From Mobula hypostoma (taxonomy: Eukaryota): a stretch of 64,000 nt of DNA. Positions 1 through 64,000 of the stretch are shown one piece after another; within the stretch, counting starts at the first letter, position 1; each line of letters opens with the position of its first letter. The translations under genes and the position numbers were made by a program. The notes beneath the pieces were generated by a model. That model did not search any database. It was given only the letters and a program-made list of their open reading frames with translations, and was not told the DNA's origin. Location: the NCBI RefSeq assembly GCF_963921235.1, contig NC_086097.1, positions 109,308,001-109,372,000 of the forward strand. The letters are read 5' to 3'.

Positions 1-2590
1 GTTGTAAATCTCCTCTGCACCTTTTCTATGGTTTTCGCATCCTTCCTATAGTGAGGCAACCAGAATTGACCACAGTACTCCAGGTAGGGTCTGAGCAAGG
101 TCCTATATAGCTGCAATGTTATCTCTCAGGTCTTAAACTCAATCCCATGATTGATGAAAGCCAATGCACCGTATGCCTTCTTAACCACACAGTCAACCTG
201 CACATCAGCTTTGAGTGTCCTATGGACTCAGATCCCAAGATCCCTCTGATCCTCCACATTGCCAAGAGTCTTACCATTAATGCTATATTCTGCCGTCATA
301 TTTGACCTACCAAAATGAACCACCTCATACTTATCTGGGTTGAACTCCATCTGCCACTTCTCTGCCCAGTTTTTCATCCTATCAATGTCCTGCTGTAACC
401 TCTGACAGCCTTCCACACTATCCACAACACCCCCAACCTTTGTGTCATCAGCAAATTTTCTAACCCATCCCTCCACTTCCTCATCCAGGTCATTTATAAA
501 AATCACAAAGAGTAGGGGTCCCAGAACCGATCCCTGAGGCACACCACTGGTCACTGGCGTCCATGCAGAATATGACCCGTCTACAACCACTCTTTGCCTT
601 CTGTGGGCAAGCCAGCACTGGATCCACAAAGCAATGTCGCTTTGGATCACATGCCTCCTTACTGTCTCAATAAGCCTTGCATGGGTTACCTTATCAAATG
701 CCTTGCTAACATCCATATACACTACATCTACGGCTCTACCTTCATCAATGTATTTAATCACATCCTCAAAAAATTCAATCAGGCTCATAAGGCACAAACT
801 GCCTTTGACAAAGTCATGCTAACTATTCCGAAATACATATTAAGCCTCTCCAAATGTTCATAAATCCTGCCTCTCAAGATCTTCTCCATCAACTTACCAA
901 GCACTGAATTAAGACTCACTGGCCTAAAACTTCCTGGGCTATCCCTACTCCCTTTCTTGAATAAGGGAAAATATCCGCAAACCTCCAATCCTCCAGAACC
1001 TCTCCCGTCCTCATTGATAATGCAAAGATGATTGCCAAAGGCTCAGCAATCTCCTCCCTTGCTTCCCACAGTAGCCTGGGGTACATCCCATCTGGTCCCA
1101 GTGACTTATCCAACTTGATGCTTTCCAAAACCTCCAGCATATCCTCTTTATTATCTACATTCTCAAGCTTTTCAGTCCACTGCAAGTCATCCCTACAATC
1201 GCCAAGTCATCCCTACAATCCATAGTGAATACTGAGGCAAAGTATTCATTAAGTACCTCTGCTATTTCCTCCGGTTGCACACACACTTTTCCGTTGTCAC
1301 ACTTGATTGGTCTTATTCTCTCACGTCTTATCCACTTGCTCTTCACATACTTGTAGAATTTCTTGGGGTTTTCCTTAATCCTGTCCGCCAAGGCCTTCTC
1401 ATGGCCCCTTCTGGCTCTCCTAATTTTATTCTTAAGCTCCTTCCTGCTAGCCTTATAATCTTCTAGATTCATATCATGACCTAGTTTTTTAATCCTTTCA
1501 TAAGCTCTTCTTTTCTTCTTGACTAGATTTACAACAGCCTTTGTACACCACAGATCTTGTATCCTACCATTCTTTCCATGTCTCATCGGAACATACCTAC
1601 TCAGAACCCCACGCAAATATCCCCTGAACATTTGCCACATTTCTTACGTACATTTCCCTGAGAATATCTGTTTACAATTTATGCTTCCAAGTTCCTGCCT
1701 GATAGCCTCATAGTTCCCCTTACTCCAATTAAACCTTTGCCTAACTTGTCTGTTCCTATCCCTCTCCAATGAGATAGAATTGTGATCACTATCTCCAAAA
1801 TGCTCTCCCACTGAGAGACCTGATACCTGACCAGGTTCATTTCCCAATACCAGATCAAGTACAGCCTCTCCTCTTGTAAGCTTATCTACATAATGTGTCA
1901 AGGAACCTTCCTGAACACAACTAACAAACTCTACCCCATCTAAACCCCTCACTCTAGGGAGATGCCAATCAATATTTGGGAAATTAAAATCTCCCACCAC
2001 AACAACCCTGTTATGATTACTCCTTTCCAGAATCTGTCTCCCTATCTGCACCTCAATGTCCCTGTTACTATTGGGTGGTCTATAAAAACACCCAGTAGAG
2101 TTATTGACCCCTTCCTATTCCTAACTTCCACCCACAGAGACTCCGTAGACAACCCCTCCATGACTTCCTCCTTTTCTGCAGCCGTGACACTATCTCTGAT
2201 CAACAGTGCCACGCCCCCATCCCTTTTGCCTCCCTCCCTTTTCTTTCTGAAACATCTAAAGCCTGGCACTTGAAGTAGTTATTCCTGCCCCTGCACCATC
2301 CAAGTCTCTGTAATGGCCACAACATCATAACTCCAAGTGCTGATCCACGCTCCAAGCTTATCCGCTTTATTCATGATAGTCCTCGTATTAAAATAGACAC
2401 TCCTCAAATCATCGGACTTAGTGTGTCCCTTCTGTATCACCTGCCTCTCCTCCCTTTTTCACTGTCTCCAAACTTTCTCTATTTGTGAGCCAGCCTCCCT
2501 TTCCTCCATCACTTTAGTTCGGTTCCCACCCACCAGCAATTCTCGTTTAAATTCTCCCCAATAGCCTTAGCAAACCTTCCCGCCAGGATA
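1..2590 (-). mobile_element. CR1 LINE, degenerate ORF2 (APE endonuclease to RT), running off the window start
   Basis: Successive minus-strand ORFs: GGVALLIR/ESLWVE and VVVGDFNFPNIDW (EN), KENPKKFYKY, KSLGPDGMYPR, DVVYMD.SKAFDKV, GVPQGSVLGPLLF, KFADDTK (RT); several frameshifts. Confidence 0.95.
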
Positions 2591-2599
2591 TTCATTGCC

Positions 2600-2960
2600 C
2601 AGTCTAGCTCCCATATCACCTCTCCTCATCTCCTTACCTGCCTGTCCCTTTCTGCTGCTACCCCTCCTCCTTCTCTTTTTCCCATGATCCACTCTCTTCC
2701 CCTATCGGATTCCTCCTTCTCCAGCCCTTTACCTTCTGCACCTCTCACCTCCCTGCTTCTTGCTTTCTGCCCCACCCACCTGGCTTCACCGATCACCTCC
2801 TAGCTTGTACGGTTTTCCTTCACCCACCTTCTTATTCTGGTTTCTTCACCCTTCCTTTTCAGTCCTGATCAAGGGTCATGGCCAAAAATGTCAACTGTTT
2901 ACTCATTTCCATAGCTGCTATCTGAACTGCTGAGTTCTTCCAGCATTCTATATGTGTTGC
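2600..2960 (+). mobile_element. Penelope-like element 3' fragment with degenerate hammerhead
   Basis: Pyrimidine-rich tract, then AGTCCTGATCAAGGG...AAAATGTCAACTG and the CCATAG.TGCT...TGCTGAGTTC tail shared with the GIY-YIG-bearing copy at 30465-31327. Confidence 0.8.
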
Positions 2961-4485
2961 AATTGTCTATGCTCACCATGTTAGCCTAGATACTACCCTG
3001 AGCACTTCACTACTGCACTACTGAGAATATCTAGTAGTACTCTTTGCTCCAACTGGCCAAATGAAAGCTTTCACAGGATCTCTCTGCAGTGAGACGTGAG
3101 GCGAAACAATGCTGGATTCTCATCAGCTTCCCAATATTGCAGCCAGAGGAATATGTAAGGGAACATAACAAGGTCTTTTCACAATAGAGCTATGAGTATT
3201 GCATTCCATTGACACCTTCATTCCTGGAAACATCTGAAAAGATAATGGAGATTATTTTGTTTTTGCTTCAGTGCTCTACATTGACAATATAGCCATTATA
3301 CCCTCAGTACTAATCAACAGGCACCGAACCTGGGCCTCTGTACCTCAATCTGCCACTGGATCCATGACTTCCTCATCAGCGGCCACAGTGAGTGCAGATC
3401 AGAAATAACATCTCCTCACTGACAATCAACAGTGTGCTTCAAGGATGTGTGCTTAGACCACTGCTCTAGTCTCTCTGCACCCACAACTGTGTGGCGAGGC
3501 ACAGCTCAAAAACCATCTAATATGACTACTATTGTTGGCGGAATTTCAGATGGTAAATAGGAGGCATACAGGAGAGAGATAGATCATCTGGTAGAGGTAT
3601 GTCACAACAACAGCCTTGCACTCAATGACAGTAAGACCAAGGAAGTGGTTGTGGACTTCAGAAAGGGGAAGTCACGGGAACACACACCAGTCCTCATCGA
3701 GGGATCAGCAGTGGAAAGGATGGACAGTTTCAAGTTCCTGGGTGTCAACATCTCTGAAGAACTAACTTTGGCCCAGCATATTGATGCAATTACAAAGTAG
3801 ACATGACAGTGGCCATATTTCATTCGAAGTTTGATGAGATTTTGTATGTCACCAAAGACTAGCAAACATCTACAGCTATGCCGTGGAGAGCATTCTAACT
3901 GGTTTCATCACTGTCTGTTATGGAAGGGCTACTATACAGAATCAGAAAATGCTGCAGAAATTTGTAAACTCAGCCAGCTTCATTATGGGCACTAGTCTCT
4001 CCAGCATCAAGGACAATGCCTGAAACCGGCTGCATCTATCATTAAGGACCCCCATCAACCAGTACATGCCCACTTCTCATTGATACCATCAAGGAAGAGG
4101 TACAGGAGCATGAAGATGCACAATCAGCATTTTAGGAACAGCTTCTTCCCCTCTGCCATCAGATTTCTGAATAGACAATGAACCCACGAACACTACCTCA
4201 CTCTTATTCTGCTCTCATTTTGCACTATATCTTTAATTTATTTCTTTTAATACAGTGGATTCCAGTTAATTAGGAAATCAGTTAATCAAGAACAAAACAC
4301 TTAAAGAACAAATCGAGAAAACTAGTTGAGAAACTAGCCACAATTCCCTTTCTTATTTGGGACGCTATGCTGCTTAACTGGGGCAGGAGGCTTCTGCTGA
4401 ATGGTTTCTCACTGCTGTCATATGCCTGTATTTGTGTGCCCATTAGACCCTAGACTGTATTTAAAGCAAACAGTTTTTAAATAGC

Positions 4486-6880
4486 AAACAAGAGAACATC
4501 TGCAGATGCTGGAAATCCGAGCAACACACACAAAATGTTGGAGGAACTCAGAAGGCCTGGCAGCATCTATGGAAAAAAGTACAGTTGATGTTTCAGACTG
4601 AAACCTTTCAGCAGGACTGGAGAAAAAGAAATTGAGGGGTAGATTTAAAAGGCAGGGGAGGGGAGAGAGAAACACAAGGTGAGAGGCGAAACCGGGAGGG
4701 GGAGGGGTGAAATAAAGAGCTGGGAAGTTGATTGGTGAAAGAGATACAGGGCTGGAGAAGGGGGAGTCTGACAGGAGAAAACAGAGGGTCATGGAAGAAA
4801 GAAAAGTGGGGCAGGAGCATCAGAGAGAGGCAATGGGCAGACAAGGAGATACGGTGAGAGAGGGAAAAGGAGATGCGGAATGGTGAAGGGGTGGGCATTA
4901 CCAGAAGTTCAAGAAATCGATGATCATGACATCAGGTTGGAGGCTACCCAGATAGAATATAAGATATTGTTCCTTCAACCTGAGTGTAGCCTCATCATGA
5001 CAGTAGAGGAGGCTGTGAATTGACATACAGCTACGTCCGGAGGACTGGAAGATTGCAAATGTCACTTCGCTATTTAAGAATGGGGCAAGGAAACAAAAAG
5101 GAAATTATAGACCTGTTAGCTTGACATCGGTGGTTGGGAAGTTGTTGGAGTCGATTGTCAAGGATGAGGTTACAGAGTGGATTCCTTAAAGGAAAATCCT
5201 GCCTACCAGTAGGCTAGACAAGGGAGATGCAGTGGATGTTATATATTTGGATTTTCAGAAGGCCTTTGACAAGGTGCCACACATGAGGCTACTTAACAAG
5301 GTAAGAGCCCATGGAATTATGGGAAAGTTACATACGTGGATAGAGCGTTGGCTGATTGGCAGGAAACAGAGAGTGGGAATAAAGGGATCCTATTCTGGTT
5401 GGCTGCCGGTTACCAATGGTGTTCCACGGTCCGTGTTGGGGCCGCTTCTTTTTACGTTGTACATCAACGATTTGGATTATGGAATAGATGGCTTTGTGGC
5501 TAAGTTTGCTGATGATATGAAGATAGGTGGAGGGGCTGGTAGTGCTGAGGAAACGGAGAGTCTGCAGAGAGACTTGGATAGATTGGAAGAATGGGCAAAG
5601 AAGTGGCAAATGAAATACAATGCTGGAAGTGTATGGTTATGCACTTTGGCAGAAGAAATAAACGGCCAGACTATTATTTAAATGGGGAAAGAATTCAAAG
5701 TTCTGAGATGCAACGGGACTTGGGAGTCCTCGTACAGGATACCCTTAAGGTTAACCCCCAGGTTGAGTCGGTGGTGAAGACGGTGAATGCAATGTTGGCA
5801 TTCATTTCTAGAGGAATAGAGTATAGGAGCAGGGATGTGATGTTGAGGCTCTATAAGGCACTGGTGAGACCTCACTTGGAGTACTGTGGGCAGTTTTGGT
5901 CTCCTTATTTAAGAAAGGATGTGCTGACATTGGAGAGGGTACACAGAAGATTCACTAGAATGATTCCGGGAATGAGAGGGTTAACATATGAGGAACATTT
6001 GTCCGCTCTTGGACTGTATTCCTTGGAGTTTAGAAGAATGAGGGGAGACCTCATAAAAACATTTTGAATGTTGAAAAGCAGGGACAGAGTGGATGTAGCA
6101 AAGTTGTTTCCCATGATGGGGGAGTCTAGTACGAGAGGGCATGACTTAAGGATTGTAGGGCGCCCATTCAGAACAGAAATGCGAAGAAATTTTTTTAGTC
6201 AGAGGGTGGTGAATCTATGGAATTTACTGCCACGGGCAGCTGTGGAGGCCAAGTCATTGGGTGTATTTAAGGCAGAGATTGCTAGGTATCTGAGTAGCCA
6301 GGGCATCAAAGGTTATGGTGAGAAGGCAGGGGAGTGGGACTAAATGGGAGAATGGATCAGCTCATGATAAAATGGCGGAGCAGACTCGATAGGCTGAATG
6401 GCCGGCTTCTGCTCCTTTGTCTTATTGTCTTATGGTCTTATGGTCTTATATCAAAATGGGAATGGGAAGTGGAATTAAAATAGGTGGCCACTGGGAGATC
6501 CCACTTCTTCTGGTGGACGGAGTGTAGGTGCTCGGCAAAATGGTCTCCCAATTTACATAGGGCCTCTCTGATATGCAGGAGGCCACAACAGACACAGTAT
6601 ATGACCCCAACAGACTCACAGGTAAAGTGTTGTCTCACCTGAAAGGACCATTTGGGGCCCTGAATGGTAATAAGGGAGGAGGTGTAGGGACAGGTGTAGC
6701 ACTTGTTCTGCTTGCAAGGATAGGTGCTGGGAGGGAGATCAGTGGGGAGGGATGAATGGACCAGGGAGTTGTGTAGGGAATGATCCCTGTGGAAAGCAGA
6801 AAGTGGGGGGAGGGAAAGATGTGCTTGGTGGTGGGATCCCATTGGAGGTGGATGCAGTTCTGGAGAATTATGTACTGGAC
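4486..6880 (-). mobile_element. Penelope-like element 3' part (GIY-YIG remnant plus terminus), split by a CR1
   Basis: ORF 6438-6842 contains C.TCPY...RQHFTCESVGVIYC...HFAEHL...VATYFNS (GIY-YIG). The sequence continues at 5027-4486 with a hammerhead-like motif at 4581-4620. Confidence 0.88.
5028..6447 (+). mobile_element. CR1 LINE, 5'-truncated (RT to 3' tail)
   Basis: DVIYLDFQKAFDKVPH, KFADD, LVRPHLEYC, RRMRGDL, FFSQRVVNLWN; (TCTTATGG)n tail. Confidence 0.95.
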
Positions 6881-7989
6881 AAAATGAAATAGTTTTGGAA
6901 TGGTGTCAATTGCATGTGCTTCTGTTCAAAAAGCAATGATTTTTGTCGCTGATAGTTGATGAGAAATAAGCAATAAGACAATTAGGAACTGTTTTGCTCA
7001 TTGTGGTTTCAAACATTCAGGCTTGGAGATGCTGGGAGTGAAAATGAAATGATTTCACTACTTCAATAAGTTAGGAACTATGAGGAATTTGAAAGTATCA
7101 ACAATAATCCTGATTGGTACAATAAGTGAAGATTTGGAGGATGCAATTGTACGAAAGCAGTCCATTATGTACACTAGGAGTCTGCTTATTTGGTTAATTT
7201 ATAGACAATCAAAAGAACATGACAGAATACAGTGGATGAATTCCTTCATTGAGAGCTATTAGGGACCAGAAAACTACTTTATAGTAATGTAGTAGTATTG
7301 GTAGTGTTCTAGTTTGTACTGTATTTCATTCAAATACATAATTTGTTACTCAGTTAAACAATACTTTGTATTTTATACCTTTTCAGCTATTTCCATGAAT
7401 CTTCAGCTAATTGAGGCAACTACTTAATTAGGCCAAAATGTACTGGTCCTGATGTGTCCTAATTAACTGGAATCCACTGTATATATTTCTTATTGTAAAT
7501 TACCATGTTTTTATTACGCATTGCACTATACAGCTGCCACAAAATAACAAATTCCATGACATTCGCCAGTGATATTAAACCTGATTCTGATTCTGGAGAA
7601 ATTGGAAAGGTATCTTTCTTTTTCTTCATGGTATATTTTGTCCCTTTATTTTTCACTTCTATCTAATTTCCAATCCATTTACCAAATACAAAATTACCAG
7701 AGGTCCCCAAGCTCATGGAGATGGATAAATCTCCAAAACCAGTCCAAGTACATCCTCAGACCTTGTGGGAAGCTGGAGAGGAAATTGTGGAGGCCCATCC
7801 AGAGATAGTTCGAAGTAAATTTATTATCAAAGTACATCTATGTTACCATATACAACCCTGAAATTTATTTCTTAATGGGCATATGCATATATCGAATAGT
7901 GACTATAACAAAATCAAAATGAAAACCTGTCTAACTAGGTTGTTCAACCAGGGTGCAGAAGATAACAAACTGTGTAAATACAAATATAT

Positions 7990-10310
7990 AGGCCTCCAAA
8001 TAGTAGCCAAGATATGGAGTTAAGATTGCAAAGGCAGCTGGAAATGGCTTGTCATAAGGGCAATGACACAATTGTATGGGGGACTTCAATATGCACGGGG
8101 ATTGGGAAAATCGGGTTGGTGTCAGACCGCAAGAGAGAGAATTTGTTGAGTGCCTACAAGATGAGTTTTTAGAGCAGCTTGTGCTTGAGCCTCCTCAGGG
8201 AAAGGTTATCTTAGATTGGGTGTTGTGTAATAATACAGGTCTTATTAGGGAGCTTAACATAAAGGAACATTTAGGTGACATTGATCACAAAATGATTGAA
8301 TTCATACTGCAATGTTAAATGCAAAACTCACATGTATGAGTATCACAATGGAATAAAGGGAATTACAGAGGCATGAGAGAGGAGCTTGCCCAGGTGGATT
8401 GGAGGAGGATTTTGGCATGGACGATGCCAGAGCAGATATGGCTGATATTTCTTGGAATTGTTCATAATAGTTCACAGGATAGACATGTCCCACAGAAAAA
8501 GAAGTTCTCAAATGGCAGGGGTAGGCAACCATGGCTGACAAAGGAAGTTAAGGACTGCATAAAAGCTAAGGAAAGGGCATATAAGGTAGCAAAAGTGAGT
8601 GGGAAGTTGGATGATTGAGAAACTTTTAAAACCCAACTAAAAATGCTATAAGAAGGGAAAAGATGAAATATGAGGGCAGACTAGCCAATATATAAAGCAG
8701 AATACCAAAAGCTTTTTCAGTTATGTAAAGAGTAAAAGAGGGGTGAGGGTTGATATTGGACCACTGGAAAATGATGCTGGTGAGGTAGTAATGAAGGACA
8801 AAGAAATATCAGATGAACTTAATGGGTACTTTGCATCTGTCTTCACTGTGGAAGACACTACCAGTGTGCCAGAGGTCCGTGAGTGTCAGGGAGCAGGAAT
8901 GAGTGCCATTGCTATTACAAAGGGAAAAGTGCTAGGCAAAATCAAAGGTCTTAAGGTGGATAAGTCACCTGGACCAGATGGACTACATCCCAGAGTCCTG
9001 AGAGAGGTTGCTGAAGAGATAACAGATGCATTGGTCATGACCTTCCAAGAATCACTTGATTCTGGTATGGTCCTGGAGGACTGGAAGATTGCAAATGTCA
9101 CTCCACTAATTAAGAAGGGAGGAAGGCAAAACAAAGGAGATTATTGGTCAATTAGCCTAACCTTAGTGGCTGGAAAAGTGTTGGAGTCTATTATTAAGAT
9201 TTTGAGGTACTTGGAGACTAATGATAAATAAGTCAAAGTCAACATGATTTTTGTAATGGGAAATCTTGCCTGACAAACCTGTTAGAGTTCTTCGATGAAG
9301 TAACAAGCAGGGTGGACAAAGGAGAAGCTGTGGATGTCATTTACTTGGATTTTCAGAAGGCATTTGAAATGTCAGACATGAGGCTGCTAAACAAGATAAA
9401 TTCCTATGGCATTACAGGAAAGATACTGGCTTGGATAGCAGAATGGCTGATAGGAAGGAGACAGCGAATGGGAATAAAAGGGGCTTTTCTGGTTGGCTGC
9501 CGGTGACTAGTGGTATTCCTCAGGGGTCAGTATTGGGACTGCTGCTTTTCTCATTGTTTGTCAATGATTTAATAATGGAATTGATGGCTTTGTGGTAAAG
9601 ATGATATGAAGATAGGTGGAGGGGTAGGTAGTGCTGAAGATGCAATACGATTGCAGCAGGACAGATGAATTAGAAGAATGGGCAGAAAAGTGGCAGATGG
9701 GTTACAGTGTTAAGAAATATATGATAATGCATTTTGGTGAAAGAAACAATAGTATGGACTATTATCTAAATGGGGAAAAGGTTCAAACATCAGAGGTGCA
9801 GAAGGACTTGGGAGTTCACGTACAAGACTCCCAGAAAGTTAATTTACAGTTTGAGTCTGTGGTAAAGAAGGCAAATGTGATGTTGGAATTTATTTCAAGG
9901 GGAATAGAATGTAAAAGCAAGAAGATAGTGCTGAGCTTCTTTAAGCCTCTATAAGACACTAGTCAGGCCTTGCTTGGAGTATTGTCAACAGTTTTGGGCC
10001 CCATATCTCAGAAAGGATGTGTTGTCATTGGAGAGATCCTTTAGAACAGAGGTAAGGAGGAATTATTTTAACCAGAGAGAAGTAAATCGGTGGAATGCTC
10101 TGCTACAGATTGCGTGGGAGGCCAAGTCTATGGGTATATTTAAGGTGGAAATTGATCTTTTCCTGATTGGTCAGAGCATCAAAAGATATGATGAGAAGGC
10201 AGGTGAATGGGGTTGACTGGGATCTGGGATCAGCCATGATGAAATGGCAGAGCAGACTCAATAGACTGAATGGCCTAATTCTGCTCCTATGTCTTATGGT
10301 CTTATGGTCT
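7990..10310 (+). mobile_element. CR1 LINE, degenerate EN-RT to 3' tail
   Basis: MGDFN, KSPGPDGLHPRVL, DVIYLDFQKAF; TCTTATGG tail near 10290-10310. Confidence 0.93.
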
Positions 10311-10384
10311 AAATATGAATAGAAAGGCAATAAATATTGCGAATATGAGAGGAAGAGTCCTTGAAAGTGAATTGATTGGTTGTG

Positions 10385-11030
10385 GAAAAATTTCAATGAT
10401 GGGGCAAGTGAAGTGAGTGAAGTTATTCCCTTTTGTTCAAGAGCTTGATGGTTGAGGGGTAGTAGCTGTTCCTAGACCTGATGGTATGAGACTTAAGGCT
10501 CTTTCTTGTACCTTCTTCCAGAGGGCAGTAGTGAGAAGACAGAGTCCTTGGTGGTGGGGATCCCTGATGATAGTTGCTGCTTTCCTACAACAGTATTTCA
10601 CATAGATGTGCTAAATGGCAGGGAGGGCTTTAATCCATGATGGGCTTACTGCATCCATTACTTTTTGGAGGAACTTCCATTCAAGGGCATTGGTGTTTCC
10701 ATACCAGCCTGCCAGTATACTCTCCACTACACATCTGTAGAAGCTTGTCAGAGTTTTAGATGTCATGCTGAATTTCTGCAATCTCCTAAGGAATTAGAGG
10801 CACTGTCGTGCTTTCTTTGAAATCGCACTTATGTGCTTGGTCCAGGACAGGTCCTCTGAAACAGTAATACCCAGAAATTAAAGATGCTACCCCTCTCCAC
10901 CTCTGATCCTCCAGTGAGGGCTGGCTCAAGGACCTCTGGTAACCCACTCCGGCAGTCTTTAATCAGTTCCTTGGTCTTGCTGACTTTGAGTGAGAGGGTG
11001 TTATGAGAGCACTCATCCAGACATTTTCTT
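10385..11030 (-). mobile_element. Rex1/Babar-like LINE fragment
   Basis: Reverse complement resembles the 3' RT region of 56594-57500 (AAGACCAAGGAACTG, ATCATCAGGGATCCCCACCACC, AGGAACAGCTACTACCCCTC). Confidence 0.7.
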
Positions 11031-11297
11031 CATCTTTAGTCACAGGTAAGATCCTGACCTGGAGTGTAGCTAATTTTATTAAGCACAGCAAAGACAAGCC
11101 AGGGAACTACAGTGAGCAAGAGACCGCTGGTGGGTAGGTTACTGGAGGGCATTTTGAGGGACATTATCTATCAACATTTGGAGAGACAAGGACTGATTAG
11201 GGATAGTCAGCATAGATTTGTATGTGCGAAGTCATGTCTCACAAATTTGTTAGAATTTATTAAGAGGTAACCAATCAACGAGGGTAGTGGGCTAGAT

Positions 11298-13056
11298 AGA
11301 GTCATAGAACACTATAACATGAAACCAGATCCTTTGGCCCACCTACTCTGTACTTCTACATCTCATCGACCTGTACTAGCACTATACCCTCCATACCCCT
11401 CCCATCCATGAACATATCTAAATGTTGAATTAGACCCTGCATTCACCACTTGCACTGGCAGCTCGTTCCACACTCTCACCACCTTATCACAGGTCTCCAG
11501 TCAGAGAGGCAACCCCCTACAACCACTCACTGGCTTCTTCTACAAAACTAATGTCTAATCCAATTTATTACCTCATCTTGAATGCCTAGCAACTGGTCCT
11601 TTTTGACCAACCTCCCATGCAAGACCTTGTCAAAGGCCTTGCTAAGGTTCATGTAGATAACATTCACTGCCTTGCCTTCATCAACTTTCTTGGCACTTTC
11701 TTGAAAAATTCTATAAAATTGTTTAGACACAACTTAGCACACACAAAGCTATGTTGACTATCCCTAATCAGTCCCTGTCTATCCAAATACTTGTATATCT
11801 GGTCTCTTAGAATACCTCCAATAACTTTCCCACTACTCAGTGAAGCTCACTGGTCCATAATTTCCTGGCTTATTCTTAAATAATGGAACATCTCCAGCAC
11901 CTCATCCTTGACTAAGAATATTTTAAATACCTCTGCAGTTTCTGCACTGGCCTCCCACAGGGTCTTAGGGAACACCTTGTCAAGCCCTGGGGATCTATCC
12001 ACCTTAATTCGCTTCAAGACAACAAACACATCCTCTTCTGTAATTTGTATAGGGTCCATGACCTCCCTGCTGTTTTGCCTCACATCTATAGACTCTGCGT
12101 CCATCTCCCAAGTAAACACAGATGCAAAAAAATCAATTTAAGGTTTCCCCAATCTCTTTTGGATTACCATTCAGATCTTCCCCAGGACCAATTTTGTCCC
12201 TTGCAATCCTTTTGCTCTTAACATATCTGTCGAATCCCTTAGGATTCTCCATCACCCTGTCGGTTACTAGAGCAACCTCATGCCTTCTTTTAGCCCTCCT
12301 GATTTCTTTCATAAGTGTTCTCTTGCATTTGTCATAGTCCTCAAGTACCTCATTTGTTCCTACGTACCTATACCTGCTGTGCACCTCCTGTTTTTCCTTA
12401 ACCAGGGCTTTAATATCTCTCGAAAACCAAGGTTTCCTAAACCTGTTATCCTTGCCTTTTTTCTGACAGGCACATACCAGCTTTGTACTCTCAAAATTTC
12501 ACTTTTGAAGTCCTCTCACAAGTATACCTTTGCCAGAAAACAACCTGTCCCAATCCAGACTTGCTAGGTCCATCCTGACACCTTCAAAATTGGCCTTTCT
12601 CCAATTTAGAATCTCAACGTGAGGAGAAGACCTATCCTTTTTCATAATTACCTTCAAACTATTGGTATTATGATCAATAGATGCAAAGTGCTCCCCCCTC
12701 AGGATTTTCTGTCACCACCCTGTCTCATTCTCTCTCTCTCTCTCCGGTTGGGACTCTTATGCACTCATTAAGAAAACTTCCCTGAACACATTTGGCAAAT
12801 TCTTTCCCATCCAGCCCTTTTACAGTACGAAAGACCCTATCAATACATGACAAGCTAAAATCTCATACTATTACAACTTCATGTTCTTGCAACAGTCTGA
12901 ATGTGATCCCTCTACAGGTTTGCTCCTCCAAGTCCTGCAGACCGTTGTGCAGTGTATAATATTAAAATGGGCATAACTTTCATACTTCTCAGTTCTACCC
13001 ATAAAGCCTCTCCAGTCTGTTCTGATGAGCACTACCATGACTAGTAATGCCACCTC
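11298..13056 (-). mobile_element. CR1 LINE, internally deleted
   Basis: ORFs KVDEGKAV.VIYM..SKAFDKV, VDRSPGLDKVFP, KEIRRAKRRHE..ENPKGF; 3' end near 11300. Confidence 0.85.
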
Positions 13057-13286
13057 TGTAGCTGTTCACTATAGAGAATTTGGCAAGGCCTTTGACAAGG
13101 TACTGCATGGTAGACTGCATGGTTAGATCAAAGAAGAACTAGCTAGGTCGATATCTCATTGGTTTGATGGTGGGAAGCAGAGGATGAAGGTTGTTTTTCA
13201 GACTGGTAGCCTGTCACTAGTGGTGTGCCCTGGTGATCAGTGCTGGAGGTATCGTTGTTCATCATTTATATAAATTATTTAGATGA

Positions 13287-14597
13287 TAAGGTTTTAAAAA
13301 CATCTTTCCAAAAATTCTCCAAATTTATCCAAGACTAAAACATGTGAGTTAAAGTGGCCACCTGAGTATTACATCTATCACAAATAGGATTAATATTGGG
13401 AAAAATACGGGCTAATTTATCCTTTGTCATATGGGCCCGATGCACTACCCTGAACTGTATCAAGGAATGACAGGCACAAATAGGTGAAGTATTTACCAGA
13501 TGAAAAATTTTACTCCATTGATTATCTGAAAGTAACTCTTGAAATTCCAATTCCCAGGCGGCTTTAATTTTATCGTTAGATATCATTTGTAAATTCAATA
13601 ACCATTTATTAATTGTAGCTATTAATCCTTTTTGGAGTGGTTTAACCTGGAAGAGGGTATCTATTATATTAGGTGGATAAGCGAGGGATAACTTGGAAGC
13701 AAAGTATGTTAAAAATTCCTAATTTGTAATTATCTAAAGAAGTGTACATTGGATAAATCAAATTTATCCACTAGCTGAGTAAAATACATTAAACAAATCC
13801 GAAAAAGTTATTATTTCTTTGGTTTTCCAAATTAAAAAAAGCCTGATCTAAAATTGATGGTTTAAAAAAATAGTTACAATATATTTTTGGAGAATTTTTG
13901 GAAAGATGTTTTTAAAACCTTATCAAAAGTGCTGGATCTGGATTTACAACCAAACTTATTTACAGTTATTTTTGGGATTATTCCATCGGAAACAGGATAT
14001 ACTCCTGCTTCCACTCTGCGGATGATAGCCTTTTCAACCTTATTGACTAGGAAAGCCATTTTACTTAAATGGAAGGACCCTAACCCTCCTACCGCTTTTT
14101 ATTGGCTTTCCTCTATCATGTCCTGTTTACGTCTAGAGAAAATAAGAAGTCGGACATTGGATACATCCTTTAAATTTGAAGAAATCTGGTGACCTTTTAT
14201 TAAATATTTTCATATGATCTGATTTTTGTACTGATTCTCTTCCAGATATTTTTTTAGAGCCTTGGATTTGATCAGAGAGTCTCTCTTCTCTTGGTTTTTC
14301 TCTCAGGATGGACTGCCTAGTCTTTTTTTTCTGTTTAAAATAGTGTTTTTTTTTAAATATAAAAATTTCTAATAGTCCTTCCTTTTCTTCATAAATTGAT
14401 AAGAGAAGAATGAATTACATTTTTTTCTGTATTATACATTCTATATTAAATTTATACTTTGTAGATCAACACTATGTGTGATTCTGATATTGTTTATTTT
14501 ACCTTCTGTATGTACTGTTATTGACATATATACCAGAGATATTCTCCTCCTGTTTGTATACACCTTTTTATAAAAAATCAATAAAAAGATTGAAAAA
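13287..14597. mobile_element. L1-clade LINE, 5'-truncated and 5'-inverted, with poly(A)
   Basis: Minus arm 13287-13885 encodes the zinc-knuckle region (CDRC..ATLTHMF). Plus arm 13886-14597 encodes FW..V...IFG...WK...LEKI, then a T-rich UTR, AATAAA and an A-tail. 15-bp TSD AAATTATTTAGATGA at 13272-13286 and 14598-14612. Confidence 0.92.
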
Positions 14598-15115
14598 AAA
14601 TTATTTAGATGAAAATTTGCAAGGCATGGTTAGTAAGTCTGCAGATGATACTAATATTTTTGGTACTCCAGACAATGAAGATATTATCAAATATTACAAA
14701 GGGATCAGCCGGGTAAATGGGCTGAAGAATAGCAAATGAGTTTAACTCGAATAACTATGAGGTGTTTCATTTTGAGAAGGCAAACCGGAGCAGGACTTCA
14801 CAGTGAACAATAGGGCACTGAGAAGGGTTGTACAACAGAGGCATTCTAAGAGCACAAGTACATAATTCCCTGAAAGTATTGGCACAGGAAGATAGAGTGG
14901 TGATGAAGGCATTTGTCACACTGGCCTTCATCAATCAAAGCAGTGGCTGTAGGAGTTGGGAGTTTATGTTCAGTTGTACAAGATATTGCTGAGGCCACAC
15001 CTGGAGTCTAATGTTCAGTTTTGATTACCCTAATATCTTCAAGCTGGATAGAGTGCAAAGAAAATTTATGAGAATGTTGCCAGCATTGGAGAGATTGAGT
15101 TATAGGGAAAGGTTT

Positions 15116-17232
15116 GTTTAGTGTATCCAGGAATGTTTCTTAAATAAATATGTGGACAGTCCAACGAAAGGAGGGGCCTTACTGAACCTGGTCTTCAGCA
15201 ATGAGCCTAGTCAGGAAACAGTCAGAAAACAGTGCCCACAACTCCTTAACTTTCTGGATAGCTGTAGATAAAGATAGGTATGGTCTTTGCGGGAGAGTTT
15301 TAACTTGGAGTAGGGCAAATTACGAGGCATGAGGAAAAGCTAAGAAGAGTTAAATGGGAACATCTTTTTTTCTGGCAAGTCCGCATCAGATATGTGGAGG
15401 AGGTTTAAAGATCAATTGCACAGAGTACAAGAAAGGTATGGTCCTTTTAGAAGGAAGGGCAGGGATAGAAAGATAAGAGAACCTTGAATGTCCAGAGAGG
15501 TGATGGATTTAGTCAAGAAGAAAAATGAAAAGTATGTAAAGCTTCAGAAGTTACGATCAATTGAAGCATATGAGGAGTTTAAAGAAACCAGAAGGGAACT
15601 AAAGAAGTGAATTAGGAAAGCCAGGAGGGGCCATTAAATGTCCTTGGCAAGGTGAATCCCAAGACATTCTTATACATACATCAAGAGCAGGAGGATAACT
15701 AGGGAAAGGTTGGGACCACTAAAGAATAAAAGGGAGAACATTTGCTTGGATGCGGAGAATATGAGTGAGGTACTTACTAAAAACTTTGCTTCAGTATTTA
15801 CCAAGGGAAAGGACATGGAGGACCAGGAGATCAGTGCTGAGTATATAAATATGTTACGGCATTAAGAGGTCAAGGAGGAGGAAGTGTTTGGTCTCCTGAG
15901 TATTAAGGTGGGTAAGACCCCAGGGCCTGATGGAATTTACCCCAGGTTATCGAAAGAGGCAAGAAACAAGATTGCTGGTGCCCTGACCAGTATGTTTTTG
16001 TCCTCTCTAGCCACAGGCAAGTGGCTAATATTGTATCTCTGTTTAAGAAGGGAGTAAGAGAAAATCCTAGGAATTATAGACTGGTGAGTCTTACATCAGT
16101 TGTAGGTAAATTGCTGCAGAAAATTTGCAAACCCATGGCTTAATTTGGGAGAGCCAGCTTGGCTTTGTGTGAAGCAGGTCATGTTTTACCAACTTGAGTT
16201 TTTTATCAAGGTGCTGAGAGAGATTTAGGAGGGTAGGACAGTGGATGTTGTTCCCAGAGCCCCTCATGGGAGGTTAATCTGGAAGATTAAGATGCATGGG
16301 GTTAGGGGCAAGTTGACTGTTTGGATTCAGAACTGGCTTGTGCATAGAAGACAGAGTAGTGGTTGAAGGGAGTTATTCTGGAGGTCTGTAATTAGTGGTG
16401 TTCCACAGGGACCTGTGCTGGGACCTCTGCTGTTTGTGATGTATATAAATGACCTGAATGAAAATGTAGGTGGCTGGGTTAGTAAATTTGTGGATTATAC
16501 CAAGATTAGTGGAGTTGTAGGTAGTGCAGAAGATGAGCAAAGACTACAGCACAACATTGATCAGTTGCAGATTTGGGCAGCAAAATGGCAGATGGAGTTT
16601 AACCCAGATAAATGTGAGATGCTGCACCTTGGGGGAGAAAATGCAAAGAGACAGTACACTGTTAAGGGCAAGGTCCTTATCAGTGCTGCTGAGCAGAGAG
16701 GTCTTGGGATCCAGGTTCACAGCTCCTTCAAATTGGCAACGCAGGATGATAAGGTGGTTAAGAAGGCTTGTAGAATTCTTGCTTATACTAGTTGAACTGA
16801 GTTCAAAAGTCAAGAGGTTATGTTGCAACTTTATAAAACTGTGGTTAGGCCACATCTGGGGTATTGCATACAGTTCTGGTCACCCCACTATAGAAAGGAT
16901 GTTAAGACTTTGGTTGAACAGGATGCAGCCTAGTTTAGAGGGCATGTGCTATCATGAGAAGCTGGATAAACATACGTTGTTTTCTCTGGAGTGGCAGAGG
17001 CTGAGGGGAGATCTGATAGAGGTTTATAAGATTATGAGAGGCATAGAGAGACTAGAGAGTATCTGTTTCCCAGTGTTTAATACCAGAGGGCATGCATTGA
17101 AGATCTAAGGAAGATGGAGGGATGTGAACATGGAGTAGGTAGAAGGGATTAGTATTTCAGTGTTTTTGATTTGCTTTTTAGCTAGTTTGGCACAACATTG
17201 TGGGCTCTGGCCCGTTCCTGGCCTACACTATT
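15116..17232 (+). mobile_element. CR1 LINE, degenerate
   Basis: LGPLLFVMYINDL...WVSKF, WQMEFNPDKCE, RLRGDLIEVYKIM; upstream EN/linker remnants. Confidence 0.9.
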
Positions 17233-17701
17233 GTGTGTGTTTTTTTAAATCCCTTTAGAAAACTTTTCCAAAAATTCCAAAAGGTTTGTCAGACGTCCCA
17301 TGCGCAAATCCATGCTGACTATTCCTGATCAGGCCTTGACTATCTTAGTGTTGGTAGATCTTGTCCCCCAGAATCCACTCCTGTATCTTCCACACAATTG
17401 AAGTAAGTTTCACCTCTCTGTAATTCCCTGACCTGTTCACATTTCCCGTTCTTGAGCATGTATAACATTTGCTCATATTGTGGATAAGATGCCTTTTCTC
17501 ATAACTGTGAACATTAAGTAGCCCAGATCTCCCAACAATTCCCCAGACATTTTGTGTGGGCTGAGAATGCCAATTTGCTTTCAATGAGGTGCAAGATAAG
17601 TGTATCACTTCTTATGGAAATAGACAGAAGAATACTGGAGGCTTCTTTGTCTGCCAGATTGAAGAATCCTCAATGAATCATACAGCACAAATCATTAAAC
17701 A

Positions 17702-17876
17702 GAGAAACATAGAAACCCTACAGCACAATACAGGCCCTTTGGCCACAAAGCTGTGCCCAACATACCCTTACCTTAGAAATTACCTGGGGTTACTCATAGC
17801 TCTCTATTTTTCTAAACTCCATGTGCCTGTTCAGGAATCTCTTAAGAGACCCTATCGTATCTGCCTCCACCACTGT
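17702..17876 (-). mobile_element. CR1 3' end fragment
   Basis: Closely resembles the CR1 3' ends at 39759-39930 and 49367-49496 (CATAGAAA..CTACAGCACAATACAGGCCCTT). Confidence 0.85.
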
Positions 17877-17999
17877 GGATTAGATTATATCATGCAATGA
17901 AAATGAAAATTGTCTCTCATAATAACCACACTGCTTTTTCAATAAACTTTTGTTTGCTAAAATTATGCATCCCAATTCTTTAAAATTTGAGTGCATATA

Positions 18000-19194
18000 C
18001 AGGTAGAGTACCCCTTATCTGAAATTCCAAAATCCGAGAACTGCTGAAATCTGGATATTTTTTTGAATGCTGGCATGGAGTCACAAATGGAAAATTCCAC
18101 AAGATGCTGGGAGTGTTCCCAGGTGATGCACAGGTCTCTGTGCACCCCAGTCAGTTCAGAGAAGTGACCTCACATATGTAATATATATATATATCCTAAA
18201 GGGATTGGACAGGCTAGATGCAGGAAGATTGTTCCCGATGTTGGGGAAGTCCAGAACAAGGGGTCACAGTTTGAGGATAAAGGGGAAGCCTTTTAGGACC
18301 GAGATTAGGAAAAACTTCTTCACACAGAGAGTGGTGAATCTGTGGAATTCTCTGCCACAGGAAACAGTTGAGGCCAGTTCATTGGCTATATTTAAGAGGG
18401 AGTTAGATATGGCCCTTGTGGCTACGGGGATCAGGGGGTATGGAGGGAAGGCTGGGGCAGGGTTCTGAGTTGGATGATCAGCCATGATCATAATAAATGG
18501 CGGTGCAGGCTTGAAGGGCCGAATGGCCTACTCCTGCACCTATTTTCTATGTTTCTATGTAATGAACTGAGTTAATGAAAAATAGAAAAACAATGTATAA
18601 AGCAAATAACGAAAATTTTGACCTTTTATCGTCAGCAGCAGAGTGAACATTGGCCGCTTAACGGTATGGTGATCATGAAACAAGCAAAGATCTATCATGA
18701 TGAACTAGAAATTGAAAGTAGTTGTGAATATTTGACTGGGTGGATGCAGAAATTTAAGCATTAAATTTTAAAGCATTGGCTGATCAGAAAAATCTCACAC
18801 CAGAGCAAGTCTTCGAAGTTGATTGTTTTTGTACTTTACATAAAAGCTAAAAAAAGTAAAATACAAATACAGTGAACTGTAACCTTAATCTAAACACGGC
18901 GTCGTAGGAGGAGACTGAAAGCCTGCCATTGTTTGTTGTTGTTCAACAGAAAATTGAGGTGTTCTCCTGATGCTGCTGTGCTGCTTTTGTTACCCTGCAC
19001 ACGTTCTATTTTCGCATACATTAATAGTATGTAATAATTTTTACTGTTAAATACATTTGTGTGATGACTAAGTGTAAGACAAAGACTGCTTACTGGTAGC
19101 ATATAAATTCAAATTTGGAAATTATTGTGCTTCCAGAATCCAAAATCCAAACCACTTCCGGCTCCAAGCATTTTGGATAAGGGTACTCAACCTG
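18000..19194 (+). mobile_element. Tigger-like (MER2/Tigger3-type) DNA transposon remnant
   Basis: Imperfect TIRs CAGGTAGAGTACCCCTTATC and GATAAGGGTACTCAACCTG; TA at left; CENP-B HTH remnant NGMVIMKQAKIYHDELEIE..GWMQKFK near 18660-18760. Confidence 0.85.
18195..18560 (+). mobile_element. CR1 3' fragment inserted in the Tigger
   Basis: ORF LFPMLGKSRTRGHSLRI...FFTQRVVNLWNSLP; TTTCTATG tail. Confidence 0.93.
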
Positions 19195-19599
19195 CGGTAG
19201 GTTTTCTGCAGATATGAATGTGACCTGTTGTTTGTTCTCCCACAAGGCCAGGCACAAAGCCATTGTTGGAGCTCTGGAGCACAGCTTTGAAGAGATGATA
19301 AGGCACTTGTTTAGTGGTTCATGTATGGAGGGAGTGGGGCCAGGGTATTAATTAGATGCTGGACAATTGGGTAACAACTTCTTCTGTATGGCTGTTAGAC
19401 TTCTTAACACCCTGTTTCCAGCCAACACTCATGTACTGTTTGTCTGAATGCCCTGCTGCTCACCCTGCTCCCTCCAACTCACAAACACACTCTCAACCTG
19501 CACTGCTTACTTCTCATCATTTATTTCAGCTGTTTTACATATTTAAATGATTGCGTGTTTTATTATAATTGCGCCAATAACACTATACTGTCCCAGGTA

Positions 19600-19600
<1 letters not shown>

Positions 19601-19656
<56 letters not shown>
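19601..19656. repeat. (TG)28 microsatellite
   Basis: Direct reading. Confidence 0.99.
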
Positions 19657-19657
<1 letters not shown>

Positions 19658-19768
19658 TGTATGTACTGTGTCTTGCACCTTAGCCCCAGAGGAATGATGT
19701 CTAGTTTAGCTGTTAGATGTGCATGGTTGAATGACAATATACTTGAATTTGAATTTGAATTTGAACTT

Positions 19769-19906
19769 AAACACAAGAATATCTGCAGATGCTGGAAACC
19801 ACAAGCAACTCATACAAAATGCTGGAGGAACTCAGTCGGCCAGGCAGCTTCTAAAGAAATTACTAGAAAGTCAACAATGCAGGCTGAGACCCATCTTCAG
19901 GACTGA
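19769..19906 (-). mobile_element. Penelope-like 3' terminus with degenerate hammerhead
   Basis: AAACACAAGAATATCTGCAGATGCTGG...GGAGGAACTCAG...TCTTCAGGACTG, same family as 4486-4620. Confidence 0.8.
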
Positions 19907-20139
19907 TATCTGTTGTTTTTGAGAGTTAGGTTGGGGAAAGATCATTACTTGGACAGATTTAGTGAGATTAACGAGTGGTGGGAGGGAAATCATCTGGTCA
20001 GCTCATTGCCAGTCTCATGGAGTTCAAAGGCATAGCTCTACTCTGTATTAATTTCCCATATTGATGGCTAGGAAGTCTATAGCTGAACCTGCACTCAGTT
20101 TAACCTGTTGCATTTGTAGCAGTCTTATTAAAATGAATG

Positions 20140-20426
20140 TGTGGTGCGTGGCCAAGTGGTTAAGGTGTTGGGCTCACGATCTGAAGGTCGTGGGTTCGAG
20201 TCTCGGCCAAGGCGGCGCGTTGTGCCTTTGAGCAAGGCACTTAACTACACACTACTCCAGTCCACCTAGCTGAAAATGGGTACCGGGAAATGTTGGAGGT
20301 TAACCTCGCGATATACTGGTGTCCTATCCGGAGGGGAGTCTCATACTCTCAGTTGTTTCACGCCACAGAAACTGGCATAAGCACTGGCCTGATGGGCCGC
20401 AAGGCTTAGGACAGACTTTAACTTTT
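20140..20426 (+). mobile_element. tRNA-derived SINE, possibly Meta-domain type
   Basis: Box A TGGCCAAGTGG, box B GGTTCGAGTCT; 15-bp TSD TTATTAAAATGAATG (20125-20139, 20427-20441). Confidence 0.9.
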
Positions 20427-21119
20427 TTATTAAAATGAATGGGACCAATTTCATTTAGTTAGGTTAATTGCTTAAGTTTTTCATCTTCTAAATTTTTATT
20501 TTACAGACTCTGACCAATTTTTAATCTTCTTCAAACAATCAGACAGTTTTTCTAGCCTGGGAGCAGAGGAATGGGGGTTCATCAGCCCTAACATCTGTTC
20601 TGGCATCACAAATGGAGGCTTGTACAGGAATGCCCTACAAATGGATAGGGCCTTGCTGGTGTGCTGGAGCTGATGGTATAAGAATACACCCTAAACCACT
20701 TTGAAGGAAACATTTTAGGCGAAAGGAAGACTACTTGCATTCTTGGGCAGCAGTAGATATGCCAAGTTAGTATTGGTTTGTAATGAATGCAAGTCTAATT
20801 CCTGTACTGAGCACAGAAACGATTGCAGTAGTTAATCCTGAAGGGTACTCTTGGTTAATTTCCTTGGATAATTAAAAGAAAAAATATCAAATCAAGATGG
20901 AGAGAACAGGATCGTGGTTGTTAACATAAGTGGCACAGTAGCACCTCGATACCTGGATGCAATTTTAATGGCATAGGTCAGATGAATATATTTCATAGAA
21001 AAATTGATGCAATTTCACTTTAATATTTATATTCCATTGTCAGATTAAGACATCTCCCCTAAGCTCATGGATTTTAGGATAATTGAAACTACAGTGTATG
21101 AACATGTGGCTTTTCATCT

Positions 21120-21237
21120 GATTTCTCATCTTTTTTTCTAGTCCCGATGAAGGGTCTCGGCCCAAAATGTCGACTGTTTACTCTTTTCCATAGATGCTGC
21201 CTGGCCTGCTGAGTTCCTCCAGCACGTTGTGTGTGTA
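21120..21237 (+). mobile_element. Penelope-like terminus fragment with decayed hammerhead
   Basis: AGTCCCGATGAAGGGTCTCGGCCCAAAATGTCGACTG followed by CCATAGATGCTGCCTGGCCTGCTGAGTTCCTCCAGC. Confidence 0.85.
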
Positions 21238-21716
21238 TTACCTGTCTACAGCATGCAGTTACTTCTTGTCGCTCACACTACCATAATAAAGCATGCAGTG
21301 TTGCCAAGAAACAGGTTATTTTGAATCATACCATATAGAAACAGGCCCAAATGGTACACCTCATCAAGATTCCCCATCCAAGCTAAAAGGCTACTTTTAA
21401 CTAAAAAGACCCTATCTGAGCCCTTTAGGAAGTTACTCCCGAAAATAACATTCATTTACATTATAGTCAATCATCAATTTTAAGCATGTTCTCCTCTTCT
21501 ATCCATGTTACCATTTATGCCCATTTACTGCTCTTTCCTCTGCCCATTTTGTCCCGTCAGCATTCTTCCACTGGAAGTATTTAACTGGACCTGGGGAATG
21601 GGCTTGAAGAGATGGTGATGCTGCTCTGTCTGATACTAGCTTCATTGCTGCATGTTCAACTCTTTCGTATTGATGTTTTCCAAAAGTGATTCCATTAGTC
21701 ATGAATATATTTTCCT

Positions 21717-23277
21717 GCTTAGGCAAAGTTTTTGACAGCTCTCTAAGGGACACAACATCCATTCAGGCAACCTGCAACGAGTTGTCTGTGGACAAGTCTG
21801 GCCTATCTGGGAAGTTTAAAGCCTGGGTCTATCAGCATGGCATTCTTCCCAGAATCCTGTGGCCCCTCCTCGTCTATGCAGTTCCGATCTCGACAGTCGA
21901 AACCTTAGAGAGGAGGGTTAGCAACCACCTCAGGAGATGGCTGGGGCTGCCAAAGAGCCTGAGCAGCATCGCACTCTATGGACACCACAACAAACTGCAA
22001 CTGCCCTTCAAATCCTTGGAGGAAGAATTCAAGGTAACAAGAGCCAGAGAAGTGCTACAGTATAGGGACTCAAGTGACCCGAAGGTGGCTAGAGCAGGGA
22101 TACTGGCAGGAAGTGGAGGGCAGAGGAAGCTGTTCAGGAGGCAGAGGCGAGGCTGCATCACAGGAGGCTGGTGGGAGTGGTCACACGAGGCCGAGCTGGG
22201 CTAGGATCCTTTCCAACTCCCCAAATGGACACTAGAGGGAAGGAAAGGCGTCGTCTAGTTCAGGAGGAGGTGAGAGCAGTAGTGGAGGAAATGAGAGCCT
22301 GCAAGGCGGTGAGAATGAAGCAACAGGGAGCTTGGACAAGATGGGAGAATGCAGTTGAGAGGAAAGTGACCTGGGCTGATCTTTGGAAATCCAAAACACA
22401 CTGTATGCAATTTCTTATCCAGGCAGTGTACGATGTGCTTCCAAGCCCATCAAACCTGCACACATGGGGCAAGGCAGAGTCACCTGCGTACCCACTGTGC
22501 TCCAAGCAAGGAACACTGGAGCGCATCCTCAGCGGCTGCGCAAGGGCACTTGTTGAGGGATGGTACAGGTGGAGGCATGATCAGGTCCTGAAGACCATCG
22601 CTGAAGCCATCAGTGCAGGAGTTGAGTGGGCGAAGCGGTCCCGACCCTCCAAGCAGACCATTGCCTTTCTCAGAGCTGGGGAGCAGCCAATGCCTGCCAA
22701 AAGAACACCTGCAGGCATTCTGACCTCTGCAAGGGACTGGCAGCTGTTGGTGGACCTTGAATGGCAGCTGAAGTTCCCCAACCATATCGCAGCCACCACC
22801 CTACAACTAGACATTGTCCTAGTGTCTGAGTCTACTAAGCAAGTGGTGCTGCAGGAGCTGACAGTCCCCTGGGAAGATAGCTTGGAGGAGGCCTTTGAAA
22901 GGAAGCTCTCCAAGTACACAGGACTGGTCAACAGCTGTTAACAGGCTGGATGGAGAGCGAGGTGTCTCCCAGTCGAGGTTGGTTGTAGGGATTCGTATCC
23001 TGTTCTTTAGTTAGAGCCTTCAGCATTTTGGGCATCGAGGGAGAGAGGAAGAGGAGAGCCATCCGCAGTACCACCAATGCGGCAGAGAGGGCCTCAAGAT
23101 GGCTGTGGCTCAAAAGAGGGGAGCCATGGAGTCATAAGTAGCTAGCCATCTGGACACAAGCTGGGGTCTGATCAGCCCCGGCTGGGTCACCTGGAGGAGG
23201 TTGTATGATGTTGAAAGACCCAAAACACCCGATGATTCCAGGAACATCACTGAAGATGTGTCCAGAAGCATCAATAG
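21717..23277 (+). mobile_element. HERO-like non-LTR retrotransposon with restriction-like endonuclease, 5'-truncated
   Basis: RT thumb region (GKFKAWVYQHGILPRILWPL), degenerate CCHC knuckle, WRHDQVL, RLE motif DIVLVS..ELTVPWE..K..KY, C-terminus AERASRWLWLKR ending at stop 23138-23140; frameshift plus an internal TAA. Confidence 0.88.
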
Positions 23278-23705
23278 ACAGCTGGTTCCATACATTTTAA
23301 CTTATCAATTTGGAGTTACTCAAGGTGAAATTATTGTGGAATTTATATTAGTGAAATAGTACTTGTCTTCTCAGAGACTTCTAGGTGTATTACATATTGG
23401 CAATTGTGAAGTAAAGCAAAATTATCCTTCAGCATATTACTTCTTACATGAAGCAGTAAATGAAACAATTATCAAGGCTTTTCATTATCTATTTTAATCT
23501 AACGATTAGCATTTAAAATTATCTAATAGCAATGTACCAATGCTATTTCATGTTCTGATAGAGTTCAGCAAAACTACAGTATGTTCTTGGTTCCCGATAC
23601 AGTTTATATGAATACATGCTTAACAATGCAGTACAATAAGCACACACTCTTGCAAATGGGGTGAAATCAGTGAATGCTCTCGCTGTTCGAAAATGATTTA
23701 GTAGT

Positions 23706-23776
23706 TTATTTTTCTGCATCCTTTTCATCATCTTCTGCAAGCACTGGTTGCTTCTCCTCTCTCATTAATTTTACAC
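23706..23776 (-). CDS. Candidate terminal coding exon of an unidentified host gene: (G)VKLMREEKQPVLAEDDEKDAEK*
   Basis: Strong acceptor TTTTGTTTTTTTTCATTCCAG with a TTAAT branch-like motif about 30 nt upstream, followed by non-repetitive AT-rich UTR-like DNA. Protein not recognised; reading phase is assumed. Confidence 0.4.
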
Positions 23777-23849
23777 CTGGAATGAAAAAAAACAAAACGA
23801 TGTATTAACTATCCCCAAGTCAGGTTAAAAAACATCATACTGCTTCTTC

Positions 23850-26830
23850 CCATATAACCATATAACAATTACAGCACAGAAACAGGCCATCTCGGCCCTT
23901 CTAGTCCGTGCCGAACGCTTACTCTCACCTAGTCCCACCGACTTGCACTCAGCCCATAACCTTCCATTCCTTTCCCGTCCATATAGCTATCCAATTTAAC
24001 CTTAAATGACAATATTGAACCTGCCTCAACCACTTCTGCTGGAAGCTTGTTCCACACAGCTACCACTCTCTGAGTAAGGAAGTTCCCTCTCATGTTACCC
24101 CTAAACTTTTGCCCTTTAACTCTCAACTCATGTCCTCTTGTTTGAATCTCTCCTCCCCGCAATGGGAAAAGCCTATCCACGTCAACTCTATCTATCCCCC
24201 TCATAATTTTAAATACCTCTATCAAATCCCCCCTCAACCTTCTATGCTCCAAAGATAAAGACCCAACTTGTTCAACCTTTCTCTGTAACTTAGGTGATGA
24301 AACCCAGGTAACATTCTAGTAAATCTTCTCTGTACTCTCTCTATTTTGTTGACATCTTTCCTATAATTCCAGGACCAGAACTGTACACAATACTCCAAAT
24401 TTGGCCTTACCAATGCCTTGTACAATTTCAACATTACATCCCAAATCCTATACTCAATGCTCTGATTTATAAAGGCCAGCATACCAAAAGCTTTCTTCGC
24501 CACCCTATCCACATGAGATTCCACCTTCAGGGAACTATGCACCATTATTCCTAGATCCCTCTGTTCTACTGCATTCTTCAATGCCCTACCGTTTACCATG
24601 TATGTCCTATTTTGATTAGTCCTACCAAAATGTAGCACCTCACATTTATCAGCATTAAACTCCATCTGCCATCTTTCAGCCCACTCTTCTAACTGGCCTA
24701 AATCTCTCTGCAAGCTTTGAAAACCTACTTCATTATCCACAACTCCACCTATCTTAGTATCATCTGCATACAGTACTTACTAATCCAATTTACCACCCCA
24801 TCATCCAGATCATTAATGTATATGACAAACAACATTGGACCCTGTACAGATCCCTGGGGCACACCACTAGTCACCGGCCTCCAATCTGACAAACAGTTAT
24901 CCACCACTACTCTCTGGCGTCTCCCATCCAGCCACTGCTGAATCCATTTTACTACTTCAATATTAATACCTAACGATTGAACTTCCTAATTAACCTTCCG
25001 TGTGGAACCTTGTCAAAGGCCTTACTGAAGTCCATATGGACAACATCCACCACTTTACCCTTGTCAACTTTCCTACTAACCTCTTCAAAAAATTCAAACA
25101 GATTTGTCAAACATGACTTTACATGCACAAATCCATATGGACTGTTCCTAATCAAATCCTGTCCATCCAGATAATTATATATACCATCTCTAAGAATACT
25201 TTCCATCAATTTACCCACCACTGACGTCAAACTCACAGGCTGATAATTGCTCGGTTTACTCTAAGAACCCTTTTTAAACAATGGAACCACATGAGCAATA
25301 GGCCAATCCTCTGGCACCATTCCCGTTTCTAATGACATTTGAAATATTTCTGTTAGAGCCCCTGCTATTTCCACACTAACTTCCCTCAAGGTCCTAGGGA
25401 ATATCCTGTTAGGACCCAGAGACTTATCCATTTTTATATTCCTTAAAAGTGCTAGTACTTGCTCTTCTTTAATCATCATATTTTCCATAGCCTCCCTAGA
25501 TGTTTCCCTTACCTTACACAATTTTAAATCCTTCTCCTTAGTGAATACTGAAGAAAAGAAATTGTTTAAAATCTCCCCCATCTCTTTTGGCTCCACACAT
25601 AGCTGTCTACTCTGATTCTCTAAGGGACCAATTTTATCCCTCACTATTCTTTTGCTATTAATATAACTGTAGAAACCCATTGGATTTATTTTCACCTTAC
25701 TTGCCAAAGCAACCTCGTAACTTCTTTTAGCTTTTCTAATTTCTTTCTTAAGATTCTTTTTACATTCTTTATATTCCTTGAGCACCTCATTTACTCCATG
25801 CTGCCTATATTTATTGTAGATATCTCTCTTTTTCCGAACCAAGTTTCCAATATCCCTTGAAAACCATGGCTCTCTCAAACTTTTAACCTTTGCTTTCAAC
25901 CTAACAAGAACATAAAGATTCTGTACCCTCAAAATTTCACCTTTAAATGACGTCCATTTCTCTATTACATCCTTCCCATAAAACAAATTGTCCCAATCCA
26001 CTCCTTCTAAATCCTTTCACATCTCCTTAAAGTTAACCTTTCTCCAATCAAAAATCTCAACCCTGGGCCCAGTCCTATCCTTCTCCATAATTATACTGAA
26101 ACTAATGGCATTGTGATTACCGGACCCGAAGTGCTCCCCAACACAAACCTCCGTCACCTGACCTATCTCATTCTCTAACAGGAGATCCAACACTGTCCCT
26201 TCTCTAGTTGGTACCTCTATGTATTGCTGCAAAAAACTATCTTGCACGCATTTGACAAACTCCAAACCATCCAGCCCTTTTACAGAATGCGCTTCCCAGT
26301 CTATGTGTGAAAAATTAAAATCTCCCACAATCACAGCCTTGTGCTTACTACAAATATCTGCTATTTCCTTAAAAAATTTGCTCCTCCATTTCTCGCTTCC
26401 CATTTGGTGGTCTATAATACACCCTTATAAGTGTTACTACACCTTTTCCATTCATCAATTCCAACCAAATAGCCTCCCTAGACGAGCCCTCTAATCTATC
26501 CAGTCAGAGCACCGCTGTTATATTTTCTCTGACAAGCAATGCAACACCTCCCCCTCTTGCCCCTCCAATTCTATCACACCTGAAGCAACGAAATCCTGGA
26601 ATATTTAGTTGCCAATCACACTCCTCCGGCAACCATGTTTCACTAATAGCTACAACATCATACTTCCAGGTATCAATTCATGCTCTAAGCTCATCCACTT
26701 TTCTTACGATGCTCCTAGCATTAAAATAAATGCACTTAAGAAAATTTTCACCTCTTACTCTCTGTTTATCACTAACGATGCAAACAACTTTACTATCTCC
26801 TTTTTCTTCCTTCTCCCCTACATCTGTTCC
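23850..26830 (-). mobile_element. CR1 LINE with nearly full ORF2 (EN+RT), frameshifted
   Basis: ORF chain 26403-23929: VIVGDFNF, INPMGFYSY, SLTSVVGKLME, DFSKAFDKVPH, LVRPNLEYC, RRLRGDLIE; (TTATATGG)n tail at 23850. Confidence 0.96.
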
Positions 26831-26833
26831 TGC

Positions 26834-28115
26834 TGTCATGTCCGGATTGGGGTCTCTTTAAATTTACTTTGCTTATGTTACGATCCGGACCGTTGACTCC
26901 CTGTTTCCCTTTGGTTCCCTGTTTTCCCGTGTCCCTTGGCCTTGGTGATTAGAGGCAATTTACTCTTGGCTGAACCGGTAGTTTATAGTCTCCGGCTTTC
27001 AGCTGTTTGGCGTGGGAGCATTTGCAAAGTCACCAAGGTATGGCGTGCCAATGTCATCTGGCTGGAGCAAGCCTAGTCTCCACCCGAAGCGAGTGCCAGT
27101 AACTCGCCTTTCCTCACCGGAGCAACCATGTCAAGTTACCTCGCCAAAGCGAGCCTGCAAAGTTCCTCACCGAGCTGGGTCTGTCAGTTAACCCTCTGGA
27201 GGGAATCAAGAACCGCTGTCTACTGTTCCTGGGCTGAGTTGAGAGCTTGCCACTACCCGGAGGCTCCAAGTCAAGTCCTGGCTCCGGGGCATCCAAGTAC
27301 CAAGTCATGACCCAGTCCTGCCGGCATCCAAGTTCCGAGTCAAGTCCTGGCCCTGGAGGTCTGTGATGCCTGTCCTACCCCCCTGTCTGAATCCCTTCTC
27401 TGCTCCTCTCGTCTCTAGCCCTCGTCTGCAGCCTTTGCCTGCACTTCGGTCTAGTTCTATCACTGGAGCTAGATAGGTACTGTCTGGTGTTCTTTCGTGT
27501 TGGTCTTGTCTTGTGCTCGCCTCCGTGGGGTAAGTCTGGCCGCCTTGCCATTGCCCCGCAGGGGGTCATGTCTTGTCTTGTCTTGTCCTCGCCTCCGTGG
27601 GGTAAGACAGGCCATCTTGCTGTTGCCCCGTGGGGGGTCATGAGTCCCGGCCCTATGTCCTGTACCCAAGGAGGGGTCCTGGCTCTCTGTTCTGTGTGTG
27701 AGTCCCGGTCCTATGTCCTGTCCCCAAGGAGGGGTCCCGGCTCTGTGTTCTGTGTATGTGTCCATGGTTCCATGTACCTGCTCTCCCGAGACCGAGGCTC
27801 TGTTTTCCATGTTCCTCCTCTCCCTAGCCCATGTCATGTCCATGCCTGGTTCTGAGGGCTGAGCCCGAGGCAAGACCCAGGTACTGGGTCCTTGCCCAGT
27901 CTCTGGCTCGGAGTCCATACCTCAGCCTCTTCATGTCGCTTCTAGTTCTGGGATCCGATTCCGAGTCCAAGCCCAGACCCTTGGTCCCAGCCTAGTCGTA
28001 GTCCTGAGTCCCTGTCCAGTTCGCTATTCCTGCTCCTGCCTTGTTCTCCTGGTATCGAACAATAAGCTAAATCTCATTAACCTCACAAAATGTGTCTTGT
28101 ATTTGGGTCCACCCA
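26834..28115 (+). mobile_element. LTR-like element (partial or solo LTR), related to 61465-62721
   Basis: Starts TGTCATG. Shares the GTCTTGTCC.CGCCTC.GTGGGGTAAG internal repeats and TGTGTCTTG.ATTTGGGTCC near its end with the TSD-flanked LTR. No TSD found. Confidence 0.7.
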
Positions 28116-28977
28116 AAGCCACTGGAAGGGGCTGGGAGATGTGCTCGACTGCATCTCCAATGTGGTATATCAGGTGCTGTTGCCTGAGCAGCAGAAGACA
28201 GTTGTACTACACTGGGACCGGCTGGGGCAGTATCAGTGTTGGCCATCACAGACCCAGTGAAGCGGAAGGAAGAGGTAATACTCCGAGTGTCCTGCCTCTT
28301 GCCTCACCAAACAGTGCTTTCCCTGGGGGAGGGGGCTACAGAAACACCTCCCTGCGCCCCTGGCAGCAGCGTTGACCACCATTGGGACTCTCCAATTTTA
28401 TTGTGGACTCTTAGGATGCCAGGGATGGCTGCCCCTCAGGTGGGGGCAGTGTGGTGCTCCGGGGGCCTGGTCGACAACTTGCCCCAGCATTCTTAGCAGC
28501 CAAAACTATTTGTTCTTCTTGTTTTAAAGTGCTTTCATGGGACTATGGTGGGATGATGTTCAAGTTCATTTATTGTTACATTTTAGGTTGGGTTAATCAC
28601 TTGTGTGTTTGTTTGCTACTCTGAATGTAACTGGGGTGTGTAATAATCATCTCCTCCGTCTGTATGGTTCTCACTGTGTGATGGCACTCTGTCGTTTATT
28701 GTGCTTGCCATAATAAAACCAGCAGTTGAGATAAACAAGCTTTTCTCATCTGTCATCATGGACTGAATGCTTGCCACAATATACTTACTGTAATTCATAA
28801 CATATATGATACTAAATCTGATTCTGATTTTGATACTGTAGACAAATTCAAGGTGTGAGGCTTCGTGTTGTTCCTTTATTGAATATAGCATTGGTTGCAA
28901 TGACTAACCGACAGTGACAGCAGCATTTTCATTCCAAGGGTTTAAAACTACCTGTGTCTGATCATTTGAACATAAAT

Positions 28978-29868
28978 TCTGCAAAGGTTGGTGGTGTTGT
29001 AGATAGTGTAGAGGATTGTCAAAGATTGCAGAGAGACATTGATAGGATGCAGAAGTGGGCTGAGAAGTGGCAGATGGAGTTCAACCCGGAGAAGTGTGAG
29101 GTGGTACACTTTGGAAGGACAAACTCCAAGGCAGAGTACAAAGTAAACGGCAGGATACTTGGTAGTGTGAAGGAGCAGAGGGATCTGGGGGTACATGTCC
29201 ACAGATCCCTGAAAGTTGCCTCACAGGTGGTTAGGGTAGTTAAGAAAGCTTATGGTGTGTTAGTTTTCATAAGTCGAGGGATAGAGTTTAAGAGTCGCGA
29301 TGTAATGATGCAGCTCTATAAAACTCTGGTTAGGCCACACTTGGAGTACTGTGTCCATTTCTGGTCACCTCACTATAGGAAGGATGTGGAAGCATTGGAA
29401 AAGGTACAGAGGAGATTTACCAGGATGCTGCCTGGTTTAGAGAGTATGCATTATGATCAGAGATTAAGGGAGCTAGGGCTTTACTCTTTGGAGAGAGGGA
29501 GGATGAGAGGAGACATGATAGAGGTATACAAGATAATAAGAGGAACAGATAGAGTGGATAGCCAGTGCCCCTTCCCCAGGGCACCACTGCTCAATACAAG
29601 AGGACATGGCTTTAAGGTAAGGGGTGGGAAGTTCAAGGGGGATATTAGAGGAAGGTTTTTTACTCAGTGGTTGGTGTGTGGAATGCACTGCCTGAGTCAG
29701 TGGTGGAGACAGGTACACTAGTGAAGTTTAAGAGACTACTAGACAGGTATATGGAGGAATTTAAGGCGGGGGCTTATATGGGAGGCAGGGTTTGAGGGAC
29801 GGCACAACATTGTGGGCCAAAGGGCCTGTACTGTGCTGTACTTTTGTATGTTCTGTGTTCTATGTTCT
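28978..29868 (+). mobile_element. CR1 3' fragment, relatively young
   Basis: 255-aa ORF (KVGGVVDS...WQMEFNPEKCE...LVRPHLEYC...RMRGD); TGTTCTA tail. Confidence 0.96.
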
Positions 29869-30464
29869 AACACTGATTTCCCATCATGGAAACAATCCTG
29901 ATAGAACAGTGAGGTGAGGAGTATGCGAAGAGCATGATATACACCTTCATTATTCACTTTGTGGAACTTGCTTTCTGAGAAATATTATTTAGTGCTTTAG
30001 CTGTATTAAATATTGAAGAGCAGAAGTGGGACTGCACGAAAAGGGAGGCATAAGGTGCAGGGGATAATGGGTGATAAGCCCTGTACCATATGTGGAAGCA
30101 TGAATAGAAAGTGGCAACATCTTTTTGTTTTAAGGAGGTAGGAGAATGTCTGTTTAGAGCAGATAAGTTGAAGAATTGAGGTTATAACAGTGTTTTTAAA
30201 CAGGATTATGGATTGACTGTACTGAATAGAGCTAGAGCAGAATTTGGAACTATTTAAGATACGAACAAATTAGGATTAGTTGAAGTATGTACAGGATAAT
30301 ATAGCTCAGGAGTCTAGCAGACAGGGGACTGGAAAAGAAGCAGAATGAGGGTGTAGATTAAAAATCAGCAATAATAAGGTGAGACTGGGAAGAAGACAAG
30401 CAATTTTGTCCATCATTTAGGGGAATTTTAATGTAATACGGGAGAAGCAGCTTTCTGCAGGGGT

Positions 30465-31327
30465 TGCTCCCTACACGATTCCTTTGCCCATTACACCCTT
30501 CCCATTGATCTCCCTTCTGGTACTTATCCTTGCAAGCGGAACACCTGCTCTACACCTCCTCCTTCACTACCATTTAGGGCCCTAAATAATCCCTCCAGGT
30601 GAGGCGACACTTCACCTATGAATCTGTTAGGGTCACCCGCCACATCTGGTGCTCCCAGTGTGGCCTCCCGTATATTGGTGAGGCCGGACTTAGAATGGGA
30701 GACCGCTTTGCCAAGCACGTACGCTCCGTCTACCACAAAGAGCGGGTTCTCCTGGTCACCACCCACTTCAATTCTACTTCCCATTCTGACGTGTCAGGTC
30801 ATGGCCTCCTCTATTGCTGCAATGAGGCATGCTCAGGCCGGAGGAGCAACACCATATATTCTGTCTGGGTAGCCTCCAACCTGATACATGAACATCGATT
30901 TCTCGAACTTCCGGTAACTTCCCTCACCCCCATCATTCCCATTCCTGTTTCCCTCTCTCACTTAATCTCCTTACCTGCTCGTTACCTCCCTCTGGTGCTC
31001 CTCCCCCTTCCCTTTCTTCCATGGCCTTGTGTCCTCTCCTATCGGATTCTCCCTTCTCCAGCCCTTTATCTCTTTCACCAATCATGTTCCCAGCTCTCTA
31101 CATCACCCCTCCTCCTCTCCCAGTTTCACCAACAACCTTGTACTTCTTCCTCTCCTCCCCCCACCTTCTTGCTCTAATTCTCATCTTTTTTCCAGTCCTG
31201 ATGAAGGGTCTCGACCCTCAGCGTTGACTGTACTTTTTTCCATAGATGTCGCCTGGCCTGCTGAGTTCCTCCAGCATTTTGTGTGTGTTGCACAGATTTC
31301 CAGCATCTGCAGATTTTCTCTCCTTTG
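30465..31327 (+). mobile_element. Penelope-like element 3' part: GIY-YIG endonuclease remnant and terminus
   Basis: RHFTYES...CSQCGLPYIGEAG.RMGDRFAKH...HFNS (GIY-YIG), pyrimidine tract, CTGATGA hammerhead-like motif at 31192-31230 in the same sense. Confidence 0.9.
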
Positions 31328-31554
31328 TGGGAGGAGAAGCTGTGTGAACAGCAAATAAGTGAATGTGACTTGTACTGAAGAGACAAACGATTGATACATT
31401 TTAGAAAATAAGAAAGGGATGTAGTTTTGAGCGCTGTAGTTACAGTAAGGTTTTATGTACCTTTTATTCCTCTCCATTCATTCTGCCTGACCTGATGAGT
31501 TTCTCCAGCATTTTGTTTCTGTTACTCTGTATTGCCAGCATCAGCAGAGTCTCT

Positions 31555-31797
31555 GTTTGTTTGTTTGTTTGTTTATTTATTTATTGAACATGGAATAGGC
31601 CTTTCTAGCCCTTTGAGCTATGCTGCCCTGATTTATTCTTAGCCTAATCATGAGACAATTTGCAAGCCTACCTACCAGTACATCTTTGTACTGTGGGAGG
31701 GAACTGGAGCACCTGGAGAAAACCCGGATGGTCACCGGGAGAATGGGAAATGAACCCAGGTCACCAGTACTGTAAAGCCTTGTGCTAACCACTACAC
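31555..31797 (-). mobile_element. V-SINE (HE1-like)
   Basis: tRNA-like head GTGTAGTGGTTAGCAC..GGGTTCA, V-domain GGGTTTTCTCCAGGTGCTCCAGTTCCCTCCCACAGT, (AAAT/AAAC)n tail. Confidence 0.8.
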
Positions 31798-33984
31798 AAT
31801 CTTGCTTTAAGTACTAAAATGGTATTCAGAAAGCATATCGTTGTAAGACTGAACAGCATCATTTCATAATTGTGCAAACCTGTACATAAGAACTTTGGGA
31901 AAATTAGGCTTGACACCAGGTGATATCTATCTATTTCAAGAAATGGAAGACTGAAATGGTTCATGGGATTTCATCAAGTATTTATATTTCAATTAACTAA
32001 CAGGTAGTTCCAGCTGACACCTGAATTTGTCGTTGCATCAGGAATTGCAGTAGGTAACAGGGTTTAACTTTCACAGATGCATGGCCCATTGACTCCCTGA
32101 TTTCATAAAGACAATTTTCTTTCAATTTCACGTACTTCCTTTAAAGCTTAGCACACTTGGAATGAAATGCTTATGTTCAATTGAGACAAACTTCTTCATT
32201 TATTTTGATACAATTCTTCTGGACGATAGAAACAGTGTCTTGCCAATAGGTTGAAGGAGAGCCTGAATTATTTTTGTGAAATGGATGTGTCTAAGGGGTT
32301 CTATGGGTATGTATACATTCCATATTGTGTGCTTATGCAGACATGTGGTATGTATATTTGCATGCATGTGCCTGAATATATATATTATGGTTGTCAATAT
32401 TTATGTTCTGTTTAGTCTTAGAGAGCCATCTTCTTTGTTTTCACCTCTTTCTGCAGAAGTTAAGTGTACCTCTGCAGCTGTCAGGCAATGCTGGAAAGAG
32501 TCCAGGAACCATAAACCACATAAAGATTTGCACCCAGGGACTTGTATTTGATTTAATTTACACTACAACTTGGGAGAGCAAATGTGACTCTTTTTAAATC
32601 TTCCAATGAATGATAATTAAGATTCTTCTCTAAATGTATGCTTTTCCATTTGCTACATAATTTCACTAATATAAAATATTTATTACCCCATGCCAGAATG
32701 AAGAATATCAAATGAACGCAATGGCTTTTTTCTTGATTCTTTCTATCAGTTCTATATTCTATAGATATTGTATGACTGGTGGTCTTGTAGGTTTTCACAA
32801 ATAAAACGATGCGAGGCGTTTTATGTTTAAGAAAACCATAACAACTCATTTATTGTACTCCAAACACTGAACAAAAAAGGTGCGGTTAGAAGAACTTCAC
32901 GTAATACTTCATTGTGTCAGACCAGCCTCTTAAAGTGAACCCCAATTCAACATCAGTGATTGTGAATTATGTACGTTTCCACCGTACAGTCTGTTCTGGG
33001 GGGGTGGGGGTGGGGGAGGGTGGCGTGGATTCCGTAGAATAAACTGAGGATCTGGAAGCAAAGGTTGCTCAGCAAAGCTGAATCTGAGGAAAGTGCTTGG
33101 ATATTAAGCAATGACCAGCCTAAGTACCTATTAAATGTTAATTGCCTATGTAGGAGTGTATTCAATGTCTTTATATCCTGAAAAATACTGGTCCTATGAC
33201 ATGTTACAATGCCGGGCAAATTGGGCTGAAATTGATTCTCTGTGCTCTGCCACACATGAAAAAACAAATATTCATAATTGCACAAGGGAAATATCACAAG
33301 CCATTTAGGATGTTACAGAGTATTGCAAGTATTTACAAAGGAAAATAAAATAGAAGCAATTCAGCTGGCCTACAGTTTGGTACAAAACTGTTACATAAGT
33401 GACCTTTGGTTTTAATGATATTAATTATATTTTAAGCATCACTTAGAGATAGATAATTATACTGCCATTAAAAGGTTGACATAAACTGTCACTGTATTCA
33501 GCACTGCATAATTAGAATTTAGATTCCTGAATGGTACAGTAAACTTATTATTACAAAGAACTTTTGGAGCAGAAGCATTTGGAAACTGACTGCAGCAACT
33601 AAAAGGAATTCAGTTAGGCATTTCTTCTGGGATGGACAACATTTAGGGAATTTAAAAATATGAAAAGTTGACTTTAATGTACAATAAGACATGATTTTAG
33701 TCAAAAATTTGGTTTGCAATGCTGTTTTGTGGCAGCTTTTAATTTTGCACTATGGCCATGAAATGATAATGAGAGTTAGCAACGGAGAAATAAATAGTCC
33801 ATTTGGTCAATGTCAGCTTCTGGTAGAACATTCTTACCTGTACCATTCCCAACTCTCTTCCCATTGCCTTCAACATCATCCTCTCTCTATCTAATTGGAG
33901 TTTGAAGGTATGGATTGGTTCTATTTTCTACCTAGTCGTAGTGGATTCCTCATGGAAAGCATGGGGCTCAGCAGTTAGTGATTG

Positions 33985-34620
33985 TGTTCAGCCTGGTTGC
34001 CTCATTATAGGAAGGATGCGCAGGTTTTTGAGAGGGTGCAGAGGCCTGGATTAGAGTGCATGTCTTGTGAAGGTAGTTTAAGCGAGCTAATCTTTTCTCC
34101 TTGGAGCAAAGGAGAATGAGAGGTGATGATAGAAGTGTGTAAGATGATGAGGGAGCTAGATTGAGTGGATAGCCAGGGTAGAAATGGCTACTATAAGGGG
34201 CAGTATTCTGAAATGATTGGAGGGATATATCAGAGTCCTGACGAAGGGTCTCAGCCTGAAACGTCGAGTGTATCTCTTCCTATAGATGCTGCCTGGCCTG
34301 CTGCGTTCACCAGCAATTTTTATGTGTGTTGCTTGAAATTCCAGCATCTGCAGATTTCCTCGTGTTTGCGGAGGGATATAGATTTTTTTTTACGCAGAGA
34401 GAGATGGGCGTATGGAACATGCTGCCAGGGGTGGTGGTGTTGGCAGTCATGTTATGGGGCATTTAAGAGACTCTTAGATAGACAGAAAGATGAAAGAAAA
34501 ATGGTGGGCTATGTGGAAGGGAAGAGTTAGATTGTTCTTAAAGTAGGTTAATGGATTGGCACAACATTGTGGTCAGAAGGGCTTGTACTGTGCTGTACTG
34601 TCTTACGTTCTGTGTTCTAA
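33985..34620 (+). mobile_element. Degenerate CR1 3' end, interrupted at 34230-34369
   Basis: CATTATAGGAAGGATG, AGAATGAGAGGTGA, GGCACAACATTGTGG and TGTTCT tail. Confidence 0.8.
34230..34369 (+). mobile_element. 140-bp Penelope-terminus insertion consisting of a hammerhead motif plus 3' end
   Basis: 11-bp TSD GGAGGGATATA (34219-34229, 34370-34380); core CTGACGA (34238-34244) and GAAACGTC (34258-34265). Confidence 0.88.
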
Positions 34621-34949
34621 CTCCTCAGACTCGACTTGATCCTAACATTGGGTGCTGTCAGTGTGCATTTTTGTCTGTGACTATGTGTGTTTCTACTGGA
34701 TGTTTTTGTATCCTCCCACATCCCAGCAATATGCTGTAAGCAATCCCCTGTTGTAGGTAAGCCATAAAAGTACCAAAAGGAAATTGATAGGCATGTGTGA
34801 CAGAGTATATGCTGCAGGGAAATGGGACTTTACTGGAAACTGCCTGGACCTGATGGGCTGAATGGCCACAGTGCTTTTCTAGCACTTCCCTGATTTACTT
34901 GCTCAAATAATTCCAGTCAATTCAAAGGTGTGATCTATTACTTTTGAAA

Positions 34950-35690
34950 AATAAGACCATAAGGCCATTCGGTACATCAACTCTTCTCCACCATTCCATC
35001 ATGGCTAATATATTATCCCTTTTAACCCCATTCTCTTTCTTTCTCCCTGTAACCTTTGCACCTTTACTAATTAAGAACCTATCAACCTCCACTTTAAATA
35101 TACCCAATGACTTAGCCTCCATACCCATTTGAGGCTATGAATTCCACAGATTCACCACCCTCAGGCTAAAGAAATTCCTCCTTATCCCAGAGTACTCAAA
35201 TGCTCCTCAAATGCTCACCTTTTCATTCCTCAGATCATTCTCATAAACCTCCTCTGTACCCTTCCTAATACTAGCACATCCTTTCTTATAAAGCCTCAGT
35301 GTTACATCCTTGCTGTTGTGTTCTAGTCCTCTTGAAATGAGTACTAACATTGCATTTGCCATCCTTATCACCAACTCAACCTACAAGTTAACCTTCAGGG
35401 AATCTTGCAAAAGGGCTCCCACATCCATTTGCACCTCTGATTTCTGAATTTGCTCCCTGTATAGAAACTAGTCTACATCTTTATTCCTTCTACCAAAGTG
35501 CATGGCGTTACGCTTCTTTACATTGTATTCCATCTCTGCCCATTCTCCCTGTCTGTCCAAGTCCTTCTGCAGACTGCCTGCTTCCTCACACTACCTGCCC
35601 CTCCACCTACCTTCATATTGTCTGCAAACTTGGTTACAAAGCCATCAATTCTGTCATCCAAATTATTATTGTATAGGATTAAAAAAAGTG
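34950..35690 (-). mobile_element. Degenerate CR1 3' part
   Basis: Reverse complement gives TTTGCAGACAATATGAAGGTAGGTGG and AGGGTGGTGAATCTGTGGAATTC; ORF EAKSLGIFKVEVDRFL. Confidence 0.85.
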
Positions 35691-36194
35691 CCCCCCCAAC
35701 ACAAACTCTCGAAAATACTAACTTCTTACAGAATTTGCCTTCTACAAGTATCAGTACAATACTCTATTCATTTACAGAATAAAAGAACTTTACAGCTCTG
35801 AAGAAATCTATTCAGACTTTGAGGTTGGATTGAAAGAACTGCAGGTATTCAGCAGGAACACTCCATCATGCCATAACTTATAGCTGCACTGGATCTTGTT
35901 GGAATTGAAATATACCCTGCTCTATATCAGGGAGCAATGTCTTGTCAGTCAGTAGGTAGTGCTGCTGTCAGAATGCCCTGGCAGTTGTTGAGAGAAGACA
36001 ATGATAAAAACCTCTAATAATCTTCCACCAATACTCAACATTTTGTCTATATTTTGTAGAACCAGTATTGTTAGGAGGTGACAATAGTGTAAATCCCTCA
36101 TTTTCTTTAACATATTTCCTTTAAAGAAATAACTTACGATCTATTTAGCTTGGAAGTGCATGTGGGTTTAGATGCAGGATGGCTCCAGCACATT

Positions 36195-37045
36195 TTCAAT
36201 TCAAATTTCAAAGTTCAAACTCCATTTATTATCAAAGTATGTATACATTATAGAACTTTGAGATTTGTCTCCTTACAGGCAACCACAAAACAAATAAACC
36301 CGATAAGAACCCATTAAAAAATGACCATCAAATATCCAATGTGCAGAGAGAAAAATAACCAAATCATGCAAACAATAAAAGTAAGTAAATCCAGAAATGA
36401 ACTTTGCAAAAGTTCACACAGTCACGAAGCCAGTCGTCACTGAAGCCAATCCAGGAGCACATTAGTTGCAGGCCACAGCCTCAGTTTAGCGCAGAAATAA
36501 GTAGACCACGCAGAGCGGCGAGCTGCATTGGCCTGTCCCTTACTTCCAGCCACGACACCCTGACTTTCTCAATTTTGCTGCTGCTTAAATCAGACTTCTA
36601 GTCATTCCTCGTTTTCAGACCTGGGCCTTGCCGCTTTGATGCGGTCTCAGGCCTGGCCCTGCCGCTTTGATGCAGTCTCGGGCCTGGGCCCTGCCGCCTT
36701 GATTCAGATCATACCCAACTTTTCCAATTCGGTCCAACACCTAAGTTGATCAAACTTCAGGACTTCCCTCGCTTTTGGGCTCAGGTTCGGGTCCTGCCAC
36801 CTCGACTGGGCCTTGCCTCGGCTCTGTTGCATCAAATCGTCTCCAAGTCCACTCCAGCAATGGCTCACTCTCTGCTCTCGGATCCATGCCCCACCACCTC
36901 AACACAGCCTAAACCCGCCATGCTGCAACAGGCCTGCACCCTCAAGACTTCAGTTCTCTCCAGAAAAATGCCAGTTTAAAAGCTCAACTCCGAGAAGTTA
37001 CAGGCTACTGATTGCAGTGATTGTTTACCAGAAAAAGTGTGATGA
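36195..37045 (-). mobile_element. Unclassified non-autonomous interspersed repeat with internal 31-32 bp tandem repeat
   Basis: AATAAA plus (TTTGAA)n tail on the minus strand at 36195-36235, with similar tails near 7815 and 37265; CCTGGGCC.TGCCGCTTTGATGC repeats at 36620-36705. Confidence 0.5.
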
Positions 37046-38182
37046 ATTCAGTAATTTATAGTTTAGTTTGCTCACTTTTGACATTCTTAGCTGTCAAATA
37101 TATTTCTCTTTTGTTAGTTGGACAAAGAAATGATGCAAGAAACCTTTTGAAGAGATGGGCCCAGCCTACCAGCGTCCTTTATCCTGTATTTCTTTATAGC
37201 TTCCTGTGGCAAGAAAACCTTGCCTTTAGGTTTCCTCTTTTGCTCTAGGGGATAATGGGAGCTCAAAGATTCAAAAAATTCGAGGTACATTTATTAGCAA
37301 GGTATATATGCTGTATACAACCCTGAGATTCATCTTTCCCACAGAGAAAACCATGGCACCTGTTCAAAGAAAAACATCAACATCACCCCACGTACAAAGC
37401 AAAAAAATCACGTTAAAAAAAAGAGCTAAAAATACAGAATATAACACACATGATTGAAAGAGTCCAGGTATTTTCAGTTCAGCTTAGTGTTTGTTATCTT
37501 CAGGCTGTCCCAATTCAGAACTGCCCAAAATAACAATTTTTTAAAAAAGCTGCGAGCAGAAACCAGAAACACATCATAAAGGGAACTACAGAATCCAATT
37601 CACAACCATCTGAGGTTACAAATCCCAAATTTAAGAAGAAAGGCTTGAAGGTTTTGGGGATCCTTTCAAACAGGACAGGGTATGGATTCCAAATGCTATA
37701 GAGCCATGCTTCACTTCTTCTTCATTTCACATGCATGAACATTTTTATGAAGCAGTTTTGCAAAAAAAAAGAGTGAGAACATCAGCAAATGAAAACCAAC
37801 ATCACTAGCTACCCATTCTGCATACTTCAGGTAAGCATTTTGAATATGGACAGCTGCAATGTTGTAATCGATAAGAAAAATCTAAACTCTAACCTATTTG
37901 AGACTCATAGTTGCGTAAAAAGTTATGAATGCTCAATTCAGGTCCAGACTATCACCTATTCACATAGTTCATCCTTCATTCTTAAATTTCATCAGATATA
38001 TTCCAGTAAAAAGGGAGGTTAAGGACATATTTAAGGCTAAAAACTAAAATCAAACTGAACCCTTGAGAATTATGATGAAGCTGGAAAAGAACTGAAGAGG
38101 AGAATTAGGAAAGCTAGGAGGGGCTATGAAAAGTCTCAGGTAAGTATTAGTATTGATATTCGCTTATTACTGTCAAATGTAT

Positions 38183-38532
38183 CATGAGAGGCATTGATTG
38201 TGTGGATAGTCAGAGGCTTTTTCCCAGGGCTGAAATGGCTACCAGAAAAGGGCACAGGTTTAAGGTGCTTGGGAGTAGGTACAGAAGAGATGTCAAGGGT
38301 AAGTTTTTTATGCAGAGAGTGGTGACTGCGTGGAATGGGTTGCTGGCAACGGTGGTGGAGGCGGATATGATAGGGTCTTTTAAGAGGCTCTTGGATAGGT
38401 ACATGAGCTTAGAAAAATAGAGGGCTATAGGTAAGCCTAGTAATTTCTAAGGTGGGGACATGATCGGCACAACTTTATGGACTGAAGGGCCTGAATTGTG
38501 TTGTAGGTTTTCTAAGTTTCTACGTTTCTACG
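38183..38532 (+). mobile_element. CR1 3' fragment
   Basis: MRGIDCVDSQRLFPRAE...FFMQRVV.AWN; TTTCTACG tail. Confidence 0.92.
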
Positions 38533-38539
38533 TAGTGAA

Positions 38540-39500
38540 AAGCTTGCTTTGCATACCATTCATGCAAATCAGTGCAAGATCATAATGAGGTAGATAGTGA
38601 GGTCGAGAGACCATTTTTTCGTAAAAGCAATCCGTTCAAGGGTCCGATAACAGTGGGATAGAAGATGCCCTTGAGCCTGCTGTTTTCAGACTTTTAAATC
38701 TTCTGCCCAATGGGAGGGGGGAAGACAGAACATTCGGGGTGGGTGGGGTCTTTGATGATGCTGGCTGCTTTACTGAGGCAGCGAGAAGAGTAGACAGACA
38801 GAGTCCATCGAGGGGAGGCTGGTTTCCATAATATGCTTAGCTATGATGATAACTCTCTGCTCTGGTCACATACGGAGCAGTTGCAATAGCAAGCTGTTAT
38901 GCCTCCAGATAGAACGTTTTCAATGATGCATTGATAGGTATTGGTCGGGAATAACAGGGACAGGCTAAATTTATTTAGCCTTCTGAGGAAGTAGAGCTGC
39001 TGTTGAGCTTCGTCGGCCATGAGATCAACATGGTTGGAATAGGACAGGCTATTCATGATGTTCACAACTAGGAACTTGAGGCTATCAATCCCTTTAGCTA
39101 ATCATCATTGATGTAGATGGGAGCATGTGCATTACCTCCCTTTATGAAGTCAATGATTAGCTCTTTTGATTTGTTGACAATTGAGGGGAAGGTTTTTGTT
39201 GTGACACCATGTCATTCTGTTGTCTATCCCCTTCCCATGCTTCAGCTTGTCGTTATTTGAATGACAGCACACTGAGGTGGCATTATCTGCAAACCTGTAG
39301 GTGGAATCAGAGCAGAATCTAGCGATGCAGTCATGAGTGTACAGGAAGTAGAGTAGGGGGATATGGACACAACCTTATAGAGGACCAGTCTTTAGAATTG
39401 TCTTGCTGAGGCCTCGCTGCCTATTCTTTCTGGCTGCAGTCTCTTGGTAAGAAGGCAAGGATCCAGTTGCAGAGGGAGACATCGACTCCCAGACTCTGAA
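38540..39500 (-). mobile_element. Degenerate Rex1/Babar-like LINE
   Basis: ORF AQQQLYFLRRLNKF...YQCIIENVLSGGITA; reverse complement GTTTGCAGATAATGCCAC (FADD-like). Confidence 0.75.
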
Positions 39501-39758
39501 GGTTGATTAAGGAGAATCACAAGGCATTATATACATCATCAAGAAGATAACTGGTGAGTGGGGAGGAGCCCTCAAGGATAAAGGAGCGAACATATGCTTG
39601 GAGGCAGAGGATATGGGTAAGGTTCTAAATGACTACTTTTCATCAGTACTTGCCAAGAGAAGGACATAAAGGATAGTGAAATCAGCGTGGAGCATTTGAA
39701 TACATTAGAGCATTTCAAGATAATGAAGGAGATAGTGCTGGCTCTCTTAAAGACATTA

Positions 39759-40945
39759 GAAACATAGAAAACGTACAGCACAATGGAGACCTTTCAGCCC
39801 ACAAAGCTGTGCCGAACAGGTCCCTACCTTAGAACTACCTAGGCTTTACCCATAGCCCTCTATTTTTCTAAGCTCCATGTACCTATCCAGGAATCTCTTA
39901 AAAGACCCGATCATTTCCACCTCCACCACTGCCGCCGGCAGCCTGTTCCACTCACTCACCACTCTATACATAAAAACTTACCCCTGACATCTCCTCTGCA
40001 CCTGCTTCCAAGCACCTTAAAACTATGCCCTCTCATGCTAGTCATTTCAGCCTCTGACTATCCATATGATCAATGCCTCTTATTACCTTGTACACCTCTA
40101 TTAGGTCACCTCTCATCCTCCATCACTCCAAGGAGAGAAGGCCGAGTTCACTCAAGCTATTCTCATAAGACATGCTCCCCAATCCAGGCAACATCCTTGT
40201 AAATCTCCTCTGCACCCTTTCTATGGTTTCCACGTCCTTCCTGTAGTGAGGCGACCAGAATTGAGCGCAGTACTCCAAGTGGGGTCTCACCAGGGTCCTA
40301 TATAGCTGTAACATTGCCGCTCGGCTCCTAAACTCAATCCCACGATTGATGAAGGCCAATGCACCGTATGCCTTCTTAACCACAGCATCAACCTGCGTAA
40401 CAGCTTTCAGTGTCCTATGGACTCTGAACCCAAGATCCCTCTGATCCTCCACATTGCCAAGAGTCTTACCATTAATACTATATTCTGCCATCATATTTGA
40501 CCTACCAAAATGAACCACCTCACACTTATCTTGGTTGAACTCCATCTGCCTCTTCTCTGCCCAGTTTTGCATCCCATCAATGTCCTGTTGTAACCTCTGA
40601 CAGCCCTCCACACTATCCACAACACCCCCAAGTTTACTAACCCATCCCTCCACTTCCTCACCCAGGTCATTTATAAAAATCACAAAGAGTAGGGGTCCCA
40701 GAACAGATCCCTGAGGCATACTACTGGTTATCGGCCTCCATGCAGAATATGATCTGTCTACAGCCACTCTTTTCCTTCTGTGGGCAAGCCAGTTCTGGAT
40801 CCACAAAGCAATGTCTCTTTGGATCCCATGCCTCCTTACTTTCTCAATAAGCCTTGCATGGGGTACCTTAACAAATACCTTGCTAAAATCCATATACACT
40901 ACATCTACAGCTCTACCTTCATCAATGTGATTAGTCACATCCTCA
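39759..40945 (-). mobile_element. CR1 RT-3' fragment, same subfamily as 1-2590
   Basis: ORF 40123-41004 (DEGRAVDVVYMDFSK...PQGSVLGPLLF...LVRPHLEYC) is highly similar to ORF 228-797. Confidence 0.95.
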
Positions 40946-41310
40946 TTAAGGTAGATAAATCCCCATGGCCTGATGGGATATACCCAGGTTATTGAAAGGG
41001 GCAAGAGATGAGATTGCTGGGACCTTAATCACGATCTAGTCACAGGTGTGGTCCTAGAAGATTGTTATGGGAAAGGACTTTTAGGGATAGGATTCATGAG
41101 CATTTGGGAAACCGTGGCTTAATAGTTTTCCAAATGCTCATAACTCCTATCCCTAATAGTCATCATGCCTTGTACGGGAACTAACCTGAATTACTTTTTT
41201 CAATGAGTTAACAAAAGTGAATGATGAGAGTAAAACTATGTATGTCATCTTCCTGGATTTCAATAAGGTAATTGACAAGGTCCCTCTAGGGAGGTTCGTC
41301 CAGAAGATTA

Positions 41311-41980
41311 AGAAGAGAAGATGGCGGCGTGATGCAGTTCGCAGCAGCCACTCCGGTGGTGATGTCTGTTATTTGTCAAGTAGGGTGCCGTGCACAATCC
41401 TGATTTGATGGAGACGGATGTGAGAGCACGGAGGAACAGCTGGTGAAACTCCTGAAGTGCCTGCTTCGCTGCTGCTGCTACTGTGTGGTCCAGAATCTCC
41501 GGAGGAGTAGGCCCCGAGTCCTCGGCTTTGCTTGTTGCTCGGCGGCCGGGGTGGGGTCGAAGCGCTCGGCAGAGGATGGTGCTCGGAGAGGCTCTGTCGG
41601 AGGCTCGAAATTTTTGGATGGACTCAGAGTCGGCTGCGGTTGGGTGCTTCCAATGGTGCTGCATCGGCAAGTTGGCGGCGCTTGGAGGTTCATGCCGGGA
41701 GAGTTCCTCCCTTGTGCCGCCTGCGTGAGACGATAAGTCTATCGGGACTTTGAGACTGTTTTTTACCGTGCCCATGGTCTGCTCTTTATCAAATTATGGT
41801 ATTGCTTTGCGCTGTTCCTAACTATATGTTATAATTATGTGGTTTTGTCAGTTTTAGTGTTGGTTTGTCCTGTGTTTTCTTGTGATGTCATTCTGGAGGA
41901 ACATTGTATCATTTTTTAATGCATGCATTTCTAAATGACAATAAACGAGGACTGTGTGTCCTCATAATCTAATGTAATCT
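41311..41980 (+). mobile_element. Non-autonomous retroposon, copy 1
   Basis: Starts AAGATGGCGGC, GC-rich body, ends TTTCTAAATGACAATAAA plus short tail; second copy at 52655-53318. Confidence 0.8.
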
Positions 41981-42109
41981 TATCCATGAAGGCTATTGAG
42001 ATTCAGAATTGACTTGCCTATAGAAGACAGAGGGTATGGACAATGGGATTTATTCTAGCTAGAGGTCTGTGATGGGGATCTATACTGGGACCACTGATGT
42101 TTGTGAGAG

Positions 42110-42113
<4 letters not shown>

Positions 42114-42158
<45 letters not shown>
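42114..42158. repeat. (AC)n microsatellite
   Basis: Direct reading. Confidence 0.99.
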
Positions 42159-42160
<2 letters not shown>

Positions 42161-42299
42161 TAAATAAATAAACTGGATGCAAACTTAGATTTAGTTTGGT
42201 GACATAGTAAGTTTGCACTCAATACAAAGATTGGTGGCATTGTGGATAGCATAGAGGACTGGAAAACTATACAGTGGGATATACTGCAGTTGTAGATAT

Positions 42300-43159
42300 T
42301 GTTACGTACCCCGTAACTGGGTTGCCAAACCAGCAGAAATGGATCACTCAGTTGGAGTCTGGATTACTAGAACTAAGAAAGTTTTATTAAAGAAACAAGC
42401 AACACAGTAATCGAAAGGATAATAAATGCAACAGTTCAGCAATGATAAACACACATGTGCACAGAATTAAGATAACAGCATCAATCAAGCTCTATCGTTG
42501 TCTAGGGGTAAATGACCAATTTCAAAGTGACACAAAAGTCCAGTTCGATTTAGTTCAGTTCACAGTAATCGTTGCCATGGCAATGGACAACGTGGGGGGA
42601 GGGAGAGAGAGGACGAGAACGACTGATCATTCAGAAACGGTTTCCACTCACAGACCGGCGATATTGCTCACAAGCAGCTTTCAGGCGGGTCCTTTGTGAT
42701 GTCACCTGAGGTCACCGACTGTGACTCCTCCTCCAGATGCGGTCGATCCTCTGCAGTGAACCCGGCACCCAAGCAAGGGGGGACACACACCGGGTTCCCG
42801 CTGATCGTACCTTTCCACCCTGTGCGTTTATGGTCCGATACTTCCCACCGACTCGTGAGAGGCGCACCGCTTCCAGGGTCTCGTTACCTCGGGTGTCGTG
42901 TGTGTCCTGCCTTAGCGAACCTGTCCCTTTTTATCCCCCTGCTAGGGTATCACCTGTCCATCACTTCAAACAGTTCAGGGTTCAAAAGGGGAGCCGCTCT
43001 AGACAGCTCTCTCTCCCGTCCCTTCATTACACATCTCCAGATGCTGCTTCATTGTTCCTTATCTCTCCTTCCCCTGAGGACAGGTGGCAGACCACTGCTG
43101 ATGCCACTGATGCTAACCCAGGCCAGCAAACATCTTAATTTATGTGTATTCTCCTCACA
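42300..43159 (-). mobile_element. Solo LTR (860 bp)
   Basis: TG...CA ends, 4-bp TSD ATAT (42296-42299, 43160-43163), minus-strand GGGATAAAAAGGG and AATAAA. Removing it restores the CR1 sequence. Confidence 0.88.
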
Positions 43160-43959
43160 ATATGGTCGGAGAAATGGCAGATGGAGTTTAATCCAGCTAA
43201 ATGTGAAGTGTTGCACTTTGGTAGATGAAGTGTAAACTGTACACTGTTAATGGCAAAACCCTAAACAGTGTGGTTGTGCTAAGTAGCCTTGGGGGTCCAA
43301 GTCCACAGTTGCCTGAAAGTGACCACACTGGTTGACAAGATAGTAAACAAGGCATATGGCATGCTTGCCTTCATTAGTTAAGGAATTGAATTCAAGAGTC
43401 TGGAAGTTTATAAAACTCCAGTTAAGTTGTCTCTGAAGTATTGCATTCAAGACGGGTTGGCCCATTATTGAAAGTATTGAACGCAGAAGAGGTTTTTCAG
43501 GATGCTGCTTTAATTAAGAGCATGTGGTATAAGGAGAGGTTGGACAAACTTGGGTTGTTTTCTCTGGAGTGGTGGAGGATGAGGACAGTCCTAATAGTTG
43601 TTTATAGTGCCATAAAGTAGGCAGTCATTGTGTTTTTCACAGTAATGCCACAGGCTGTGCATTTGAAGTAAAAGGAGATAAGTTCAAAGGAGATGTGTGG
43701 AACAAGTAATTTACTCAGAAAGTGATGGATGCCTAGAATGCAATTCCAGGGTAGTGGTGGAGGTAAATACAACAACAATGTTCAAAGGTTTCTCTAATAG
43801 GCACATGAGTGTGTAAGAAATAAAAGGAAAAGAACATGGCAGAGGCAGAGACAGAGGCATTAGTTTAGCTGGACAATTGATTAATAATTTAGTTAGCTCG
43901 ACACAGAATGTGTGCCAAAGACCTTGTTCCTGCACTGTACTATTCTATGTTCTGCTCCT

Positions 43960-44640
43960 GGAATCTCACACCCCTGGAGCTGTTATAAGTGTATTATTAA
44001 GACATTAGGTTAATTAACATTCTACACTGTTAATAAACCTCATCAGTTGATTTTCTGTGTTACCATTTCTCATACCTGAGATTTCTTTCCCTTAAACAAA
44101 TCAAACCCTGGAATTTGGCCACTGTTCACAAATGCATCCATCCTTTGGGATTTACCCATTATTCATCTCATTGTTACCCATTGTTCATAAACCGCAGGCA
44201 AGGATGCTGATCCATTTATACCTGGTATTTGCTCATCTAAATTAAACTTACTCCTGGGATTTGTACGCATCTGGGACTCATTTATTCATTGTAAATAAAA
44301 ATCACTTCTCTTTTGTTCATTTTCAATAAATCTTATTTTTGACATTTGTTCACATTTAATAAATGACACTCCTGGAACTGGTTCACTATTGATTAATCTC
44401 ACACATTTGTTCACTGATATTAAATCACAGACCTACTAATTAACCAATGTTAATGATCACTGCACCACACCAGTGCTTTGTTTGTTTTTGTGTATCTTAT
44501 CACCTGGGATAGGTCAAGAGTCAATAAATTCTACATTTGTAATTTATCCATTTTAACAAACTCCACATCTGTCATTATTCCACTGATAATAAATATTATA
44601 TCTGTGACTCATTCATTCTCAATATATTTCACATCTGAGA
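43960..44640. repeat. Diverged 33-bp tandem array, block 1
   Basis: Units start at 44325, 44358 and 44391 (33-bp spacing); approximate consensus AATAAATCTCACACCTGGGATTTGTTCACTGTT. Confidence 0.8.
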
Positions 44641-44644
44641 TGGT

Positions 44645-45222
44645 CCTGATTATAACAAAAACACTCAAAAACTTCTATACACGTACCCTGGAGAGCATTC
44701 TGACAGGCTGCATCACTTTCTAGTATGGTGGTGGGGAGGCTACTGCACAGGACCAAAAGAAGTTGCAGAGGGTCATAAATTTAGTCGTTCCATCTTGGAT
44801 ACTAGCCTACAAAGTACCCGGGACATCTTCAAGGAGCGGTGTCTCAGAAAGGCAGTGTCCATTATTAAGGACCTCCAGCACCCAGGGCATGCCCTTTTCT
44901 CACTGTTACCATCAGGTTGGAGATACAGAAGCCTGAAGGCACATACTCAGCGATTCAGGAACAGCTTCTTCCCCTCTGCCATCCGATTCCTAAATGGACA
45001 TTGAACCTGTGAACACTACCTCACGTTTTTATTATATATATATTCTGTTTTTGCATGATTTTTAATCTATTCAAAATTAAATTTAATAATTCAATAATAC
45101 AGTAACTGGTTTATTTATTTATTTGTTTATTTATCTTCTTCTATATTATGTATTGCCTTGAACTGCTGCTGCTAAGTTAACAAATTTCACGACAGATGCT
45201 GGTGATAATAAACCTGATTCTA
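44645..45222 (+). mobile_element. Rex1/Babar-like LINE 3' fragment
   Basis: [72 protein letters not shown] tail. Confidence 0.9.
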
Positions 45223-45225
45223 ATT

Positions 45226-45690
45226 GTCCACCCTCAGTAAATCTTACATCTGATCTGTTCATTATTTATATGTAAGACAAATAGACTTTAATAAACCAAA
45301 CCCATATAATCTGTTCTCAATTGATTCAATCTCATTCTTGGGATTTTGCTGTAGTTTTATAAAACTTACACCTATAGTTTCTTCATAGTTAACAAATCAA
45401 GTGTTTGCGATCGGTTTGCAATCAGCCTTACGAACTGATACAGCCAACAAATGTCCACTGTACCATGACAGGAATGAGAACACTTCTGGTAAATGTCACA
45501 GCTGAGATTTTCTCATGCTAATAAAGCTCATAAGTGGAATTTGTTCACTTTTAGTACATGTCTGGGATTTGTGCACTTTTAATAATTCATACACTTAATA
45601 TTTGTTTGCCTACCTGTTATCTGTCCACGAGGATTTGGCAATCATTAATAATTTACACAACTGGGAAATGTTTACAGCAGTGATCTATAG
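45226..45690. repeat. Diverged 33-bp tandem array, block 2
   Basis: For example AATAAAGCTCATAAGTGGAATTTGTTCACTTTT and AATAATTTACACAACTGGGAAATGTTTACAG. Confidence 0.75.
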
Positions 45691-46044
45691 TTCTCAAGTT
45701 ATATAGCATTGAACAAGTCTTGTGTCCATACATTAATGCCAGTCTCTTTGCCCATCCACACTAGTCCAATTTGCTAACATTGGGACAATGCTCACCTATC
45801 CTTTGCTTATTTAAGTGCTTAGATACCTCTTAAATATAGTAATTGTATCAAATTCTACTCCTCCTCCTCCAGATATTAATCGTGAAAAAAATTCTCCTCA
45901 AATTTCCAATCCACACAATACCCTGCTGAATTTTCTCTACAGTATAATCATATCCTTCTTATTGTATCTGAAACAAAACTACACACAATATCCTCATCTG
46001 GCCTAACCAATGTTTTGCTATCTAATTATCTATCTATCTAACAT

Positions 46045-46272
46045 GATATTAGGCCCTTCCAGCCCAGCGAGGCTGTGTCACCCAATTACACATGTGTCCA
46101 ATTGACTTACTGACTTGTACATCTTTGGAATGTGCAGGGAAACTAGAGGACCCAGTGAAAACCCATGCAGCCACAGGGAGAACATACAAACTCCTTACAT
46201 ACTGCGGCAGAATTGACCCAGGCTGCTGGTGCTATAATAGCATTATGCTAACTGTTGTGTTAGCATGCCGTC
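46045..46272 (-). mobile_element. V-SINE (HE1-like), degenerate
   Basis: Reverse complement has AAGGAGTTTGTATGTTCTCCCTGTGGCTGCATGGGTTTTC..TTCCAAAGATGTAC (V-domain). Confidence 0.75.
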
Positions 46273-46417
46273 CCAAATTGCAACGTAAGATCTTAACTGT
46301 TACATTCTATGTCCAGAACTATGACGGCAAGCATGCCACATGTTGTCTTTTTTAGGGACGACATGTGGCATGCTTGTGTTATCATTTTTACTTGTGTTAT
46401 CGTTTTTAGGGAACTAT

Positions 46418-46892
46418 ACTCACAACATGCTGGAGGAACTCAGCAGGTCGGGCAGCATGCATGGAAACGAACAGTCAACGTTTCGGGCTGGAACCCTTCG
46501 TCAGGACTGTAGGGGGAAGGGGCAGAGGCCCTATAAAGAAGGTGGGGGGAGGGTGGGAAGGAGAAGGCTGGTAGGTTCCAGGTGAAAAACCAGTAAGGGG
46601 AAAGATAAAGGAGTGAGGGAGGGGAAGCAGGGAAGTGATAGGCAGGAAAGGTGAAGAAGGAATAGGGGAAAACACAATGGATAGTAGAAGGAGGCGGAAC
46701 CATGAGGGAGGTGATAGGCAGCTGGGGAAGGGGCAGAGTGACATAGGGATAGAGGAAGGGAGGGGGAGGGAATTACCAGAAGTTGGAGAATTCTATGTTC
46801 ATACCAAGGGGCTGGAGACTACCTAGACGGTATATGAGGTGTTGCTCCTCCAACCTGAGTTTTGCCTCATCATGGCAGTAGAGGAGGCCATG
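46418..46892 (-). mobile_element. Penelope-like element 3' fragment
   Basis: GIY-YIG C-terminal remnant (KLRLEEQHLIYRLGSLQPLGMNIEFSNF on the minus strand), polypurine tract on plus, hammerhead motif. Confidence 0.88.
46471..46510 (-). ncRNA. Minimal type I hammerhead ribozyme motif with intact core
   Basis: ACAGUC-CUGACGA-A-GGGU(UCCA)GCCC-GAAA-CG-UU-GACUGU: perfect 6-bp stem I, stem II, conserved core, palindromic ACGU in place of stem III. Activity untested. Confidence 0.8.
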
Positions 46893-49366
46893 TTAGGGAA
46901 CTATAGACTTGAATCCTAGGACTCTCAATATTCCCCAGTGTTCTTAGTGTTCTAACTCTACATAACTTATTAAAATGTATCACCTCACACTTGTCAGTGT
47001 TAGGCCTACGTAGGCAGGCTCCTTCCAGTCTCTAACCAGCTAACAGGAGTCATCTGCTACTTGATTCCAACTCATCACCTGCAGCCTATTTAAACCCAAC
47101 TTGTTTCCACTGTTCTTGCTCCTTCATTTGAACCATGCAGCCTCAGCGAATTGTTCCTAGGCTTCAGTTATCTTGTTGCCTTGTCATGTTAAGCATCGTT
47201 TCTCTCTTGTTTTGTTGCCCCTTGTGTCTTGGTGTTTTGCAGTTTATTATTAAAGTTATCACTCACCGCTAAATCATCTCCACTGCTCTATGTTTAGGTC
47301 AAGCCTCCTCTTGACCATTCATGACAGAATGAGTGAGCCATCGATTCACCCAGCAGAGTATGCTTGCCTAAAATCAGTTATCCGTAAACATGAGCACATG
47401 ATCCAGAAGCAGCTTTTTAGTTGGGCAGTTTAACATGGGCAGTTTAACACGGGCAATTTAACACAGACATCTGCTCTCCACTCTCTTCCAACTCTCCATC
47501 TTGATACAGCAACTCCACGACAGTCAATCTCCTCCCTCTCTCCCCAGTTTCTGTGCCTGAATGTTTTGATGGGTCCACAACCTGATGTCACAACTTCCTG
47601 TCCCATTGCATCTTGCACTTTAGCTCCATCCATCTCTGCATTCTACAGACTGAGCCAAGATTGCCTTTGTCATCTCGCTCTTGACTGGGTGAGCTCTGAT
47701 CTGGGCCACCACGAACTGGGACAATTAAACTACCATTTCTAATAAATATGAGGAAATCACTGCTGCGATGTGCCAGGTTTTGAAACATCCAGGAAGTGGT
47801 AGCGAGAGGTGGGGCAGAGGATCGGATATTTCATCCACATCAAGTGCTGGATTACACCGTAGAATTCAGGATCTTCACTGTAGAGAGTGGCTGCATTACA
47901 TTAGTGCTACTGGCCCGTTACCATCACAGCCTCATGGCTTGACAAACCAGCTGTCTACCCAGGAGATGCCCACTGACCTTGAAAGCCTCATCACTCTGAC
48001 CCTTCGAATTGACAAGTGTCTGATGGAACGACCCTGCAGATCACCACCCAGAGCCTCAGTTCTGTTTCCAGAGCCATTTCAGGGTGCAGGACCTTCATCT
48101 TCATTGCCTGCCCTACAGCAGGAGTCTGCTCTGGCTGACACACTGGAGAACTGCATGTATGTATCACCCTGGCTATCCAGACAAATGACAGACTTTGTGT
48201 TTTCTGCGATGCCAGGTCTGGTCTGGTGGCCCACCGTGATCGCAGATGTATAGCAGTTTGCAGCTGCCTGCCCTCAATGGACACGGTCCAATTCTTCCAA
48301 CCATTGGCCCTCTGGGCTCCAGTACCTTGACACCCATGGTCCCATAACACCATGGATTTCATCATGGTTTGTCACTTTCTGATGGGGCCATGGTGAACAT
48401 GAGAGTTCTCCAAGCTGGCCCACTTCATTGCCCTTCCCAAACTTCTGTCAGCCACTGAGATGTTAGACCTGGTTCCCCAACATGTTCACCTGGTTCACCT
48501 CCATGGCTTCCACCAGGACATTGTGTCAGATCGAGGCTCACAATTCATCTCTCACTTCCAGCAAGCCTTCTGCTCCCTCCCCTGCACCTCAGTGAATTTG
48601 TCCTCTGGTTATCTTCTGCAGGCCAATGGTCAATCAGAAAGAGACAATCAGCAAGTGAAGAAGTTTCTGTGATACTTTGCTGCCTTGAACGCTTCCACAT
48701 GGAAGAAATATCAGCTCTGGGTCAAGCTGTCCCATGACTTACACACCACCCTTGTCACAGGTACTATACAGCACCCTTTGAAGTGCTTTATGGCTATCAA
48801 TTCCTGTTGTTCCTCATGGAGGAGCCAATGGTGGGGATCTCATCCACCAGGGTCCTGGTTTGCTGATGCCGGAATACTTGGAAGAGGGCTCGGGGGGCCT
48901 TCCTAACCTGTCAACTGTACCCACAGCTGCCAGCCTAACTATCGTTGGCACCCAGCCAGACTAATCTTGCCTAGGGACCATGCCCGGCTGACCATTTGGG
49001 ATCTGTCCAGTGCATTGACTCCCACAAGCTCTCACTCAGTTTATTGGTCCCCTTAAGATTACCCGTCGCATCAATCCAGTCACTTGCCAGCTCCAGCTGC
49101 CACAGTCCCTCAGGATCACACCTACCTTCCATGTGTCCTGCCTTGAGCTTGTTGTCCATGGACCCACCTGAGCCTGTACCTCTGGAACCTAGGATGGTGG
49201 AAGGTGACCATGTACAACGTTTGCTTGTGGATGGATTCACATCGTTGTGGATGGGATGTTCAGTACCTGGTCGCCATCCAGTTTTACTTTCGATCCATCA
49301 GTCTTCAAAGAGTCCCATTTGGATTGTTCAGAGCCTTCAGGAATTGGCCATGGGGGGGAGTGTGTT

Positions 49367-52300
49367 ACATAGAAAAAACATAGAAAACCTACAGCACAAT
49401 ACGGGCCCTTCGGCCCACAAAGTTGTGCCGAACATGTCCCTACCTTAGAAATTACTAGGCCTATCCATAGCCCTCTATTTTTCTAAACTCCATGTATCTG
49501 CAAATCTGCAGAGAGATAGCAGACAACTGCAGGAAACATAAAGTTGTGGTGGTAGGGGATTTTAATTTTCCATACATTGATTGGGACTCCCATACTGTTA
49601 GGGGTCTAGATGGTTTAGAGTTTGTAAAATGTGTTCAGGAAAATTTTCTAAATCAGTATATAGAGGGACCAACTAGAGGGGATGCAATATTGGATCTCCT
49701 GTTAGGAAACGAATTAGGGCAAGTGACGGAAGTCTGTGTAGGGGAGCACTTTGGTTCCAGTGATCATAACGCCATTAGTTTCAATTTGATCATGGACAAG
49801 GATAGATCTGGTCCTAGGGTTGAGGGTCTGAACTGGAAGAAGGCCAAATTTGAAGAAATGAGAAAGGATCTAAAAAGCGTGGATTGGGACAGGTTGTTCT
49901 CTGGCAAAGATGTGATTGGTAGGTGGGAAGCCTTCAAAGGGGAAATTTTGAGAGTGCAGAGTTTGTATGTTCCTGTCAGGATTAAAGGCAAATTGAATAG
50001 GAATAAGGAACCTTGGTTCTCAAGGGATATTGCAACTCTGATAAAGAAGAAGAGGGAGTTGTATGAAATGTATAGGAAACAGGGGGTAAATCAGGTGCTT
50101 GAGGAGTATAAGAAGTGCAAGAAAATACTTAAGAAAGAAATCAGGAGGGCAAAAAGAAGACATGAGGTTGCCTTAGCAGTCAAAGTGAAGGATAATCCAA
50201 AGAGCTTTTACAAGTATATTAAGAGCAAAAGGATTGTAAGGGATAAAATTGGTCCTCTTGAAGATCAGAGTGGTCGGCTTTGTGCGGAACCAAAGGAAAT
50301 GGGGGAGATCTTAAACAGGTTTTTTGCGTCTGTATTTACTAAGGAAGCTGGCATGAAATCTATGGAATTGAGGGAATCAAGTAGTGAGACCATGGCAACT
50401 GTACAGATTGAAAAGGAGGAGGTGCTTGCTGTCTTGAGGAAAATTAAAGTGGATAAATTCCCGGGACCTGACAGGGTGTTCACTCGGACCTTGAAGGAGA
50501 CTAGTGTTGAAATTGCGGGGGCCCTAGCAGAAATATTTAAAATGTCGCTGTCTACGGGTGAAGTGCCGGAGGATTGGAGAGTGGCTCATGCTGTTCCGTT
50601 GTTTAAAAAAGGATCGAAAAGTAATCCAGGAAATTATAGGCCGGTGAGTTTAACGTCAGTAGTAGGTAAGTTATTGGAGGGAGTGCTAAGAGACAGACTC
50701 TACAAGCATTTGGATAGACAGGGGCTTATTAGGGAGAGTCAACATGGCTTTGTGCGTGGTAGGTCATGTTTGACCAATCTGTTGGAGTTTTTCGAGGAGG
50801 TTACCAAGAAAGTGGATGAAGGGAACCAGTGGATATTGTCTACATGGACTTCAGTAAGGCCTTTGACAAGATCCCGCATGGGAGGTTAGTTAGGAAAATT
50901 CAGTTGCTAGGTATATATGGAGAGGTAGTAAATTGGATTGGACATTGGCTCGATGGAAGAAGCCAGAGAATGGTGGTAGAAAATTGCTTCTCTGAGTGGA
51001 GGCCTGTGACAAGTGGTGTGCCACAGGGATCAGTGCTGGGTCCATTGTTATTCGTCATCTATATCAATGATCTGGATGATAATGTGGTAAATTGGATCAG
51101 CAAGTTTGCTGATGATACAAAGATTGGAGGTGTAGTAGACAGTGAGGAAGGTTTTCAGAGCCTGCAGAGGGACTTGGACCAGCTGGAAAAATGGGCTGAA
51201 AAATGGCAGATGGAGTTTCATACTGACAAGTGTGAGGTATTGCACGTTGGACGTACAAACCAAGGTAGAAAATACAGGGTTAATGGTAAAGCACTGAAGA
51301 GTGCAGTAGAACAGAGGGATCTGGGAATACAGATACAAAATTCCCTAAAAGTGGCGTCACAGGTAGATAGGGTAGTAAAGAGAGCTTTTGGTACATTGGC
51401 TTTTATTAATCAAAGTATTGAGTATAAGAGCTGGAATGTTATGATGAGGTTGTATAAGGCATTGGTGAGGCAGAATCTGGAGTATTGTGTTCAGTTTTGG
51501 TCACCAAATTACAGGAAGGATATAAATAAGGTTGAAAGAGTGCGGAGAAGGTTTACAAGGATGTTGCCGGGACTTGAGAAACTCAGTTACAGGGAAAGGT
51601 TGAATAGGTCAGGACTTTATTCCCTGGAGCATAGAAGAATGAGGGGAGATTTGATAGAGGTATATAAAATTATGATGGGTATAGATAGAGTGAATGCAAG
51701 CAGGCTTTTTCCACTGAGGCAAGGGGAGAAAAAAACCAGAGGACATGGGTAAAGGGTGAGGGGGGAAATGTTTAAAGGGAACATTAGGGGGGGTTCTTCA
51801 CACAGAGAGTGGTGGGAGTATGGAATGAGCTGCCAGACAAGGTGGTAAATGCGGGTTCTTTTTTAACATTTTAGAATAAATTGGACAGATACATGGATGG
51901 GAGGTGTATGGAGGGATATGGTCCGTGTGCAGGTCAGTGGGACTAGGCAGAAAATGGTTCGGCACAGCCAAGAAGGGCCAAAGGGCCTGTTTCTGTGCTG
52001 TAGTTTCTATGGTTCTATGGTTCTACCTATCTAAAAGTCTCTCAAAAGACCCTATCGTATCCGCTTCCACCACCGTTGCCAGCAGCCAATTCCACGCACT
52101 CACCACTCCCTGCGTAAAAATCTTACTCCTGACATCTCCTCTGTACCTGCTCCCCAGCACCTTAAACCTGTGTCCTCTTGTGGCAACCATTTCAGCCCTG
52201 GGAAAAAGCCTCTGACTTTCCACACAATCAATGCCTCTCCTCATCTTATACGCCTCTATCAGGTCACCTCTCATCCTCCATCGCTCCAAGGAGAAAAGGC

Positions 52301-52437
52301 CAAGTTCACTCAAGCTATTCTCATAAGGCATGCTCCCCAATCCAGGAATATCCTTGTAAATCTGCTCTGTACCCTTTCTATGGCTTCCACATCCTTCCTA
52401 TAGTGAGGCGACCAGAACTGAGCACAGTAATCCAAGT
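49367..52437 (-). mobile_element. CR1 3' fragment inserted in the Gypsy 3' LTR, itself split by a younger CR1
   Basis: 49367-49496 and 52026-52437 rejoin as CTCCATGTA|CCTATC, matching the uninterrupted copy near 39873. Confidence 0.9.
49497..52025 (+). mobile_element. Young CR1 LINE with near-intact ORF2, 5'-truncated within the endonuclease
   Basis: 465-aa and 307-aa ORFs joined by a frameshift near 50830; GDFN, SDH, GNYRPVSLTS, QHGF, PQGSVLGP and FADD motifs; (TTCTATGG)n tail. Confidence 0.97.
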
Positions 52438-52654
52438 GTTCCTGACAGGTTTACACTTGCAAGCTCCTCCCATTCTCCATCCAGCTAACGGGAGTCACCT
52501 GGCACTCATTCCCAAATCATCACCTGCAGCCTATTTAATCCCAGCTGTCAGGTATTGTTCTTGCTCACTTATTCGAACCAGCCAGCCTCAACCATTTGCT
52601 CCTAGCCTTCAGTTACCTCGTTGCCTTGTCGTGTTAACTATCTGTTACAATCCT

Positions 52655-53318
52655 GGGAGGGAAGACAGTGGCGCAACGCAACTCTCAGCGGCCACTCCGG
52701 TGGTGATGCCTGTTATTTGTCAAGTAGGATGCCATGCACAATCCTGATTTGATGGAGACGGACGTGAGAGCACTGAGGAACATCTGGTGAAACTTCGGAA
52801 ATGCCTGCTTTGCTGCTGCTGCTACTGTGTGGTCCAGAATCTCCAGAGGAGAAGGCCCCGAGTCCTCCGCTTGCTTGTTGCTCCGCGGCTGGGGCGGGGT
52901 CGAAGCGCTTGGCAGAGGATGGTGCTCAGAGAGGCTGTGTCGGAGGGGCTGGCCAGAGGCTCAAAGTTTTCGGACAGACTCAGAGTCCGCTGCAGTCGGG
53001 TGCTTCCAAAGGTGCTGCCTCGGCGAGTTGGCGGCGCTTGGAGGTTCGTGGCAGGGAGAGTTCCTCCCTTCTGCCACCTGCGTGGGATGATGAGTCTATC
53101 GGGACTTTGAGACTTTTTTACCGTGCCCATGGTCTGCTCTTTATCAAATTATGGTACTGCTTTGCACTGTTGTAACTATATGTTAAAATTATGTGGTTTT
53201 GTCAGTTTTAGTCTTGGTTTGTCCTGTGTTTTCTTGTGAGATCATTCTGGAGGAACATTGTATCATTTTTTAATACATGCATTTCTAAATGACAATAAAC
53301 AAAAACCGAACTGAACTG
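52655..53318 (+). mobile_element. Non-autonomous retroposon, copy 2
   Basis: Collinear and highly similar to 41311-41980; ends GACAATAAA..(GAACT)n. Confidence 0.8.
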
Positions 53319-53509
53319 TTCGGTCTTGTTTTGTAGCTCCTTGTTATTTTGCAGTTTATTATTAAAGTTGTCACTCACTACTAAATTATCTTCTCTGCTC
53401 TGTGTTTGGGTCAAGCCTCCTTCACATTTCCCAATAGTCAGGATAAATTCCATACACCAAAGCTGCATCCATCTTGGCACCTGATGTTATGTCCTTAGAT
53501 AACCTTCAC

Positions 53510-55760
53510 AAGAACAAGTGAAAACAGGAGTAGGAGGCTCTCAATTCAATATGATCTGTGATGGCCTCGATTCCTCTTCTCTCCTGGTTCCCCATAACCT
53601 TCAATTTCTCAACTTTTCAAATATTTATCTATCTTCACCTTAAATATAAATAACAATCTACTCTAACTCATCTTTGGAACTGATAAATTTGCTCAAGCAC
53701 CTTGAAGGTGTGACAGGGAGAGTTAATAGGGTTTGAGATTCATTTCTGAGAAAATAAATTTCTACACACTTTAGTTTTAAATGACTGGCCACTTGTTTTA
53801 TAGCTATGTCTCTTTTCGTGACTCTCCCACTATTGGCAACACATCAACATCTCCCCTGTCAAACCCTCTATGGATGTTATATGTCTGAATAAGTTTACTG
53901 CTTATTCTTCTGAACTCCAAGGAATACAGACCCAAGCTCTTTTGATAGGACAGCCTTGGCATCCCAGGAATTATTCTGGTGAATCTCCTTCAGGCCACTT
54001 CCAATGTTACTACTCTTTCTTTAGGTAAGGGAGAAAAAACTGTACGCAGTTTTCCAAATGTGTCATCACCAACACCTGTACAATTGCAACAAAACTTCCC
54101 TATTCTTAAACTCCAACTCCTTTGCAATAACAGTCAACATACTACTTGATCAACCAGCCAACTAACTTTTTGAGATTCACATGTTAGAAATCTGGATCCC
54201 TCTAACCTTAACTTATTTGCATTTTGATAATAATTCACTTTTTGATTCTAGAGTCCATGAGTTCCCACTTCCCCACATTAAACTTAATTTGCCAGGGTTT
54301 TGCCCAGTCACTCAATCTGTCAATATCATGTTGCAGAATCACACTGTCTTCTGCAAACATGCCTTTCTACCTATTATTGTATCATTAGGTTGGCTGGTGG
54401 CGCAGTGACATCAGCGCCGGATTCCGGAACGGAGGTTCCAGGGTTTGAGTCCAGTCGGGCCGTTCCCGAATACGCTTTTCATCCATGCCGGGTTGAGTGT
54501 TGAGCTTGCAACTCGACCTCGTAAAATAAAGAGACATACTGTATTGCGAAATGTCTGTGCAAGGGGTGGCGCACCACATAGCCTTCCGATCCGTGCCTTG
54601 TAAGGCATGAAAATGCCCGACGCTGGCCTCTCAGGCCTGACTCGACATCATCATCATCATCATCATCATCATCTTCACTGTATCATTGAGCAAACTTGGA
54701 GCCCTTTTATTTCAACTCATCTTCAGTTCATTGGTATATATAGTGAAAACTTGAGGGCCAAGAACAGGTACCTATGGTAGTCCACTGGTTACAGTACTTC
54801 CCTCCAGCCTGAAAAAGGATCCATTTATTCCAACTCTCTATTTTTTTCTATGTGACAGCTGGCTTTCAATTCAATAGACAATAGGTGCAGGTGTAGGCCA
54901 TTCGGCCCTTCGAGCCAGCACCGCCATTCACTGTGATCATGGTTGATCATCCACCATCAGTATCCAGTTCCTGACTTATCCCCATAACCTTTGATTCCAC
55001 TATCTTTAAGAACTCTATCCATCTCTTTTTTGAAAGCATCCAGAGACTTGGCCTCCACAGCCTTCTGGGGCAGAGCATTCCATATATCCACCACTCTCTG
55101 AGTGAAAAAGTTTTTCCTCATGCTAATACACTTCCTCCAATTCTCTGAGCTCTTAATTTATGCACTAGCCTTTTATATCACATCTTTTAGGAATCTAGCT
55201 ACACTACATCAACAGGTTACACTTCGTAAATTCTCCTTGTCACATCTTCAAAGAGCAAATTTATCAAGTCTGACTTACCTTTCAAGAAATATCATTAACT
55301 AGGCTTGATTATGTTCTGCATTCCCAAATAATTAATTCTTGCCTCTTTGATTATTGACTTTAGTATCTTGTCAATGATAGATGTTAAGTTAACTGACCTA
55401 TAGTTCTTTGCTTTCTCTCTTCTCTTTTTGAACTGGCTGTTTTCCAATCCTCTGATACTCTCTGAATTTTGAGAGTTCTGAAACTTTCCCAAAATAGACT
55501 CACTACCTCTGCAGCCTCTTCCTCTAAATCCCTTGGGTCACACTATTGTGTCGTCCATCTTTGGCCATATGAGCTTCTGTAATACTTGTTCCCTTGTGAT
55601 CTAGATCTTTGCAATTAGCTTGCCCTTGAGGACTAACTGATCTTTATGCACTCCAAGACAGCAAACACCTACATTTTCTTAGTATTGACATGGTTTGGAG
55701 TCACAACTCCTCCCAGAATTTAGTATTTTCCCTGTCCTTCTCCATGGTGAATACTGAGGG
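53510..55760 (-). mobile_element. Highly degenerate CR1, containing a SINE and a younger CR1 3' end (about 54872-55120)
   Basis: NYRSVNLTSIIDKILKSII ORF; reverse-complement RT and 3' UTR motifs. Confidence 0.7.
54387..54678 (+). mobile_element. tRNA-derived SINE with (CAT)n tail
   Basis: Box A-like TGGCGCAGTGA, box B-like GGTTTGAGTCC, CpG-rich body, (CAT)n at 54647-54673, TSD TGTATCATT (54378-54386, 54679-54687). Confidence 0.85.
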
Positions 55761-56395
55761 CTTGACTGAAAAACCAGCACCAAGGCCGTTTACAAGAAAG
55801 GGATGAGCAGACTCTATTTTCCAATGAAACTGAGATCCTTCAGTGTGTGTAGCAGGATGCTGGAGATCTTTCATCAGTCTGCTGTAGTGAGTGCACTCTA
55901 CTTTGCTGCTTTATGTTGGGGGAGCAGCATTGGTGCTGGTGATGCAGAGACTAAACAAACTCATCAAAAAATATTGGATCCATCCTTGGCTACAACCCGG
56001 ACTTTTGAGTTACTGGTGGAGAGGAAGTCACTAAACAAACTAATATCCACTATGGACAATCTGGCATATCCTTTCCATGACCTACTGAATAAGCAGTGGA
56101 GCACCCTTTCGAACTGACTCATTCAGCTCCACTGTCACAAGGATCATTACAAAAAATCTTTCCTATCAAATGCAATAAGCGTATACAACAGTTCATCTGT
56201 GTGTGACAGGAGAACACACATCATAGTACTATAGTCTCTGTTTTATTATTTCGTACATTATTATTGCACATTGGTACATTATTACTGTGTATATTATTAT
56301 TCTGTACTTTATTATTATTAAGTCTGCACACTGCTAGGTGTGTTGTTAAATGTTACTGCTGTAACGAAAGAATTTCCCACTCGGGATCAATGAAC
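55760..56395 (+). mobile_element. Rex1-like LINE 3' fragment, second subfamily
   Basis: SRLYF..KLRSFSVCSRMLEIF.QS.V.SALYFA.LCWGSSI; AATTTCCCACTCGGGATCAATGAA end. Confidence 0.8.
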
Positions 56396-56559
56396 TATTG
56401 ATTATTATTATTAGTAGTAGTAGTAGTAGTATTAATGTTAGTATTATTATGATTATTAAATATACCTTTAGGCCAACAACCTCTGATTCCATACATAGAT
56501 TACCCCATTGCTTTCTAAGGAGATCCACCCTTTCCTTGCACCTAATATACTTAATGAAC

Positions 56560-57725
56560 GAATACCATCATTCCCACAATCCTGATTGAGACGTTGCAGA
56601 ACCTGGGTCTCTGTATCGTCCTCTGCAACTGGATCCTCGACTTCCTAACCGGAAGACCACAATCTGTGCGGATTGGTGATAACATATCCTCCTCGCTGAC
56701 GATCAACACTGGTGCACCTCAGGGGTGTGTGCTTAGACCACTGCTCTACTCTGTATATACACATGACTGTGTGGCTAGGCATAGCTCAAACACTATCTAT
56801 AAATTTGCTGATGATATAACCATTGTTGGTAGAATCTCAGGTGGTGACGAGAGGGTGTACAGGAGTGAGATATGCCAACTAGTGGAACAGTACTGCAGCA
56901 ACAACCTGGCACTTAACATCAGCAAGACGAAAGAGCTGATTGTGGACTTCAGGAAGGGTAAGACGAAGGAACACATACCAATCCTCATAGAGGGATCTGA
57001 AGTGGAGAGAGTGAGCAGCTTCAATTTCCTGTGTGTCAAGATCTCTGATGATCTAACCTGTTCCCAACATATCGATGCAGTTATAAAGAAGGCAAGCCAG
57101 TGGCTATACTTCATTAGGAGTTTGAAGAGATATGGTATGTCAACAAATACACTCAAACACTTCTACAGGTGTACCATGGAGAGCATTCTGACAGGCTGCA
57201 TCACTGTCTGGTATGGGGGGTGGGGGGGGGGTGTCTTCTGCACCAGACCGAAAGAAGCTGCAGAGGGTTGTAAATCTAGTCAGTTCCATCTTGGGCACTA
57301 GCCTTCAAAGTACCCAGGATATCTTTAGGGAGCGGTGTCTCAGAAAGGTAGCATCCATTATTAAGGACCTCCAGCACCCAGGGTATGCCCTTTTCTCACT
57401 GTTACCATCAGGTAGGAGGTACAGAAACCTGAAGGCACACACTCAGTGATTCAGGAACAGCTTCTTCCCCTCTGCCATCCGATTCCTAAATGGACATTGA
57501 AGCTTTGGACACTACCTCACTTTTTTCTAACATGCAGTATTTCTGTTTTTGCACATTTTAAAAAATCTATTCAATATACGTAACTGATTTACTTGTTTGT
57601 TTATTATTGTTTTAATTTTTTCCTCTCTGATAGATTATGTATTGCATTGAACTGCTGCTACTAAGTTCACAAATTTTACATCACATGCCGGTGATAATAA
57701 ACCTGATTCTGATTCTGATTCTGAG
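56560..57725 (+). mobile_element. Rex1/Babar-like LINE RT to 3' end
   Basis: 235-aa [50 protein letters not shown]; (TGATTC)n tail. Confidence 0.95.
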
Positions 57726-57789
57726 GATTCTGTCTGATCTCACCCACCGAGGATATTTCATGGACTCTTTTTGTCCTCTGAATTCCTAT

Positions 57790-59095
57790 CCTACATTTTC
57801 AAGAGACTCATTTGATTGTAGTTGTCTATACTGGTAATATGCTTCATTTCTTACACCTGATCTTGATATTTTTGTTTGTACCCTAACCAAAATGTACTGC
57901 CCTGAATTCTTGCTACCTCTCTTTTAGGGGATTCCAACTTGTCTGATGTTCATTTACCAACAAGCATCTGCTCTTAATTTAGCCCAAGTTCTGTCTTGTG
58001 CTATTGAAATCTGATTTTGAAACTCAACTTGGGAAGAAACATTATTACTTTCCACAACTATGTTGAAATTTAGATAACTGTGGTCATTATTTCCAAAGTA
58101 CTTCAAATGACATTTCCCAATATGAGATCAAGTACAGTGCCTTCCAAAATAGAGTCTCAAAACCTAGCCTGGATGCAGTTAACAAATTCTAACCCATCTA
58201 AGACTATTGCACTAAGGCAATCCCAGTGAATATAGATGATCACACATTACGGTAGGATAGAGCTTTTAGAAAATTGTTACTTCTATGATTTTCCATTATG
58301 CAAAGCCATAACATCTGTGCATGTGATAAAAACATGAATTGAAAAAGAAAACATTGTGTTTAGTTATTTACTTTTTTCCCTACAGATTCTGTGGGAGAGA
58401 ATTTTACTGCATATTTCAATTTTTGGGTAATGATTTGTGAATTCTGTAAGGTAAATTTCCATTGCTTAAATTGCTATATGGATTGCATGTATTGTGAAAA
58501 TTAATATCTTCACTATTACTTTATTGCTTTTATTGATTTTACATATTACTCTTACACCTTTCTGTGACTTGCTTACATATCTGTCCCTCTAATTCCCTCT
58601 GATTATTGGGAGGCCGAGAGTACCTCCCAATAATCTCAGCAAAACAATCACCCCACTCTTCTACCTAGATCCAACCCATTTGGCCTCATTGGACATACCC
58701 TGCAGGATATTGTTGTGCTGTTCTTCCCCCAACCAGAAGCTTCACTTCCCCTCCTCTCTCACACCTGAAACTTCTATATCTCAGAACATCCTGCCCATAG
58801 TTCTATGATTGCAATAATATTGTAATTCCATGTGCTGATCAATGATATAAGACCATCTGATTTGCTTTAAGACTCCTTGAATTAGGGTAGATCAGGATGA
58901 ACCTACCACCCCCAGCATGTCCTCTAACTTCCCTCTGCTTGCTCTGCTCACTAGATTTGTCTGCTTTATCCTTTACATTCAAGTCAATCTGACCACCTGC
59001 CACATTTACTGAGCTTTCGACCCCCGCCAAATTAGTTAAAACCTTAGTGAGCAACATTAACAAAACTCCTGACGAGGACATTGGTCTCTTTCCAG
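57790..59095 (-). mobile_element. Very degenerate CR1 endonuclease-region remnants
   Basis: Patches resembling 1750-2590 (ACATTTCCCAATATGAGATCAAGTACAG; TGAGGACATTGGTC-like end); a non-repeat island lies at about 58240-58555. Confidence 0.55.
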
Positions 59096-59372
59096 TTTCA
59101 ATCTTTATTTGTTCATTGTTTATAATTCTCAGACCTATAATTTGCCTACAAATATCTCATATCTGTGACCTGATCACTGTTATCATGCCTTGACACCTGT
59201 GATTTGTTCATTATTATTTATTTTGCCTTGTGACTCCTCCACTGCCAATCAATTTCACACTTAGGATTTGTTCACTATTAATAAATCTGGAATATGTAGG
59301 ATTTCCTAACTGACAAAAACTACATGAGGCTTTGTTCAACATTAATAAATCACACATTTATTTTATTTGTTT
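59095..59372. repeat. Diverged 33-bp tandem array, block 3
   Basis: For example AATCAATTTCACACTTAGGATTTGTTCACTATT AATAAATCTGG; ACACCTGTGATTTGTTCATTATT. Confidence 0.75.
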
Positions 59373-59549
59373 ACTGCGATACCACGCGGAATGGGCCCTT
59401 CCAGCCCTGTGAGCCACACTGCCCAGCAATGCCCTGTTTTTATCCTAGCCTAATCATGGGGTAATTTACAATGACCATCCAGTATGCCTTTGGATTTTTG
59501 ATGTATTCTTTCCTAATAGATATGACATATGATAATTGTTCAGATACCT

Positions 59550-60465
59550 TTAGAATCAAAGAGTCGTGCAGCTGAGAAATAGGCCCTTTGGTCCATCCCA
59601 GCTATACCAACCCCCTGGCCTATTTATACTAATCCCACCCATCTGTGTTCATCCCACATTCTTCGATATCTGTTCATTTAGGTACCAGTCAAGCTGCTCC
59701 GTAAATGTTGTTATTGTTCCTGTCTCTACCATGTCCTCCAGCAGCTTGCTCCAGATACCAGCTATTTCGTTGTTATCCTCAAATGTACTGAACTTGATGC
59801 CTAAATTCTTATCCAAATCATTCATCAACTGTATATATCTGAAAGCAAAGGGGATGCAGCATGAAGTATTTCTTGTTGCAAGTCACAACCCTCTACTCCG
59901 AACACCAACCCTCCAATGCCACCATATGTCCCCTTCCACTAAGCCAATTTTGTATCCAAATGGCTAATTCATCCTCGACCTCACAATTTGAACCTACTAG
60001 ACCAGCTGACCACTTAAGATCTTATCAAATGCCTTGCTAAAATACATATAGACTAAGTCTTCTGCCTTGACTTCATCAAACCTTTCAGCCACTTCTTCAA
60101 GTATATTAACCAAATTTCTGGGGCATGACCTCTCTTGCACAAAGCCATGCTGACGTGACTATCCCTAATCAGTCCTTGCCTTTCCAAATGCAATTAAATT
60201 CTCTCTCTCAGTATCACTTCCAATAATTTTCCCATAAAGATGTAAGGTTTACCAGCCTGTAGTTCCCAGGCTTATCCCTAAAGACACAACATCAGTAATC
60301 TTCCAGTCTTCTATTGCCTCACCTGTGACTGAAAAAGACACAAAAATGCCTGTCAGAGTCGCAGGACACTTCTCCCATGCATCCCTTATCACCTAGGATT
60401 CACCGATTCAGGCTCTGGGAATACATCCACCTTTATGTGTTGCCAGACCTGCAGTATCTCCTCTT
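59550..60465 (-). mobile_element. Degenerate CR1
   Basis: TTATCAAATGCCTTGCTAAAATACATATAGAC (reverse complement of VYM.FSKAFDK); CR1 3' end near 59560. Confidence 0.7.
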
Positions 60466-61202
60466 TCACTGTCACTGAACATTATTGTCATACATTGGAA
60501 TACCTCACTGTTAAACTCTCAGCTGTTTGATTTCATTGCTAATAAATCTCACACCTGAGTTCTGATAACTGTTAATCTCACATCTTCAAATTATGCACTG
60601 TTAATACATCTCAAATTCAACATTGGTCCACTAGTAATTCATCTCACATATAAGTTTATCTGTTTTAATAATTTTGACAATTATGATTTGTTCACTTTAA
60701 TAATTCTCATACCTGGGATTTGTCATTGTTGATAACTCCCACAGTTTATCTCTCTGTTAATAAATCTCATTTGTGTGATTTTTTTTTTCAATTGTTAAAT
60801 CTAACCCTTGATATATGTTGACTGTTAATAAATATTACACCCTGGGCTTCCCCTCTATTTTAAATGTCACTTCAGATGATTGTCAGCTGTTTACTAACCA
60901 CATCCCTGGAATTTATTCAGCATTTATAAATCAGACACGATCGGGAGCTTCTTGATCTAATTAAATCAAATAAAAAATATTGTTTACTGTTATTAAATTT
61001 AACATTACCTATTGTTAATAAATCCCAAAGTTTTCACAAGTAATTTATCCAATTACTAATTGTTATGCCTAGTATTTATTATCTATTGACAAATCTCACA
61101 TCTAGGAATTTCTGGCTGTTAATAAAACTTATCTTTGAGGTTTCTTCCCTATAAATAACCCCAATCATTGAGTTTTGTTCACTTTTGGTAGACCTAACAC
61201 CA
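60465..61202. repeat. Diverged 33-bp tandem array, block 4
   Basis: AATAAATCTCACACCTGAG at 60541; AATAATTCTCATACCTGGGATTTGTCATTGTT at 60699. Confidence 0.8.
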
Positions 61203-61264
61203 TCAATCTGTGCATTCTGATATACTCAGTGGCCAGTTTATTAGGTACCTCCTACAGCAGTACG

Positions 61265-63125
61265 GTTGTATTCCCACATGGATCTCAGCCTTCTCCATTC
61301 CCAGGGTGTGACGGAACTTAAGATGGACGAACAGTACCCGATGTTCCAACTGGACAGCCCTTGGTATGGTCACTGACTTTTTCAATTTCAGGTGATCCAT
61401 TTCCTGTGCTCCTTTCCCACTCCTTCCCATCCACCGAGGATCTCTCTCCCTTTGTTTACCTTTCTGTCATGGTCGGGTCCGTGAAGTCCGCATTATGATT
61501 TACGGTCTGGTCCGTGGACTCAGGACTCCGGGTCTTCCAGCTGTCCCTCGTTTGGTTGAGTTAATCATAGACACCTGATTCCCATCTTTGGGCTTGGAAT
61601 ATAAGTAGCCTTGAGGTTGAGTGTGGGCTGTTGGTTTGTCTTGTTAAGATCCCCTAGGAATAACCTGCCCCTGGGAAGGCTAGAGCAGCCAATTGCCATC
61701 TTTAGGCTGCATTGGGGAGCCATTCCCTCATGGAGCCTTGCTGTCAGTAGTCGGAAGCTGTCTTTGCGGTATGAATTCGGCTGTTTCCTGGGCCAGCTGA
61801 GTGGCTGCCAGCTACTCTGAGGTAGGTAGGGATCTGGCTGTTTCCGTAGCCAGCTGAGGTTGCACCCTGAACTGAGACTCGGAGCTACCCTGGAGCAGAG
61901 ATGGAACTGATTGTTGTTCTTTGGTGTTGTCTCTTCTTGTCCTTGCCTCTGTGGGGTAAGCCAGGCTGTTCTGCTGTTGCCCTGTGGGGATCTGTCCTGT
62001 CTTGTCTTGCCCTTGCCTCTGTGGGATAAGTCAGGCTGTTCTACTGTTGCCCTGCAGGGGGTCTTGTCTTGTCTTGTCCTTGCCTCTGTTGAGTAAGTCT
62101 GGCCGTTCTGCCGTTACCTGATGGAGGGACCTGTCCCACCTTGGTATAGAGATGAAGTTGAGTCCCGGCTTGTCTTAGGATAAGTCCTGGCTCAATGTCA
62201 ATCTTCTGTCCTGTCTCATGTTAGCGTTGTGTTAAAGATGAGTCCGGGCTTGTCAAAGGATAAGTCCTGGCTCTATGTTAATGTTCAATTCCCAGTCTCT
62301 CTGTGAGCTCCAAGAGCCCAAGCCCCGAGGATCCCGCAGCTAGGCTGCAGCCAGGCCCTCGCCCCGAGGCCCCAGGCTGCAGCTAAGTTCAAGAGCCAGG
62401 ACCCCAGCCTGCCTCCAAGCTCAGGCCTCTAGGACCCTGCCCCGTCCTGTCTGGAAGCCATGTCATGTCCTTGCCTGATTTTGGGTTCCGAGGCAAGACC
62501 CAGGTTCTGGGTTCTTGTTCAGTCTCGGGCTCGGAGTCCAAGCCTTGTCTCCTCGTCCATGGTTCCTAGTCCTGGTCTCGCTTTCCCTAGCCCAATTCTG
62601 CATTCTTGTCCCTGCTCCTTGCCTGTACCCTGTCACGTCCCTACTCTCGTCAAGTCCTGTTCCTTGTACTTCAGTGTCTGTGTCTTGCATTTGGGTCCAT
62701 TCCCAATGCCCCATTGTGACACTTTCCACTTTGCCTATCACACACATACCTACAGGGGTTTCTTCTGCTTCAGCTTACCCTCTCTTCCATCCCTCCCATG
62801 GTTCCATCTGCCCATCATCACTAATTTAATTTCACATCAACTTCCAGCCTCCCTCCCATCCCCACCTGTCCTGTGATTATTATTTTCTCTTACCTATCAC
62901 TCACCAGCCTCTGTCTCCAAATTCCCTTGTTGCTCTTTCCCATCTTCCTGCTTTCACCTACTCATGATCTCCCAGCTCCCTGGTTCCAGCCCTAGCCTCA
63001 CCCCTTCATACCAGATCTCTTGCGTCTCCACTTTCAGCCCTGATGGCATGGGCTGAAATGTTAATAACCCTTTGCCTCCACAAATGCTGTTTGATCTGCT
63101 GAGTACTTCCAGCTGTTTTTTCTTA
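61265..63125 (+). mobile_element. Old Penelope-like fragment split by a solo LTR
   Basis: Degenerate GIY-YIG C-terminus at 61265-61400, pyrimidine tract resuming at 62722, decayed terminus near 63030-63120. Confidence 0.6.
61465..62721 (+). mobile_element. Solo LTR (1257 bp), Gypsy-like
   Basis: TGTCA...TGACA ends, 5-bp TSD CTTTC (61460-61464, 62722-62726), TATAAGTA near 61600, about three ~68-bp internal repeats at 61925-62120. Confidence 0.9.
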
Positions 63126-63204
63126 TTTGCTCCCATACTATACTTAATGTCTTCATGAATATATTTAATGTTTTGGTCTCAACTGTCTTCCAGACCCAGC
63201 TGTA

Positions 63205-63335
63205 TTTGGTTTCTTCCCCCTTCCTTTGCAGTCCTGATGAAGGATCTTGGCTCAAAACATCAACTCTTTATTCCTTTCCATGGATGCTGCCTGACCTGCT
63301 GAATTCCTCCAACATTTTGTGTGTGTTGTTCTGAT
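63205..63335 (+). mobile_element. Penelope-like terminus with decayed hammerhead
   Basis: CAGTCCTGATGAAGGATCTTGGCTCAAAACATCAAC followed by the family tail. Confidence 0.8.
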
Positions 63336-63349
63336 TTTTATTTTGTCTT

Positions 63350-64000
63350 TCAATAAATCTCACACCTAGCCTTGGCATCTATTTAAAACAAAAGTAACAC
63401 TTGCTGTTTGTTCACTGTTATCAAATCACTCAGCTAGAATCTGTCTGATGTGATTGACCCTGACACATCTGGAACTTGCTTGATATAATTTAATCAGATC
63501 CAGGTGTTAATTTTCTCTTATTACTGAAAGTGTGACAATTGATGTTATTCTGTACATTATTAATAAATTTCACAGCTGGGATTTGATCATTCTTGATAAA
63601 GCACAAATTGGAGAATTGTTGAATGTTAATAAAACACACAAGTTTGGAATTTATCTTACCTTAGTGAATATAACACATGGTACATATCCAGAAACACTTT
63701 TCACTCTAAACTTTGCATATTCAGTTTTCTCCACTGCTAATAAATCTCATATGTGGAATTTGCACGCTGTTAGAAAATCTCAAACCTAGTCCTTTTTTAA
63801 TTGATACTCACACATTGGAGATTTGTTCAGTGTTATTACCCTGCACATCTGGAAGTCATCTGACCTTAATAAATATAATGCATGTTCAGATACATTTGCT
63901 CACTATCAAGAAACCCCACAGATTCAAATATTCAGTGTTAGTAAATCTCAAACCTATATCTGTAACATCTTTATTGTTAATAAAGTTCACACCCTTGATT
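63350..64000. repeat. Diverged 33-bp tandem array, block 5, running off the window end
   Basis: AATAAATCTCACACCT at 63352; full unit at 63739-63771 with the next unit starting at 63772. Confidence 0.8.

Follow-up and report, generated by a model that had tools for sequence, protein, structure and literature searches.

The 3′ UTR of a Hero-like retrotransposon copy in Mobula hypostoma holds a six-helix RNA motif with a hammerhead core, whose strands follow one another as cleavage block (S), GAAA block (G) and CUGANGA block (C), block C being split. What is observed directly comprises the helices, the letters of the core, the splitting of block C and the element's head-to-tail tandems. The best explanation, given a probability of about 0.5, is a 3′ UTR RNA with an SGC-order hammerhead core whose slow self-cleavage would feed translation of the element.

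The host element and the architecture of its 3′ UTR

In the window, i.e. the whole 64,000-nucleotide stretch analysed, positions 21717..23281 of the plus strand (as for all features below) hold a 5′-truncated copy of a Hero/Zebulon-like RLE non-LTR retrotransposon, which matches a full-length 3.6-kb unit at 93.8% from 21717 on and has protein homologs in teleosts and amphioxus. Using tblastn with P0019 and P0058, a C-terminal ORF remnant comprising the end of the RT, the CCHC knuckle and the RLE endonuclease was located at 21717..23141; it is disrupted by frameshifts and a premature stop, and the stop codon of the family is the TAG at 23139-23141. A search with the C-terminal protein returned 207 homologs at E≤0.001, and the 120 listed were mainly from teleosts plus amphioxus with 52-82% identity. 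The element is close, at about 60-64% protein identity, to two Tetraodon proteins sharing one 90% cluster, BAC82599.1 (P0121) and AAN12398.1 (P0058), which we take to be HEROTn and Zebulon, respectively. The family is likely to be HERO/Hero, as judged by identity to these two proteins. Fragments of what are presumably CR1-like LINEs lie around the element (window 16367-18468, 23929-26424 and 28918-29721). Full-length relatives contain an RT domain, in some cases with a zf-RVT match, and their closest solved structures are R2 proteins. The single ORF with RT, CCHC knuckle and C-terminal RLE conforms to the R2-group RLE architecture, as judged by features given in the available parts of PMC3636483 and PMC5678591.

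The motif (23149-23266) begins 8 nt past the family stop codon and fills nearly the whole 3′ UTR. The crossing helices and hammerhead-like motifs that the first-pass annotation had named in this 118-nt stretch were all read from the sequence at the positions it gave, the extents of two helices needing correction. The 5′ strand of P1 (23149..23158) pairs with 23257..23266, with two-sided changes at 10/10 pairs and 92.7% of cells paired. It is followed by the P2 hairpin (23159..23183), which is supported by covariation and carries at its apex a palindrome, CTGATCAG (23168-23175), predicted to be a kissing-loop dimer signal. This hairpin had been placed at 23163-79; it exists, but it extends further, U23183 pairing with A23159 to close it. 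Next comes the 5′ strand of P3 (23184..23188; partner 23217-21, 96.1% paired), which takes the place of the 10.x strand in stem II. The proposed TGGGTC/GACCCA helix holds as GGGTC/GACCC (23184-88/23217-21) but loses its outermost pair, U23183-A23222, which is no part of the family helix and is available in the window copy only because of its G-to-A change at 23222. The 5′ strand of P4 with a K-turn GA (23190..23198, the GA at 23197-98) covaries with its partner and is the equivalent of the helix through which stems I and II interact in type SGC, as described in the available text of PMC10085705. The 5′ strand of stem III (23199..23205) ends in U16.1 (23204) and N17 (A23205), and the hammerhead register places the predicted cut between 23205 and 23206. 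The 5′ strand of stem I with a 4-nt linker (23206..23216, linker 23213-16) again covaries with its partner. The 3′ strand of P3, the GAAA box and the 3′ strand of stem III occupy 23217..23230, G12 being an A at 23222 in the window copy; the K-turn bulge GAT and a second GA (23231-35) precede the 3′ strand of P4 within 23231..23242; the 3′ strand of stem I and the CUGAAGA box, supported by alignment and covariation, occupy 23243..23256; and the 3′ strand of P1 (23257..23266) follows directly after A9. A terminal hairpin and tail (23268..23281), recognised from homologs and sibling copies, complete the element, the tail being 10 nt shorter than the family 3′ end seen in sibling copies. When the two core boxes are kept in place, 25/26 possible pairs form in the window copy, a number reached by 0/3,000 shuffles (mean 19.1, maximum 24). 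Plain MFE folding is modest (z -2.37; 4/200 shuffles equally stable).

The strand order had been said to match none of types I-III. This is correct, but the order itself has already been published as type SGC in the available parts of PMC10085705. The earlier statement that stem II is weak does not hold: stem II is split, the canonical 10.1-11.1 pair being possible in 5/52 homologs and GACCC pairing instead with the 5′ strand. A canonical stem II was tried and rejected, as it was 46.9% paired, 109/500 shuffles were as high, and its first pair could form in 1/26 sequences. Stem II is not closed by a 10.1-11.1 pair directly after A9; the base 5′ of GAAA pairs with a near-invariant G of the separate 5′ strand (G23184, the G10.1 equivalent; G in 50/52 homologs versus 34% in shuffles), and the pair equivalent to 10.1-11.1 is GC in 23 and GU in 2 of 26 sequences. 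The junction is tight, with P1 starting 0 nt after A9 in 40/43 non-redundant homologs and P2 flanked without unpaired nucleotides on its 5′ side in 35/43 and on its 3′ side in 33/43. We infer that the core, P1, P2 and P3 meet in a four-way junction that replaces the A9-G10.1 link, which makes the motif resemble a hammerhead of the SGC class that has been opened within block C. It has the S, G, C order and the short linker between stems I and II (4 nt in the window) of type SGC, and P4 joins the same two strand ends as the SGC interaction helix, by comparison with the available text of PMC10085705; it departs from type SGC in that block C is interrupted. The motif is classed neither as a hammerhead nor as type SGC, because its stem II differs and cleavage is a prediction; it is nevertheless predicted to work like a hammerhead. 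Hammerheads accept one extra base between 9 and 10.1, according to the part of PMC4209133 available, and no tested hammerhead with a break between A9 and G10.1 was found in the literature covered.

Conservation, covariation and core letters

Out of 352 metagenome loci, the best 80 were fetched by protein alignment alone (37-81% identity), the RNA not being a criterion. The motif was recovered by a descriptor in 52/80, by a covariance model in 60/80 and by the two together in 61/80. When at least 340 nt of downstream sequence was present, it occurred in 57/64 loci at a similar place past the ORF. The seven misses comprise one locus ending inside the motif (L155), one with both boxes that remained unparsed (L199) and five without any trace (L179, L191, L212, L213 and L214); in two of the latter, L212 and L214, short GGGATTA repeats lie downstream in place of the motif. 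Four of the loci matched by the model only have damaged cores (L163, L201, L209 and L159). None of the 80 metagenome loci showed terminal repeats.

The six helices were scored on a blind MAFFT alignment of 26 sequences, comprising the window and 25 of the 52 parsed loci, which gave 91.3% paired cells and two-sided changes at 37/42 pairs. None of the 500 shuffles attained any of five covariation measures, a test inflated by the relatedness of the sequences, and a partner-sliding control, which retains that relatedness, gave 35-42% paired. The crossing helices covary as well (P3 96% and stem I 91% paired), so the covariation that the first-pass annotation had named as a check is strong on every helix. 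The second check it named, retention of CUGANGA and GAAA, was likewise passed, both boxes being kept across elements whose median protein identity is 47% (44 motif-bearing loci). Conservation of the six-helix RNA structure can be regarded as practically certain from this comparison. A chance look-alike or one-copy artefact, for which the modest MFE z-score and the failure of Rfam to match could be cited, is exceedingly improbable, as the covariation (0/500 shuffles on all five measures, against 35-42% when slid), the core letters and the recovery of the motif in 57/64 homologs at a similar place past the ORF rule it out.

At least three further subfamilies of the Mobula genome carry the motif with compensatory changes (L063-L067, L031, L046 and L076). 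Another subfamily (L073-L075, G000:C12) has lost the whole cleavage block S and keeps P1-P3 and both core boxes. In viral contigs, two pattern matches in unrelated sequence were rejected as chance and no relatives of the protein were found.

The fixed letters of the motif are mostly those of the hammerhead core, NUH included. Among the parsed homologs CUGANGA is present in 50/52 and GAAA in 49/52, counts partly built in because both boxes served as search anchors; a fairer count is that of a box on the sense strand with GAAA upstream, 57/80 versus 6/80 on the reverse strand. The CUGANGA box lies directly 3′ of the stem I 3′ strand, and GAAA is followed by stem III, the A15.1-U16.1 pair being U-A in 26/26 alignment sequences. 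With the register set by pairing alone, U16.1 occurs in 52/52 and H17 in 51/52 homologs, against 19% and 14% in shuffles; NUH was not anchored in the choice of register, yet the 52 had been parsed with the U required. N7 and N17 vary, N7 as in hammerheads, and N17 changes over the protein tree between A, C and U (a tree in which L183 is mis-framed and L148 wrongly labelled ‘none’). An alternative register with GAAA at 23213-16 was rejected on visual inspection, as no CUGANGA follows its stem I.

The AAAA of the window copy had been read as a possibly decayed GAAA, and the genome bears this out: 1,762 pattern matches have GAAA versus 318 with AAAA at this CpG, and a reversed control gave 0 for both. 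Since G12 sits in a CpG, the window copy most likely lost it by CpG decay. G12 is the general base of hammerheads (available part of PMC6155905), and the window copy is predicted to be inactive.

The K-turn consensus consists of a 3-nt bulge followed by tandem G-A/A-G pairs. Between P4 and stem III lies a loop that matches this consensus and is a predicted K-turn, with both GA steps in 33/43 non-redundant homologs, one in 5/43 and none in 5/43. The apex of P2 is palindromic over at least 6 nt in 27/41 homologs (shuffle mean 4.9, maximum 13). In the 31 sequences whose palindrome spans 4 nt or more, the core is GATC (17), GGCC (6), ACGT (3), GTAC (2), CATG (2) or AGCT (1), and it changes on several branches of the protein tree, a distant subgroup being devoid of the palindrome. 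This pattern suggests a kissing-loop dimer signal. A terminal GC..GU hairpin 3′ of P1 is found in 20/41 homologs versus a shuffle mean of 1.6, its descriptor having been composed after the data were seen.

Tandem copies and the function of the motif

One genome pattern returned 100 matches in which the 3′ end of a unit is joined directly to a unit start, so that the motif sits directly before that start; 67/100 reach beyond the predicted cut. Host DNA right before a unit start is infrequent (4 of the 27 shown). Seventy of the 100 junctions were mapped, including all 33 whose start lies downstream of the predicted cut; the other 37 were drawn from the remaining 67. Among the short tandem units, 0/33 start at the predicted cut, the nearest being at +3; genome-wide patterns for cut-site junctions, which catch a minority of true junctions, gave 0 for 5′ and 0 for 3′ junctions (controls 0 and 1), and no indel at the predicted cut occurs in 130 copies. 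This lack of a cleavage footprint implies that integrated templates were uncut or re-joined, which limits or opposes a self-cleavage reading. In 8/33 short units the start lies at +50 to +53 (23256-23259), the boundary between P1 and the core; genome-wide this cluster is unclear, with 5 matches (one an indel) versus 2 in the control. Starts are sparse within 72 nt upstream of the cut (7/67). The start pattern at the P1/core boundary may reflect stalling of the RT on folded RNA.

Non-autonomous units of ~0.8-1.1 kb were also seen (L243, L250, L259, L237, L251, L287, L071 and L072), in which ~550-710 nt from the 5′ end are combined with a motif-bearing 3′ end of ~220-440 nt. They have formed tandems too; in L243 and L259 the upstream unit has the same internal deletion. 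Splicing was rejected as the origin of these short units, as the deletion breakpoints lack GT/AG. At one locus (L229, G000:C55:53289878) part of the motif, in inverted orientation, adjoins a unit start. The predicted N-termini of P0087 and P0084 resemble translations of the motif, which suggests that tandems exist in other species too.

In the best explanation, stem II would be built from the separate 5′ strand of P3 across the four-way junction, the core would stack on P3 as it does on stem II and P1 on P2, and P4 with the K-turn would hold stems I and II together. Copies with intact GAAA are predicted to self-cleave slowly or conditionally after the base at 23205. In a tandem transcript, the upstream copy would cut ~86 nt before the unit start, and the trimmed RNA would feed translation of the ORF, whose conserved coding precedes the first in-unit AUG. 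The cut RNA would lose its 3′ terminal hairpin and would not be copied, and uncut RNA, docked on the RT and probably paired to a second RNA via the P2 loop, would serve as the template. Conservation of the protein begins upstream of the first in-unit AUG, and in a tandem the motif ends ~12 nt before an ATG in the tail. In 32/36 copies no stop interrupts the first 60 codons of the frame set by this ATG (other frames 6 and 0), a difference that carries little weight because the copies descend from effectively one master sequence. The role of the cut in translation is proposed by analogy with RNA viruses, in which hammerhead cleavage can drive cap-independent translation and uncut RNA is kept for replication (available part of PMC13725137). 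It is likely that the motif cleaves in vitro, and the chances of a role in vivo for cleavage of the upstream copy, argued by analogy, are about even. Cleavage of the downstream copy would cost the element its own 3′ end, which counts against cleavage, as do the failure of a canonical stem II and the damaged cores of several covariance-model matches.

The same fold could be derived from a hammerhead that is catalytically dead and act at the 3′ end only, as a docking site for the RT and a platform for RNA dimerisation. The failure of canonical stem II, the missing junction or indel footprint at the predicted cut, the position of all inspected family-A 3′ ends downstream of an intact motif, and the palindromic loop and terminal hairpin, which point to RNP roles, would all be explained. 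A dead fold accounts poorly for the retention of G12, G8, G5, A9, U16.1 and the G10.1 equivalent and for the avoidance of G17 at a median protein identity of 47%, the helix letters changing freely meanwhile, and it is considered unlikely, although it is the main rival. Of the two functions that the first-pass annotation had left side by side, self-cleavage and RT recognition, self-cleavage is somewhat favoured.

The tandems bear on a further alternative, in which cleavage followed by re-ligation would yield circular unit-length RNA and rolling reverse transcription would then generate partial tandems, a model proposed for Penelope-like elements (PMC4209133, in the part available). The ~28 bp of P1, P3, P4 and stem III would keep the two products attached to each other and thereby promote ligation; tandem junctions are exact, and units that begin at that very point are few; and units of one insertion share minor variants beyond chance (50 versus a null mean of 10.1 and a maximum of 23, over 50 pairs) and sometimes an internal deletion (L243, L259). 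Yet 38 full-length pairs have 26 concordant and 59 discordant diagnostic sites, where independence of the units would predict 107 discordant sites and later mutation no more than 16. It follows from the 59 discordant sites that about half of the tandems join different templates. Moreover, L165 and L171 are head-to-tail units on one 9.1-kb contig that are only 68% identical, both with GGCC loop palindromes. One circle copied twice cannot give differing units, so the circle is disfavoured and rated rather improbable; template jumping between paired RNAs fits the tandems better.

Novelty and comparison with known systems

In keeping with the proposal that the RNA is possibly undescribed, no ribozyme or structure for Hero or Zebulon 3′ UTRs was found in the literature listings and paper passages covered. 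The available parts of PMC3636483, PMC7650587, PMC13580325, PMC5678591, PMC2688523 and the main text of bioRxiv 10.64898/2026.07.22.740005 contain no such ribozyme, and Hero is unmentioned in the text and supplement of PMC10085705 as far as available. Rfam gave 0 matches for window 22500-24000 (E≤10) and 0 for six other loci (E≤1). It appears somewhat probable that the motif is an active hammerhead with a four-strand core, a four-way junction at A9-G10.1 and a K-turn clamp, which would lie outside the six published permutations. Eukaryotic genomes would then have their first non-circularly permuted ribozyme, one kept throughout a retrotransposon clade and linked to dimerisation by kissing loops, which would drive tandem retrotransposition. 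If the motif cleaves, hammerhead block C would be divisible after all, against the accepted rule; a non-circularly permuted hammerhead would be present in thousands of copies in animal genomes, missed by Rfam and by descriptors requiring a canonical stem II; and the Hero clade would have a processing mechanism parallel to those of R2 and Penelope, using a third RNA design. Without cleavage, a ribozyme core would have survived long divergence in a non-catalytic function, and the R2-group RT would have a defined, deeply conserved 3′ template module.

The host element resembles HEROTn and Zebulon in having one ORF with RT, CCHC knuckle and RLE and in not being site-specific; Zebulon reportedly forms partial tandems. 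The closest known RNAs are the type-SGC hammerheads (HRIMA-1 and variants; Eckert et al. 2023, PMC10085705, in the parts available), which have the same S-G-C order and core letters, a short linker between stems I and II and a helix joining the far sides of these stems. Unlike them, the Hero motif has block C split between A9 and G10.1, assumed to be impossible in the available parts of PMC10085705, and adds the P1/P2 four-way junction and the K-turn. The type-SGC RNAs of that study come from metatranscriptomes and have been shown to cleave, whereas cleavage of the Hero motif is predicted. The hammerheads in pseudo-LTRs of Penelope-like elements and in animal retrozymes (PMC4209133 and bioRxiv 10.64898/2026.07.22.740005, in the parts available) likewise place a ribozyme-like motif in a repeated end, with partial head-to-tail tandems, short non-autonomous derivatives and weak expected activity. 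Those motifs are minimal type-I hammerheads in GIY-YIG elements, however, which the Hero motif is not, being pseudoknotted and carried by an R2-group RLE element. The HDV-like 5′ ribozymes of R2 (PMC3636483 and PMC7650587, in the parts available) belong to the R2 group too and have a proposed role in co-transcript processing and translation; they differ in fold and lie at the 5′ end, whereas the Hero motif belongs to the 3′ UTR and comes to stand 5′ of a unit solely by tandem arrangement.
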